Below are positions 1 through 64,000 of a stretch of DNA of 64,000 nt, in pieces. The translations under genes were made by a program, and so were the position numbers. Where the stretch lies: contig CAVRJG010000003.1 of assembly GCA_963721455.1 (NCBI GenBank), forward strand, positions 45,300 through 109,299. The letters are read 5' to 3'. The stretch is from an uncultured Methanosarcinaceae archaeon (lineage in GTDB: Archaea; Halobacteriota; Methanosarcinia; Methanosarcinales; Methanosarcinaceae). Position 1 is the stretch's first letter, and every line of letters starts with the position of its first letter. Under the pieces are notes generated by a model, which saw only the letters and a list, made by a program, of their open reading frames with translations, was not told the origin of the DNA and made no database searches.

Positions 1-1916
1 ACGGTGATGTCCATTGATTTTTCATTGCTGTGACCATCAGCGTTTGTTGCAACCAGTGTAACTGTGTATGTTCCCGCGCCATTGAATGTATGTTCAGGAC
101 TCTGAGCGGTTGAAGTACTTCCGTCTCCAAAGTTCCATGCCCATCCGGTTGGACTGTTGGTAGATTTGTCAGTGAACTTCACAGTAAGAGGAGTTGTTCC
201 TTCGGTCTTATCTGCAGCGAAGTTTGCAACTGGCGGTGTCAGTACACTGTTTACGGTAATATCCATTGATCTCACATCGCTGGAACCACCAGCGTTTGTT
301 GCAACCAGTGTAACATGGTATGTCCCTTCACCACTGAACGCGTGTACAGGATTCTGCTCGGTTGAAGTACTTCCATCCCCGAAGTTCCACTCCCATCTGT
401 TTGGATTGTTGGTGGATGTGTCAATGAACTTCACAGTAAGATCTGCAGTAAAGTATGCAACTGGAGCTATTAGTTCGGATTTTGAGGCATAAACCGTATT
501 TCCATCCGGGCCTATGTTAATTCTGTTTCCGTTAGGTTCCGGTTCATTAGAATAGTCCGATAAAGGATCTCCGGCATTGATGCATGGGGAACTTACGCTG
601 TCATTTACCCAACCGCTCCCGTTCCATCGCCCTACTTTTGACTTTAAATGGTAATCATGGTTGTTTCTGTCTGCATACTGCGGATCTGCCTGTATATCCG
701 TAGATGATGCCTCTACATTCAAATAATCGCCGCCGGCGTTATTATAGAAACAATTGTTCTGTAAAACAAAGGAGTGGGTGCCTGTAAGTAAATTCGATAT
801 GCCAGCTCCGTTTCCTCCCGCTGATGAGGATTGGGTAGTGTTTGTTATAATGTTATTTCTCGCCGTAATGACATATCCTGAGCCATCCAGAGCTGTAGAA
901 TACACATTTTTCTGTACAATTCCAGCTCCACAGGCTCCATCGATCACGTTATTTTCAATGGTAACGTTGAATCCATCGGACACGATCCCCCCTATTTCTT
1001 TACGGCTGGAGTTGGTTCCGGTATCGTAGATTTGATTATGATGGATATGGACATTTGCCGAAGAATTGAGATAAGATCCTGATCCGAAGATCCAGATTCC
1101 AGAAAGTACAGTCCTGTATATCGTGTTGTTATACACCTCAATATCATCCATTACAGATGTTCCGTGCTTCTGAATTTCGATTCCTGCACCTCCTGAGCCT
1201 TCAGATGTGATATTATTGTTGTAGAAACTCACGTGGTTTGTGTTATAAACTCTCAGTCCACTGTTTGTGCTGCAGGTTATCCTGTTATTGTAGGCTTCCA
1301 CATACAAGCTGTTGGTGGCATATAGAACATCATGTCCCAGTAAATATGCCTCATTATCATGGAAGCTTATATTAGAACAACTTCTAGTTTTTAGGCCATC
1401 TCCACGGTTATTGGTCAGATACATATCGTGTACATCAATATTCTGACAATTGCTCAAGTTGATAAGGTTATAGTAACCGCTTCCGTCCTTAACGTTAGTG
1501 TTTCCTTTGCGGTTTCCATCAATTGCAAAACCCTTGATATTAATATTATGGTTTCCGAAGCTGTCCATTTGCGTAATTATAGATTTTTCTATGGGCCAGC
1601 CTGCGTTATCGGCTAATTTGATCACAGCTGTGGAGTCCCCTTCAAGAGTGGTGTTGTTGCCAATCAGAAGAGTATCGTCTATAACGTATGTGAATGGCCC
1701 TTTAAGGTGAACAGTTGTATAACTAGCGTTTTCAGCCGCGGACTGAAGGGCCAGGTTAATCTGCACGTGATCATTTGTTCCATTACAATTAAAATCGCCA
1801 CTACCATCTCCCGCAACGTAGACCATTGATGCAGGGGTCATACAAAAAGCAGTAGGAACGCTTATTAGCATATAGAGACACATAAGGAAAGAGAGCATTA
1901 GTTTTCGATTTTTCAT
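1..1916 (-). CDS. Secreted cell-surface protein, right-handed beta-helix (disaggregatase-related) plus PKD domains; runs off the left edge
   Basis: Manual translation from ATG at 1916: MKNRKLMLSFLMCLYMLISVPTAFC... signal peptide, then VYVAGDGSGDFNCNGTNDHVQIN; two PKD motifs (WEWNFGDGSTST, WAWNFGDGSTST) near 60-400. Absent from the ORF track because no stop lies in the window. Confidence 0.85.
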   Translation of the reverse strand, partial: MKNRKLMLSFLMCLYMLISVPTAFCMTPASMVYVAGDGSGDFNCNGTNDHVQINLALQSAAENASYTTVHLKGPFTYVIDDTLLIGNNTTLEGDSTAVIKLADNAGWPIEKSIITQMDSFGNHNINIKGFAIDGNRKGNTNVKDGSGYYNLINLSNCQNIDVHDMYLTNNRGDGLKTRSCSNISFHDNEAYLLGHDVLYATNSLYVEAYNNRITCSTNSGLRVYNTNHVSFYNNNITSEGSGGAGIEIQKHGTSVMDDIEVYNNTIYRTVLSGIWIFGSGSYLNSSANVHIHHNQIYDTGTNSSRKEIGGIVSDGFNVTIENNVIDGACGAGIVQKNVYSTALDGSGYVITARNNIITNTTQSSSAGGNGAGISNLLTGTHSFVLQNNCFYNNAGGDYLNVEASSTDIQADPQYADRNNHDYHLKSKVGRWNGSGWVNDSVSSPCINAGDPLSDYSNEPEPNGNRINIGPDGNTVYASKSELIAPVAYFTADLTVKFIDTSTNNPNRWEWNFGDGSTSTEQNPVHAFSGEGTYHVTLVATNAGGSSDVRSMDITVNSVLTPPVANFAADKTEGTTPLTVKFTDKSTNSPTGWAWNFGDGSTSTAQSPEHTFNGAGTYTVTLVATNADGHSNEKSMDIT

Positions 1917-2060
1917 TTATCGGCCTCGGTTATTATTATACAAGTCAAAAAATATTTAATATAACTCGACACACTTTGAGAATATATGCAGCATGTAATC
2001 ATAATATACTGTAGTGGAATTTTGAGTCCGTGTCTGCGGTATTTTTCAAAGTTAAGCTGA

Positions 2061-2190
2061 GAGTTCATCCCAAAACTCGAAATTTGGTTCTTGAGCCTTG
2101 CATTTCGAATAATCAATCAAGCTCATGATCATGAAAACAATCCTGAAAATTCTTGACGATTAAGAATAAAATGGCTTTTGGGATAGGCTT
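2061..2190. mobile_element. ~130-bp MITE-like element, same family as 43717-43847
   Basis: Imperfect terminal inverted repeats GAGTTCATCCCAAAA / TTTTGGGATAGGCTT; length and ATCCCAAAA core match the 43717 element; no clear TSD. Confidence 0.55.
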
Positions 2191-2949
2191 GATCAGAAGC
2201 CTTTCCCGGACTCCACCTACAGTATAAAAGAACAGATGTCTTTAAACAATATAAAAATTTTGATTCAGTTTAGATATGAGAAGAATAATCGGCTTTGTAG
2301 AAAACCTATCTAAACGGACATGAAATTCTTCGAATAACAGACATAAAAAAATGAAACTATTATTCACCTTAACTTTTATGACTATTGATTTCCTCATTAC
2401 CTTGGGCAGTAAGGTTGTCCACATTTTGGTTTTTCAAAACCGTACCTAAACTAATCAGTGAATTGCCATCGAAGGCTCAAATGTGACTCTGCTCACGCAT
2501 GCTAAATTGGCCTTTGAGGCAATTCCACTGCCCAAACAAATTTGGTGATCTAATTTGATTGAAGTCATAACCAAAGCTTGTGGTTTAGACATTCACAAAC
2601 TCTTTTTCATTGCCACAATTCTCAGTAGATCCGGTGAAAAGCAGCAACAACTTTTGATAGAAACGATGATGGAATTTTAGCCCTTAAAAAATGGGTTACG
2701 GTCTTCCCGTTTGCAAGAGTTTATGTTACTGTACCGGCGCTTGAGAAAAGAAGATTGATGATTGAAGTTGCCGGAAAATTTATTCACAACGTTGTCGATA
2801 AATCAGGAAAACTAGCTTATGTATTGATACGAAAAGTGAGTAGATTCTAACCTAAAAAGTAAAGAACCGTTTTTTAAAACCTTAAAATGAAGGTTACAAG
2901 AAAATGCTGGTATCCCTAATTTCAATACTCTATTTGTCTTTGTAAGCCT

Positions 2950-3357
2950 TTATTTCACTACGACAGTCCCCTTCATAGAAGGATGGATCGAACAATCATA
3001 ATTATAGGTTCCCGCGTCTGTAAACAGGAATTCGTATGTGTCTCCTTCCTCAAGTACCTCGGACTCAAAAGCAGGCCCTCTAACGGTATGAGCAGTTGAA
3101 TCCATATTCTTCCATCTTACGGTATCACCTGTCGATATTGCTACAGACTGCGGGTTAAAGGCAGAATTCTGAATATCAACTTCGACAATCTTGCCTTCAT
3201 CTATAGGTTGAGGCGTTACATCCGAAACCGGAGCTACAGGCGTTTCAACCGGAGTTACTACAGGCGTTTCTGCTGGAGTTGCCGGTTCATTTCCTGCACA
3301 TCCTATTGCCAGGAATATGCTAAGTAAGACCATGAAAATTACAGGTTCTTTTCTCAT
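2950..3357 (-). CDS. Cupredoxin (plastocyanin/amicyanin-like) blue-copper lipoprotein
   Basis: Lipobox LAIGC, Pro/Thr linker, type-1 Cu ligands AHTV ... YDCSIHPSM. Confidence 0.9.
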   Translation of the reverse strand: MRKEPVIFMVLLSIFLAIGCAGNEPATPAETPVVTPVETPVAPVSDVTPQPIDEGKIVEVDIQNSAFNPQSVAISTGDTVRWKNMDSTAHTVRGPAFESEVLEEGDTYEFLFTDAGTYNYDCSIHPSMKGTVVVK

Positions 3358-3805
3358 TCTTTCCCCCCATGAAAAATAAGGTGCTTTATAATTAATATTT
3401 TGATTTTATAATAGTTCCTACCAGTTTCTGAACTCAGTTCTTTTTATGATTTAATGTATTGTGCCAGAGCTTCTGGAACACGCATCCTCAGTTAACTCAG
3501 GAAATTTCCCTGTTTTCAGGTTTTACTTTCTCCTGGATTATAAACTGAAGCCCTCTAAAAATAGAATTTCCGGATGTATGCAGTACCTGCCGGACAATTA
3601 TAAAAATAGTTTCAACCCATGACAGGAATAGGGTAATTTTATCTAAAAAAGTGAAGCCATTTTTGTAAAAATTTGTTTTATGGGCAGAATCCTGATCATT
3701 ACTGACTGTCACTTAATAATTAGCCTTGACTCAGAGTTACTGGATACTCTGCCCATATCTTATTTCTTTTCAGTTGCCTCGGCAGGTATTACCTGCCAGG
3801 AGGAG

Positions 3806-4111
3806 TTACTTGACTACAGTGGTCCTAGTTGCAGTAGTATTATTGCCTTTTATAGTGGTCCTGGCTACAGTAGTGTTGTTACCCTGTATAGTGGTCCTAT
3901 TTACAGTAGTATTATTGCCCTCTATGGTGGTTCTGGTTACTTGTTTAGCCGGAGTTACTGCCTGAACCGGAGTTTCCTTTACAACTGTTTCCTTTGTTTC
4001 CTTTGTTTCCTTTACAACCGTTTCATTCGGAGCTTTCTCTTTCTGACCAGCGCATCCTATTGCGAGGAACACGCCGAGCAAAACTATCAATATAATCAGT
4101 GCTTTTCTCAT
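3806..4111 (-). CDS. Small Thr-rich lipoprotein with 12-aa repeats
   Basis: Lipobox LAIGC; three RTTIxGNNTT repeats with N-x-T sequons; GGGGG purine run just upstream of ATG. Confidence 0.75.
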   Translation of the reverse strand: MRKALIILIVLLGVFLAIGCAGQKEKAPNETVVKETKETKETVVKETPVQAVTPAKQVTRTTIEGNNTTVNRTTIQGNNTTVARTTIKGNNTTATRTTVVK

Positions 4112-4113
4112 TA

Positions 4114-4311
4114 TTTTCCCCCATACAATATAAGTTGCATTATAATTAATATTTTAAATTATATTTAAATTCCTACTAGCTACTGAACATAGTTCTTCTT
4201 ATGATCTGTCGTTTTCCCCCCATAAAATATAAGTTGCATTATAATTAATATTTTAAATTATATTTAAATTCCTACTAGCTACTGAACATAGTTCTTCTTA
4301 TGATCTGTCGT
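4114..4311. repeat. 99-bp tandem duplication of the lipoprotein promoter/leader
   Basis: TTTTCCCCCATA(C/A)AATATAAGTTGCATT...GATCTGTCGT occurs twice back-to-back, nearly identical. Confidence 0.95.
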
Positions 4312-4827
4312 ATGGTACCATAATTTCTCTGAAAATAGAGATATTCAGTTAACTCAATGCACTTCTTTATCTTCAGTTTTCATATTCTTCTAAATTACGA
4401 AAAAAGAGTTTCTAAAAGAGAGGCGGCAGAAAATCATATTCAACCTTGATGATCAATTAGAATATCAATTTCACCTCATTTATAAGGAAATGGGGCGTAA
4501 AATGATCTTAAAAAGTGAGGTCGTTTTTAAAGGCTTTTCGTTAAAGTGAGATTTTTCGACAATTCCGGTATTTCAAGCATCTAAATATCATTTGCCTTTG
4601 TATCGATCTTACTTCTTCACTGTTATATTCCTATTACTGTATCGCGTGAATCGAATACTCGTAGAAGTGCCTTTTCGGTAAACACGAACTTATTTGTTTC
4701 TTATTCCGGTTGCCAAACGAAAATTCACCTCTGCCTTTTATGCATTTAAGAATTCTCATATAATAAGCGAATTGCGCTATAAAGCGTCCGGGCTAGAGGC
4801 AAAGCCCTGAGTCACCACTTAAACGAT

Positions 4828-5132
4828 TTAGTAACCTTTTCTAGGAGTTACTTTGATTACTCCGGTTCCGCTTGTATTATTTCCAGCTTGAGTCGGCTGT
4901 ATGAGTGCCTTTTTTCTTTGAGTACTACCTAAAATCTTAGTTACATTACCAGTTGCGCTTTGGTTAGTAGTGGTATAGTTTTCAGTATAATTTTCAGCCG
5001 GAGTTACTTCTGTCAACCGGAGTTACTGTCTCATTTGGAGCTTCACCTTTCTGACCAGCGCATCCTATTGCAAGGAATATACACTGAACAATACTAACAG
5101 AATAACCAGTTCTTAACCAGTTCTTTTCTCAT
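4828..5132 (-). pseudogene. Third lipoprotein paralogue, frameshifted
   Basis: ATG at 5132; an 11-bp duplication AACCAGTTCTT (5104-5125) gives an early TAG; the LAIGCAGQKGEAPNET stretch, homologous to 3806-4111, is in another frame. Confidence 0.75.
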
Positions 5133-5387
5133 TATTTCCCCCACTTAAAATTATGTGCATTATTAACAGATTTGTAATTGATATCATGGTCTTATAACAA
5201 TTACTGCTAGATTCTGAACATAATTCTTCCTACAGGGTGGAAAATCGCTATACATTTAGATATTTCTTCCTTTCGGGTTTTATGAATGTATGTAAGATCC
5301 GGAATCTTTATTTTCTGCTTAGTTCTCCTTAAATTATAATACCGGGAATTCCAATATTATTAAATGACTTTTTTTTGGGGGGAGGTC

Positions 5388-6752
5388 ATGAAAATCAAAT
5401 CCGTTAATCCTTACACTGAAGAAGTAAACTGGACATATGACTCATTTTCTTTCGGGGAATGTGAAATCCGGATTGAAAATTCCAGGGCTGCTTTTTCCGG
5501 GTGGAGTTCATTGTCTGTTGAAGAAAGGGTAAAATATTTCTCAAGGGCTGGCGAGGTGCTTCGGCAGAATACCGAAATCTATGCCGAGATTATTACGAAG
5601 GAAATGGGAAAACCTATCCGGCAGTCGAGAGGCGAGGTTCAGAAATGCGCCCGGCTCTGTGACTATTACGCAGAAAATGCGGCCGGGTTTCTGAAAGATG
5701 AGGTTGTGGATACTGAGGCTGAGAAAAGCTATGTAACTTTTGAGCCGCTTGGAGTGATTCTCGGGATCATGCCCTGGAATTTCCCGTTCTGGCAGGTATT
5801 CAGGTTTGCAGTACCTGCAATGTGTGCAGGAAATGTGTGTGTGGTCAAACACGCCTCGAATGTGCCAAGATCGGCACTGGAGATTGAGAAAGTCTTCCTG
5901 GAGGCTGGATTTCCGGAGCATGTTTTCAATACCCTGTTAATTGACTCGAAGACTGCCATGGAGATTATTGAAGAGGATATGGTGGATGGAGTCTCATTTA
6001 CAGGCAGCATAGGTGCAGGCTCGGAAATAGGAGAGCTTGTGGGGGGAGCGATAAAGCCGCTTGTACTGGAGCTGGGGGGGTCTGACCCTTTCATAGTGCT
6101 TGAAGATGCCGATATCGAGAAGGCTGCGCAGGTCGCGGTAAAGTCCCGTTTTCTCAATACCGGACAGAGCTGTATTGCTGCCAAGAGGTTTATCGTTGTA
6201 GAAGATGTTGTGGTGGATTTTATTGAGGCATTTGAACTCAATATTCAGGAACTGAAAATAGGGGACCCGATGGATGAAGAAACCGATATCGGACCTGTTG
6301 CAAAGAAGGAATTTGTCGAGAGTCTTGAGAAGGTCCTGAAAGACGCGAAAAAGAAAGGGGCAGAGCCTCAAATTTTCGGAGAGAAGCCTGAAACGGGCTT
6401 CTTTTTCAGGCCGACCCTTATCCCTGCAGCCAGTTCAGACATGAAGGTCTGCAATATGGAAGTTTTCGGACCTATTGCGCCGATAATCATGGCAAAGGAC
6501 GAGAACGAGGCATTGGAAATCGCAAACTCCACAGAGTTCGGGCTTGGGGCCGAAGTCTGGTCCGGAAACCTGGAAAGGGCTGAAAGGCTGGCAAAAAGGA
6601 TCAGATCCGGATTTGTAGCTATCAATGGCATGGTTAAATCCGATCCGAGGCTTCCTTTTGGCGGGGTAAAGAAGTCCGGAGTAGGGCGAGAGCTTTCCCA
6701 CTATGGACTTAAGGAATTTGTGAATATCAAGACTGTCGTGGTTAACAAATGA
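5388..6752 (+). CDS. gabD: NAD(P)-dependent succinate-semialdehyde dehydrogenase (ALDH family)
   Basis: IMPWNFP, FTGS, LELGGSDP, GQSCIA, EVFGP, PFGGVKKSG motifs; GGAGG immediately upstream of ATG 5388. Confidence 0.85.
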   Translation: MKIKSVNPYTEEVNWTYDSFSFGECEIRIENSRAAFSGWSSLSVEERVKYFSRAGEVLRQNTEIYAEIITKEMGKPIRQSRGEVQKCARLCDYYAENAAGFLKDEVVDTEAEKSYVTFEPLGVILGIMPWNFPFWQVFRFAVPAMCAGNVCVVKHASNVPRSALEIEKVFLEAGFPEHVFNTLLIDSKTAMEIIEEDMVDGVSFTGSIGAGSEIGELVGGAIKPLVLELGGSDPFIVLEDADIEKAAQVAVKSRFLNTGQSCIAAKRFIVVEDVVVDFIEAFELNIQELKIGDPMDEETDIGPVAKKEFVESLEKVLKDAKKKGAEPQIFGEKPETGFFFRPTLIPAASSDMKVCNMEVFGPIAPIIMAKDENEALEIANSTEFGLGAEVWSGNLERAERLAKRIRSGFVAINGMVKSDPRLPFGGVKKSGVGRELSHYGLKEFVNIKTVVVNK

Positions 6753-6860
6753 AAGCTCCACAGGGCCTGAGAACTGATTGAAGCTTTATATTGAAAAGAC
6801 TCTCCAGAGTTGATTAGATAACCTGTTTAAGCTTGATAATTTGTTTAAGCTTGACCAGTA

Positions 6861-6950
6861 AACTTACCTCAAGCTTAACAAACAACTTACCTCAAGCTTA
6901 ACAAACAACTTACCTCAAGCTTAATAAACAACTTACCTCAAGCTTAATAA
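6861..6950. repeat. 23-bp tandem repeat, ~4 copies
   Basis: AACTTACCTCAAGCTTAA(C/T)AAAC contiguous units without spacers. Confidence 0.95.
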
Positions 6951-6956
6951 GTAAAC

Positions 6957-7006
6957 TAATTTAATTTAATTTAATTTAATTTAATTTAATTTAATTTAAT
7001 TTAATT
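6957..7006. repeat. (TAATT)10 microsatellite
   Basis: Read directly, ~50 bp upstream of the ThDP-enzyme start. Confidence 0.95.
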
Positions 7007-7053
7007 ACTTGAACAAGAGACATAACAATTGAATTATATTTTGAGAGGTTTTT

Positions 7054-8688
7054 ATGAAAGCTTCGGATCTTTTCGTTGCCCAGCTTGAAGAAGAAGATGT
7101 GGAGTATATTTTCGGACTGCCAGGCGAAGAAAACCTTGACTTGCTTGAATCTCTCAGGATTTCCAGAATCAAATTGATCGTAACAAGGCACGAACAGGCT
7201 GCAGCGTTTATGGCTGCGACCTACGGAAGGCTGACAGGGAAACCCGGGGTTTGTTTTTCAACTCTTGGTCCGGGAGCTACTAACCTGGTCACAGGCGTTG
7301 CCCAGGCCCAGCTTACAGGAGCTCCTTTTATCTCCATATCCGGGCAAAAGGCCCTGGCTGACAACTGGCAGGCACGTTTCCAGCTTGTAGACGTTGTCAG
7401 GATGATGGAGCCGCTCTGTAAAAAAGCCGTATCCATAACTGATCCGGGAATGATCCCTACAGTGATCCGGAACGCCTTCAAACATGCGGAAGCCGAAAGG
7501 CCGGGAGCTGTGCACATTGAACTTCCTGAAGATGTGGCTGAAGAAGAGACTGACGCAGTGGTGCAGAAGCGGAGCGAAATTAAAATTCCTTATCCTGATC
7601 CCGGAGCTGTCAAAGAAGCTGCGGCTATGATCTGTGAGGCTAAAAACCCCCTGATTATGGTTTCCTCAGGAGCGAACCGAAAATCGGTAACTGGGGAACT
7701 CGAAGATTTTGTCAGAAGGACAGGTATCTACCTTGTACATACCCAGATGGGGAAAGGTGTTGTTCCGGATGACTGCGTTCACAGCCTTTTTGCCACCGGA
7801 ATCCATGCCAGAGACTACGTTAACTGCGGAATTGACGGAGCTGACCTTATTATCACTGTGGGCTACGATATAGTGGAATACCCTCCCTACCTGTGGAACA
7901 GGAAACTGGACAAGCAGATCATAAATATCGATTTTGTAGAGTCCGTGCCTGACAGGTATTTTAACCCCACAGTAGAAATCATTGGAGATGTCGCCTCTTC
8001 AATCAGGGAACTTGCTGCAAGCATTCCGGGAAAACGGGAGTTTCCGACCTTTGAAAACACAAGGCATTTCATTGAGGAAAAAATAAATGCTATTGCCAGG
8101 AAAAGCTACCCTCCTATCCCGCAGGCGGTAGTTCAGAACGTCAGGAAGGTGCTTGGAAGGGAAGATATAATCACGCTGGACAACGGGATTTATAAGCTCT
8201 GGTTCTCTCGCCTTTACAAGACCTATGCCCCCAACACTATTCTCCTTGACAATGCCCTTGCAACTATGGGCGCAGGGCTCTCTGCAGGGATTACTGCAAA
8301 ACTTCTTCATCCGGAACGCCGCGTGCTTGCAGTCTGTGGGGACGGGGGTTTTATGATGAACTGCCAGGAGCTCGAGACCGCGGTTCGCTATGGAATCCCT
8401 GTGGTTGTCCTTATCCTCAATGACAATGGCTTTGGCTTTATTAAATGGAAGCAGAAAAAGATGCATTTTGAGGACTTCGGGCTGGACTACGGAAACCCTG
8501 ATTTCTCCCTTTTTGCCAGGAGTTTCGGGGCTGAAGGTTTCAGGATTAAAGAAGGTGATGACCTTGCAGAAGTCCTGGAGAGAGCTTTTGCCCTGAATAA
8601 AGTGGCGGTCATTGAATGTCCTATCGACTATTCCGTAAACTACGAGACTTTCTCGATCGAACTGGGAAAGCTTACATGTAAATTCTGA
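7054..8688 (+). CDS. ThDP-dependent enzyme of the acetolactate-synthase large-subunit family; by context probably 2-oxoglutarate decarboxylase
   Basis: FGLPGEENL, TRHEQAAAF, GPGATN, GDGGFMM...LNDN ThDP motif; no ilvN/ilvC nearby; follows SSADH. Confidence 0.85.
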   Translation: MKASDLFVAQLEEEDVEYIFGLPGEENLDLLESLRISRIKLIVTRHEQAAAFMAATYGRLTGKPGVCFSTLGPGATNLVTGVAQAQLTGAPFISISGQKALADNWQARFQLVDVVRMMEPLCKKAVSITDPGMIPTVIRNAFKHAEAERPGAVHIELPEDVAEEETDAVVQKRSEIKIPYPDPGAVKEAAAMICEAKNPLIMVSSGANRKSVTGELEDFVRRTGIYLVHTQMGKGVVPDDCVHSLFATGIHARDYVNCGIDGADLIITVGYDIVEYPPYLWNRKLDKQIINIDFVESVPDRYFNPTVEIIGDVASSIRELAASIPGKREFPTFENTRHFIEEKINAIARKSYPPIPQAVVQNVRKVLGREDIITLDNGIYKLWFSRLYKTYAPNTILLDNALATMGAGLSAGITAKLLHPERRVLAVCGDGGFMMNCQELETAVRYGIPVVVLILNDNGFGFIKWKQKKMHFEDFGLDYGNPDFSLFARSFGAEGFRIKEGDDLAEVLERAFALNKVAVIECPIDYSVNYETFSIELGKLTCKF

Positions 8689-8769
8689 TACGCGGAATTT
8701 CTGCATGGGCTTGCGGGTTAATTTACGCAAACCCTGTACCGTTAAAAATCAAACCCAGGGGGAAAATAA

Positions 8770-10563
8770 TTGGGAGGCGAAGGGAAAAAAGCAGGGTATC
8801 CTATCCATTCACATGATGTGGTCATAGTCGGGGCAGGACTGACAGGGCTCCGTGCAGCAATCGAGACTGTGGATCAGGGGCTTGACACGGCCATTATTTC
8901 CAAGGTGCACCCTCTCCGCTCCCATTCCGTGGCAGCCCAGGGAGGGATAAATGCAGCCCTCGGGAATGCCGTGGCTGAAGATTCCTGGGAAGACCACGCA
9001 TTTGATACGGTCAAGGGTTCGGATTATCTGGCTGACCAGGATGCAGTGGAAATCATGTGCAAAAACGCGCCTGCCGCAGTAATCGAACTTGAACATTTCG
9101 GGACCGTCTTTTCCCGGTTTCCTGACGGCAGGATCGCTCAGAGGCCTTTTGGAGGAGGGATGTTCCCAAGAACCTGCTATGCTGCAGACAGGACAGGGCA
9201 TAACATTCTGCACACGCTCTATGAACAGCTTATAGGCAGGGAGAAAAATAAAAAGTTTAAGGGTGGTAAGCTTACCTTTTATGAAGAGTTCTTTGTGACC
9301 TCCCTGGTAAAAGCCGGAGAATCTTCTTTTGAAGATGGTTCGGGGAAAGAGGAAAGGTGCGCAGGCTGTACTGCAGTAAACATCGCCAATGGGAGCCTGC
9401 ATGGTTTTACCTGCCATTCCCTGCTCCTTGCGACGGGAGGTTTTGGGAGGCTTTTTGCCCGTTCAACAAATGCCCTGATTAACACCGGAGACGGAGCTTC
9501 TCTGGCGCTCCGGGCAGGCGTACCTTTAAAGGACATGGAATTCGTGCAGTTTCACCCTACCACACTGTACGGCACAAATATCCTTATCACTGAAGGGGCA
9601 AGAGGAGAAGGAGGCTATCTTCTGAACAGCAGAAACGAACGCTTCATGGAGAAGTATGCCCCCGCATCCATGGAACTTGCTCCAAGGGATATAGTTTCCA
9701 GGGCCGCTCAGCAGGAAATAGATGAAGGCAGAGGATTTGAGGGCGGTTACGTGCTCCTTGACCTCAGGCACCTGAAAGAGAAAAAAATTGCAGAACGCCT
9801 GCCCGGGATAAGGCTTATTTCCCTGGACTTTGCAGGAGTTGACCCTGTTGAAGCTCCGATTCCCGTGCAGCCAGGCCAGCACTATTCCATGGGAGGGGTT
9901 TCGGCAGGAAATGACCTTGCAACTGAACTGCCCGGACTATATGCAGCAGGGGAATGCTCCTGCATTAGCGTGCATGGGGCAAACCGGCTCGGGGGCAATT
10001 CACTGCTTGAAACTGTGGTTTTCGGAAAGCTTGCAGGGCAGGAAATTGGAAAGTCTTTCCCGGCTTCAGGAACCTGGGACGGGAAAGGGGCCGAACATGC
10101 TGTCCTTGAATGCCTGTCCGGAGAGGATGCGAGGATAAAAGCACTGCTTGCCAGGGAATCCGGAATAAAAATGCATGGTCTCAGGGATGAACTGAAGAAT
10201 ATGATGTTTGAGTACTTCGGGGTCTTTCGCGAAGGAAAGAGGATGGAAAAAGGGCTGGAAAAACTCATTGAACTCAAAGCCCGTTACCCTGAAGTCTATA
10301 TCGATAACAAATCCGCTCTATTTAACTACGCACTTATTTATACACTCGAACTTGAGGGATTATTTGATATCGCAGAAGCTGTTGCCAGGGGTGCCATTGC
10401 CAGGCAGGAAAGCCGGGGGTCTCATTCAAGGGCTGACTACCCGGATAGGGATGACGAGAGGTTCCTCTACCATACGATCTACAGGCTAAAAGGCGGAAAA
10501 CCTGCGCTTGAATCCCTGCCTGTAAGGCTCGGGAAATTCCCTGTAAAGGAGCGTGTATACTGA
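8770..10563 (+). CDS. sdhA: Succinate dehydrogenase/fumarate reductase flavoprotein subunit
   Basis: GAGLTG dinucleotide fold, [12 protein letters not shown] (covalent-FAD His), [36 protein letters not shown]. Confidence 0.92.
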
Positions 10564-11330
10564 TGAAATTGAAGGTATTCCGCTTTGATGGGGAAACCGG
10601 GGAATCCCACTACGATACCTTTGAAATCGAACCCTCGGCAGGGATGACAGTACTTTCCGCGCTGTTCAATATCCAGGAAGAACTCGATGATTCCCTTGCT
10701 TTCCGCTATTCCTGCAGGGGGGCAGTCTGCGGGAGCTGTGCAATGCTAATTAATAAAATTCCAGGGCTTGCCTGCCGGACCCGGATCGAATCCCTACTCA
10801 AAGGCGAAGGGAAAATAAAGCTGAAGCCTTTTCCGGGAATGGAAGAGACTGTTTTCCGGGACCCTGGAAATGAGGTACTTGTAGAACCCCTTCCTTCCCT
10901 GCCGAAAATAAAGGACCTTATCGTGGACATGGATAAATTCTTCGAATTCTACAGGGCAATCGAGCCGACCTTTAAACCGGCTTCAAAATCCTCTGAAATG
11001 GAGCAGCTCATGCAGCCTGATGCCGTAAAGGAGCTTGAGAAGTACACAAACTGCATACTCTGTGCTGCCTGCGTGGGTTCCTGTCCGGTTTCGGGAAAAG
11101 ACAAGGATTTTCTGGGCCCTGCTGCTCTTGCAAAGCTATACAGGTTCCATATCGATCCACGTGAGGCAGATGATGAATCCAGACTCATGCTTGCGAACAG
11201 TAAATGCGGCTGGTGGGGCTGTGAGTTTCATGCCAATTGTAAGGCTGTCTGCCCGAAAGGCGTTCCACCTGTTGAGGCAATCGGAAAGGCCAGAAGGGAA
11301 ATCAGAGGACCTGGGAAGGAACCCGAGTAA
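10563..11330 (+). CDS. sdhB: Succinate dehydrogenase/fumarate reductase Fe-S subunit
   Basis: SCRGAVCGSC...C [2Fe-2S], CILCAACVGSCP [4Fe-4S], CEFHANCKAVCP [3Fe-4S]; TGATG overlap with sdhA. Confidence 0.92.
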   Translation: MKLKVFRFDGETGESHYDTFEIEPSAGMTVLSALFNIQEELDDSLAFRYSCRGAVCGSCAMLINKIPGLACRTRIESLLKGEGKIKLKPFPGMEETVFRDPGNEVLVEPLPSLPKIKDLIVDMDKFFEFYRAIEPTFKPASKSSEMEQLMQPDAVKELEKYTNCILCAACVGSCPVSGKDKDFLGPAALAKLYRFHIDPREADDESRLMLANSKCGWWGCEFHANCKAVCPKGVPPVEAIGKARREIRGPGKEPE

Positions 11331-11379
11331 AAAATCCTGAAGCTTTTGAATGAGAATTTTCTGAGGTGAGGTTATAAAT

Positions 11380-12765
11380 CTGAAAACCCGAATCGAGAAG
11401 GATTCACTGGGAGAAATGGAAGTCCCGGAAAATGCCTATTTTGGCATCCAGACCCAGCGGGCTCTTTGTAATTTTCCTGTAAGCGGCCACAGGGCAAGGC
11501 CGGAATTCGTCAGGGCATACGTCCTGGTAAAAAAGGCAGCAGCTCTTGCTAATATGGAGCTTGGGGGTCTTGACAGGGAGAGAGGAAATGCCATCGTGGC
11601 AGCAGCCGAGGAAGTCCTTAATGACCTCAGCGGACGGTATTCGGGCCAGTTTCCTGTGGACGTGTTTCAGGCAGGTGCAGGTACTTCCTTTAATATGAAC
11701 ATTAATGAGGTTCTAGCTAACCGCGCTCTCGAAATACTGGGATGGAAACGAGGAGATTATAATTTCCTGAGCCCTAACGACCATGTTAACCGGGCCCAGT
11801 CAACTAATGATACTTTTCCAACTGCTTCCTACATAGCCATCATTTTTGCGGCTGACAGGCTTCTTGATGTACTCTCTTCTCTTTCCAGAGCTTTTCGGGC
11901 AAAAGCAGATGAGTTTTCGGGAATCCCTAAGTCAGGCCGCACACATCTTATGGATGCCGTACCTGTGACGCTTGGCGACGAGTTCGGAGCTTATTCTGCT
12001 GCGCTTTTGAGGGCTTCGCGCAGGATAAAAGAACGAAGAGATGATCTTCTCGAACTTCCTTTAGGAGGGACTGCAACAGGAACAGGGGCAAATACAGATC
12101 CGGGGTATCGGGAACTTGTAATCCCAATACTTTCCGCCCTTTGCAAACTGCCTTTCCAAAGGGCGGTTGACAGCTTCGAAGCCCTGCAGAGCCGGTCCCA
12201 ACTTGCCGCCTTTTCAGGGGCTCTCCGGGAACTTGCACTTGAACTTATAAGGATAGCTAATGACCTCAGGCTCCTTAATGCCGGCCCCACCTCCGGAATT
12301 TCCGAAATTGAACTTCCGGCTGTACAGCCTGGATCATCCATGATGCCAGGAAAATATAATCCTGTAATGGCCGAATGCCTGGACATGATAGGGTTCCAGA
12401 TTGTGGGCAATGATACAGCAGTCGCTCTTGCAGCTCAGGCAGGGCAGCTCGAACTCAATGTTATGACCCCTGTAATGACATCCAATATTCTTGTATCCAT
12501 TTCCCTGCTCACGAATTATCTGCCCGTTTTTCAGGAACGCTGTGTAGAAGGGATTAAGGCGCATGAGGACAGGTGCAGGGCTTACCTTGAGCTAAATCCT
12601 GTCCTGGTAACCTTCCTTGCCCCGAAGATCGGGTATCTTAAGGCTGCGGAGATTGCAAAAGAGGTGCTGGATAAGAAGATGCCTGTTAAGGAAGTTCTGG
12701 TAATGGAAGGGATTTTGAGCAAAGAAGAAGCTGATGAACTGTTCAAAATTGAAAAATTATTATAA
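11380..12765 (+). CDS. Class II fumarase / aspartate ammonia-lyase family lyase
   Basis: GSSMMPGKYNP signature, GRTHLMDAVP, QSTNDTFPT; conserved N-terminus KTRIEKDSLGE lies upstream of the annotated ATG 11416, implying CTG start at 11380. Confidence 0.88.
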   Translation: MKTRIEKDSLGEMEVPENAYFGIQTQRALCNFPVSGHRARPEFVRAYVLVKKAAALANMELGGLDRERGNAIVAAAEEVLNDLSGRYSGQFPVDVFQAGAGTSFNMNINEVLANRALEILGWKRGDYNFLSPNDHVNRAQSTNDTFPTASYIAIIFAADRLLDVLSSLSRAFRAKADEFSGIPKSGRTHLMDAVPVTLGDEFGAYSAALLRASRRIKERRDDLLELPLGGTATGTGANTDPGYRELVIPILSALCKLPFQRAVDSFEALQSRSQLAAFSGALRELALELIRIANDLRLLNAGPTSGISEIELPAVQPGSSMMPGKYNPVMAECLDMIGFQIVGNDTAVALAAQAGQLELNVMTPVMTSNILVSISLLTNYLPVFQERCVEGIKAHEDRCRAYLELNPVLVTFLAPKIGYLKAAEIAKEVLDKKMPVKEVLVMEGILSKEEADELFKIEKLL

Positions 12766-13139
12766 CTTGCTTGATTCCAGAGAATACTGCTGATTTTGTG
12801 CCTTCAAAAGCATCATAATGAGATAATGGGAAAATAATCGAGTACAGAAAAGTAATCGAGTACAGAAAAGTGGGCGGCAGAAAAGTTAAGAGTGAGACGT
12901 TTTTCCCCCATTAATCCAATCAGGTTATTGGTGGGATTCTTTATTTAGCTTGATTATAAAAATTATAGTTACGTCGTCTCGGTTCTTTTGAATTGAATTT
13001 CAGGCTTTTAAGTTTATGATTCTTAAAAAGTCCTTAAGTTTGTGGTTCTGACACTGTGATTCTTCAAAACCACTGGTTAATTGAAGCCACAGGTTAAGGT
13101 AGCGCTATGTAAAGCAAATAAGGTAATGTTTAATGTATC

Positions 13140-13493
13140 TTAATTAAGGTACCCTTTTCTTTCAAGCCATTCAATCTGGGGCCTTGTGTATTTCCAGGTA
13201 ACGTCGGCTTTTGAATTCTGAACTTCCCACGGATTGGCTATGACAACATCGCCTTCGCGGATCCACATTCTTTTTTTCTTGGAACCGGGAATCCTGCCCA
13301 TTCGGACTACTCCGTCCATGCACTGCAGTGTAACTCTTTTTGAGCCAAGTAAACTTGCTACTGTTGCCAGGACTTCGTTTCTGTCTTTACGGGGAGTTCG
13401 TACCCTTGTTATTTCCTGGGGGCCGTCTCCTGAGCCTGTCGAACTGGTAGATCCTAATTTTCTTTTCCTAATAGTGCTTCTGTAATTAGCCAG
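13140..13493 (-). CDS. eif1a: Translation initiation factor aIF-1A (copy 1), 117 aa, CTG start
   Basis: Manual translation (M)[11 protein letters not shown]...[55 protein letters not shown]...[18 protein letters not shown]; GGAGG 7 nt upstream of CTG. Missed by the ORF track. Confidence 0.9.
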
Positions 13494-13764
13494 ATTAATT
13501 CCTCCGATGCTGATTTTTTTAGCTTAATAATTTCGGTAATAAATCCTTTTTGCTAGTTTCGATTCTTAATTCCGGTTGTTTTTCCTTTTTTCGCGAGTGG
13601 TATCAAATATCTGCTATTTCCGAATAGATGTAATTAATTTATCATGAATTCGGTTCCAGGACGCATCCGCAGAAATAGAAGGCGAAAAACAGAAAGATTA
13701 AAACCATTAGTGAAAAATGAATTGAGTGTTAATCCAAAAAATTAACACTCAATACAGATTATCT

Positions 13765-13971
13765 TTAAAACTTCCTGTGGTTAGGAAGACATTCTCTGCA
13801 GTAAACCGGCCGTCCTTCAGTTGGCTTGAACGGAACTTCAGTCTCAACACCGCAGTCAGAACAGGTAACTTTGGTCATTTCCCTGGGGCCGCTGTTGCCG
13901 CCTCTGAAACCTCCACGGTTGCTGTCTCTGTTGCCGCCGCGGAAAGAATTTCCTCTGTCATTAAAACCCAT
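13765..13971 (-). CDS. CxxC-x17-CxxC zinc-ribbon protein with RGG-rich N-terminus (copy 1)
   Basis: CSDC-x17-CREC; FRGG repeats; GGAGGTGA ribosome-binding site. Confidence 0.9.
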   Translation of the reverse strand: MGFNDRGNSFRGGNRDSNRGGFRGGNSGPREMTKVTCSDCGVETEVPFKPTEGRPVYCRECLPNHRKF

Positions 13972-14484
13972 ATTTGTTTCACCTCCGCTTATAGCGGGTA
14001 ATTATAGAGTAAAAACAAGATTGTATAAAATTTATTGATTAAAAACAAAAATGGAGTTTTTAATAACAGATTATACGTCTCTTTATTTTCAACTATATCT
14101 ACACAGTCATTTAAATATATAAATCTTCCTATGAAAACACAGAGTAATGGTGGTAAAATCCTCTCAAGCGGACGTCTATCAAGCGAATATCTATAATCTG
14201 CACTTCGAATTTAAGTATATAAACTTGAGATAATTATTATCAGTCCACGGACTGCAGGAAATACCAATCTGCTGGAAAATCAGATAACTTTGCTGATTTA
14301 AAATCTTTGCTGATTTAAATGATTCTAAGGAAAGTTCAAACTCATTATTCTATGAAATATATAACAGTACACTTGTTCAATAAAAGCATAATATAAAAGA
14401 AGCCGTCCGTTTGGCCTGCCCAAGCTAAGCGAAACGGACATAATTGTCAAGTGAAATTTTCCGAATGAACTGGTATTAGCAATA

Positions 14485-14692
14485 TTAATACCTGTTTTCT
14501 CTGGGTTTTCTGTGGTTAGGAAGGCACTCTCTGCAGTAGACTGGTCTGTCGGGGTCAGGTTTGAAAGGTACCTGAGTTTCAGCACCGCAGTCAGAACAGG
14601 TTGCGTTGTGCATTTCCTTCGGGGCTCCGAAACCTCCACGGTTGCTGTCTCTTGCCGCCGCGGAAAGAATTTCCTCTGTCATTAAAAGCCAT
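14485..14692 (-). pseudogene. CxxC-x17-CxxC protein (copy 2), 2-nt deletion frameshift
   Basis: ATG 14692 gives MAFNDRGNSFRGG; GGCAAGAGAC versus GGCAACAGAGAC in copy 1; zinc ribbon in another frame; 208 nt long. Confidence 0.8.
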
Positions 14693-15167
14693 TTTATTTT
14701 CACCTCCGCTTACAGCGGATAGTCAATAGTTTAAAAATAAGACTGATATAACTCTTTGATTAAAAACAGAAGGTAGTTTTTAATAACAGATTATATATCT
14801 CTTTATTTTTAATGTTCTTAGTATACAATCAAATTATATAAGTTTTACTCCTAAAAATCAGGAACGCGCAAAAAATGCTTTCTACTTTAAGAGTTACCCT
14901 TGTTAAAGCCAATCTTTCAGATTCTTTTCTGACAGATGTGGTAATTGCCAGTTAAACTCCACGAGGAAGGCAAGGATAAGTTGAAAAGGTTAGAGGTAAG
15001 CGCTTGAAGGAAGGAACACGGAAAAGGTTAAAGGTAAGCGAAGGTAAGCGCTTGAAGGAAGGAACATGGAAAAGATGAATAGGGGTTTAACCTAAAACTG
15101 GTTAAAACCGGATTATTGTCAGGACAATATAATTTTTATTTAAACTTTACTGTGATATTTCAGGAAT

Positions 15168-15512
15168 TTACTTCAGGTAACCTTTTCTTTCAAGCCATTC
15201 GACCTGAGGCCTTGTGTACTTCCAGATTACATCGGCTTTGGAATCCTGAATCTCCCAGGGAGCGACGATTACTACATCTCCCTCGTGGATCCACATTTTC
15301 TTATTCTTGGACCCCGGAATTCTACCCATTCGGACTATACCGTCCATACACTGCAGTGTGACTCTTTTTGAGCCTAAGAGGGTTCCTACGGTTGCCAGGA
15401 CTTCATGATTCTCCTTACGTGGAGTACGCACCCTTGTTACTTCCTGAGTAGCCGGTGCGGCGCTTCCAGTTCCTGCTTTTCTCTTCCTGATATTGCTTCT
15501 ATAGTTTGCCAG
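15168..15512 (-). CDS. eif1a: Translation initiation factor aIF-1A (copy 2), 114 aa, CTG start
   Basis: The ORF-track protein extends in frame to CTG GCA AAC TAT AGA AGC ((M)[11 protein letters not shown]), homologous to copy 1, with GAGG upstream at the same spacing. Confidence 0.9.
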
Positions 15513-15968
15513 GTTAATTCCTCGTAGTTTTATCAGTTTAAATTATTTTGTCACGATTTGCTTATGTTTTATCATATTTTTCGGATTTACTATGTTCACC
15601 AATTCTTTAGGTACTTTGATGTGAAGGTTCATAAATGGATAAGAATTAAAAAACCTCTAAAAAATATGAACTCTCTGAAAAATCCAAAATCTCAGGAAAC
15701 CTTTAGATTTTAAAGATCCTTCAGTTACTCCATAACCCCTGGACTGAGAGTTTGCTTCAAAATCCTTCAGAGTAATTCTATATTCTATGATAAATTTTAA
15801 CTATGTATAATGGATATCTATGTCCCCACTCTATAACTAAATTAATAACTATTTAAGAGTTCCTATGTCCTTTACCTTCACTTAAGGTAAAAAACACAGA
15901 ATAAAAGGTGGAGTAAGTGTTGATATAATTAATTTGTAAATCAACACCTTCCATTGAGAAATTTGAAC

Positions 15969-16175
15969 TTAGAACTTCCTGTGGTTAGGCAGGCAGTCTC
16001 TGCAGTAAACCGGCCTTCCTTCTGTCGGCTTGAATGGAACTTCAGTCTCAACACCGCAGTCAGAACAGGTAACTTTGTGCATTTCCCTGGGGCCGCTGTT
16101 GCCGCCTCTGAAACCTCCACGGTTGCTGTCTCGGTTGCCGCCGCGGAAAGAATTTCCTCTGTCATTAAAACCCAT
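15969..16175 (-). CDS. CxxC-x17-CxxC zinc-ribbon protein (copy 3)
   Basis: Differs from copy 1 at two residues; same RBS. Confidence 0.9.
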   Translation of the reverse strand: MGFNDRGNSFRGGNRDSNRGGFRGGNSGPREMHKVTCSDCGVETEVPFKPTEGRPVYCRDCLPNHRKF

Positions 16176-16518
16176 TTTGTTTCACCTCCGCTTATAGCGG
16201 ATACATGTATTCAATAAAAACATGATCGGATATAACTTATTATTTAAAAACAAAAATGGAGTTTTTAATAACAGATTATATGTCTCATTATTTTTACTAA
16301 TGATAAAACCATTTTTATGCTATATAAGATTAATCCATAAGAACCGGAAGAAATAGAAGCATATTCCTCAAAGAGAAAAGGGCATGGGGTGACATATCAA
16401 ACATACTAATAATACTAATAATTATAATAATAATAATAATAAATTGAGAGGGGAAACACTGTTACAAGAAGGTTTCCATTGATAATGATTAAAATCAAAC
16501 GTTTCAGAATTTTTGGAA

Positions 16519-16614
16519 TTAGAACTTCCTGTGGTTAGGAAGACATTCTCTGCAGTAAACCGGCCTTCTTTCAGTTGGCTTGAATGGAACCTGCGTTTCA
16601 ACACCACAATCAGA
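16519..16614 (-). pseudogene. 3' remnant of a fourth CxxC-x17-CxxC gene
   Basis: Encodes SDCGVETQVPFKPTERRPVYCRECLPNHRKF*; first Cys and the whole 5' half are missing. Confidence 0.85.
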
Positions 16615-16652
16615 AAGAAGATAAAAATAAAGAGACGATAAATAATAGATTG

Positions 16653-16979
16653 ATGAATTATTATTACCTGCTTTTACTGGCAATTATATTTGAGGTCTGC
16701 GGAACTACATGCATGAAATTTTCCCAGGGTTTTTCAAGATTACTTCCGTCGATTTTGATCTTCGTTTTTTATGCTATCAGTTTCTTTTTTTTTACTCTGG
16801 CCCTTAAAGGTATAGATGTTAGCATTGCATATGCAATATGGGCAGGGCTCGGGACAGCTCTCATCACTGTGGTCGGGATTTTCTGGTTCGAGGAACCTGT
16901 CAATGCCCTGAAAATCGCTTCTCTTTTTGTTGTCGTGGCAGGAGTTATCGGGCTTAACCTTAGCGACAGAATGACCTGA
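16653..16979 (+). CDS. SMR family (EmrE/QacE-like) small multidrug transporter
   Basis: Four TM helices, conserved Glu in AIIFEVCGT, AYAIWAGLG motif; ATG 16653. Confidence 0.9.
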   Translation: MNYYYLLLLAIIFEVCGTTCMKFSQGFSRLLPSILIFVFYAISFFFFTLALKGIDVSIAYAIWAGLGTALITVVGIFWFEEPVNALKIASLFVVVAGVIGLNLSDRMT

Positions 16980-17033
16980 AGTAAGCCTGAAGACCTGTCG
17001 GCTTCAAAACCAATATTGAAATGAATTGAGGAC

Positions 17034-17723
17034 TCAAAGTTTTTTAGCAACAATAACAAATCCGTTGATTTTTTTTCCTGTCCTTGTTTTGAGCTCTTCA
17101 ATCCTGAAATAATCGATATCGAACCCGCAGTTTACCAGCAGACACACAAGTTCTTTTTCGGAAAAATGATGTGCAATATACTCGATTTCTCCTGTATCGG
17201 AGTTCAGGGCAAGGAAAGAGCCTTCTTTTTTTGTAACCGGAAAATCCCGGAGGTATCGGTTTCTGTAAAGTTTGAGGTGCCAGTTCTGGCCGAATTCCAC
17301 AAGGTAAAGGTAACCTTCAGGTTTCAGGACCCGGTAGGCTTCCCGCATTATCACTTCCCTTTCCCGTGCATCAGGCACGGAGGTTAGAAAAGCCTGCATC
17401 ACTGCAAGATCGAAGTTTTGTGCAGAGAAAGGAAGTCCTGAAGCATTTCCAATTTCAAAATCAGCCTTCCCGGTCATCTTCCCATGTAGCTGAAGGTTTT
17501 CTGCAGTGGCTTTTGAAAGCCTGATCGCCTCCGAATTTATATCTATCCCGGTAACCGAATATCCGAGGGAAGCGAGCTTCAAGGTAACTTTTCCGAAACC
17601 GCATCCGATGTCGAGAATTTTGTAGCCGTGCTGTAAGTATTCGTAAATTACAGGATATAAGTCCAGGCTTGAAGGTATATTTTCTCCGAAAACTTTTTTC
17701 CAGTATGCTTCTGACATATACAA
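17034..17723 (-). CDS. Class I SAM-dependent methyltransferase
   Basis: ILDIGCGFG, GIDIN, LPF..FD, RVLKPEG. Confidence 0.9.
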   Translation of the reverse strand: MYMSEAYWKKVFGENIPSSLDLYPVIYEYLQHGYKILDIGCGFGKVTLKLASLGYSVTGIDINSEAIRLSKATAENLQLHGKMTGKADFEIGNASGLPFSAQNFDLAVMQAFLTSVPDAREREVIMREAYRVLKPEGYLYLVEFGQNWHLKLYRNRYLRDFPVTKKEGSFLALNSDTGEIEYIAHHFSEKELVCLLVNCGFDIDYFRIEELKTRTGKKINGFVIVAKKL

Positions 17724-19021
17724 CCTAATACCACCTGGAAATAAAGAATATTTCGAGATCTTGTGCTCAACTAAAAATCCGGGAATTACCGGGTTAGGAA
17801 ATGATTATTATAAAATCCTGATCCCAAAAATAACCTGAAGATAACTTTCTTGGAGAGGCTTTTCTCCTGAAAACGCCTGCTTAAAAAATAATAAAGATAT
17901 TTCAGGCAACCTCTGAAACCGCCCTCAGGGATTGCCTGGAAGATTCTTCTGTGTAAGGGATTAACCCCGATCCATACGGTCTCTGACACCGTCTTGCTAC
18001 CGTTGCATTCAGGGCTTCGATTCCCGCAGCAGACCCTGTTTCAGTTCCTGACCTTCAGGCCTGGTTCGCCACAGAGAAATCCGGCAACCATATTTTCTGC
18101 TGCCGTGCAACCGCCCTTCCTGAAACCTGTCAGGGTTGCAGGGCAAGTTGCCTGCACGGGATTCGTCAACGGCTCCAGTTGCGGCGGCTCCGGAAGGAAT
18201 CAGAGTCAGCAACGTTATTATAAAAGCAACAGGCGCCGCAGATTTCATTTGAACTTCCCTCAACGTTCATTTTTTTCTCCGTGTTTCGAAGTTCTTACCC
18301 GTTTTTGAATTTTCCTTCTTATTTTTTAGGACCTTTATTCCTTCAAATTTTAAAGATCTTTTCAAATCCCGTTTTATCGCTTCCCGGCTTTTTACTATTC
18401 TTTTCCGGGAGGCTGGCAGGGACCAAATCTCATATTGTAAAATTAAAATATAAGTATACTTTTTTCAATAGTCGGAGTATTGCACCGGATTGAGCCTTTT
18501 AAAACTTGATAATACTTTATTTCCCTTTATAAAAGATGAAAGGAACTTAAAATTTAAAAATAATATATATGGACTCGTATATTAAGTAAAAAAAGGCTCT
18601 CGGAAGCAAAAAAATGTTTCCAATTACTACCTATCTTCCGATCCTCTGTTGTATCTATAAAAATAGCTGGAAAAATAAACGAATCAATAAATCTTTTTTA
18701 ATAGACGCTGCTGTCAACATCAAGCCTTGAATCCCATAAAGAACCTTGCATAAGCTGTTTGGGATTGAGATCGACTCAGGCTCCATAATTCAAAATGGCG
18801 CATGTTTTCTTTGCATATTCTTTCCTCCAAAATAAACGTTAGAAAATAAAACATGCAGCCGAGAAAATGGAAGATGAGGTTTCGAGAAGTAGTTAAACCT
18901 GGAAGCAGTTGAACTTATATCGAATACACTCTTTTTGAAAAAGCATTTAAATGAAAAAAATTAAAAGAAAGCAGGAAAATAGTCTATTTTGAACAGGAGC
19001 GAAGCAGCAGGAGCGAATATT

Positions 19022-19567
19022 ATGGAATGGCCTGTAACTGTTGGTGATTATGTAATAGGAGACATAAATTCAAGCGTAGCTGTGGTTACTCTTGCCTCTG
19101 ATTACAGAGCATGGGGACTAAGGAATTATGCAATTTGCGGGACCTGTTTTACCGAAAATTTCGGGATTGAAAAAATAATTGTCAATGTGCTTGCAAACCC
19201 GAACATAAACTGCCTGATCGTTTGCGGGGAAGAAAGCGCCCACCTGGCAGGCCAGTCCCTCATTTCCCTTGCCGAAAACGGAGTCTCCACCATGGCAAGC
19301 TCAAGAAAGATAGTCGGCTCAAATTCTCCCCTGCCCTATTTAAACGAAATCCCGATGAATGCAATCTCCCGCTTCCTCAGGGAAATAAAAGTCATAGACT
19401 TTGTCGGAAATAAAGATCCTGCCGCCATCCAGAAAGCAATCGACTCCTGCACCGCCCCTGCAAGAAGCGAAGCTCATATCGTTTCCATGCCAGAAATCGA
19501 TGAAAACAGCTGGAAAAAGTACGAAAAACTGGTAACTCAGAACGTGATGTCGAAAATAAAGAAATGA
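19022..19567 (+). CDS. Soluble MtrA/MtxA-like corrinoid protein, no membrane anchor
   Basis: WPVTVGDY, TENFGIEKIIVNVLANPNI, CGEESAHLAGQS (corrinoid-ligand His position); no hydrophobic C-terminal helix. Confidence 0.85.
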   Translation: MEWPVTVGDYVIGDINSSVAVVTLASDYRAWGLRNYAICGTCFTENFGIEKIIVNVLANPNINCLIVCGEESAHLAGQSLISLAENGVSTMASSRKIVGSNSPLPYLNEIPMNAISRFLREIKVIDFVGNKDPAAIQKAIDSCTAPARSEAHIVSMPEIDENSWKKYEKLVTQNVMSKIKK

Positions 19568-19592
19568 TGGCCAGAAGGTTGCCTCTGATTCT

Positions 19593-20402
19593 TCAATAAG
19601 GCTCATCCGGGTTGTACTTTAAATCGGTTACGGTTACATCAATATATTCCAAATCGCCTTCTTTCAAATTCCAGACACCTGCCCCTTTTAGAGGGAGTTT
19701 CAGCCCTTCAAATTCACCATATTCCCGAATTGGAGTGGACCAATTTTCTAATTCAAATTTATTGCTGCCCATATCTCGATAACGCGGGGCTATGAAGTTT
19801 GTCAATTTCCCTTCCTCGTCAAAATACATTGTCGCTGTTACACTTTTGCCCGTATCCCGCAACGTTACTCTAGCTGAATTAGCATCAATGGATTCGAAAG
19901 AAACATTCTTTCCCAAAAAAGCCGACGGGAACCACATCATTTCGTTAAGGTAACGCATCATTGCTCCCTGATCCATTTCCTTACCTGCAGAATTCGCAAC
20001 TGTGAATAATGAAAGCGCCTTCACCAGGATATTTCCCCTGCCCTCCATGTAAAAATCCCTCACCCGCACCAGTGGCAAACCAAAAAATTTCATATATGCA
20101 ATCCACACGAAACAGGGAGGGCTTACGGAATAATATTCTTTAGCTTCAAAGTTCATCCAGGGCTGTTTGGCGTCTTTTCGAATTTTTCCCACCTGCTTAA
20201 GCCGTACCGTTTGAACGGTCGGCTTGCCAACCACCCCGGTATACACGAGATATCTTTTTACCGGTTCTGGCAGTTTTTGCAACATCTCTTCAGTGACTAT
20301 GACCTGTTTTTGTTCCCGGCGTTGCGTAAATACTTTATCTATCTCCTTGCTAAGGCTCAATGAGGCAACAAAAAATATATTTGAAGCAATGGCTTTTAAC
20401 AT
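19593..20402 (-). CDS. Conserved hypothetical protein (DUF6544-like)
   Basis: LPEPVKRYL, RYLNEMMWFPSA, GLKLP motifs recalled for this family. Confidence 0.6.
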   Translation of the reverse strand: MLKAIASNIFFVASLSLSKEIDKVFTQRREQKQVIVTEEMLQKLPEPVKRYLVYTGVVGKPTVQTVRLKQVGKIRKDAKQPWMNFEAKEYYSVSPPCFVWIAYMKFFGLPLVRVRDFYMEGRGNILVKALSLFTVANSAGKEMDQGAMMRYLNEMMWFPSAFLGKNVSFESIDANSARVTLRDTGKSVTATMYFDEEGKLTNFIAPRYRDMGSNKFELENWSTPIREYGEFEGLKLPLKGAGVWNLKEGDLEYIDVTVTDLKYNPDEPY

Positions 20403-20646
20403 ATTTTACCTCCCATTTGCATTTTTTCCAGTGAGCAAATTGGCGGTTTATATAACTCAAGGACACAGCCAGGTTTTGGAACTGATCTTTGAATTTTATA
20501 ATAAAGATTATCCGGTCACACAAAAAGTGCAATTTGTGAATGCAAGCTCAAGCATATGGTTCATAGATACCCGGCTGCGGTCCCTTCGGGTCAGAGGTCA
20601 GCATCAAGCTAATTTTCGAAAAATGACTTGCCCTGCAACTTTTTAA

Positions 20647-22242
20647 CCTGAGTTTGACAGATAAATAAAAATAAGTGCTCTTTATTTTGTTTTATTCGGT
20701 CCAATGAATATAAAAACAAAAATAAGAGCATTCCCAACTATTCCTAACAAGAATAAATGTGTTTCTATCGGATCGATGCTTGCTGTTCAATACTTTTATG
20801 AAAAACTTAATTTTTCTGATGTTTTTAGCAAGCATAAAAGTAAGGGTTTAGATCTCAATAGTTTATTAATTGGCTTGGTGAGCTATAAGCTCACCGAGAA
20901 TTTTAGCATCAAGGAAGCTAGTAAATGGTTAAATCAGAAAGAAATTCTCGAGATTTTGAACCTCAAGAGTTTTCATGAAAAAGTTCTTTACAGGACTCTT
21001 GAGATCCTCGGACGTAATAAGGAGATAATTCTCGCGGAGATCTTAGATAATCTGTTTTCTGTTTATGGTTTTGGAGAGACTGATATAAACCTTGACTGGA
21101 CTAGTATAGTTCTTCACGGAACTAAATCCAAGCTTGGTAAGTACGGATATAGCAGGGATCATAGACCTGATAAGTTGCAGATAACAGTTGGAGTCAGTGA
21201 ACTCAGAAAACCAATTAACATCCCTATTGGAATTACAGTTAATAGAGGAAACGTTCTTGATCTGCAACATTTTCCTGAGACTTATAACCAGGTAAAGAGA
21301 AATCTCAAAAAAGGATCTCTTATTGTCTTTGATAAAGGTGCAAATACAGTTGACAACATTAAGCTAATACAGGAAGATAAGATGACATATCTTACTTCCA
21401 TGAAACTGAACGCAAGCGACGATAAAATCATTGTGAATTTTGATAAAGATAAAGCAGAGCTAATAGATTCTGAAAAAAGTATTTATGGGATTAAGATCGT
21501 CAAGCCAAATAGCATTAAGTATTTTTATTTCTCAGAATCACTACAAGAGAAACAGTTGGAAGCAAAGGCAAGAACTGTTCTTAAGAAGTTACAGGAAGCA
21601 AAAGAGATACAAGAAATAATTGTTAAAAACAAAAAGCTTCCCAAGAAATTCAGAATCAACAATGAGTTGATTGAGATTGACTACTCTTTTACAACTAAGC
21701 TCGAAGAGCTTAGTGATGATGAAGCAATAGAACTTCTGAAAAACTCGATAATTAATGGAAGAGAAGGATTTTTCTGCCTTAAATCAAACAAGAATTTGAC
21801 ACTTGAGAAGGCATTAGAAATATATCGAGAGAAGGACTCTATCGAGAAAATATTCAACTCATTGAAAAACGAATTACAGATTAAGCCGTTAAGGGTTTGG
21901 TCAGATAGTAGCATTTATGGAGCTGTTCTCTTAGGATTTATTGCTCAGTTGTTCATATCGCTGATGCGATATGAATTTGAGGAAATCAGGCATAAGTCCA
22001 CAAAATTCATCAAAAAAAGCTTAAAGAATTTGACACTTACAATAAAGTTCGTGAAAAACGGGGTCAAAAATCATATTTTTGCGAATTTTGATAAAATCAA
22101 TAGCTTAATAGTAGCAAAAATGGGCACTATTCCCTAGAATTTATTATAAAATTCGATGGATTCATAACCTCCTGTCAAACTAATTTGAGCTAAAAATAGA
22201 ACAGATTTTCAATATCAATTAGTGAATACTGTCAAATTAAGG
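20647..22242 (+). mobile_element. IS1634-family insertion sequence
   Basis: TIRs CCTGAGTTTGACAG / CTGTCAAATTAAGG, 6-bp TSD TTTTAA on both sides. Confidence 0.92.
20704..22137 (+). CDS. IS1634-family DDE transposase, intact ORF
   Basis: LDWTS, GYSRDHRPDK.Q, VFDKG, Y..KD.IEK.F..LK motifs. Confidence 0.92.
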   Translation: MNIKTKIRAFPTIPNKNKCVSIGSMLAVQYFYEKLNFSDVFSKHKSKGLDLNSLLIGLVSYKLTENFSIKEASKWLNQKEILEILNLKSFHEKVLYRTLEILGRNKEIILAEILDNLFSVYGFGETDINLDWTSIVLHGTKSKLGKYGYSRDHRPDKLQITVGVSELRKPINIPIGITVNRGNVLDLQHFPETYNQVKRNLKKGSLIVFDKGANTVDNIKLIQEDKMTYLTSMKLNASDDKIIVNFDKDKAELIDSEKSIYGIKIVKPNSIKYFYFSESLQEKQLEAKARTVLKKLQEAKEIQEIIVKNKKLPKKFRINNELIEIDYSFTTKLEELSDDEAIELLKNSIINGREGFFCLKSNKNLTLEKALEIYREKDSIEKIFNSLKNELQIKPLRVWSDSSIYGAVLLGFIAQLFISLMRYEFEEIRHKSTKFIKKSLKNLTLTIKFVKNGVKNHIFANFDKINSLIVAKMGTIP

Positions 22243-22244
22243 TT

Positions 22245-22439
22245 TTAATAGATTTCCTTAACTCTTCCGACCTGACCATTCGTTAACTGGACTTTTATCC
22301 CATGCGGATGAGTCGAAGAATTGGTTAAAATCCTCTTTACAACGCCCTGGGTTATTTTCCCGGTTTTCTGGTCTGCTTTTAAGACAATTCCTACGTTTAA
22401 CCCTTCTTTAATGTTTGCTCTTATACTGCCGTTGTTCAT
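22245..22439 (-). CDS. YwbE family (DUF2196) small protein
   Basis: IVLKADQKTGKIT.G.V..ILT.S..HPHGIKV.L..GQVGRV pattern. Confidence 0.85.
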   Translation of the reverse strand: MNNGSIRANIKEGLNVGIVLKADQKTGKITQGVVKRILTNSSTHPHGIKVQLTNGQVGRVKEIY

Positions 22440-22493
22440 GGCAGAAGGTAAATTTGGGACTATATAAATCAGTACGTTCTTAAAAAAATTAAA

Positions 22494-22956
22494 TTGGAAT
22501 TTAATGAAAGTGCAGCCTTACTGCTGTATCCCGAACGTTCTCGGATCACTCCAAACAGAGAGATTATTTCGTCTTACTATTTGATGAATGCATTAAGCGG
22601 CGCTGCAATAGTCAAAGAGCAAATTGATAACCAGATTAGAGGACAAACACGCCCTGGAATAAACGGAAAAATTCTAAAATCGACTTCAATCCTCCTCCCC
22701 TCTCCCCGAACAGCAAGAAATAGTTCGTCGTGTTGATGCACTCTTTGCCTTTGCCGATTCGATTGAAGCAAAAGTTGCAGCGGCAAGAGAAAGGACTGAA
22801 AAACTAAGGCAGTCCATTCTTGCAAAGGCTTTTTCAGGTGAACTTGTAGAGACAGAGGCTGAGATTGCAAGAAGGGAAGGCAGGGATTATGAGACGGCTG
22901 AGGTTTTGCTTGAAAGGATAAAAACAGAAAAAGGGAAAAACGAGACAAAAAGATAA
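22494..22956 (+). pseudogene. hsdS: 3' fragment of a type I R-M specificity subunit, frameshifted
   Basis: Shifted frame gives PEQQEIVRRVDALFAFADSIE...LRQSILAKAFSGELV...AEVLLERIK. Confidence 0.8.
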
Positions 22957-23143
22957 TGTTAGTGCTTTTTTGAGTTCAATATCTTCTCTTATTATATTTC
23001 GGGAACGCCGGCTGCAAAGCAGCCGGTGAGAGCATGGGTACCCAAAATCAAAATTTAAAACCACTTTAAGACACTGAAGAGTTAATTCGACAAGCATCAA
23101 AAAAGCTTGAAACAAAGTATCTCTCTAGAAAAAAGTCTGGTTT

Positions 23144-23416
23144 TCACAGGCGGCCATACTTTTTATGCGCCTGCTCGGCAGTGAGGATATCAAAGACGTA
23201 AACCTTCTTTTTGTCTTTGTCAATCCTGTAGAAGATTCGATAGCTTCCGACTCTCAAACGATATGCCGAATCTCCGGTTCCCTTGATTTCTTTTTTATTG
23301 CTTCCCTCACCCGGGAATGGGTTACTCAGCTCTTTAATTGCGGATTTAATATTGTCTTTAAATTCGGGAGGGATTTTTTCAAAAAGTGCGGGGATTACAA
23401 GAACATCAAAGCTCAT
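23144..23416 (-). CDS. RelE/ParE family toxin
   Basis: YRLRVGSYRIFY motif, 90 aa, overlaps the upstream acidic small gene. Confidence 0.85.
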   Translation of the reverse strand: MSFDVLVIPALFEKIPPEFKDNIKSAIKELSNPFPGEGSNKKEIKGTGDSAYRLRVGSYRIFYRIDKDKKKVYVFDILTAEQAHKKYGRL

Positions 23417-23600
23417 CTATGCTCACAAACTCGTCGATGTGTTCTTCTACTACTCGTTTGCTGTGTTCAACGAGTTTGTTTCTGTTGTGTTCCCGGATCA
23501 GATTCTCGATGACCACATTATAATCATCGCCCATTGACCCTATAGCACGCAACTCGTCTCGAGTTTGTTTTTTTACCTGTATGGTGGTAGTTTCAGTCAC
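23406..23600 (-). CDS. Putative antitoxin
   Basis: 64 aa, TTTIQV..TRDEL...YNVVIENLI, acidic C-terminus, coupled to the toxin; TAGCGGCTA palindrome in the upstream region. Confidence 0.75.
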   Translation of the reverse strand: MTETTTIQVKKQTRDELRAIGSMGDDYNVVIENLIREHNRNKLVEHSKRVVEEHIDEFVSIDEL

Positions 23601-23881
23601 ATTATTTGCTATAGCGGCTATAGTATTTATAGCTTATATTTCAAAATCTCAATGTTTGTACGGGCAAATATCCCTTCCTTAAAAACCTAAACCGTTAGGC
23701 GAAGATTAGGAGGAGTAGTTCTTTATTTTAGTAGTTCATTATTATAATAATCTCAAGTAGGAGTATCACAGCCATTAATGCCAGCAATTTTCTGATTTTT
23801 TCGGCTTACACCTCTTGAAAGGGTGCCATAGCTGTGATCGTTCCTCAAGAGTAAAAAGAGACTTTATAAAGGGGGAGTACC

Positions 23882-24061
23882 ATGAAAACAAGCACTGAGG
23901 ACCAGATTGAAGGCAAGCTTCGAAAAGCAAAGGGTGAGATCAAGGAGACGGCAGGGGATCTGAGCAATAATCCCGATTTGGAAGCTGAAGGTATAGTTGA
24001 AAAGGCAGAAGGCAAGGCACAGGAAAAGAAAGGTCAAATCAAGAAAGTGCTGGGAAAGTAA
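23882..24061 (+). CDS. csbD: CsbD family stress protein, 59 aa
   Basis: MKTSTEDQIEGKLRKAKGEIKETAGDLSNNPDLEAEGIVEKAEGKAQEKKGQIKKVLGK*; GGGGGAG upstream; below the ORF-track cutoff. Confidence 0.85.
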   Translation: MKTSTEDQIEGKLRKAKGEIKETAGDLSNNPDLEAEGIVEKAEGKAQEKKGQIKKVLGK

Positions 24062-24265
24062 AAGAGCTGCGTATCATGCACCTGCATTCAGCCGCCTGAT
24101 TCCTTATATGTTCTAATGCCCGGGTTGTGAATTTGATAGATCCTGATGAGGTGTGATCGTTGATATCGATCATATCAATCATGCTGACCCTCCATAAATA
24201 ATACTTAGGGAACATGATGATATCTTTTCAACCCTGAGCTAAATCTTTTTGGCTTACCCTCAGGA

Positions 24266-24450
24266 ATTAAGGTACGGAGCAAGCGAGGATAGAGCCTGTG
24301 CCCTTCGATACTCGGATCTAATCCCAATGCCAGATTAAAGGCTTTTTCTGGAGAACTTGTTGAGACAGAGGCCGAGATTGCAAGAACGGAAGGCAGGGAT
24401 TATGAGACGGCTGAGGTTTTGCTTAAGAAAATAAAGGAAGAGAGGATGAA
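24266..24450. pseudogene. Chimeric fragment: 3' end of the 25681-27060 gene family joined to an hsdS 3' piece
   Basis: 24266-24348 aligns with 25699-25782; 24337-24450 aligns with 22824 onward; shared 12-mer AAAGGCTTTTTC. Confidence 0.8.
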
Positions 24451-24554
24451 GAGTGGAAAAAACGACAAATGTCGTACTGTAATAAAGCGATAAAAATAGA
24501 AGTGAGTGCTGGAACCCATTCCAGCACGACTTTTGCCTTTTCCCAAACTTTTTC

Positions 24555-24893
24555 TCACAAAAGTTTGCATTCATCTATGAAGCGTGTTATTTCCCGGTCT
24601 GCGGTCACACAGGTAATGAAAGCAGGTTTTCTCGTAATTTTGAGAGTAAGATCGGACTTTCCATCCCAATCGAAACTTCCGGTAATCCCTTTTCCCGAAA
24701 GTTCTCCTTTGTTTCCCGGAGGAACGTCGATGCCGTAGTCCTGGAGCTTTGTTTTCATACATTCAAACGTATCAGGTGTAACATCAGAAACCGTTACGGG
24801 ATCACAACTTTTCTCCCCGATCTGTGCTTGGGCAGATCCAAGAGAAAAAACTAAGCATATCAATAGCAGAGAAACTATCAATTTCAGATTCAT
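24555..24893 (-). CDS. Small secreted four-Cys protein (paralogue A)
   Basis: Signal peptide ending AQA; strongly similar to 25010-25351. Confidence 0.8.
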   Translation of the reverse strand: MNLKLIVSLLLICLVFSLGSAQAQIGEKSCDPVTVSDVTPDTFECMKTKLQDYGIDVPPGNKGELSGKGITGSFDWDGKSDLTLKITRKPAFITCVTADREITRFIDECKLL

Positions 24894-25009
24894 TCTTTAC
24901 CCCATATGCGAATTCAGCTATTCATCAAAATCATCAGTAAAAACTTCTATCTTTCTCGTAACAACTTCTATCTTTCCTGTAAATACTTCTACTTCTCTTC
25001 CTTTTTCCC

Positions 25010-25351
25010 TCACGGACCTTTGCATTCGTCTACGAATAGTATTAATCTCTCGTCTGCAGTCTCACAACTGACTGAAAAAGGTTTTTCCTTGATTATGATG
25101 GTAAGCTCGGACTTTCCATCCCATTCGAAACTTCCGGTAATCCCTTTTCCCGAAAGTTCTCCTTTGTTCCCTGGAAGGACATTGATGCCGTAGTTCTGAA
25201 GCTTTGTCTTCATGCACTCAAATGCATCAGGTGTAACATTAACAAACTTTATGGGTTTACAACTTATCTCTTCATTCTGCTGTGCTTGAGCGAGTCCCAG
25301 AGAAAAAACTAAGCATACCAATAGCAAAGAAACCATCAATTTAATTTTCAT
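25010..25351 (-). CDS. Small secreted four-Cys protein (paralogue B)
   Basis: Shares FECMKTKLQ.YGI.V.PGNKGELSGKGITGSF.WDGKS with paralogue A. Confidence 0.8.
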   Translation of the reverse strand: MKIKLMVSLLLVCLVFSLGLAQAQQNEEISCKPIKFVNVTPDAFECMKTKLQNYGINVLPGNKGELSGKGITGSFEWDGKSELTIIIKEKPFSVSCETADERLILFVDECKGP

Positions 25352-25680
25352 TCTTTATCCTCCCCACATGCGAATTTGATCCTTCAATTCAGCCGAATAC
25401 AAATGCGCAGTTAAATAATAGAATAATAAAAATAAATTAAGATAAAAAATTAAATATATATCGATTTAATATAAATTAGTTAATTATATGTGCCGGCTTA
25501 TAAATATTTAATCTCTATTAACTATAAGATCTTGTCCGGTTTTCAGAATTAGCAGAAACTTTGAAGAATATCTAGCTGCTTTTGAATCCGAATTCAGATT
25601 TGTTCCCCTATTTTTATCTGTTTCTTAAAATTTATAAAGTTATTTTAAGACCGTACCCGAGTCAAAGTTTTTTCCATAAC

Positions 25681-27060
25681 TTATTCTCTTTCTGGCTCAT
25701 TAAGATACGGAGCAAGCGAGGAAAGAGCCTGTGCCCTTCGATATTCCGACTGAATCCCGGATGCCAGATTAAAGGCTTTTTCAAGGATTTCTTTTTGTCT
25801 GGATTCGTCCAGATATGGAAGAATAAATGAAAGGGCTTCAGGCCTCATGTCTCTATCTTTAAGATTGGAAGCTAATTCAAGGGCCTGTTCTAGAATTTCT
25901 TCTTTTCTTTGCTCATTCAGGTGTGGGACAAGAAAAGAAAGAACCTGTACCCTTTGATACTCGGATTGAATCCCGAATGCCAGCTCAAGGGCTTTTTCCA
26001 TAAGCTCTTCATTTCTTGACCCGTACAGATGCGGGACAAGCGAGGAAAGGATCTGGAACTTTGCATCTCCGTATTTAAGGTGAGAGGCGAATTCAAAGAT
26101 ATTTTCAAGAAGTTCTTCTTTTCCCTGCCCTCTCAGATGACTGGCAAGCGAAGAAAGGACCAAAGCTCTTTCGTCTTCATCCTGAATATTGGAGGCAGAG
26201 TAAAGGGCTTTTTCTATAAGTTCTATCTTTCCTGGGCCCTCCAGAATCGGAACAAGCAGGGAAAGGACCTCTGATCTTATATCTCCATATTGAATCCGGG
26301 AGGCAAAGTTAAGGGCCTTTTCCATAATTTCTTCTTTTTCTGGTCCCTCCAGCTGAGAGACAAGCGCCAAAAGAGCCTTTGCTCTTTGAGACTCGTTTTG
26401 AATTTCAACATCTATTTGTGTAATTCCTGCAATTTTTGCCATTCGTATCGCAATGGCACTACCATCTTCGATTGTAACTCTCTGGTCAAGTTGAATGTGC
26501 GTATAATGTTGACGCGGCTTTCCGGCACTGGCATCGTTTCCGGTTGTAACTCTCCGGCCAGAGGCAGTCTTTTCAGTATCCGGCACTTCGAACTGCTCTA
26601 AATCCTGAACAGTACTGTTTTTTGCTATGAATCCTTCAAGCAACTTATTAAATTCTTCAAGCACTTTATTTTTGTCAATTGAATTCTGTATTATATTGAC
26701 CGAACTATCTTCGGCCATCATCCTCTGTATTGCGTCGTTTTCCATAAATGATGAAATTTCTTTAGCTAAATCAGGATTCTTTTCAAACGAGTTTAGAATT
26801 TCCTGAGTCAAAATCTGCTTTACTTCCGGATCAGAAGGTGCAACAACCATATTTCCTGCGGTTCCTTTCAACTCAGAACATTCTCTCGAACACAGTTTTT
26901 CCCACAGTTTTTTCTTAATCTCCCAAACCTCAGGGCCTACTTTTTTGCCAGCCTCTTCAGCCGCTTTTTTAGACCCGATGACCAGATAAAGAATTACAGG
27001 TTCGATAAAATCTGTTACTTTTTGTGCCAGTTGCTTCATTCTTACATCCTGTTGCCGCAT
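25681..27060 (-). CDS. Alpha-helical repeat protein (~38-aa repeats in the C-terminal half)
   Basis: Repeated EKALE.AS.IQ.E..RA.vLS.L.PHL units. Confidence 0.75.
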   Translation of the reverse strand: MRQQDVRMKQLAQKVTDFIEPVILYLVIGSKKAAEEAGKKVGPEVWEIKKKLWEKLCSRECSELKGTAGNMVVAPSDPEVKQILTQEILNSFEKNPDLAKEISSFMENDAIQRMMAEDSSVNIIQNSIDKNKVLEEFNKLLEGFIAKNSTVQDLEQFEVPDTEKTASGRRVTTGNDASAGKPRQHYTHIQLDQRVTIEDGSAIAIRMAKIAGITQIDVEIQNESQRAKALLALVSQLEGPEKEEIMEKALNFASRIQYGDIRSEVLSLLVPILEGPGKIELIEKALYSASNIQDEDERALVLSSLASHLRGQGKEELLENIFEFASHLKYGDAKFQILSSLVPHLYGSRNEELMEKALELAFGIQSEYQRVQVLSFLVPHLNEQRKEEILEQALELASNLKDRDMRPEALSFILPYLDESRQKEILEKAFNLASGIQSEYRRAQALSSLAPYLNEPERE

Positions 27061-27554
27061 TTTTTCATCCTTCTATTTTAAAAATGTTATATTCTTCTTT
27101 TTATAGTTTAGTTCCAAAGTATACTGATAAAAGCAGGTGTAATACCTGCATCGGAGTATATAATTCAATAATTATGATATTAATTCAATAATTATAATAT
27201 GAGTTCCTGATCAAAAAATTCCTAAACAACATAAATCAAACAATAATATAATATAACAAATACAATGAGATAAACACTAACTTTAAAAACTTTTCTGAGA
27301 TACTTTAGCAAAAAACACGAGTATTAGAGATTCCAAAGCTGGGTACCAATTACAACTGAAGATACAATAAAGGTGATTGATATTGCTTTTGCCTTTATTT
27401 TGGCAGGGCAGATTAGATCGTAAAATTCACTAAAAAAGGAATTGAAGCACCTTCTGTTCTATTTTTCATTTTCCGGAAAAGGCTGGTTTCCTTCATCGGT
27501 TATTGAGAATCCCGGAAACCAAAAACCAAAAATCAAAACTGCGTGCGGCCTCTG

Positions 27555-28343
27555 TCATACTTCTTTTACTTCTCTGGACAGGCCTTTGTAGTAAGTATAG
27601 AGGTCTTCTCCCCAGTTGAGGGCGTCTGGGTCAAAGCATATGATATCGTTTACATGGTCGTAGACGCCGTCGTTGTAGAAGAGGCCGAGAGAAAAGAAGC
27701 AGTTTGTTACTGCGCTTGAGAGAAGCATTTCTTTATCGTATACGTAGACGTGGGCGTTGTCCAGGGCCAGGAACCTCTCCACTTCACTCCTGAATTCCGT
27801 TCTCATCCTGTCAAAAACGGATTCTGTCAAGATAAGGGATACGTCTATGCCTTTTTCTGCAAAACTAAGGAACATTTTTGGGTACAGTGGATGGATAAAA
27901 GGGGAAATGCCTTTTACGAATTCGGATTTTGCAATATTTTCCACAAATTCAGTGTGGGGCGAAAACATGCTGCTCTCGTCCAGGGGTCTGGCAAAGGTGC
28001 TGCATTTCAGGTCACTTATTCTATTTAATAAATGAGCGGGTATGCCGTCAAGCCTGTGGCTGTTCCAGAAATCATATTTGCTCTCAAGGGTTTCTATAGT
28101 ATCGACCAGAGGCTGCATTTTTTCAGCTACTACTTCCCCTATTAGAGTAAGTTCGTATTCATCCTTCTTCCGGTGCAGGAGGCGTTTTTCTTTAAGCAGC
28201 TTTATTTGCGGATAAACCGAAGTTAGACTGCTATGCAGGGAACTTACAATCTCCTCCATGCTTTTTGGGCCTTCCCTCAGTAATAGAAGAATTTTCTTCC
28301 TCTTCTCAGAAGAGAAAACAAGGTCAAGATAAGATGTTTCCAT
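27555..28343 (-). CDS. Winged-HTH transcriptional regulator (DUF1724 type)
   Basis: FSSEKRKKILLLLREGPK, YELTLIG, FWNSH.L.GIP.HLL.RI, AL.WGE.LY..Y. Confidence 0.85.
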   Translation of the reverse strand: METSYLDLVFSSEKRKKILLLLREGPKSMEEIVSSLHSSLTSVYPQIKLLKEKRLLHRKKDEYELTLIGEVVAEKMQPLVDTIETLESKYDFWNSHRLDGIPAHLLNRISDLKCSTFARPLDESSMFSPHTEFVENIAKSEFVKGISPFIHPLYPKMFLSFAEKGIDVSLILTESVFDRMRTEFRSEVERFLALDNAHVYVYDKEMLLSSAVTNCFFSLGLFYNDGVYDHVNDIICFDPDALNWGEDLYTYYKGLSREVKEV

Positions 28344-28639
28344 TCCTGTTTCCTCTTTTAAGCTGGCAACTATCACTTTTAATATCTGAAACAAAATTCG
28401 ATTTTGTAATTCTATAGTTGCTCTGAATCACAATAACCAATATATTTTGAATTGAATATGAAGTTTTACGTTTTGATCCGATAATTATCAGGCTGAGTTT
28501 CATTTTACGGCTTTTCAGGTTTTGTGCCCAGTGTTTTTTACTTCCGGATAAAATATAAAATCAATAGCTATAAGAGGAGACCTGCCAGATTGAGATACAA
28601 GAAATAAAAAGGGAATAAAATAGCAGTTGGTGGAAATTC

Positions 28640-31375
28640 TTGAGTGAGCAGCCAGGAATACATGCTAGGACTTTCAGTCAGGCCTCGGATGAGAAGATAA
28701 AGGCTGCAATGCAGCTGGGAGCTTTTTTTGAGGTTTTTCCTGACAGGAGGCAGGCTTTTGAAGACCTTTTAAGGCTTTGTTCGGATGGAAACAGTGCAGT
28801 CAGGGAAGAAGCTGTCAATTCCCTTGCAACGATTTTTCCGAATGTGCCGGACAGGGAGCTTGCATGGGAGAGACTTGTGAACCTTACGGCTTATCCGGAA
28901 GAGACGGTAATGGCGGCTGCGGTCAATGCGCTGGTCAGTGTTTTTTCCCTCATGCCGGACAAAAACAGGGCATGGAAGGATCTGGTTGAGCTGATAAACT
29001 CAAAATCAAGCATGGAGGATGTGAACAGGGGGATTCTCCACTCGCTTTCTTATTTGATACAGGAAGTCCCTGATAAGCAGCAGGTGTGGAAAGACCTGCT
29101 TGAGATGGTGTCTTCGGATGACTCTTATGTGCGGGAGAAGTCGGCTTCGCTTTTAAGTATGGTTTTTCCGGAACTGGTGGATGAAGAAAAAGAAGAGGCC
29201 TGGAATGAAATGCTGGAGCTGGCTACCGAATCTGCGGACGGGAAGGTTAGGGAGCAGGCTGCGCGGGCTCTTGGCGCTGCTTATCCTGGGATGCCGGATG
29301 AAATGAAGGACGAAACCCTGGAGACTCTGCTGGAACTTGCAGTGTCAGGAAGCCCTGAGATTCAAAAGGAAGCACTTCTTGCTCTACCGCCTGTTTTTTC
29401 CCATATCCCGGATAAAAAAGAGACCTGGAATGATGTCCTCAGGCTTACGGGAGACGAGAGCGGGCATGTACGAAAACAGGCTGTAGATGCCCTGGCTTTT
29501 ATATTTCCTGATATGCCTGATAAGAAAAAGGTATGGGTTGATTTCCTGAGCCTCACCAGGGCACGGGACGAGTATGTAAGGGATGTGGCAGCTGATGCGC
29601 TCGCATCTGTATTTCCCAGCCTGGATGACAAAGGTTCACTCTGGAAGGAACTTATCAAACTTACAGGGGATGAGGACGAGCACGTCCGAAGAATGGCTGC
29701 TGATACCCTTATTAAGGGTTTTCCGTATATATCTGACAGGAATGAGGCATATTCTGAGCTTGCGCGCCTGGCTGAAAAAAAGGATAGTTCTGTACTCAGG
29801 AAGATTGTAAATACGCTTGCTTCTGTTTATCCTCAGTTATATAATAAGTATGGAGTTAGTGAAGGGGAATTGGAAGAACTGGGAAAATACAAATCGGGAG
29901 AAGAAAATAAGTCTGAAGAAACAAGTATGTCTGAAGAAAAAGGTAAGCACGAAGAAAAAAGTAAGCACGCGGAAAAAGGTAAACCTGCAGAAGCTCATGA
30001 ACTGACACCAGAGAAGGATACTTTTGTTAGAAGGGGTGCCGTCAATTCTCCAAAGCCTGTCTTTTCCGGGAAAAAAGAAGGAACTGATAATATACAGGTT
30101 CAGGATAAGGAAAGTAAAAAGCCTGCTTCTGATTTTTCCGGGTTTGCGGCTGATAGTAACAGGTACATACGAAAAGATATAGCAGAGCCATTTACCAGGG
30201 CAGACTCTGGCCTTCCGGACAAAAAAGAAATTATAGAAAAACTTATCAGTCTCAGTTCGGATCCGGACCCCCAGATGAGAAGAGGTTCAATAGAGTCTCT
30301 GCTTGCTGCTTATTCCCAATACGCCGGCAAAACGCAGGATATCTGGAGCGAACTTCTCTGGATGACAGGGGAAGACGACACCGGTACCAGAAAGGGCGCT
30401 GCAGAGTTGCTTCACTACGTTTTTCCAGCAGTTGAGGTAAAGTCCGCAGTCTTTTTCGACCTGGTCAGGCTCACTGAAAGTCAGGATGCCCAGCTTCGGA
30501 AGAGAGCAGCAGAACTTCTTGCCGCCGCTTTTGCTTATTCTGAAAATAAACAGGAAGCCTGGGACGAGCTTGTGAGGCTTGCGTCCGTTGAGGACAGGGA
30601 AGTCCGGAAGGGGGCCGTCCTCGCCCTGTCATCCGGCTATACAGAAGTTCAAGATAAGGGAAAAGCCTGGAAGGACATGTTCAGGCTTTCCGGTCATAGC
30701 GACAGTTTTGTGCAGAGGGTTGCAACACGGGCACTTGGATCTGCCTTTTTCCATACGCCGGATAAGACACAGGCATGGAGAGACCTGCAGGCGCTCACTG
30801 ATAACCCCTATGTCTACGTCCGAAGGTATGCTCTCCGCTCCCTTGGAAGAGCTTCTCTCTGGAGAGCATTGAGGGCGGAGAACGAAGCTACTTACATTTT
30901 CGGGCTGAAAGAAGCTGTCAAATACTTTAAGGAAGCAGCTGAAACCTCTGTTGACTTCCATATTCCTGAATTCTATTACCCCTTTTATGAATCTCTCTTA
31001 TTCATTCTTTTCAGCGACAGGCCTGGCATAGCAAAACTTGAAAGTGATCGGTATCTCTCGAAAATGGCCGGTGAGTTCAGGGAGCAGAAAGAAAACCAGA
31101 CGCTTCTCGAAATCTTCGAACAGTTTGTAGGGCTTCTCCGACGCGCAGGAAATCTGACTCCTGGAGACCTTTCTGCGCAGAAGAAGCTGCTTGAAACCTG
31201 TATTCTAACTTTTGATAGGTTTTCAAGCCTCTTTGAGAATATAGAGGATGTAGCTATTCTTGCTCTAAAAACCGTGAAAAAAGAAAAGATTGTGAAAAAA
31301 GATTATTCTAAACTTGGAAAGGAACTTCTGGAGAGAGTCGAGGAAAAGAAGTCATCCTTGATCAAAAAACCGTGA
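28640..31375 (+). CDS. HEAT-repeat protein
   Basis: Many ~39-aa DxxVRxxAaxaL...fPDK..aW.dL repeats split by a charged low-complexity linker. Confidence 0.85.
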   Translation: MSEQPGIHARTFSQASDEKIKAAMQLGAFFEVFPDRRQAFEDLLRLCSDGNSAVREEAVNSLATIFPNVPDRELAWERLVNLTAYPEETVMAAAVNALVSVFSLMPDKNRAWKDLVELINSKSSMEDVNRGILHSLSYLIQEVPDKQQVWKDLLEMVSSDDSYVREKSASLLSMVFPELVDEEKEEAWNEMLELATESADGKVREQAARALGAAYPGMPDEMKDETLETLLELAVSGSPEIQKEALLALPPVFSHIPDKKETWNDVLRLTGDESGHVRKQAVDALAFIFPDMPDKKKVWVDFLSLTRARDEYVRDVAADALASVFPSLDDKGSLWKELIKLTGDEDEHVRRMAADTLIKGFPYISDRNEAYSELARLAEKKDSSVLRKIVNTLASVYPQLYNKYGVSEGELEELGKYKSGEENKSEETSMSEEKGKHEEKSKHAEKGKPAEAHELTPEKDTFVRRGAVNSPKPVFSGKKEGTDNIQVQDKESKKPASDFSGFAADSNRYIRKDIAEPFTRADSGLPDKKEIIEKLISLSSDPDPQMRRGSIESLLAAYSQYAGKTQDIWSELLWMTGEDDTGTRKGAAELLHYVFPAVEVKSAVFFDLVRLTESQDAQLRKRAAELLAAAFAYSENKQEAWDELVRLASVEDREVRKGAVLALSSGYTEVQDKGKAWKDMFRLSGHSDSFVQRVATRALGSAFFHTPDKTQAWRDLQALTDNPYVYVRRYALRSLGRASLWRALRAENEATYIFGLKEAVKYFKEAAETSVDFHIPEFYYPFYESLLFILFSDRPGIAKLESDRYLSKMAGEFREQKENQTLLEIFEQFVGLLRRAGNLTPGDLSAQKKLLETCILTFDRFSSLFENIEDVAILALKTVKKEKIVKKDYSKLGKELLERVEEKKSSLIKKP

Positions 31376-31569
31376 AAAAAGAATCTTCTGCCCTGAAATG
31401 AGAAATTTGAAAATAATGGGGAAATGCCTGATGGAGCGCCACTTGAGGGAAGACACGTTTTGTTCTGATCTATATCTGATTCCGGTGTCAGTACACCTTC
31501 GAGAAATCCGGGCAAGTAAGTTGTCTCTGCACCCTGCAGTTTATATCCTATCCCGCCAATCCCCCGTTC

Positions 31570-31881
31570 ATGTACAGGGCAGGAATTGAACTAACAGATG
31601 CGGACTTTGAGTTTGCAAAATCTCCTCTTTCAAAAAAATTCATTCGCCTTGTGTTCAAAAAATATCAGCTTGATTTTATTGCTTATTTTGGCGAAAATAT
31701 GTTCTATGTTTCAAGGCAGAATTCGCCTCCCCTCTCTCCCTTATATCCCAGTGCACGATATCCTGAAGATATCGAACTCGTACTTGATTTCATGGCACGT
31801 GAGAGAATCCGCAGGATCAGGTGTGAGAAAGGAATGCTCTTTAGGTCCGCAGTTCCGGGACTCTCTGCTAACGGGAAGTAA
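31570..31881 (+). CDS. Hypothetical protein
   Basis: 103-aa ATG ORF with protein-like composition; no motif recognised. Confidence 0.55.
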   Translation: MYRAGIELTDADFEFAKSPLSKKFIRLVFKKYQLDFIAYFGENMFYVSRQNSPPLSPLYPSARYPEDIELVLDFMARERIRRIRCEKGMLFRSAVPGLSANGK

Positions 31882-32076
31882 GTTCACTTTAAGAAAATGA
31901 GGCCCGGAGGAACGGGAAACTGAGAGTAAGGAATCCGGAAAAAAGAAGCTCGGATATGGCTGCATCGAAGACAAATACCTGATTTATTTTTTCCTTTTGT
32001 TCGGGTTATTTATAGTTTCATTTCAATATAAAACATTACAAAATTTATCTTTATCGTTAACTGGAGGGGGTATTAA

Positions 32077-32262
32077 ATGATACATCAATGGGAGTATGAT
32101 TCTCGCAGGCTTGATGGTTTGAACATGCCACAAATGATGAGCGAACTCGAAAGAATCGGAAACGAAGGCTGGGAACTGGTTTTGATCAAGAACGATATTG
32201 ATGAAGAAGGCACAGTAACTGCAATTTTCAAACGGGAAAAGAGCGAGACGTTATCTGTATAA
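32077..32262 (+). CDS. DUF4177-like small protein
   Basis: WEY...L..IGNEGWELV......IFKR pattern; GGAGGGG RBS; TATA upstream. Confidence 0.75.
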   Translation: MIHQWEYDSRRLDGLNMPQMMSELERIGNEGWELVLIKNDIDEEGTVTAIFKREKSETLSV

Positions 32263-32267
32263 AAACT

Positions 32268-32347
32268 TACTTTTTAATTTTTACTGTCTTTTTACTATCT
32301 TTTTACTTTTTTACTATCTTTTTACTATTTTTTACTATTTTTTACTG
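32268..32347 (+). terminator. Repeated oligo-T units (TTTTTACT(A/G)) after the DUF4177-like gene; probable terminator
   Basis: About 7 successive T-tracts directly after the stop codon. Confidence 0.5.
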
Positions 32348-32619
32348 TGAATTTTGAAGTTTTCTATTTCTCAGTATCTTAATTATATTAAATATTTGCT
32401 TTTTACTAAGGTTTTCAGGTATCTCTTTCTTTCAGTTTATCAGTTTTGTAAAGATGATCTTTTAATATTTCTTTTACAGGGTGGCCTGAAAAATAAACAT
32501 CAAACGAAGGAATGTCAAATGCTTTTCTCAAATACGGAAAAAGAAGTATGAGCTTCAGGATAAGCTTGTGCCGCTAATTCTGAAAATTCTAAAAAAAATT
32601 ATTTGATTTGGAGAAAAGA

Positions 32620-32842
32620 TTGCGTTCCCACCTGAAAAATTTTGGAAGTTCCGAACGGCACTTATTAGGTCTTGTTTAGGAAGAGGTTTGGTACTGGACT
32701 CACGGGTTGCGAGCTCTTGATTTTATCTCTTCACTTCTAGAGTAGATTTTTCGGAGTAGGCGTTGAAGTATTTCTTGTGGAATAGGTCTTTGCTATGTGG
32801 TCTTGTTCTTTGCTATGTGGTCTTGTTAGATGAGAACGCAAG
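32620..32842 (-). ncRNA. Candidate structured small RNA, copy 1 (~220 nt)
   Basis: TATA-like TAATATATAA at 32861-32870; 5' UUGCGUUCUCAUCU pairs with 3' AGGUGGGAACGCAA (14 bp, 2 G-U); oligo-U tract downstream; no AUG; homologous to 33343-33532. Confidence 0.6.
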
Positions 32843-33188
32843 TAATACTAGGTTCTCACCTTATATATTATTTTTAACACATAATGTTATTTCAGATATG
32901 TTTTGTTAGTACATACTTCTAATTTACCTTCATTGGTTTAACCTTATAGCATCAAACTATAGTCCTGGACGTAAATATTCGCACCTGATTTACCCAGAGT
33001 CCGGTAACAAAGAAAAAATATTGACGAGCACGGAAAAATTCACTCAAGACTCTATAACCCGCTTCATTGTCTATTGACCATGGTGGGCACGGAAAAACTT
33101 GCTCCAGACTCTACACCCACGGAAAAGACCGACAGCCCTGAAAATTTCGTTTGAGATTAGTCAATGAATTTTAGTAATTGACTACAGG

Positions 33189-33291
33189 TCCCCTTCAAAC
33201 CAGATTACCTTAAAATTAGATCTCCTTCAAACCAGATTACCTTAAAATTAGATCCCCTTCAAACCAGATTACCTTAAAATTAGATCCCCTT
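33189..33291. repeat. 32-bp tandem repeat, 3 copies plus partial
   Basis: TC(C/T)CCTTCAAACCAGATTACCTTAAAATTAGA contiguous, no spacers. Confidence 0.95.
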
Positions 33292-33342
33292 ACCAACACG
33301 CAGTTCACAAAGGTTCCAGAAAGTTACTTTTAAAATGAGGTA

Positions 33343-33532
33343 GCGTTCTCATCCACAAAAACCTGGGAGTTCCAAATGGTATTTAAGAGACTCACTTTGT
33401 TTAGTTGGGGAAGAGGTATTGAGGTATTTTGACTTATGGGTTGCGAGTTTCTCTTTCTATCCCTTTACTGTGGAGTTATTTTCTGGAGTAGGTGTCGTTT
33501 GCTAGTGGGGTGTTAAAGAGATGAGAACGCAA
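33343..33532 (-). ncRNA. Candidate structured small RNA, copy 2 (~190 nt)
   Basis: Same promoter spacing (ATTATATATG 33551-33560); perfect 11-bp terminal stem GCGUUCUCAUC/GAUGAGAACGC; shares CCUACUCC, CUCGCAACCC and ACCUCUUCC blocks with copy 1. Confidence 0.6.
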
Positions 33533-34043
33533 GTTATACTATGCCGCCATCATATATAATATTTTTAACACTTAATATTATTGTATTCGTCTATTCCTGC
33601 TTTACCTTTCTAACTTTAATTCATTGATCTAATGTTTATATCATTAAACTAACCACACTAACCACATATCCGAAACTCTAACCAAACAGGAAAAATAATT
33701 CCAGAATAAAAATAATTGCAGAATGAAACCAGGATGTTATTGAAAAACTTTTCCAATAATTTTTGTGATAATAAGGGCTATTTCCGAATAAATACCATTT
33801 TCCCCAATTCTTATTATCCGGTATACGCAGGAATTATATGATCCCAATAAGAATACATTTCTTGATACTATAACCTTGATTCCAGGTTTTTGGAAGAAAA
33901 TCAGATTAAAACGCTTGATGGATTTATAGTTCCAGGAATCCCCATTCCCTGAAATTAAAACAGTTAACAGGGTCGGTGCACATTTTTTAAACCACGGCCT
34001 GTATGTAAAGCGACCTGTATGTAAAGAATTCATTGCAGAGTAT

Positions 34044-34823
34044 TTATTCTTCAATTAGCCCGTCCTTCAGCCTTATTACCCTGTCTGCATATTCCGCATG
34101 CCAGTTTTCATGCGTAACCATTACAATTGTCTGTCCCTGTTCCCTGTTGAACTTCTTGAAGAGGTCAAGCACTTCCTTTGAAGTCTGGGAGTCCAGGTTG
34201 GCGCAGGGCTCGTCTGCAAAAAGGACCCTGGGAGAATGGGCGAGGGCTCTTGCGATTGAAACTCTCTGCTGCTGGCCGCCGCTCATTTTGGAGGGGAGCT
34301 GCTGCAGGCGGTCGCCAAGGCCAACGGCTGTGAGAATGTCTGAGGCTGCGGATTCGTATTCTACTTTACTTTTGCCCTGCATCATCAGGGAGAGGTAGAC
34401 ATTCTCCGAGGCATTGAGTTCGGGAAGAAGGGCATAGTCCTGAAAGACATAACCTAAGTTATGGAGCCGGAACTTGCCTTTTTCCCTGTCCGACATGCTG
34501 GAGGTGTCCATGCCGTCTATGGTGACTTTTCCCGAGTTAGGCGTATCAAGAAGTCCGAGCTGGTTTAAGAGAGTAGTCTTGCCAGAGCCGCTCGGGCCCA
34601 TGATCGCAATGAACTCCCCATGCCTGATTTTTACATTTACGCCGCGCAGAGCCCTGACCTGTACCTCTCCCATCCTGAAGGTGCGGACTATACCTATGCC
34701 TTCTATGATTGTGCCATCTGCAGGGGAGTTGAGGTTTCGGGTTCCGGTTTCAGTTCCGGTTCCACTCCTGATTTCTTTTTCATCCCCGGTTCCATTTTTG
34801 ATCCGGTCTTCCATTTTCTTCAC
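34044..34823 (-). CDS. ABC transporter ATP-binding protein (LolD/MacB type)
   Basis: GPSGSGKT, MSGGQQQR, LFADEP, VTH. Confidence 0.93.
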   Translation of the reverse strand: MKKMEDRIKNGTGDEKEIRSGTGTETGTRNLNSPADGTIIEGIGIVRTFRMGEVQVRALRGVNVKIRHGEFIAIMGPSGSGKTTLLNQLGLLDTPNSGKVTIDGMDTSSMSDREKGKFRLHNLGYVFQDYALLPELNASENVYLSLMMQGKSKVEYESAASDILTAVGLGDRLQQLPSKMSGGQQQRVSIARALAHSPRVLFADEPCANLDSQTSKEVLDLFKKFNREQGQTIVMVTHENWHAEYADRVIRLKDGLIEE

Positions 34824-34830
34824 CTCAATT

Positions 34831-36072
34831 TCATTTCTCCCAGATCAGTTCCAGGAGGTTTTTATTGGCCAGTTTGTATGCAGGGATTACCGAGCCTATC
34901 ACGGAAGCCAGAAAAAGAAGAATCGCACGGCTTAAGGCTTCGAAATTGTCCAGCTCCAGGCTGATGGCTCCAGCCGGGACCTGCACCGGATGAGATACAG
35001 TATAAGGAGTGATCCCGTAATTCATCAGGAGGTAGCCGAAAATTACACCCGCACCTGCGTAAAGCATGGCTTGAAGGACGAAAGAAGCTATGATCACATT
35101 TTGCTCGATTCCGATGGCTTTCTGGACACCAATCTGTCTTTTTTTATTTACGATATTCACGTAGATAACCACAAAAATGATCACGAATGCTATCAGGAGG
35201 CCTATTGCATTCATAATATTCCGAATCGCTCCCAGAGTATCTCCGATCAGGCTCAAAATCCCGGCAAATTCTCTCCAGGTGCGCACCTCTTCCTTGATCC
35301 CAAGGGAAAGGAGCTTTTCCCTGGTCACTGCTTCATCCGTGCCTTCAGTGGTCCTGATTGCAATCTCCTGGGCCAGGTCCCGGTTCTGTATGCCGAGCAT
35401 TTCTTCCATGTCGGACTTGCTGATGTAGGCTGCCGAATCGACCATGAAATAGAGGGTAGTATAAATGCCCTTGACCCGGAACTCCTTTGTTTTTCCCTGG
35501 ATTGTGACTTCCACCGTATCTCCGACTTCCACGCCGTCAAGGGAGCGAGAAACCATCAGGGCTCCAAAGCCCCCGGAAACTTCCCTGCCCAGTATGATTT
35601 CACCCCTATCGAGCTTGCTAAGGTATTCTCCGCTTACCATGGCTCCCTCGATCCCTGTGACAAAGCTCTCTTCAGTAGGGTCGACACCGTACACAGTAGC
35701 CCCCATTTCTCTTTCCTTATAGCGGAAGGCACCTGAGGATTTCAGGCGGGCGGAAGTGCCTGTGACTTCAGGGAAACTCTCGATCTTCTTCTGAAGAGCT
35801 GAAGCGTCTTGAATATACCTTTCCTCTTCCCGGGGTTCGATAACGACGTTTCCAGTCTGGAAGTCCACAAGCAGCTTGTTGAATTGGACCGTGACCCCTG
35901 CAAGTATGCTTGAAAAAAGCACAAGCTGCACAAATATCAGGGTAAGGACGAAAACTGTAAAGATTGTGATTCCTTTATTGCCCCTGGTTATGGAGCGGCT
36001 GGCAAGGAAGAAGGAAACTTTCGCTTTTTCGAGCATGATCATGGGTCCTGCTTGTTTTGTCCGGTTTCTCAA
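34831..36072 (-). CDS. ABC transporter permease (FtsX/MacB type)
   Basis: 1+3 TM topology with large extracellular domain, KKRQIGVQKAIG; real start may be 36036-36042. Confidence 0.9.
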   Translation of the reverse strand: MRNRTKQAGPMIMLEKAKVSFFLASRSITRGNKGITIFTVFVLTLIFVQLVLFSSILAGVTVQFNKLLVDFQTGNVVIEPREEERYIQDASALQKKIESFPEVTGTSARLKSSGAFRYKEREMGATVYGVDPTEESFVTGIEGAMVSGEYLSKLDRGEIILGREVSGGFGALMVSRSLDGVEVGDTVEVTIQGKTKEFRVKGIYTTLYFMVDSAAYISKSDMEEMLGIQNRDLAQEIAIRTTEGTDEAVTREKLLSLGIKEEVRTWREFAGILSLIGDTLGAIRNIMNAIGLLIAFVIIFVVIYVNIVNKKRQIGVQKAIGIEQNVIIASFVLQAMLYAGAGVIFGYLLMNYGITPYTVSHPVQVPAGAISLELDNFEALSRAILLFLASVIGSVIPAYKLANKNLLELIWEK

Positions 36073-36094
36073 TTTATTCCGTAATAGTCGGATT

Positions 36095-37393
36095 TTAGAG
36101 CTTGCCTTTCTTTTTCATGTAGAAGACTGCGGCCGCAAGGATCAGAACTGCTCCCAGCGCAATTGGGAGAATGCTCCCCTTCTGCCTGCCCACGCTCAGG
36201 GTCAGGTCTTCGCTGAGCTGGTGCTCTCCGAAATCATCCTCATATTCTATCAGGAGGGTAACTGCCTGCTCGCCTGCTTTCTCAGGAACAAAGGTAAAAA
36301 CTGCAGGAGCGTCATTACCTTTTTCCAGGCGTCCGAGGAATGCGCCTGTACTGCCCGAACCTTCAAGCCCTTCAAGTCTGGCTTTAACTGAGCTGGCTTC
36401 CCCTTCCCCTACATTTTCAAGCCGTACGATCATGGATACCTGCTGCCCCTTTACAGGCATCCCCGGGTCAAATTTCAGGCTTGAAATGTCGATCTTTGCC
36501 CGGTTAAGGACATTAATTCCAATCTCCTGGGTTTTGTCTATCTGGAAGGTTTCAGCGTCATTTGAAGCCGTAATCCGCAGGGGAATCTTGTAGGGTTGCA
36601 CGTCTGCGTTGCTGCCGAGAAGGAGTTTGAAAGACAGGTTTTCAGAGTGTCCGGCACTCAGGTTTTCAACGAAAAGGACGTTATCTTCCAGCGGGATTAA
36701 AGGCGACGAGTTATTAAGGTTAAGCATTACCCTGACATTTTTTGCTTCCCCGTTTCCTGCATTCTTAACTGTTGTCCTGAGATAGAATTCCTGTCCGGGG
36801 ATGATGGCTCCTGAAGAGGAATTATCTCCGTTTACAGGAAGAATTTCAGTACCTGTAAGTACGAGATCCGGGTTTCCTTCCACGCGGACAGGAATCCTTC
36901 TTGAAAAACTTGTCCCATTCTTGTCTTTGATAGTGAATTCAAGCTGATAAATTCCGGACTCGGCCTTTGCATCTACCCTGAAATATAAATTCAGTTCGAC
37001 CCTGGAACGCTGCCTTATCTGTTCAATTTGAAAATCTCGCTCCATGTTCGTCCCGGAACCGTACATCTCTGAGGTGCTGTATTTAAAAATAAAAGGATAA
37101 AATTCCTCAATCCCTATTCTCACGTTTTCTGCGGGTTCGTCTCCGGCATTTTGTATACTGATTTTTATGAGCAGGTCTTCGCCCGGCCTGGCAGGGTTAG
37201 GGTTGATTTCCGAGACCTCAACTCCAAGATGGGTGTTTCCGGATACCACAACTGCAGAAGTCGTGCTTGTCAAAAAGACGGTTATCATAAGTACGGCAGC
37301 TGCAAAGCGGAGAGAGGCTGCCGATATTCGATCTCTCATTTTATGGTTCTCCTTTCCGGTGCAGGAATTCTTTTCTGGATAGGCGGGCTTCAT
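36095..37393 (-). CDS. COG1361-type S-layer-domain protein
   Basis: Signal peptide, repeated Ig-like N.G..A.NV units, C-terminal TM plus KKK; likely start 37339. Confidence 0.8.
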   Translation of the reverse strand: MKPAYPEKNSCTGKENHKMRDRISAASLRFAAAVLMITVFLTSTTSAVVVSGNTHLGVEVSEINPNPARPGEDLLIKISIQNAGDEPAENVRIGIEEFYPFIFKYSTSEMYGSGTNMERDFQIEQIRQRSRVELNLYFRVDAKAESGIYQLEFTIKDKNGTSFSRRIPVRVEGNPDLVLTGTEILPVNGDNSSSGAIIPGQEFYLRTTVKNAGNGEAKNVRVMLNLNNSSPLIPLEDNVLFVENLSAGHSENLSFKLLLGSNADVQPYKIPLRITASNDAETFQIDKTQEIGINVLNRAKIDISSLKFDPGMPVKGQQVSMIVRLENVGEGEASSVKARLEGLEGSGSTGAFLGRLEKGNDAPAVFTFVPEKAGEQAVTLLIEYEDDFGEHQLSEDLTLSVGRQKGSILPIALGAVLILAAAVFYMKKKGKL

Positions 37394-37535
37394 AGCTAAC
37401 AGTCCTTATGCCTGGTTTATAACGGTTACACTTTATTTGTAACCTGTAACATGTTGTATTTTTCTATTTACTTCCATACTTCAATGGGATTATTCACACA
37501 TCTCAGCCGGATTATTCCCATACCTCAGCCGGATT

Positions 37536-38912
37536 TCAGGTCTCAGCCTTCAGTTTCTCAAAATACTGCCTTGTCTCGGCTGTAATAACTTTCCGCAGGG
37601 CCAGCAGGGCAATGAGGTTCGGGACAGCCATAAGCCCGTTTACGATATCTGCAAGGACCCAGATGACATCCAGGGTCAGGAAGGCGCCTGAAGCAACAAT
37701 CAGGATGTAAATTATCCTGTAAGGAAGGATTCCCTTTACTCCGACCAGGAATTCCGTACAGCGTTCTCCATAGTAGTTCCATCCCAGAATAGTTGTAAAC
37801 GCAAAGAAGATAAGCCCGACTGTTACAATGTAATTCCCGGCTTCGGCAAGCACGGTGGAAAAAGCGTAGCTTGTCATATAGACACCTGCAAGGTCGCCTG
37901 TCCAGGAATCCGTCATGACTAACACTGTTCCGGTCAGGAAACAGATGACAATGGTATCTAGAAAGGTTCCTGTCATGGAAATAAGCCCCTGTCTGGCCGG
38001 CTCTTTTACCTTTGCAGCCGCAGCAGCTATGGGGGCACTCCCGAGGCCTGATTCATTTGAGAAAATTCCCCTGGCAATTCCCATTCTGACTGCAAGCATC
38101 ACCCCTGCTCCGAGAAAACCGCCCCTGGCAGCAGTCCCTGTAAAAGCGGAATTTATTATCAATGCTAGAGTTTCCGGAAGCTTCTCAAGGTTCAGCCCGA
38201 CAATCACAAGGCTGCCGAGCACATAACCTATTGCCATAAAGGGCACCAGAAACTGGGCTACGGCTGCAATCCTCCTGATCCCGCCGAGAGTCACAACCGC
38301 TACAAGAAGGCTTATTACAGCCGCGCTCAGGGCTTCAGGGATATCAAAGGCAATCCTGGCAGAGTCGACAATGGCATTTACCTGCGGAAAGGTTCCTATC
38401 CCGAAAAGTGCTACATTTACCCCGAAAATGGCAAAGAGTGTTGAAAGAACGCCACTGTACCATTTTTGCCCAAGCCCCTTTTTGATATAATACATTGGCC
38501 CTCCTGACATCTGCCCGTTTGCATCCACTATCCTGTATTTGACTGCAAGCAGAGACTCTGAATACATGGTCGCCATCCCGAAAAAAGCTGCAAGAACCAT
38601 CCAGAAGAGAGCGCCGGGCCCTCCCGTTTTTATTGCAGTTGCGACCCCAACTATGTTCCCTGTCCCGATAGTCGCAGACAGTGCAGTGCTGAGCGCCGCA
38701 AAACTCGAAACATCCCCCTGTACTCCAATTTCGGCTTTCCTAGAGTTAAGCACATACCTGAGCGCAAGGGGTAGCCTGAAGACCTGGATCATCCCGAGCT
38801 TCCACGTCAGGAAAATCCCTGTCCCGACAAGTAAAACCAGAAGGGGTGGCCCCCAGATTAATCGATCTATCCTGGTAAGGATGTCAAGTATGCCCGTACC
38901 CAGCAGTTCCAT
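37536..38912 (-). CDS. agcS: Sodium:alanine symporter family protein
   Basis: TIGTGNIVGVA, GGPGALFWM, GGPMYY, FSNESGLGSAP. Confidence 0.9.
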   Translation of the reverse strand: MELLGTGILDILTRIDRLIWGPPLLVLLVGTGIFLTWKLGMIQVFRLPLALRYVLNSRKAEIGVQGDVSSFAALSTALSATIGTGNIVGVATAIKTGGPGALFWMVLAAFFGMATMYSESLLAVKYRIVDANGQMSGGPMYYIKKGLGQKWYSGVLSTLFAIFGVNVALFGIGTFPQVNAIVDSARIAFDIPEALSAAVISLLVAVVTLGGIRRIAAVAQFLVPFMAIGYVLGSLVIVGLNLEKLPETLALIINSAFTGTAARGGFLGAGVMLAVRMGIARGIFSNESGLGSAPIAAAAAKVKEPARQGLISMTGTFLDTIVICFLTGTVLVMTDSWTGDLAGVYMTSYAFSTVLAEAGNYIVTVGLIFFAFTTILGWNYYGERCTEFLVGVKGILPYRIIYILIVASGAFLTLDVIWVLADIVNGLMAVPNLIALLALRKVITAETRQYFEKLKAET

Positions 38913-39219
38913 TCAAGCCAGCCCCGATAAAGAAACAACAGTTTTAATTGAGTATTTGTTCAAGGCTGGTCTTAAACGTTGATGTTCACGTATTCGGGAT
39001 CTGAAATGGCATTAGGGAGTTAGAAGCATTCGGAACGGATTTATTTAATAAATTCCCTCATATGAAGCCTGCTGGCCTTGATGGTTCAGCTGGTAATAAA
39101 GCAGGTCATTTCTAGAATAATTTTTTGTAAAATGCAAGCAGGCTACAGTAATTATACATCTAAGACTAAAAATAGTAAGTTGAGAAAAACGTTCTTTCCC
39201 AACTTTCAACCTTTGTGGA

Positions 39220-40944
39220 TCATTTTTCTTTATGGATAACAATAGAGCCGCCACCAATGGAAGTTGATGGTTCTGTATCTTCTGCTATCCCAATCTCATT
39301 GTCGTAAATTATATCATTACTTTCTTTATCCCAGATCTTTATTCTGAACTTATCTATGCCATCTCCTTTGATCGCACCATCAACAGCACTCAACATGAAA
39401 CCATAGTTTCCTTTTCCATTGATAGTTCCAGTACCTTTGTACTTAGCCTGTGATCCGGCAACGACAAGCCAATCATAGCTAGTCGACTTGAAGTTCAGGC
39501 TTGCAACCTTGAACTGGAATTCTGTCTTTCCAGTTGGTACTGTGGCGCCTTTCTCATACTTAGAAACGAATCCGAATGTTGCTTTGCCTGCGAGGGTACT
39601 ATCTGGAGCATAAGCACCTGCAGGCGAGTTGATCCAGCCGCCGCCGGTTACGAAACCGCCTTCAGGATCGTACACGACAACATAATTGGGTGCTTCTTTT
39701 ATCTCAGATCTACCATCAGCATCTGTTACTGTGAAGTTGATGGTATAGATGCCTACGGAACTATACACATGAGAAGATTCAAACTGGGACGAAACTTGAG
39801 ACTGTGATGTATTTCCATCTCCCCAATCCCATTCGCCAGTAAATGCGTCCAAACTTCCCGGTGTAACAAATGCACTGGCCTTTATATTGGTACCTACAGG
39901 TATTGGTTCAAGAGGAGTGATAATCAAGCTGACAGTAGGAAGAGCAACTATAAACTGGCCCCAAGCACAAGGAAAGCCTCCTATAAACACGCTGTCTGTA
40001 ACAGTGTTTGTGGCTGTGTCAATTACAGAGACACTACTGTTTTCGTAACGCGCCACATATACCTTTTTCCCATCAGGAGAGACCGCAATTCCTTCAGGAG
40101 TATTTCGTACAATCACTATGGCTGTAACAGTGTTTGTGGCTGTGTCAATTACAGAGACAGTGCCGTTTATAGTATCAGGTTTGTTTTTATTCCCCACATA
40201 TACTTTTGTTCCCGCTGGATTGACTGCAACTCCAAAAGGAGATCTGTCTACACGCACTGTCCCTGTAACAGTGTTTGTGGCTGTATCAATTACAGAAACA
40301 TCGGAACTGTTCATGTTCGTCACATATACTCTTGTTCCATCAGGCATGATTGCGATTCCATGAGGACTGGCTCCTACGCTTACTGTCTCTGTAACAGTAT
40401 TTGTGGCAGTGTCAATTATGGAGACGGTATCATCGTCGCTGTTAGCCACATATACCTTTGTTCCATCCGGAGTGACTGCAACTCCAAAGGGACCACTTCC
40501 TACGTTCACCCTAGATGTAACTGTGTTTCTTGCTGTGTCAATTACAGAGACGGTATTGGTGCCGTAGCTAGCCACATATACCTTTGCTCCAGCCGGGTTG
40601 ATTGCAATTCCGTAAGGTACGCCTCCTACATTCACGCTGGCTGTAACAGTGTTTGTTGCTGTTTCAATTACATAGACAGTGTTGCTGTAAATGCTCGTTA
40701 CATATACTTTTGTTCCCTCTGGATTCCCCACAACTCCATAAGAATCACTTCCAACATTCACACTGGCTGTAACATTATTTGTTGCGGTGTCAATTACAGA
40801 GACAATGTTGCTACCTGCATTGGTAATATATGTATATGGAGACGCGCCTACTACGCTCACCATTATTAAAAGCGCCAGCGCCGTCATTCCTATAAACTGT
40901 ATTAGGACGTGTACTCTAGTATCATCTGATGTTGTTTTTTTCAA
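39220..40944 (-). CDS. Cell-surface protein: YVTN beta-propeller, PKD, conserved C-terminal domain
   Basis: Seven VSVIDTATNTVT-type blades, WDWGDG PKD motif. Confidence 0.9.
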   Translation of the reverse strand: MKKTTSDDTRVHVLIQFIGMTALALLIMVSVVGASPYTYITNAGSNIVSVIDTATNNVTASVNVGSDSYGVVGNPEGTKVYVTSIYSNTVYVIETATNTVTASVNVGGVPYGIAINPAGAKVYVASYGTNTVSVIDTARNTVTSRVNVGSGPFGVAVTPDGTKVYVANSDDDTVSIIDTATNTVTETVSVGASPHGIAIMPDGTRVYVTNMNSSDVSVIDTATNTVTGTVRVDRSPFGVAVNPAGTKVYVGNKNKPDTINGTVSVIDTATNTVTAIVIVRNTPEGIAVSPDGKKVYVARYENSSVSVIDTATNTVTDSVFIGGFPCAWGQFIVALPTVSLIITPLEPIPVGTNIKASAFVTPGSLDAFTGEWDWGDGNTSQSQVSSQFESSHVYSSVGIYTINFTVTDADGRSEIKEAPNYVVVYDPEGGFVTGGGWINSPAGAYAPDSTLAGKATFGFVSKYEKGATVPTGKTEFQFKVASLNFKSTSYDWLVVAGSQAKYKGTGTINGKGNYGFMLSAVDGAIKGDGIDKFRIKIWDKESNDIIYDNEIGIAEDTEPSTSIGGGSIVIHKEK

Positions 40945-41215
40945 TTTAAGCCTCCTGCAATATCAAATCGATACAAATCAACTAATTTTATGTAGGCTGA
41001 GCAGTTACCAACAATCTGAAAGACGGAAAAACTTGATTGATTCGAGAAATAACTTTCCATTTCTTTTAGGCTTGAACTTTTTTATATTATTACAACTTCT
41101 GTAACAGTTTCTGTAAAAAATTAAGCGGGCAGGATACAGTAATTATACGTATAAGATTATAAAATAGAAAATTGAGGAAGAGAATGATTCCTCAATTTTT
41201 TAACCATCTTAAGGA

Positions 41216-43363
41216 TCATTTTTCTTTATGGATAACAATAGAGCCGCCACCAATAGAAGTTGATGGTTCTGTATCTTCTGCTATCCCAATCTCGTTGTCG
41301 TAAATTATTTTATCATTACTTTCTTTATCCCAGATCTTTATTCTAAACTTATCTGTGCCATCTCCTTTGATCGCACCATCAACAGCACTCAACATGAAAC
41401 CATAGTTTCCTGCACCGTTGATAGTTCCAGTACCTTTGTACTTAGCCTGTGATCCGGCAACGACAAGCCAATCATAGCTAGTCGACTTGAAGTTCAGGTC
41501 TGCAACCTTGAACTGGAACTCTGTATTACCAGTTGGTACTGTGGCGCCTTTCTCATACTTAGAAACGAATCCGAATGTTGCTTTGCCTGTCAGGGTATTA
41601 TCCGGCACATACGCACCCGCAGGCGAGTTGATCCAGCCACCGCCTGTTACAAAACCGCCTTCAGGATCGTACACGACAACATAATTTTCTGCCGCCACAC
41701 TGGCACTTCCAATATCATTATCCGTAACAATGAGAGTTACCCAATACACTCCAGCATTTGTATATACATGCTCGCCTGTTACCGTGCCTGCACCGTTTGC
41801 TTCACTAACAGCGCCTGGTGAACTTGTACCGTCTCCCCAGTCCCATACCCCATTATGTGTATCTACGGTACCTGCGTCAGTGAATGTGCAACTGGTTGTA
41901 ATTTGCGTGTTAATTAAAAGCGGATCAATGGGAGATACAATTTTACCGGCAGCTGGATTCACATTGTTCACGGTTACAGAAAGTGTATCGGTCCCAACTC
42001 CACCGTCATCATCAGTGACAGTAAGAGTGACAGTATAAGTTCCATTTTTGGCATAGGCATGGGTCGGAGTGAGCGTGTCGGATGCGTTTGACCCATCTCC
42101 AAAGTCCCATCCGATAGTGTGGGTATCAGCAGATCCGACATCAGTGTAACTTCCCGAGAAACTCACGGTATCTCCTTCGTTGACAGTCTGGTCATTGCCT
42201 GCTTCAACAACAGGATTCACGTTATTTATTGTTACAGCAAGTGTATCGGTCCCAACTCCACCACTATTATCAGTTACAGTAAGAGTTACAGTATAAGTTC
42301 CATTTTTGGCATAGGCATGGGTCGGAGTGAGCGTGTCGGATGCGGTTGACCCATCTCCAAAGTCCCATCCGATAGTGTGGGTATCAGCAGATCCGACATC
42401 AGTGTAACTTCCCGAGAAACTCACGGTATCTCCTTCGTTGACAGTCTGGTCATTGCCTGCTTCAACAACAGGATTTGCATTACTTATTGTTACAGTAGCT
42501 GTATCAGTGCTAGTAAGTTCTCCGTCACTGACTTCAAGTTTTACACTTCCGCTCCAATCATCAGTCCAAGTATGAGCAGTTGCTGGATCATTTGACCATT
42601 CAGTATCCCATGTTCCATCATTCTCAAGATCCCATCTGTACTGCAGAGTATCTCCGTCCGGGTCATTTGACAGGCTTGCATCAAAAGTCACAGGAGAGCC
42701 TTCATTTGCCTGGTAAGGTCCACCTGCATCGGCTACTGGGGGCTGGTTAGTATTCACGTATTCATAAACTTCGAATTCGTATATCCATCCATGTTCTATT
42801 CGTGTACCATTAATGTTATTTTGGGAATTATCGAAAGAATATCTCACTTTACTGCCCGTAACAGATCCAAAAGTAAGAGTATCAGCATATCCAGCATTCG
42901 GCTGGTAAGTGAGATTTAGATCTCTTTGAAAATTGATAGATTTCCAAGTTGAACCATCCCAGTATTGTAGACTGACGTCTTTAGGGATATGTATGTAGGT
43001 GTGATGCCATATTATCACTTCATTAAAAGTGCGATCTTCACCAAAATTTATAGTTGCCTGTCTTACTCCAGGTACTCCATAATTTCCTCCAGTAAAAGCT
43101 AAGCCATGGTACCATTCTGGATAATCACGGAGTCCATCGACAATTTCCCACTGATCCGAGCCACCTCCCCAACCTTGGTCTGATTCCAGAGGGCTGGGGT
43201 ATCCAGATCTACTTGGGTTAAGAGCAATATTTGTTTGCAAAGAAGACTCATCTGTTGCTGCACTTACTGATGGGTTCATACTAACAATCAGAACCGCGCA
43301 GACTAATAAAAACAAAAATTTTTTTATCCGTTTCATCTTATTTTCCTCTTTCCAATTTGACAA
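41216..43363 (-). CDS. Cell-surface protein: discoidin/galactose-binding-like N-domain, four PKD-like domains, same C-terminal domain
   Basis: Signal peptide, TNIALN...IYEFEVY, WDLENDG/WDFGDG/WDWGDG; likely start 43336. Confidence 0.85.
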   Translation of the reverse strand: MSNWKEENKMKRIKKFLFLLVCAVLIVSMNPSVSAATDESSLQTNIALNPSRSGYPSPLESDQGWGGGSDQWEIVDGLRDYPEWYHGLAFTGGNYGVPGVRQATINFGEDRTFNEVIIWHHTYIHIPKDVSLQYWDGSTWKSINFQRDLNLTYQPNAGYADTLTFGSVTGSKVRYSFDNSQNNINGTRIEHGWIYEFEVYEYVNTNQPPVADAGGPYQANEGSPVTFDASLSNDPDGDTLQYRWDLENDGTWDTEWSNDPATAHTWTDDWSGSVKLEVSDGELTSTDTATVTISNANPVVEAGNDQTVNEGDTVSFSGSYTDVGSADTHTIGWDFGDGSTASDTLTPTHAYAKNGTYTVTLTVTDNSGGVGTDTLAVTINNVNPVVEAGNDQTVNEGDTVSFSGSYTDVGSADTHTIGWDFGDGSNASDTLTPTHAYAKNGTYTVTLTVTDDDGGVGTDTLSVTVNNVNPAAGKIVSPIDPLLINTQITTSCTFTDAGTVDTHNGVWDWGDGTSSPGAVSEANGAGTVTGEHVYTNAGVYWVTLIVTDNDIGSASVAAENYVVVYDPEGGFVTGGGWINSPAGAYVPDNTLTGKATFGFVSKYEKGATVPTGNTEFQFKVADLNFKSTSYDWLVVAGSQAKYKGTGTINGAGNYGFMLSAVDGAIKGDGTDKFRIKIWDKESNDKIIYDNEIGIAEDTEPSTSIGGGSIVIHKEK
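41981..42475. repeat. 258-bp near-identical intragenic PKD duplication
   Basis: GTGTATCGGTCCCAACTCCACC at 41983 and 42241, with identity continuing through the unit. Confidence 0.9.
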
Positions 43364-43716
43364 TAGTTATTTACCTGTCATTTTGTACAGATCTTCCAAC
43401 TATCGGGATTGTTTTAAAACTAGCTTCAACTTCTCTGAACCGAAATTTCATCGGAGAGAAATCGTGGTCGACAAAACAAAACATGGTCGACAAAAATAAA
43501 TGGAATATCGGGTTGTGGGCAAAAAAATAAAATACCATAATTTTGAAGCCAACTTACATAATAAATTGAAGATAATGTATATATACTTTAGTTTTTATTT
43601 TAGAAACTGTTTAAAAAATATAAATAATGGGGTTACATTTTGTAAAGAGTATGCTTTTCCACAGGTCAGGTCAACCTTATCAGGATATTAACTAAAATCT
43701 GAATTAATTTCTTTTC

Positions 43717-43847
43717 GAGCTGATCCCAAAACCAATTTTATTTCCAAATCAGTAAAGCTTCAGAACTATGTTTTTCACGATCAGAAACTCGATTGAAATT
43801 TGGACTACGAGATTCAGAGAAGCAATTTTGAATTTTGGGATCAGCTC
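43717..43847. mobile_element. 131-bp MITE
   Basis: Perfect 15-bp TIR GAGCTGATCCCAAAA; 3-bp TSD TTC. Confidence 0.85.
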
Positions 43848-44108
43848 TTCAAATATTGGAAGAACCTCAAAAAGGATATATTTCAAGAAATCATGCATTT
43901 TAGCATGTATAAATATCTTGACATTGTAACATTAACTCATTTTTGCAGGTTACGCAACCTATTTCCACCCAAATTTCACCATTTTGAAAATTTTTACCTT
44001 ACTATTTTTGTTTCTTCTGTTTTCGTCTTAATCAACATTTCCATTAGTACTTTAGGACAGAACTCCTCGTATATCTGTGCAAATCCTTTATATAGTAAGC
44101 TTTCTTCG

Positions 44109-44306
44109 GACTCAGTTCCAAAATCTAGTGATGAACGTAAAATTAAAAATCACTCGATTTTGAAAACGGTCACAATCTTTTGAACGTGACCTATTGATTG
44201 ACGCCGGAGATCTCGAATATTGAGTTTGATTGAAGACTGAATTCTTCTTGGAAATTCAAGATTTCAATCAAAAAATGCAAAAATCACTAGATTTTGGAAC
44301 TGAGTC
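44109..44306. mobile_element. 198-bp MITE
   Basis: Perfect 24-bp TIR GACTCAGTTCCAAAATCTAGTGAT; 8-bp TSD TTTCTTCG. Confidence 0.92.
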
Positions 44307-45096
44307 TTTCTTCGCCAATTTGAATATTTCTTAGAGGCATTTTTTTGGGGGAACCATTAATTACCTTAATTAATGGAAAAAAGAGAAATAATCTTCATTT
44401 TGATAGTGAGTTTAAGGGAACCCTATATCGCTTAAAAGATATTTTTAAAAACAAAACATTATCTCAATAAGTTATATTACCTTGTTTAAATATTGGAAAA
44501 AGCCGAAAGTTTACCTGCCCAATTTTTTGACCCGCCTTCTTCTACGCCTTCCGAAAAGCTCTCAAGGAAAATGCCTTTATTTTCTCGGTCCAGAAACCAG
44601 AAAACAGCCATTGCGGGTAAATCAGATTTTGAGATAAAAATAGTTTCATGCAGCCTTCAGGGATTTCTCTTTTTCGAACCACGGGATTAAGAGACATGAG
44701 CATTTACATAACTCCTGACAATAATCCAGAGAACAAACCAACCAATTGCTGAAATCAAATCGTTTCTGAACTTTGTTTCCATGTGCTTATTTAAGCCCCT
44801 CATCATATTTAATTTTTTTTGTATGTTTAAAAACTAACTGAACTGCCGCCTATCCCCGCAGGAAAACCTCCTGTCTCATACCAGAAATTTCTAATCACGG
44901 CCGCAGGACGATTTTATAAGGCAACTCCAAGTTCGAATAAATAAAAGAATAGTTTGTAAAAACTAACCTATTATGTATATTTATGACAACTGAACTGTCC
45001 AGAACATAATAAAATTAATTATAATGTATTACGAGTAAAAAGATTAAGATATTTTATAAATATCATCGTGATGGACAAAATCCCAGAATATGGCTT

Positions 45097-45776
45097 TATT
45101 TTCCGATTCAATTATTTCAAAAATAAGGACAAACGATCTATCTACGTGATGGACTTTTCAATTTTCAAGACCTTTTTCCAGATGCTTTCTGAGCTCAAAT
45201 GAATACCTCAAAGCTTTGCCCCAAACTTCTTTTCAAATTCTGCCTTTGAAACAGTCCCTTCCTTTTTATTTCATTCAGCCTCTCAAAATACTCTTCTTTA
45301 TACATGGCTATGAGTGTAAAATAAAATCCGATATTATTTCTCAGGCTGCTGCTTCAGAGATGCTGCGGTTGTCACCGGCATACGAATCATAAATGTGCTG
45401 GAAGACTGTATTGCATTTTTCTTCGTAGGTTTTGGTATCGTATGATTTGGGCAGCCTATCAAGTTCCTCTTCGATTTCTTTTTTAACTGCCGCGATTGCC
45501 TGCTGTTTTTTCCGCCAATCCAGAATGAGTTTCTCAGCTTTTAGTGTGGAAAGCAGTTCTCTTGCAACCTTTCTTTACCTGGCTTTTATCTTTTTCGGTT
45601 AGATCAGGTTTTCTTAGCTTGTCAAAGAGGGAGAGTTCTTCCTCGGTTAAATTTTCCATTATTGCTCTCTCATCCTCTTTTTTCAACGCTTTCGCAAATT
45701 CGATCAATTCTTTGTAAGAATGATCTATGTTAGCAGAAGCTGAATTATACACTTCGATCAGTGTTTCGAACTTTTT
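45097..45776 (-). repeat. ~680-bp direct copy of the hsdR 3' end and downstream DNA (48637-49319)
   Basis: Colinear high identity from TTTATTTTCC(G/A)ATTCAATTATTTC to TCAGTGTTTCGAACTTTTT; this copy has small indels. Confidence 0.9.
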
Positions 45777-46662
45777 TATACGCACCATACAGAATAGTCT
45801 CGTTTAACTTAGGGACATTGAAAAGAGACTCGTCGAGTGGGGTATTCTTAGAAGGTGATTCACCACTGCAGTGAATATAAAAAATAGTAGTATAAAACTT
45901 CAAACTATCTAATTCATAATACTTATGGCAGACATGCGAATGTTTGATTTTGATCCTCAAATGCATAAGTCCAAAAATTATTAAGCTATATATTGGATCT
46001 TCAAAAAATAATTCATTTTTTAAGGGTTATTGAGCCTTATTTAGGAAATTAAGTGTGACTTCAGCTATTTCCCAATAAAAAATACATTGTAACGGAATTA
46101 TTTGCGATTCAAAGGGGTAAAAAGTTTTAATTTTAGATTTAAAAGATCTTTAATCCTTATTTTGGATATTTAATTTAGTATAACAAATAACAAAACTGGA
46201 TGCCATAATTATAAATAAATATAATTTGTCAACATATTAAGCTTTTATTCAACTTTATTATTACTTTTAATGATGGATAAAATTTATTTTTCAATATAGA
46301 GAACTATTAGAGTCCATTTTGACCTAAAGAGCCATTTATATACGTATTAGCAAAAATAAACAATTTAACTCCTTTATTTCTACTCTTGTTTTGAAGAAAC
46401 CGATTATTATATCTTTATATATATTTATCTATATTTTTTATACTTCGATTATCAAAACAATATTAATATTAATTTCGGCCTTACATAGCTATTTATTCCC
46501 ATGTCATATGGAATTATATGAAAAACATTTTTTTAAAGCCGGATCTGCTTATTAATAATGAAAACTGGTATTTACAAAATATGACTATCTACGGGAAGTG
46601 AATTGAGAGTACAACAGCTTTAAAATTGTATTAAATTTGGGAATAGTGGGGAATGAGGACAA

Positions 46663-47970
46663 ATGGGAAAACAGACATTTGACAGAATGAAAAAGACAGC
46701 ATGTCTTTTCGTGATAATATTTTTTTCGATATTAGTGTCAACTGCAGCAGCAGAAACCAACTGTAACACAGGGAACGATAGTAACTCAGGGCAGAATACA
46801 GGAACTCCCGAGTATATAGATGCTGGCTCAGGGAACGTATTTAACGATGTCACATTTAACAATGTCACATTTATCAATTCGGTTAATTCACGCAACACAT
46901 TTAATAATGTGACATTTAACAATGTCACATTTCGCAATGAGCAGACTCCAAGGATCATCGTTCACAATCGTCAGAGTTCAGGGAACACCGTTAACGATGA
47001 GCTGAACACAGAGGACACCGCTAACAATGAATCACTCGCCGCGGACACTGCTAACAATGAATCATGCGCAGAAGACACTGCTAACAATGAATCGAGCACA
47101 ACGGACACTGCTAACAATGAATCTGAAGTAGGAAGTACTGAAAATAAGGGAGAGAATGCAGGAAGTACCGCTAACGAAGGAGCTTATGCAGGGGCTACCG
47201 TAAATAATGGAAAGAATTCAGGAAGTACTGTTAATGAAGGAGAGAATGCAGGAAGTACCATAACTAATAATTATGGAAAATACGGAGGAAGCACATTTAA
47301 CCTAGGGCAGTACGCAGGAAGCACTCTTAACAATGGAGAGGGTTCAGGAAGCACCCTTAACAATGGAGATGGCTCAGGAAACACTATTTACAATGGAGAG
47401 GGTGCAGGAAGCGCTATTAACTATGGAGAGGAGGCAGGCCAATATAGTTATGGAAGCAGTATTAACAATGGAGAGGAGGCAGGCCAATATAATTATGTTG
47501 GACCGGGGGCAGGAAGCGCTACTAGCTATGGAGAGGAGGCAGGCCAATATAATTATGTTGGGCCGGGAGCAGGAAGCAGTATTAACAATGGAGTGGATGC
47601 AGGCGACACGAATTATGTTGGGCCGGAAGCAGGAAGCAGTATTAACAATGGAGAGAATGCAGGAAGCACCGTTAACGTGGGAGAGGATGCAGGAAGTACC
47701 GAAAATAATGGAGATCATGCAGGAAGTACCGTAATTAAAGGAGAGGATGCAGGAAGTACCGAAAATAATGGAGATCATGCAGGAAGCACCATAAATAAGG
47801 GAGAGGATGCAGGAAGCACATATAACAATGGAGATAATGTAGGAGCTACTGTAAATAATGGAGATAATTCGGGAAGTAACGAAAATAATGGAGAGAATTC
47901 AGGAAGCACCATAAATAATGGAGAGAATTCAGGGAGTACCATAACCAATAATGTAACCGTAAATAAATGA
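46663..47970 (+). CDS. Secreted Gly/Asn/Ser/Thr-rich repeat protein
   Basis: Signal peptide ending AAA; FNNVT repeats, DTANNES repeats, then >20 ten-residue (N/I)NGE(N/D)AGST-type repeats. Confidence 0.85.
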   Translation: MGKQTFDRMKKTACLFVIIFFSILVSTAAAETNCNTGNDSNSGQNTGTPEYIDAGSGNVFNDVTFNNVTFINSVNSRNTFNNVTFNNVTFRNEQTPRIIVHNRQSSGNTVNDELNTEDTANNESLAADTANNESCAEDTANNESSTTDTANNESEVGSTENKGENAGSTANEGAYAGATVNNGKNSGSTVNEGENAGSTITNNYGKYGGSTFNLGQYAGSTLNNGEGSGSTLNNGDGSGNTIYNGEGAGSAINYGEEAGQYSYGSSINNGEEAGQYNYVGPGAGSATSYGEEAGQYNYVGPGAGSSINNGVDAGDTNYVGPEAGSSINNGENAGSTVNVGEDAGSTENNGDHAGSTVIKGEDAGSTENNGDHAGSTINKGEDAGSTYNNGDNVGATVNNGDNSGSNENNGENSGSTINNGENSGSTITNNVTVNK

Positions 47971-48189
47971 GCAGAACTAAACACAAAACGTAAGTATTCA
48001 GCCTGGGAAAAACGAGGTCAATAGCCATCTTAATTAAGATTCAGTAAGCAAATTTCAGTGAGCTGATTTTCTTAAATTACAGGCTATTGATCATTTTTTT
48101 TCTTTATGGTTTTTGATTGCTTTCTCTTTTTCTCTGGCATACTCTACCCCAAGCTAACAACACGAACTCTGTTAGCTCTCTTCTCTGAA

Positions 48190-48608
48190 AATTTTCAAAA
48201 ACCATCCAGGAAAGCAACGTTTGTCATAAAATGTTGTTTGGCAAGAAGTCGCAGCATCCATATTTCATCAGGGTAACCCAAATCTTTTGGTTTCATACAC
48301 GCAAGTGAGACTAAAAAAGCTCGTGATTCAACGATAATACCTTGATGTCTCTCACTTCTGAATTTGTCTACTAAGCCTTCTTTAACTCCAAAATCTAAAG
48401 TTCTTTTTATCTATTTTCTCACAGTTTTGTAATCTACTTTCAATTCTCTGGAGATTTAAGTATCGTTTTTTCCCTGGTAGCTTAAAAGTATTATCCTGGA
48501 TCTTTCAACAATGCTTGTGGCTTGATTTCTAGAACGACTTAACCTGGTCAGATAATCTAACTCTTTTTGAGTAAACTATAATTTGGGACGACAACTGATA
48601 CGAGGCAC
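48190..48608 (-). pseudogene. IS630-family transposase N-terminal remnant
   Basis: Manual translation with stops: ...LTRLSRSR...ERSRIILLSYQG...ISRELKVD.KTVRK...LACMKPKDLGYP.EIW..RLLA; left boundary approximate. Confidence 0.65.
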
Positions 48609-48881
48609 GAGCTAATTTTATAGAAAACCAATATATTTATTTTCCAATTCAATTATTTCAAAAATAAGGACAAGTGACCTATCTACGTGAGGGACTTTTC
48701 AATTTTCAAGACCTTTTTCAAGACGCTTGCTGAGTTCAAACGAATATCTCAAAGCTTTACTTCGAACTTCTTTTCAAATTCTGCCTTTGAAACAGTCCTT
48801 TCCTTTTTATTTCATTCAGCCTCTCAAAATACTCTTCTTTATACATGGCCATGAGTGTAAAATAAAATCCGATATTATTTC

Positions 48882-51800
48882 TCAGGCTGCTGCTTCATAG
48901 ATGCTGCGGTTGTCACCGGCATACGAATCATAAATGTGCTGGAAGACTGTATTGCATTTTTCTTCGTAGGTTTTGGTATCGTATGATTTGGGCAGCCCTC
49001 TATCAAGTTCATCTTCGATTTCTTTTTTAACTGCCGCGATTGCCTGCTGTTTTTTCCGCCAATCCAGAACGAGTTTCTCAGCTTTTAGTGTGGAAAGCAA
49101 TTCTCTTGCAACTTTTTTTACCTGGCTCTTTTGCTTTTCGGTTAGATCAGGTTTTCTTAGCTTGTCAAAGAGGGAGAGTTCTTCCTCGGTTAAATTTTCC
49201 ATTATTGCTCTCTCATCCTCTGTTTTCAACTTTTTAGCAAATTCTACCAATTCTTTGTAAGAATGATCTACGTTAGCAGAACCTGAATTATACACTTCGA
49301 TCAGTGTTTCGAACTTTTTCTGGTAGTCAAGGCGGCTGCTATTTAATTTCATCATTTCTCTTAGTTTGTAAGAGACAAGGTTTTTCAACCATTCAAACTC
49401 GGTGTTCTTGTGCTGTTTGTCGAATCTGTCTGCCAGAGCATCAAAATCAATGTCTCTAAGAGCAACGATTCTGCCCTTTTTTGATTCCTCTATAATGTAT
49501 TCTCTGGATTTAATCGATTTATCAAGCACTCTCTGGATGCTGTCCATTACTCTTGAGATGTCAATTTCAGGATCAAGGGAATGAATTTCTTTTACCAGCT
49601 CTTCATAAAGGGTTATATGCGAAAGAAACTCCGAAGCCCGTTTGTGGGGAAGTAAGGATTTATATATTTTTAGAGCGGCTCCAGCTTCGGTTAAGAATTT
49701 CTTTTTTGTTGACTCGTTTTTGAGAATGGCATCGGTGGCGTTTTTTAAGAGCCTTATCTTCTCAAAACCCGATCTGGTTTTAATGATCTTTCCGGGATTT
49801 ACCGAGAGCCCAAGCAGGAATTTATTTATCTCTCTGACCTTCTTCGCAAGAGCTTCCAGAAGTTTTTCTTTCGGTTTGATCGGGATTTCAATTCCGCCAG
49901 ATTTTGGTGTGGCATAAATTTTCAGGGCCTCTTCAAGGTTTTCGAAGATGCCGATATAGTCAACAATGAAACCCCGGGGTTTTTTCCATAGACCCTGTTG
50001 GCCCTGGCAATTGTTTGCATGAGGCTGTGGTTTCGCATGGGCCTGTCCAGGTAAATTGTTGAAAGTGAAGGGACATCGAAGCCTTCTCTCCATTTGTTGC
50101 ATACGAAAACAATTTTAAGGCTGCTCTTTGAGTCCTTGAAAATTTTTTCCAGATCTTCCTCATTCATTCTTTTTCTGTGCGGCCTGATATTCAGCTTGTT
50201 TTCTTCAAACTTCTTTACCTCATTCTGTCCCTGGCTGACAACAACAGCCATGTCTACGCTTTCAAATTCGGAGATCAGTATTTCCAGAGATTTAGCTTCA
50301 CCTTCGGTTGTAGCTTTTTTCGTCTCCTTAAGTTCATTGATATATGGGTCCCAGTATTTTCTTACTTTGTCGTACATCTTTACCGTTGTGAGCTTATCGA
50401 TGGATACGACAAGGGCTTTTCCGGCATAACCCCGCGTAACATAGTGTTCCACAATGTCTTTTGCAATTGTTTCAAGACGGTCTTCCCTTACGATGATGTG
50501 GTATTCTTTTGCAAACTCGGTGGCAAGTTTGGACTCTTCTTCATCATCCAGACCGGCTTTTTCAATTTCTCCGTAAATATCATCATTGAGGCTATCGTTT
50601 TTCAACTGGACTTCAGGCACACGATTTTCGTAATAGAGAGGGACAGTTGCTCCGTCTTCGATAGAATGCATGAAGTTGTAGATGCTCACGTAGTCCCCAA
50701 ATGTGTCTCTCGTCTTTTCTTCTCCCACCATTAAGGGTGTACCTGTAAATCCGATGAAACCCGCATTCGGAAGAGCATCTTTCATATTCTGGGCGAGTGT
50801 ATCATACTGAGTCCTGTGGGCTTCATCCGCAATTATTATAATGTCATCCCTATCTGAAAGCTGATGGTGTTTTATGCCCTTTTTTAGTCCCGAATTTGTG
50901 GATAAGGGTGAAAACAAGCCTGTGATCTTCCTTGAGCAACTGCCTGAGATGTTCCCCACTTTTAGCCTGTACGCCTACCTCACTTATTACGCCTGCATTC
51001 TGGAAGTTCTGGTAGATTTGCTCATCCAGTTCTTCTCTGTCGGTCACGACTACAAATGTATAGTTGCCCGGAAATTTCCGCAGGATTTTTTGTGCAAAAA
51101 AGATCATGGAATAGCTTTTTCCCGAACCCGGAGTGTGCCAGAATACCCCTATTTTCCCTTCGTTCTCTTTGCGCTTCTTGAAGGATTCTATGGCGTTATT
51201 GACCCCGAAGTACTGGTGGTTTTTGGAAATGATCTTGACAGGATGCCCTTCACTGCTCGAAAAAAGCGTGAAATTTTCCAGAATATCAAGGAAGCGGCTT
51301 TTTTCGCAGGTTCCCTTTATCATTGTGTCCAGCAGGATATCTCCGGTTTCATTTTCGTCTCTGACCCTCTTCCATTCCCCAAAGTGTTCAAACCCGCTTG
51401 TAATGGTCCCTATTTGTGATTCCTGCCGTTGGAAAGGATTATGAAAGCATTGTACCAGAAGCTGCGGAATTGTGTCTTTATAGTCCGTAAGGTTATCATC
51501 AAAAGCCTCTTTGACCCTTCTGCCAGTAGCTTTTACTTCGATGAAGATCAGAGGAATCCCGTTTATGAAGCCTAAAAGATCGGTTCTTCGCGTATGCATT
51601 TCTCCAGTTATCCAGAACTGGGACGCTAAAAAGAAGTCGTTATTTCTGGGATTGTCAAAATCGATGATTTTTACGGTCTGGTCTTCAATTTCCCTCTTTC
51701 ATTTCGGACTTCGACTTTTACCCCGTTTTTGATTAAAGAATTAACTCTGATTTGCTTTTACAGGGCTAAGCCTGTCTGTCCTTTGCCAGTTCCTCGATTG

Positions 51801-52077
51801 CCTGCTCTTCAGCCCCGGCGCAAATGTAAGGATTAAGCTTTATGATTGCCTCTCTCAGCTTTTGGACAAGTAGCACTTCTGATTTTGTTTTCCTGCCCAG
51901 AGTCCCTTTTCCGTCAAGCCCGAATTTTTCATGGAAACAGTTTAAGTGAGCATAATCCAGTTTTTTGAATTCCAGAATTGCGGACTCCTCAACGAGGGAG
52001 TTCTCACTGTAATCGGAATCTGTTTCAGAATATTCTTCCGAAATTGTTATCTGGTCTGATAGAGTCACTTTTTGCAT
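48882..52077 (-). pseudogene. hsdR: Type I restriction subunit R, multiply frameshifted
   Basis: Pieces in ORFs 51766-52161, 50850-51599 (FINGIPL.FIEVK, WHTPGSGKS), 49922-50959 (DEAHR, FTGTP, EGFDVP, QTIARANR) and 48882-50102. Confidence 0.9.
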
Positions 52078-52342
52078 CTTATCATCTTTTTTCCAGCCCA
52101 GGTCCGAGCAGGTTCTACGCTGGAGAGTATATATCAAAAATATATTCAAGTCTGTTATCATCCTTTAGATTACTCTCTTATTTAAATGATATTGATTTGA
52201 GGTTTCAAATCTGAAAAAAGTATGAAGCCTAAGAATGAAACCTGAAGAATGAAGAATTAAGCTTCAAACCAGAATCAAGCCTAAAAGGGAAAGAGTAGAT
52301 CAGTTGTCCTGTGATTCTTCTTCAAAAAAGTTGTCATCCAGA

Positions 52343-52885
52343 TTAGAGATAATCTCGTAAATTGTCTCCAAGCCCGTAAGGACTATCTTCCGAATCCCGG
52401 TATAGTTTCTGAAGCCTTTCTCTGAAGTATGGGTAAAATTTTTGCCCTTCTTCAGTCCTGATCAGCTCACAGAACTTTTCCATCATGTCAGATCCACCAA
52501 CGCGAGATGCTTCGTCAATGCCTGAAAACTCACGGATGTACTTCATCACATTTTCCACAAGGGTAAGTGCCAGGTCCATTGTCCCCTTAATATCTCCGGA
52601 AGCCTCAGAATAGTCATTGATAGCTTTTTTTGCCACCGAATAACGAGGCTGACTAGCTGCCCCACGTGGATGATAGTAAACGTTTATGATCTTTTTCCGG
52701 TAAGCCTCCAGAATCTCGCTGCCACCTTCTACCTTCGCGTACCTGGCAGTGATGAACCTGCGGTCATCGGCCGAGCGCTTGTACAGGTCCCGGATAAGGT
52801 CAACAAGTTCTTTTTTGTCAGTATCCTGGAGGATTTTCTTTAAGTCAGTCCATTTATGGAATCTTCTTTTGCCATGAAAAGTCAC
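52343..52885 (-). CDS. Hypothetical helical protein inside the R-M operon (DUF6155-like)
   Basis: WTDLKK.L...DKKEL..LI.DLYK...AKKAI.DY pattern. Confidence 0.6.
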   Translation of the reverse strand: MTFHGKRRFHKWTDLKKILQDTDKKELVDLIRDLYKRSADDRRFITARYAKVEGGSEILEAYRKKIINVYYHPRGAASQPRYSVAKKAINDYSEASGDIKGTMDLALTLVENVMKYIREFSGIDEASRVGGSDMMEKFCELIRTEEGQKFYPYFRERLQKLYRDSEDSPYGLGDNLRDYL

Positions 52886-52899
52886 CTGAATTTTTCATG

Positions 52900-53464
52900 T
52901 TATGTGTCATTCTGATCTTCTTCAAAAAACTCTTCAATTTCGTTCAAATGAGGATTTTACATTCGTTCTCGAACCCCAATCTATTTCTTTTCCGTTATCG
53001 CGGACTTTAAGAAGTCTTTCCTTGAAACGGTATAAAGTGTTTTGCCTTCAGGCGTTTTTAGCAAATCGCAAAACTGTTCAAGTATGTCATAAATTTTGTC
53101 GTAGAACTCTTCATCTATGTCGCCGTATTCATTTGTATATTTCACTCCGTTTTCCACATAAGTATTAACTCCATTTTCCGGAAAATCCCTGAAGCTTCCG
53201 AATACTTTTTAATCGCCTTTTCCGCAACAGAATATCGAAGCTCTCCATAACCTTTTTTCGGAAAAATTCATTTTCAATTATTTCCGGTACTCTTCCACAA
53301 CTTTAGGAGACTCTTCCGTATCGGTGAACCTGTCAAGCAGATACCTTCTATTGTCTTCAGAATACTTGTAAAGTTCCTGAATGACATTTAGAGATTCTTT
53401 TTCCGTCTGCTTTCTGAAGTGATTTTTTCAGGTCGGACCATTTTAAATCTGAATCTTTTTTCAT
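52900..53464 (-). pseudogene. Frameshifted tandem paralogue of 52343-52885
   Basis: Fragments KWSDLKKSLQKAD, IQELYKYSEDNRRYL, LRYSVAEKAIKKYSEASG align with the neighbour. Confidence 0.75.
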
Positions 53465-54829
53465 CTTACGGCTCCCATAAGGTTAAAATTACGATTCCTG
53501 AAACTCGTTTTTATGTGAATATCCAGATCGGAACATCTATTTCTCCTGATATGAGTTTGGGAAAGAAGCAGTTTCCGGGTCTTGCGGACATTTTTGATTT
53601 TTTGCACTGATATTTTTACTTCATCCATTATTTTTACTACCAAATCATCAAGCTGTTTTACCATTCTTCTTTCATTGGAGGAACAATAATTTTTGCTTCA
53701 TGTATTTTACTCACATTAATGTTCTGTTGAGCAGCACCTTGAGCCAAACTGTTAAAATAATTACGCATCTCCAAAAGCTTGAAAAATAAAAATGATATTG
53801 TGAGCATGTCTGTATTAGGAATCAAGCCGCAGGCTGCTTGATTAAATGTAGAAGGTTTAGTTAATATATCGATTTTTCCCACAGTTGGAGCAGCATAAAT
53901 TGCCATAACAATTGTTCCTGTTGGGAATAATTTTGCAGAAGAGTTTTTCAATCCACTCTGTGTTATCATTTCTTCGGACTGAAATACGTAGCCATCAGTT
54001 AGTTGAGCTCAAACCATAAAACATTCTCCTTCTTCCCATAAATCTGAGTTTTTTTCTGGTGGGAGCATCTTCTTAGAACCGATCTTAAGAGCATAGGATT
54101 TCTCAGTGTTTTTATTTTCTCATCTTCTTGCAAATCTCCCCCAACTCAGAAGAAATCATATTTTCACATTTTTATGCCCCGGAAACCTGAACTTAACGAA
54201 CCATTCTCATAAACCAACTTTGCCATCTGTTCAAAGGATTCTATTTTCTAGTGTTGTTTTTGATGAGGTCATTGTAGTTGTAGAGAATGGAGGCGACTTT
54301 TCTTTGAATTCTGTAAAGAAGTGGTAAATATATATCCATTTCTTTTTCTAGAAAACTGATGCTTCATTCGCACTTGATTTGCAGAGCCCCTTGCATGTGC
54401 AATTATGTAATTCTGAAAAAATTCAGATTTTCCGAGCTGACCTAGGTATTTTTTATCCAGTATCTTTGTTTTTTGGTGATAATCTTACTGCATTTTGGTT
54501 AAGAAGCGAATCTTGGGCGAACTTTGGAATTATGGGCAGCCCTTCCAAAACAACTGAATTCGGTTGTGTAGGATGTGAGCCTACTGTTGTATATAAACTC
54601 AGATCCCCTTCAAATAGTATGTGTTTTTTATACTTTGTGAGACTTTCAGATGATAACATTTGCATTGATCTAAATTTAGGGTATTGTTTGAGATATTTGT
54701 GACTTGAACTACGGATATTCCAGAATCTGTGTATTCTTTTGAATTGAAGTTCTCCTTATTTGTGAACTCTGCTACATCTCCCCCCAATTTTACTTTTTTC
54801 TGGGGAGCCTTCCTTGTTAGTTTGTTCAT
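53461..54829 (-). pseudogene. hsdS: Type I specificity subunit, heavily fragmented
   Basis: ITQSGLKNSSAKLFP.GT, NQA, AQGAAQQNI, FRFPGH, RKLLL...I fragments in changing frames. Confidence 0.8.
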
Positions 54830-56403
54830 TTAATATTCGGGACCTTTCTGGAGCAATATTTACTTAACACATTGATGGAAATTTCTATCCTCCAGTTCTC
54901 TTGGCCTCTCACATTCAACCCTTCAAGTTCTCTTATTGACTTTTCTAGTCTCTCAATAAAATCTAGTCTTCAACATTTTGGTAATTCTCTGAAATCATCT
55001 TCAACGGTTTCGGAAACTCCTACATACCTCCCCGCATTTAGAGAATATCCTTGCTCTCTAACCTCATCAAGAGTTGAAACCTTACACAAACCCTTTACAT
55101 CCTCGTAATGTTCACTTCCTTCTTCTTCGCGGTAGCTCCTTACAATTCCAGCGATCTTCTCAATCTGCTCGGCGGTAAATTCCCTGTGTGCCCTGTCAAC
55201 CTGCGTAAAAATTTCCCTAGCATCGATAAAGAGAATCTTATTTTTTCGGGCGGTGCTGGTTTTTCCTTTGTCCAGGAACCAGAGGGTGCAGGGCAGGGTG
55301 ACAGTGTAGAAAAAGTTTGAGCCGATGGAAACCATCACGTCAACTGCGCTGCTTTCGATGATCTGTTTGCGGATTTCGGCTTCTGTGCCCCTGGCATCCG
55401 AGGCGGAATTTGCCATAACAAAACCGGCTCTGCCTTTTTCATTAAGGGCTGACCAGAAATGCTGGATCCAGAGGTAGTTTGCGTTATCGGTCGACGGGGT
55501 GCCGAGTGGGAGTCTTTTGTCACCTTTTACTTTTTCAAAATCGACTTTTTTCACGTTAAAAGGAGGATTTGCCATTACAAAATCGAAAGTTCAGACTGAG
55601 TTATGGATGTCTTCGTAATAGGTGTTGCCTTCTTTAATATCCCCTGAAAGGCCATTCACTGCAAGGTTCATTTTACAGAGCCTGACTGTATCGGCTACCT
55701 TTTCCTGGCCGTATATTGAGATTTCGGAACTGGCTTTTCGGTGATGGTTTTCCACGAAATGCGCACTCTGGACGAACATACCGCCTGACCCGCAGGCAGG
55801 GTCGAGGATTTTTCCGTGGTAGGGCTCGATGATTTCTACGATCAGCCTGACAAGGGATATGGGAGTGAAGAATTCCCCGCCTTTCTGGCCTTCGGCCATT
55901 GCGAATTTGCCGAGGAAATACTCGTATATCTTGCCGAAAGCATCGCCTTTGATGTCAGGGGGCAGTTTGAAGGCTTTTAAAAGGGCAATGAGCAGGTCAT
56001 TTTCAAAAAAAGTGTAATTTCGTGGCAGGATATTGGTCAGTTCAGGGTTTTCGGCTTCAATTGCTTCCATTGCATCATTGACAGCCTTTCCTGTGTTTTC
56101 GCTTTCCGGCAGGTTCAGCAAATAGGTGTATCTGGCTTTTTCCGGAAGGTAAAGGACTCCTTTTGCCTGAAAATCCACTTTCGAGATTTCGTTTTTTCTT
56201 CTCCGGCTGGATAAGTTATTTTCCATCTCCAGCTTTAGTTCCTGTTCTGCATTGGCGAATTTGAACTCAGCATATCTTAGAAATATTAATCCGAGCACGG
56301 GGACGGAATATTCCGAGGCTTTCAAGCCGGAATTAGCCCGGAGTTCATTAGCTACGTCCCATAACCTTTTTTCAGTTTCGTTATTATTGCCTGCCATTTT
56401 CAC
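54830..56403 (-). pseudogene. hsdM: Type I methyltransferase with in-frame TGA and 3' frameshift
   Basis: [30 protein letters not shown]; TGA at 55591-55593 is in frame between the two ORFs ([14 protein letters not shown]). Confidence 0.9.
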
Positions 56404-56569
56404 ATCTTCTTTTGAACTTGTTTTTACTTCTCATCACAGAATTAACATATATAAGTTACTAAAAAGTAGAGAGGTTTGATATTAATCAACTTGAACCATG
56501 AGGATTTTTTAACTTATAAAGTCCAGTTAATCTTCATAATTTGTTTGTACTTTTAATGAAGAAGTTTTC

Positions 56570-58124
56570 GTAACTACTCAGAGCTATCGATCATACTTTT
56601 TTTCTTATTTATTCCTGAAAAATTGCAAATCAATTGAAGTTCATCTTGTTTTATAATTATGCTTACATGCGAAGACATTCTTGCAATCTATAAAACTGGT
56701 CCTGAAGCTGTTATTTTTGTAATCCAGAGACTTGAAACTATTATAGAAAAACAAGCTATTCGCATTGATGAACTAGAAGAACATGGAAAGCTTTTGGAAT
56801 CTCACTTAAATCAAAACAGTAGAAACAGTAACAGACCACCTTCTACAGACTTTTTTGTCAAAGAAAAAACTAATCCAAAGAGTCGCAGAATAAAGAGTGA
56901 CAAGAAAACTGGAGGTCAAGAAGGTCATCCAGGAACGACTCTTGATATGGTCATTAACCCTGATCAGGAGATAGAGCATTCTTTGCACTGGTGCGAAGAA
57001 TGCGGATGCAGCCTTGAGAATATGGAAGTTGAAAATTACGAGATAAGACAGGTTTTCGACATTCCACCTATAAGTCTAATTGTTACGGAACATAAAAGCC
57101 AGATTAAAACCTGTCCTCACTGTGGGAAATTGAACAAAGCTGTTTTTCCTGAATCAGTAAAATATCCAGTTCAATATGGTCCTAACATTTTAGCTTCAGC
57201 AATTTACTGTAAAAACTATCAGTTTATTCCCTATGAAAGGATTTCTGAGTTTTTCTATGACATTATGGGAATAAAAATCTGTTCTGCTACCATTATTCGA
57301 GCTGAAAGAGTCTGTTTCCGGAATTTAGAGGACTTTGAAAACGTAATTCGAGAAAAATTAAAAGCCTCTACTGTCATCCATTGTGATGAAACAGGGATGA
57401 AAATTAATAAAGAAGGATACTGGCTTCACGTAGTTTCTAATGACAAATACACCTGTTATCTTGCTCATCCAAAAAGAGGGTCAGAAGCGATGGATGCTAT
57501 GGGAATTCTTCCTCAGTTTAAAGGGATAGCAGTTCATGATGGATGGAAACCCTACAACAATTATGATTGTGATCATGCTCTTTGTAACGCTCATCTACAG
57601 AGAGAACTTACTGGAATTGAAGAGAATTATAAACAGCAATGGGCTAAAGATATGAATGAACTGTTAGCGGAAATGAAAAAGTATGCTGATGAATGTAAAG
57701 AGAAGACACAAGAGTTAGATTTCGAGAAAATTAAAGCGTTCGGGGAAAGGTTCAATGATATCGTCATTAAAGGAATTGAGGAAAATCCACCATCTCTAAA
57801 TCCTGTAAAACAGGGAAAATGTGGAAGGAATCCTAAAACCAAAGCAAGGAATCTACTTGAAAGGTTCATAGAACATAAAGAAAAGATATTGAGATTCCTG
57901 ACAGATTTGAGAGTTCCATTTGAGAATAATCAAGCAGAAAGAGATATCAGGATGATGAAACTACAGCAGAAAATATCAGGAACTTTCAGAACAACACGAG
58001 GAGCGGAAGCTTTCTGCAGAATTAGAGCTTACATTTCTACAATCAGAAAGAATAATTTGCCTGTTTTAGAGGGAGTTCTAGCAGCGCTCCAAGGAACGCC
58101 GCTAACCATACCCTGAACAGTTAC
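56570..58124 (+). mobile_element. IS66-family insertion sequence (single ORF)
   Basis: TIRs GTAACTACTCAG / CTGAACAGTTAC; flanks do not form a TSD. Confidence 0.88.
56659..58116 (+). CDS. IS66-family transposase, intact ORF
   Basis: NS.NS..PPSTD, GGQEGH.G, CEECG...CPHCG, HCDETG, VHDG, CNAHLQRE, NNQAERDIR. Confidence 0.93.
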   Translation: MLTCEDILAIYKTGPEAVIFVIQRLETIIEKQAIRIDELEEHGKLLESHLNQNSRNSNRPPSTDFFVKEKTNPKSRRIKSDKKTGGQEGHPGTTLDMVINPDQEIEHSLHWCEECGCSLENMEVENYEIRQVFDIPPISLIVTEHKSQIKTCPHCGKLNKAVFPESVKYPVQYGPNILASAIYCKNYQFIPYERISEFFYDIMGIKICSATIIRAERVCFRNLEDFENVIREKLKASTVIHCDETGMKINKEGYWLHVVSNDKYTCYLAHPKRGSEAMDAMGILPQFKGIAVHDGWKPYNNYDCDHALCNAHLQRELTGIEENYKQQWAKDMNELLAEMKKYADECKEKTQELDFEKIKAFGERFNDIVIKGIEENPPSLNPVKQGKCGRNPKTKARNLLERFIEHKEKILRFLTDLRVPFENNQAERDIRMMKLQQKISGTFRTTRGAEAFCRIRAYISTIRKNNLPVLEGVLAALQGTPLTIP

Positions 58125-58170
58125 CTTTTTTAATAAAATATATCTAATTGGGCGACCAATATCAAACAAT

Positions 58171-58677
58171 ATGCCTCCAAGAAAGCAAAAAATCCAAGCT
58201 CCGGATAAGGCTTCTTCAAAGTTGTATACACTGGTCGTCTATCTTATAGGAGGACCGATAAGCGACGAATATGAAGGCGAAATAATTTCCCGTACTATCC
58301 AGATCCAGGGAGACCAGACTTTAGAAGACCTCCACAGAACCATTTTCGAGGCTTTCAACCGTTTCGATGAACATCTCTACGAGTTTATGCTAGGCGTTGG
58401 TCCAGATGATAGATCAGCTATTTATTCTCTGCCAATAGATCTGGATTTTCCAGAACTAGACGAAGAGACGAACGGCGATGTCCGCAACACTACTCTCAAT
58501 TCACTGGGCCTACAGGTTGATCGAGCTTTCGGTTACCGTTTTGATTTTGGAGACGAATGGCTACACCAGATAGATGTCGAAGCCATTGAGGATTATTCAG
58601 GAAAAGGAAAATATCCGAAGATCACAAAGAAAGTTGGCAAAAGCCCACCGCAGTACACATACGAAAACGATGAATAG
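58171..58677 (+). CDS. pRiA4b ORF-3-like (IS1096 passenger TnpR family) protein
   Basis: RTIQI....TLEDLH..IF.AF....HLYEF, Y.FDFGDEW.H.I. Confidence 0.85.
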   Translation: MPPRKQKIQAPDKASSKLYTLVVYLIGGPISDEYEGEIISRTIQIQGDQTLEDLHRTIFEAFNRFDEHLYEFMLGVGPDDRSAIYSLPIDLDFPELDEETNGDVRNTTLNSLGLQVDRAFGYRFDFGDEWLHQIDVEAIEDYSGKGKYPKITKKVGKSPPQYTYENDE

Positions 58678-58880
58678 CCTTGGCCTCGCAGGGAAATAAA
58701 GATTATAGACCTTGTGGAAAGTTGAAAGTATTGACCTTGCTTCTATCCAAAAATAAATAGGTTTTACCATAAAACCTCTGTATTTTCACCATTTTTGCCT
58801 TGATTTTGATGTAAAATTGGGCTTAAACACGGGAAATACATATGTTTTAATTGTATACATTTTTCCGATGTGCGATTTTA

Positions 58881-60485
58881 GGAATAACAAATATATAATT
58901 TAAAGTATTTTTATTGTCATATAATATTGTTGATTAAAATCTGTTAGAAATGACAAGGAATTGACTTAATGCTGCGCACAAAATATTCTGAGGAAATTGA
59001 AAAACAAATGAAAGTGTTTTATAACACTTTAAATGAGAAAGATCGAAGAAGATATGCAGCCATAGAAGCAATGAAATTAGGTCATGGGGGACAAAACTAC
59101 ATAAGTAGTGTTCTAGGCTGTCATTTTCAAACTGTTATGGCTGGAATTAGTGAAATCACTAATGGTATAGAAAAACCAGATAACAGGATTCGAAAGCCTG
59201 GTGGAGGTAAAAAGAAAATCATCGATACAGTCGAGAATATTGATGAAGTTTTCTTTGAGATTTTAAAAGATCATACGGCTGGAAGCCCTATGGATAACGA
59301 AATAAAATGGACAAATCTGAGTCTTAAGGAGATTTCAAAGGCTTTTGAAGCAAAAGGCATGAACATAAGTCCCCATGTAGTAAAGCAGCTCTTAAAGAAA
59401 CATGGTTTTGCAAAGAGAAAGATGCAAAAAACCGTCACAATGAAAGATTGTAAAGATAGGAATGAGCAATTTGAGAGGATTCGTGAGTTAAAAGAAGAGT
59501 ACTCAAAAAGCAAGAATCCGATTATCAGTATAGATGTCAAAAAAAAGAATTCATAGGCAACTTCTACCGTGACGGAAAAGTTTATTGTACTCAGCCAGTT
59601 AAGGTTTATGACCACGATTTCAATACATTTTCAGATGGCATTGTAATTCCACATGGCATTTACGACTTAAAACGTAACGAAGGATACATCACTTTAGGAA
59701 CCAGTAAGGATACAAGCGAGTTTTGTTGTGATGGCATTAAAGACTGGTGGAAAAACTACGGTAAGCAAAATTATCCAGAAGCAAATAGCGTTTTAACCTT
59801 AGCCGATAGCGGTGGAAGCAACTCAAGTAGACATTTTATATTTAAAGAAGACTTACAAAAACTAGTAGACGAAATTGGGATTGAAATCAGAATGGCTCAT
59901 TATCCATCATATACTTCGAAATACAATCCAATAGAACACAGGTTATTCTGTCATGTTACAAGTGCCTGCAAAGGTGTTGTCTTTAGCAGTATCCTACTTT
60001 CGGCAGGTCGACATTAAAAATTAGAATATTTTTCTTGATGCCGTTTTTGAACATTCACTAACTATAGATTAGGTTTAAAGCTGGTTAACAGGTGGCTCAA
60101 CTCCCACAGCATATATAAATACTAAATCATTTTTTCATTAAAGTTTAGTATGAGAAATTAATAATTGGTCATATGTAAACCTATCAATTACACACAAGTA
60201 AGGAGCATTATTTCAAAATCGCCATCAGTAAAATTATCAAAAATTAAACGTCGACCTGCCGAAAGTAGGCAGTATTGATGTGGTCAAAAGCCTTATTGAT
60301 AAGACTTCTACATCAACAGGATTAAAAGTGTTTTCGACTATCAAAAATAAAGTTTATGCAAAGGCAAGAAAAGTAAGTGAAAACTTCAAGGAAAACATGA
60401 AAATTGTATTTGACGATTATTTGGGGAAATGGAATTATAAAGTAATTCCCGAAGTAGAAATGTGAAGTTATTTTTTAGCTATTCC
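58881..60485 (+). mobile_element. ISAzo13-family insertion sequence, interrupted by a MITE
   Basis: Imperfect TIRs GGAATAAC.. / ..GCTATTCC, 3-bp TSD TTA; transposase motifs LNEKDRRRYAA, RIRKPGGG.K, ISIDVKKK, ADSGGSN, HYPSYTSKYNPIEHRLF, GKWNY. Confidence 0.88.
59993..60269. mobile_element. 277-bp MITE inside the ISAzo13 transposase
   Basis: Perfect 20-bp TIR CCTACTTTCGGCAGGTCGAC; 6-bp TSD CAGTAT; excision restores VFSSIDVVKSL. Confidence 0.95.
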
Positions 60486-60702
60486 TTAATAACAAAAATC
60501 ATTAAAATATCATCATGAATCAGAAACTTAACTCTATAATCACCCACTCTTATGCGATATTCTTGAGATTTGCTAGATGTTGTTAACTTCTCGACGCCTC
60601 TATGACGTGGATTTTCCTGCAATTCTTCAATAGCATAACGGATTCTCTCTTGCACATCAGAAGGTAGCTTCATTAAATCTTTTTTTGCTGAACTGGTATA
60701 GT

Positions 60703-60975
60703 TCACGGCATACATGCTTTTTCCGTCTGTTTTTCAGCACGTTCTCTATCTATTTCAGCCCATACCTCTTCATGTGTATAATATTTACCTTCTTTGATTT
60801 CCTGTAGTGCCGTTTCTAAATCTTTTACATCTTCTTCAGTATAAGGTTCATCGCTATATGCATTCTTTAACAATCGTTTCACAACAGAATTATAAGACTC
60901 ATTCTCATGAATCCTCAATCCTCTAAGCAATTCTTTCACTTCAGGCTCAACACAGATAGTTGTTGTAGCTACCAT
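60703..60975 (-). CDS. Putative antitoxin of the split RelE
   Basis: TTTICV..EVKELL..L....ESYNSVVKRLL, acidic tail, overlaps toxin start; resembles 23406-23600. Confidence 0.75.
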   Translation of the reverse strand: MVATTTICVEPEVKELLRGLRIHENESYNSVVKRLLKNAYSDEPYTEEDVKDLETALQEIKEGKYYTHEEVWAEIDRERAEKQTEKACMP

Positions 60976-61066
60976 AGTGATTCCTATAGGATTCGATATA
61001 AGATAAATATTATGGTTACTGTTGATTGATTCACTTTTTGATAGTCCAGAAAGGTTTAATTCGGTT

Positions 61067-61215
61067 GGTTCCGTTGCAAAAAATCTGGCTGTTTTACCAA
61101 ACCAATGAAAAACATCACAATTGGGATATTAAGATGTCATAAACAGGTCAATAATGATACAAAAAGCAATCTTTATAGCCTAAAAAGGCAGTAAAATTAT
61201 TTTTGCAACGGAACC
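61067..61215. mobile_element. 149-bp MITE
   Basis: Perfect 16-bp TIR GGTTCCGTTGCAAAAA (resembles IS6-family ends); GTT on both flanks may be a 3-bp TSD. Confidence 0.85.
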
Positions 61216-61216
61216 G

Positions 61217-61676
61217 TTAAAGGTACTCAGTTTACCAGAGATTCCACTACATAACAACCCTAATTTGACAGATTCTACTAATTAGTATAGTATTTTCACC
61301 CAAAAAACACATTGCATCGGCACAGTACCTTTAGGAAAAATGAAAAACGTCAAAAATCAAAAAACATATGAAATATCTTTGAATTGTATGAAGAAAACAG
61401 AAGCATGAAGCCCATTTATACATTATAAAATATATGCTTCTGTCAAATTAGAGTAACAATGCAGCAGAGTTGGCGGCGAGAGCAAAGGTCAGAAAAAGAG
61501 ACGTGAGCCTTCAAACAAGAACAGATGAAGGAACAAGGGCAAACGACACATTTATGACGATTGTTCAAACAGCGACGAAACTGAGTGTAAGTGCATATGA
61601 TTACATATTTGATAGAGTGAGCAACACATTTAACATGCCATCTCTGGCTCAACTAATCAGGGAAAAAGCGAATTGA
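61217..61676 (+). pseudogene. IS66-like transposase 3' remnant interrupted by a MITE
   Basis: Excising the MITE gives LKVLSLPEIPLHNNAAELAARAKVRKRDVSLQTRT... Confidence 0.8.
61258..61453. mobile_element. 196-bp MITE with IS1634-type ends
   Basis: TIR CCCTAATTTGACAGA / TCTGTCAAATTAGAG; 6-bp TSD TAACAA. Confidence 0.9.
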
Positions 61677-61837
61677 GTTGAAAGTCAGAGCTTTCCACTC
61701 AATTTGAAGAGGATACCCTTGATCCAGTCCACAATATGTTAAAATTTATAACAACTGTTGTGGAAATGGAGGCAATTTGTCACGATTCCTCACTTAACCG
61801 AAGACGCATGAATAAAAGCCAAAAATCGGAGAAGAAA

Positions 61838-63290
61838 TCAGAGAATGGTCATTTTGCTCCGGTTTCCCACACTAAGCTCTATTTTTTCATACAGGCCCTT
61901 CTTGGCATAAGCGTTAATGATCTGGATTTCAGAGTCGATATCAAGACTCTCGATTACATAAGCCTGATCTCCCCAGAGAGTCAGTTTGATGCTGCCTGTT
62001 TCGTCTTTGAGTTCGAGGTTTGCAACCGAACTTTCGGTTCCATCTTCCCGTTCAAACTCCCGGAGATCCCCTATTTCGGAGACTTTCCCCTGGACTGAAT
62101 AACTTTTCCCGGGGATGATGTCGGCAATATCCGTGAACTTTTCCCTGTATTCCACCGTCTTTCCGCTCTTCCTTATAACTCCTCTGGCTCCCAAGTTCAG
62201 TTCCACCTGCTGGCTGAAAACATTTTCTCGAGAATCGGCATGGAGTACTTCTACAGTCTCGTCAAAATTGACTTCTTCTAAAAAATCGGTTTTTTCATCC
62301 CAGAGGCTCACACTTATCTTGCCCGTGGCATCGCCCAGCAGGAGATTTCGGACCCGTCCAGGTGACCCGTCCTTTTTCTCGAAAGTTCTCATCACCGAGA
62401 TGTCGAGCACTTTTCCGAAAATATTTATATCGGTCATGTCAGCCGTTATATCTGCAATCGGGATGGCCTTCTCTTCGTATTCGATCTGTTTTTCGCTTTT
62501 CCGGATCATACCCTGGTTTCCGATCTGCAGTTCCACTTTATGGCTGAAGGCATTTTCCTGGGTGTAGCCGTTGATGACCTCCACAGTGTCTCCATACTCG
62601 ATGTCGGTTAAAATATCTGTTTTTTCGTCCCACAGAGTAACCCGGATTGTACCTGTGGCATCTCCAAGCAGCAGGTTTCCCACCTTTCCGGCATTCCCGT
62701 CTTTGCGCTGAAAGGTCCGGACGTCTGAAATTTCTAAGACTTTTCCAGTGAGATTAAGATCTCCCATGCCATCCTTGATGTCTTTTATCTGCTGAACCAT
62801 TTTGGTCACTTTAATCTGTTCCTCACTTTTGGTCAGGATGTCGTTGTTTCCGACATTGACTTCGATCCCGGAATAGCCCCGTTTAACATATCCGCTGATC
62901 TGGAAAGTCTGTCCGACCTTGATTTTCTCCGTTTTTATAAGATCTGCAATGTTGTCCCAGAGGGTTACCCGGATTTTTCCGGTTTCATCCCCCACTATCA
63001 GGTTTCCGACTCTTCCGATGGTCCCGTCGTCTCGAGTAAATTCCTTGATTTCGAAGGCAGAAACGATCCTAGCAATGAAATTAACAGTCTTATTCTCAGC
63101 CGTAATGTCTGCAATTTTCACACTGTCACCACTTACATCCGAGAAGCCCAATTATTTGGCAACCAGCATAGGAGCCTTTGCTTCGGGCAAATCTCGCCAA
63201 TATTCTCCACTTATTCTTGAAAGCGTCGCAGGAAATACTTTTTTGCTGATGAGTAGCTGAACTTTTACAGATCGCGTTAATATCAGTCAT
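61838..63290 (-). CDS. Replication protein A (multi-OB-fold ssDNA-binding); 5' ~45 codons degraded, 437-aa body open
   Basis: Four repeats of F.R.DG..G.V.NL.lGD.TG.I.vTLWD; ancestral start MTDINAI at 63290 followed by frameshifts and stops before TTG 63151. Confidence 0.8.
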
Positions 63291-64000
63291 TATGTTCCCT
63301 TGAGTATTACTGCTAAAATCCTGTTATTCCATGATAAAGTATGCTATTAAAGGTTCTGTAGTTGATGTTCTTGATATGAAAAAGTTGGAAGATAAAATTG
63401 ATGAAAATGAGCGAATGAAGAAGTTGATGAAGTATCTTTACTTGTGAAGCTGCAAAAGAGGGTTCTAGTGCAAAAAATCTGGCTTTGTTGAAAAATAAAT
63501 GTAAACATTCATAATTAGGAAAATTAATCATTTTCATTAGGGAAAAAATAATACACAAAGGTAAGAATTATAGTCTCAAATTGCAGAAATTTTATTTTTG
63601 TACCAGAACCGATTTTGTAACAACGGCAAATTTTTTACACCAGAACCATAAAACCTTGGTTATTGATTTGTCTATTGATTAACTGATTTCCCGCTAAACA
63701 AGAGACTTATTTTGGAATCGATGCACTAGAATTTAAGTGCTACATTTATTTATATCTTAGTTTTTGTAGGAATCGTGGGCATGTAAGAAATGCACTTTCT
63801 CCTTCGACATAACAGTACTTTGATATTTCTTCAACAGTTGGTACGTAATGATCATGCACGATCATGCATTTGTATTTAGCTTCACTTTTTGGCTTGTGTG
63901 TGTATATTAAATAAATACATTTCGTAGATAGTCACCGTTTACTTTCGTGAACCTAGTTAGACTTTTTATATTATATAGGTGTTGTGCGAGCTTGCAATAT

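What the first reader, a model, noticed from the sequence alone, without database searches (positions are those of the whole stretch)
32620..33575. Tandem pair of homologous, end-paired candidate ncRNA genes in an ORF-free region
Seen: two diverged copies (32620-32842 and 33343-33532, minus strand), each with a TATA box at the same distance from an identical 5' end CUUGCGUUCUCAUCU. In each, the 5' end is complementary to the 3' end ~190-220 nt away. Copy 1 has a 14-bp stem whose two mismatches read as G-U on the minus strand (A-C on the plus strand, supporting the strand call); copy 2 has a perfect 11-bp stem. Between the ends only short blocks are conserved, in order: CCUACUCC, CUCGCAACCC(G/A)U(G/A)AG, ACCUCUUCC, GGAACU(U/C)CCA. 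Indels are not multiples of three (copy 1 has a 20-bp internal duplication) and copy 1 has no AUG. Inference: a multicopy structured RNA family; the repeated C/U-rich blocks are anti-Shine-Dalgarno-like, suggesting RBS-masking sRNAs or a protein sponge. I cannot match it to an RNA family I know.
Basis: partly seen in the sequence, partly recalled or inferred. Interest (0 to 1): 0.8.

Follow-up and report, generated by a model that had tools for sequence, protein, structure and literature searches.

The report
Conserved multicopy Methanosarcina small RNA genes
Two neighbouring genes encode a conserved, expressed, non-coding RNA of about 200 bases found only in Methanosarcina and one sister genus, whose paired ends close a G-poor loop carrying repeats of a motif that resembles the ribosome's mRNA-docking tail; what it does is still untested.

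Summary
Window 32622-32842 and 33343-33533 (minus strand) are two of three paralogous genes in this genome. The third lies on another contig.

Shown:
- Every one of 68 aligned copies has a TATA hexamer ending 19 nt before the same 5' end.
- 61 of 68 have an oligo-T run after the 3' arm.
- The 11-bp end-to-end helix is paired in 747 of 748 cells. Its 3'-arm changes are A/G swaps opposite U, which fixes the transcribed strand.
- A covariance model finds 2-10 copies in 34 of 34 genomes of the genus and 6 of 6 of one sister genus, and none in 110 genomes of 14 other genera.
- Contigs from four RNA libraries cover both genes.
- No reading frame is conserved, and there is no Rfam match.

Inferred: the interior is G-poor (12% G), mostly unpaired, and repeats a (U/A)ACYYC motif that resembles the 16S anti-Shine-Dalgarno tail. 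I favour trans-acting occlusion or titration of ribosome binding sites (about 0.4), with a protein sponge close behind (about 0.3). Crude target scans found no specific mRNA.

The published M. mazei sRNA lists could not be read, so the RNA may already carry a catalogue number.

The parts
33553..33569 (-). Copy 2 promoter, GTTAAAAATATTATATA (BRE-like A-run plus TATA box)
   Evidence: Read. The TATA hexamer ends 19 nt before the first RNA base in 68 of 68 copies, and the upstream consensus is conserved at 90% or more (alignment).
33534..33541 (-). Copy 2 conserved start-proximal element TAGTATAA
   Evidence: At least 90% conserved (one position at least 60%) in the upstream consensus of 68 copies. 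Its function was not tested.
33343..33533 (-). Copy 2 RNA gene (paralogue type A), from the first base to the end of the 3' arm. The transcript probably runs on to the T-run at 33332-33335
   Evidence: CM score 178.3 bits. A 180-nt RNA-library contig covers 33316-33495 with 0 mismatches, and another contig ends at 33533 followed by adapter letters. T-run position.
33520..33530 (-). Copy 2 terminal helix, 5' arm GCGUUCUCAUC
   Evidence: Invariant in 65 of 68 copies; 3 copies have one U-to-C change at column 13. Paired in the MFE and centroid folds.
33343..33353 (-). Copy 2 terminal helix, 3' arm GAUGAGAACGC
33409..33426 (-). Copy 2 tandem UACCUC ... UACCUCUUCC motifs (anti-SD-like core ACCUC, twice)
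   Evidence: The 16S 3' end in this genome reads GGAUCACCUCCU.
32862..32878 (-). Copy 1 promoter, GTTAAAAATAATATATA
32843..32850 (-). Copy 1 start-proximal element TAGTATTA
32622..32842 (-). Copy 1 RNA gene (paralogue type B), from the first base to the end of the 3' arm, with a T-run at 32614-32617
   Evidence: CM score 143.8 bits. RNA-library contigs from three runs lie on it, for example 32670-32812 with 0 mismatches and adapter letters at both ends.
32829..32839 (-). Copy 1 terminal helix, 5' arm. The helix extends to 14 bp in this copy
32622..32632 (-). Copy 1 terminal helix, 3' arm GGUGGGAACGC (two G-U pairs)
32787..32827 (.). 20-bp tandem duplication inside copy 1, specific to this genome's copy
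   Evidence: TRF: period 20, 2.0 copies, 100%. Absent from the type B orthologues in the alignment.

Best explanation
The two elements are independent genes of a non-coding RNA family of about 167-224 nt. Each has an archaeal TATA promoter at a fixed distance and an oligo-T terminator. The family has three paralogues in this genome and 2-10 per genome across the genus and one sister genus.

The first and last bases of the transcript form an 11-14 bp helix. That helix closes a G-poor, largely unpaired interior of 140-195 nt. The interior displays about four copies of a pyrimidine motif, (U/A)AC(C/U)(U/C)C, which shares its core with the 3' tail of 16S rRNA (CACCUCC).

Proposed mechanism: the RNA acts in trans. 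The exposed motifs pair with GGAG/GAGG-type Shine-Dalgarno purine tracts of mRNAs, so they occlude or titrate ribosome binding sites. The terminal helix shields both ends from exonucleases and lets the RNA accumulate.

Shown: the gene family, the strand, the helix, the lack of coding potential, and the presence of both genes in RNA libraries. Inferred: everything about targets and effect.

My odds are about 0.95 that this is a real expressed ncRNA gene family. The confidence of 0.4 given for this explanation is for the mechanism.
For: Family and genes:
- Three full-length copies in the genome.
- The CM finds the family in 34/34 genomes of genus g1 and 6/6 of g13, and in 0/110 genomes of 14 other genera. 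In the order-wide sample it is 12/12 and 4/4, and 0/134 elsewhere.
- The paralogue types each span many species (tree).
- The tandem locus is syntenic: a neighbouring 61-aa gene is shared by 9 other loci.
- The TATA box sits at a fixed 19 nt in 68/68 copies, and a T run of 4 or more follows the arm in 61/68.

Strand and helix:
- 747/748 cells are paired.
- 3'-arm purines opposite U swap A/G in 3, 7, 29 and 16 of 68 copies. Purines opposite C never change.
- The sense strand scores about 170 bits against the CM; the antisense strand scores about 30.

Expression: contigs from four RNA libraries of four studies lie on both genes. Two are identical to the window and carry adapter letters at their ends.

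Non-coding: the 5' UUG frame runs 5-61 aa, and 35/68 copies have no ATG outside the 3' arm.

Mechanism:
- The interior is 12.3% G against 21.3% for the genome.
- UACYYC occurs 2.19 times per RNA against 0.31 in shuffles. ACCUC occurs 1.22 against 0.47.
- Motif positions are 0.70 unpaired; the arms are 0.01 unpaired.
- The motif's Y/Y variation would keep pairing to G (inference).
- 9/68 copies, all type A and including copy 2, carry ACCUC directly after the 3' arm.
- Precedent: the characterised M. mazei sRNAs occlude ribosome binding sites (passages read in PMC5867862, and PMC6560208).
Against: - No extended complementarity turned up. Conserved blocks of 8-14 nt are not concentrated in front of start codons.
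- The best duplexes on the cdh operon fall inside coding sequence, not at its ribosome binding sites.
- A 5-6 nt motif is short for stable pairing.
- I defined the motif after seeing the alignment, so its enrichment is not an independent test.
- The block CUCUUCC can pair internally with a conserved AAGAG block, in 82-94% of cells, which would mask it.
- No full CCUCC is conserved in the interior.
- The 5' arm is invariant beyond what pairing needs. That points to sequence-specific recognition, which suits a protein partner at least as well.
- Contigs cannot give strand, ends or level.
Confidence: 0.4

Rival explanations
1. Protein sponge or RNP scaffold. The repeated pyrimidine motif and the invariant terminal helix are binding sites for one or more RNA-binding proteins. 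Candidates are a KH-domain factor that normally reads the 16S 3' tail, or an Sm-like protein on the U-tract before the 3' arm. The abundant RNA would sequester or organise them, as CsrB/RsmZ do for CsrA.
For: - Several spaced copies of one short motif sit in an unpaired, G-poor interior.
- The 5' arm is invariant although pairing alone would allow change.
- A conserved U-run of 4-7 lies between a weak hairpin and the 3' arm.
- No specific mRNA target was found.
- Several diverged paralogues all keep the same blocks.
Against: No partner protein is identified. No protein gene recurs next to the RNA genes: the neighbours differ between paralogue loci (HEAT-repeat protein, ABC transporter, vWA, radical SAM, CobW). 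The motif was chosen post hoc.
Confidence: 0.3
2. A housekeeping-type stable RNA of an unknown particle, an archaeal counterpart of Y RNA, vault RNA or 6S RNA. Function would depend on architecture (closed ends, large loop) and not on the pyrimidine motif.
For: - A terminal helix formed by the two ends plus a pyrimidine-rich loop is the Y-RNA layout (recalled knowledge).
- The promoter is strong and highly conserved.
- The family is found in every genome of the genus that was searched.
- Contig word depths reach 1e4-1e5 in one RNA library. The tool warns that this is a poor measure of expression.
Against: - There is no TROVE/Ro gene in this 98.5%-complete genome.
- The size is 167-224 nt, not about 100.
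- The RNA has no long double-stranded body with a central bubble, as 6S has.
- Restriction to two genera argues against a core housekeeping role.
Confidence: 0.1
3. A small mRNA or dual-function RNA encoding a micro-protein, for instance leaderless from the 5' UUG.
For: 63 of 68 copies begin xUUG. M. mazei sRNAs have repeatedly turned out to carry translated small ORFs (passages read in PMC11456600).
Against: - That frame ends after 5-61 codons, with 1-nt indels inside a single paralogue type.
- 4 copies have CUG at that position.
- 35 of 68 copies have no ATG outside the 3' arm.
Confidence: 0.03
4. A miniature inverted-repeat transposable element or other DNA-level repeat, with the inverted ends serving as transposase sites.
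For: The 11-14 bp inverted termini enclose about 200 bp, and there are several copies per genome.
Against: - Only 3 copies in the genome, and no orphan arms elsewhere.
- Conservation continues about 60-90 nt upstream of the 5' arm into a promoter.
- The flank next to the 5' arm is the same TAGTATAA in the copies, so it is not a target-site duplication.
- The locus is syntenic across species.
- Arm substitutions preserve RNA G-U pairing on one strand only.
- No plasmid or phage match.
Confidence: 0.02
5. A cis-acting leader or attenuator of a downstream gene.
For: None beyond the location in a long intergenic region.
Against: Each unit ends in an oligo-T run. The sequence downstream of each copy is not conserved in relatives. 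Downstream genes differ between loci.
Confidence: 0.02

Closest known systems
M. mazei RBS-occluding sRNAs (sRNA41, loop 2 of sRNA154)
   Same: Intergenic Methanosarcina sRNAs with their own promoters. They are said to mask ribosome binding sites through anti-RBS sequence in unpaired regions (passages read in PMC5867862, and PMC6560208).
   Different: - This family has 2-10 paralogues per genome.
- It is closed by an end-to-end helix and is about 170-225 nt. sRNA154 is given as 130 nt (PMC3177094).
- It has no NrpR operator (GGTA-N6-TACC, the operator given in PMC3177094) in the promoter sequence I read.
- No complementarity to cdh ribosome binding sites was seen.
- Identity with sRNA41 could not be checked. 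That paper is not in the library, and I have no sequence for it.
CsrB/RsmZ-type protein-sponge RNAs (bacteria)
   Same: Several copies of one short motif are displayed in unpaired regions of an sRNA of a few hundred nucleotides. Paralogous copies are present.
   Different: The motif here is pyrimidine-rich (UACYYC), not GGA. No CsrA-like partner is known in archaea (recalled knowledge). The closing terminal helix is not a feature of those RNAs.
Y RNA
   Same: The 5' and 3' ends pair into a terminal stem around a pyrimidine-rich loop, and there are several paralogues (recalled knowledge).
   Different: No Ro/TROVE gene in the genome. The RNA is about twice as long. No Rfam Y_RNA hit even at E up to 10.
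3' tail of 16S rRNA (anti-Shine-Dalgarno)
   Same: The core ACCUC/CUCC follows a helix. In type A copies the sequence directly after the 3' arm reads (C/U)ACCUCAUUUU. The genome's 16S ends GGAUCACCUCCU.
   Different: This is a resemblance of short motifs only, not homology. The full CCUCC is mostly absent from the RNA.

Membership tests
Any Rfam 15 family | Covariance-model match at or near the gathering score | tested here: not met
   At gathering thresholds the window gives only PYLIS_5 at 56965-57064. At E up to 10 on 32200-33900 there are three chance-level hits at 13-24 bits, against gathering scores of 50-60.
Y RNA / Ro RNP | Ro60 (TROVE domain) protein encoded in the genome | tested here: not met
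   PF05731 has 0 matches in the window's own genome (98.5% complete). The positive controls gave matches.
Y RNA / Ro RNP | Terminal stem formed by the 5' and 3' ends, with a pyrimidine-rich internal loop | tested here: met
MITE | Target-site duplications abutting the inverted ends, with conservation stopping at the ends | tested here: not met
   The 5' flank is the same TAGTATAA plus promoter in the copies, and the 3' flank is a T-run.
MITE | Many dispersed copies, with presence/absence at orthologous sites | tested here: not met
   Three copies in the genome. The tandem locus is syntenic in 9 other loci.
RBS-occluding archaeal sRNA (sRNA41-like) | Unpaired C/U-rich anti-SD sequence | tested here: met
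   ACCUC occurs 1.22 times and ACUCC 1.24 times per RNA, against 0.47 and 0.46 in shuffles. Motif positions are 0.70 unpaired. The motif was chosen post hoc.
RBS-occluding archaeal sRNA (sRNA41-like) | Extended complementarity to the ribosome binding sites of defined target mRNAs | tested here: inconclusive
   The block-complement scan and the cdh operon duplex scan found nothing specific. Both are crude: there are no gene calls, no accessibility model and no cross-species filter.
RBS-occluding archaeal sRNA (sRNA41-like) | Sequence identity to published sRNA41, sRNA154 or sRNA162 | not testable with these tools
   Jager 2009 (PMC2799843) and PMC11633612 are not held. Supplements are closed. 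Searches for the arm and block strings found no relevant paper.
6S RNA | A long, mostly double-stranded rod with a central bubble | tested here: not met
   The consensus fold has only an 11-bp terminal helix. Single-sequence folds have z-scores of -1.7 to -4.7 with open interiors.
Protein-sponge RNA (CsrB-like logic) | A repeated short motif in unpaired regions | tested here: met
   ACYYC occurs 4.31 times per RNA against 1.73 in shuffles; UACYYC 2.19 against 0.31.
Protein-sponge RNA (CsrB-like logic) | A cognate RNA-binding protein | not testable with these tools
   No recurrent neighbouring protein gene.

The most novel reading that the evidence does not exclude
An abundant decoy of the ribosome's anti-Shine-Dalgarno tail. 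This would be a genus-wide family of end-clamped RNAs whose many ACCUC/CUCC motifs compete with 30S subunits for mRNA Shine-Dalgarno sites, or soak up a factor that reads the 16S 3' tail. Either way it would set the global level of SD-dependent translation initiation in Methanosarcina, for instance during slow growth. It would be an archaeal functional counterpart of global regulators such as 6S or CsrB.
Probability: 0.15. Interest if true: 0.85.

Novelty: new member of a known kind. Interest (0 to 1): 0.6.

Why it matters
Only three archaeal regulatory RNAs of methanogens have a worked-out function. This family is found in every Methanosarcina genome searched. It is kept as several old paralogues, is present in environmental RNA libraries, and has no Rfam model.

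It has an unusually simple and testable design: a clamp helix plus a G-poor loop carrying repeats of an anti-SD-like motif. If the motif reads Shine-Dalgarno sites or a 16S-tail factor, the family would be a global lever on translation in the main acetate-using methanogens. If not, it is still a well-defined new RNA family for annotation and for genetic work in M. acetivorans or M. mazei.

Tried and rejected
- **Rfam.** The gathering and permissive searches gave nothing.
- **Y RNA.** Rejected because there is no TROVE gene.
- **Plasmid and phage collections.** No match.
- **Earlier findings of this scan.** Nothing by place, sequence or words.
- **rRNA pairing.** The longest complementary runs to the rRNA operon are 14-16 nt, no better than shuffles: 23, 4 and 26 of 100 shuffles reach them. 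A first version of this test with duplexfold timed out.
- **Specific mRNA targets.** Complements of the conserved blocks are not concentrated before start codons. The top cdh operon duplexes lie inside coding sequence, and duplexfold allowed unrealistically long loops.
- **Trans partners of the arms.** No other exact arm occurs in the genome.
- **Inner helices.** AAGAG:CUCUU, CUCRC:GUGAG and GGAACU:GGUUYY are 69-94% paired but show no real covariation. Shuffle controls on A1 are not exceeded. The higher counts on A2 are not used, because A2 was fitted to the model and contains three reverse-strand rows and truncated rows.
- **Parts without read cover.** In the four RNA runs laid, the flanks and the 470-bp spacer between the genes had no cover, apart from depth 1.44 at 32300-32353 in X3. 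Depths from contigs are not used to rank expression.
- **Literature.** String searches for the arms and blocks found 3 unrelated papers and 0 papers. Keyword searches were run. Passages were read in PMC4152357, PMC5867862, PMC11456600, PMC3432209, PMC3177094, PMC9170634, bioRxiv 10.1101/2025.10.28.685009, PMC5112694 and PMC6560208. None describes this family. PMC2799843 and PMC11633612 are not held.
- **Bacterial promoter/terminator scan.** Uninformative for an archaeon.
Full report
**Observation**

The minus strand of window 32300-33900 carries two related units. In both, the string GTTAAAAATA(A/T)TATATA is followed after 11 variable bases by TAGTAT(A/T)A and then CUUGCGUUCUCAUC.

| | Copy 1 | Copy 2 |
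|---|---|---|
| 5' arm | 32829-32839 | 33520-33530 |
| 3' arm | 32622-32632 | 33343-33353 |

Copy 1 folds with a 14-bp end helix containing two G-U pairs. No ORF longer than 65 aa lies between 32263 and 33736.

**It is a gene family, not a chance similarity**

A profile of the copies finds exactly three full-length members in the 3.94-Mb genome: the two in the window and one at G000:C45:100205-100451. Their E-values are 2e-62 to 2e-73, and the next hit has E 0.69.

By DNA similarity the family is in 19 of 19 sampled genomes of the same genus and 6 of 6 of one other genus. It was not found in 95 genomes of 14 further genera of the family.

I collected 79 profile hits from the fetched loci. Nine were dropped because one arm could not be recognised (truncated or split hits). 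That left 70, of which 68 are distinct, and these were aligned as A1.

A covariance model built on A1 gave these results:

| Sample | Genus g1 | Genus g13 | Elsewhere |
|---|---|---|---|
| Family-wide | 34/34 | 6/6 | 0/110 in 14 other genera |
| Order-wide | 12/12 | 4/4 | 0/134, including 0/102 in five other families |

There are 2-10 matches per genome. Both scans used the stricter filters, so 'not found in those searched' is the correct wording.

A tree of the 68 copies shows that the three paralogue types of this genome each form a clade spanning many species. These are type A (copy 2), type B (copy 1) and type C (the contig 45 copy). The duplications are therefore old and the copies have been kept.

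**Promoter, terminator and strand**

All 68 copies have a TA(T/A)ATA hexamer ending exactly 19 nt before the extracted first base. The upstream consensus is conserved for about 45 nt. In 61 of 68 copies a run of at least four T lies within 22 nt after the 3' arm.

Against relatives, conservation covers the RNA bodies and about 60-90 nt upstream of each. It vanishes in the spacer and downstream.

RNAalifold predicts one consensus element, the 11-bp helix between columns 4-14 and 292-302, and 747 of 748 cells are paired. The pattern of change is informative:
- The 5' arm is almost invariant.
- 3'-arm purines that face U alternate between A and G in 3, 7, 29 and 16 of 68 copies.
- The four 3'-arm G that face C never change.

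On the other strand these changes would be C-A mismatches. That pattern, the promoter orientation and the CM scores together fix the minus strand as the RNA strand. The CM scores are about 170 bits for the sense strand and about 30 for the antisense.

True two-sided covariation is nearly absent: 2 cells in A1. The helix therefore rests on conserved pairing, not on compensatory change. Shuffle controls cannot separate it, because the columns hardly vary.

**Expression**

One run search and one laying of four RNA libraries from four studies were available. All were Logan contigs. Contigs lie on 32632-32812 and on 33316-33533.
- Run X4 gives a 180-nt contig at 33316-33495 identical to the window.
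- Run X5 gives a 143-nt match at 32670-32812, also identical, with adapter letters on both sides.
- In X3 a contig ends at 33533 followed by adapter letters, which fits the predicted 5' end.
- Word depths in X3 reach 1e4-1e5. The tool warns that this is a poor measure of expression and that RNA libraries can hold DNA.

I take this as support for transcription, not as proof of ends, strand or level.

**Not coding, not mobile, not a known family**

- The frame opening at the 5' UUG ends after 5-61 codons. It is broken by 1-nt indels within one paralogue type. Thirty-five of 68 copies have no ATG outside the 3' arm.
- A MITE reading fails on copy number, on the conserved promoter outside the inverted ends, on the constant TAGTATAA flank where a target-site duplication should be, and on synteny. 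On synteny, a 61-aa gene at 32077-32262 is shared by 9 other loci.
- There is no match in the plasmid or phage collections.
- Rfam gives nothing, even at E up to 10.
- A Y-RNA reading fails for lack of a TROVE gene. A 6S-like rod is not predicted.

**Anatomy of the interior**

The interior is 12.3% G, 37.8% A and 27.0% C, against 21.3% G in the genome. In partition-function folds it is about 60% unpaired, while the arms are 1% unpaired.

Three inner pairings recur, but none is supported by covariation, so they stay tentative:
- AAGAG with CUCUU
- a CUCRC/GUGAG hairpin
- a G-U-rich hairpin, GGAACU/GGUUYY, next to a U-run before the 3' arm

The conserved blocks reduce to one repeated motif, (U/A)AC(C/U)(U/C)C.

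| Motif | Per RNA | In dinucleotide shuffles |
|---|---|---|
| ACYYC | 4.31 | 1.73 |
| UACYYC | 2.19 | 0.31 |

I chose the motif after seeing the data. Its core equals that of the 16S 3' tail of this genome, GGAUCACCUCCU. Copy 2 has six such motifs, two of them in tandem at 33413-33426. One lies directly after the 3' arm at 33337-33342. ACCUC follows the 3' arm in 9 of 68 copies, all of type A.

**Mechanism**

Two readings fit this anatomy.

(a) The motifs pair with GGAG/GAGG tracts of mRNAs and occlude or titrate ribosome binding sites. This is how the characterised M. mazei sRNAs are said to act (passages in PMC5867862, and PMC6560208). The tolerated C/U exchange within the motif would keep pairing to G.

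(b) The motifs and the invariant helix bind a protein, as in sponge RNAs.

My tests do not separate them. No extended targets appear before start codons. The cdh operon, whose ribosome binding sites sRNA41 is reported to mask, shows no RBS-centred duplexes. The rRNA operon is no more complementary than shuffles. Neighbouring genes differ between paralogue loci and give no hint.

I put (a) at about 0.4, (b) at about 0.3, and an architecture-driven particle RNA at about 0.1. In every case the terminal helix plausibly protects both ends, which would explain accumulation. That step is inference.

**Novelty**

The family has no Rfam model. It is not found by its sequence strings in 8.1 million open papers and 0.36 million preprints. 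None of the nine papers in which I read passages describes it.

The original M. mazei sRNA catalogue reports 199 intergenic candidates, with 21% conserved in M. barkeri and M. acetivorans (passages in PMC3432209). I could not read it, and supplements are closed. A promoter-bearing RNA like this one may well already carry an sRNA number there without a function.

I therefore rate it a new, well-defined member of the known kind 'archaeal intergenic sRNA'. What is unusual is the clamp-plus-repeat design and the set of paralogues kept across the genus.

Noticed in passing
window 32077-32262 (+): A 61-aa ORF (MIHQWEYDSRRLDG...) preceded by a strong GGAGGGGG Shine-Dalgarno sequence. It is conserved at 75-85% DNA identity in 9 orthologous loci next to the RNA pair. 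It has no Pfam family.
   Followed up: partly
window 33189-33291: A 32-bp unit repeated 3.2 times at 97% identity, lying between the two RNA genes. It has a 16-bp sub-period. It has no blast match in the related loci I had fetched.
   Followed up: partly
window 33028-33059 and 33087-33118: Two 32-nt direct repeats (GCACGGAAAAA...GACTCTA..., 81% identical) in the same spacer. Purpose unknown.
   Followed up: no
window 32270-32348: An array of TTTTTACTAT-like units (period 11, 6.8 copies) directly downstream of the 61-aa gene. It may be a stacked oligo-T terminator serving both converging units.
   Followed up: no
window 56965-57064 (+): A PYLIS_5 element (Rfam RF02512, 82 bits), the pyrrolysine insertion signal of a transposase gene. 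This is the only Rfam match in the window and is consistent with a Methanosarcina origin.
   Followed up: no
G078:C10:20304-20492, G085:C6:57590-57776, G047:C52:31556-31744 and others: A fourth, more diverged paralogue type (about 70-76 bits against the model) is present in several related genomes. It was not found in this genome's assembly.
   Followed up: no
L028:766-974 and L027:2156-2322 (sister genus): In some sister-genus copies the sequence just after the 3' arm reads CAUUCCUCCUAAA. It shares the 8-mer CCUCCUAA with the end of the 16S gene and its flank in this genome. It lies at or beyond the likely terminator, so it may not be in the RNA.
   Followed up: no
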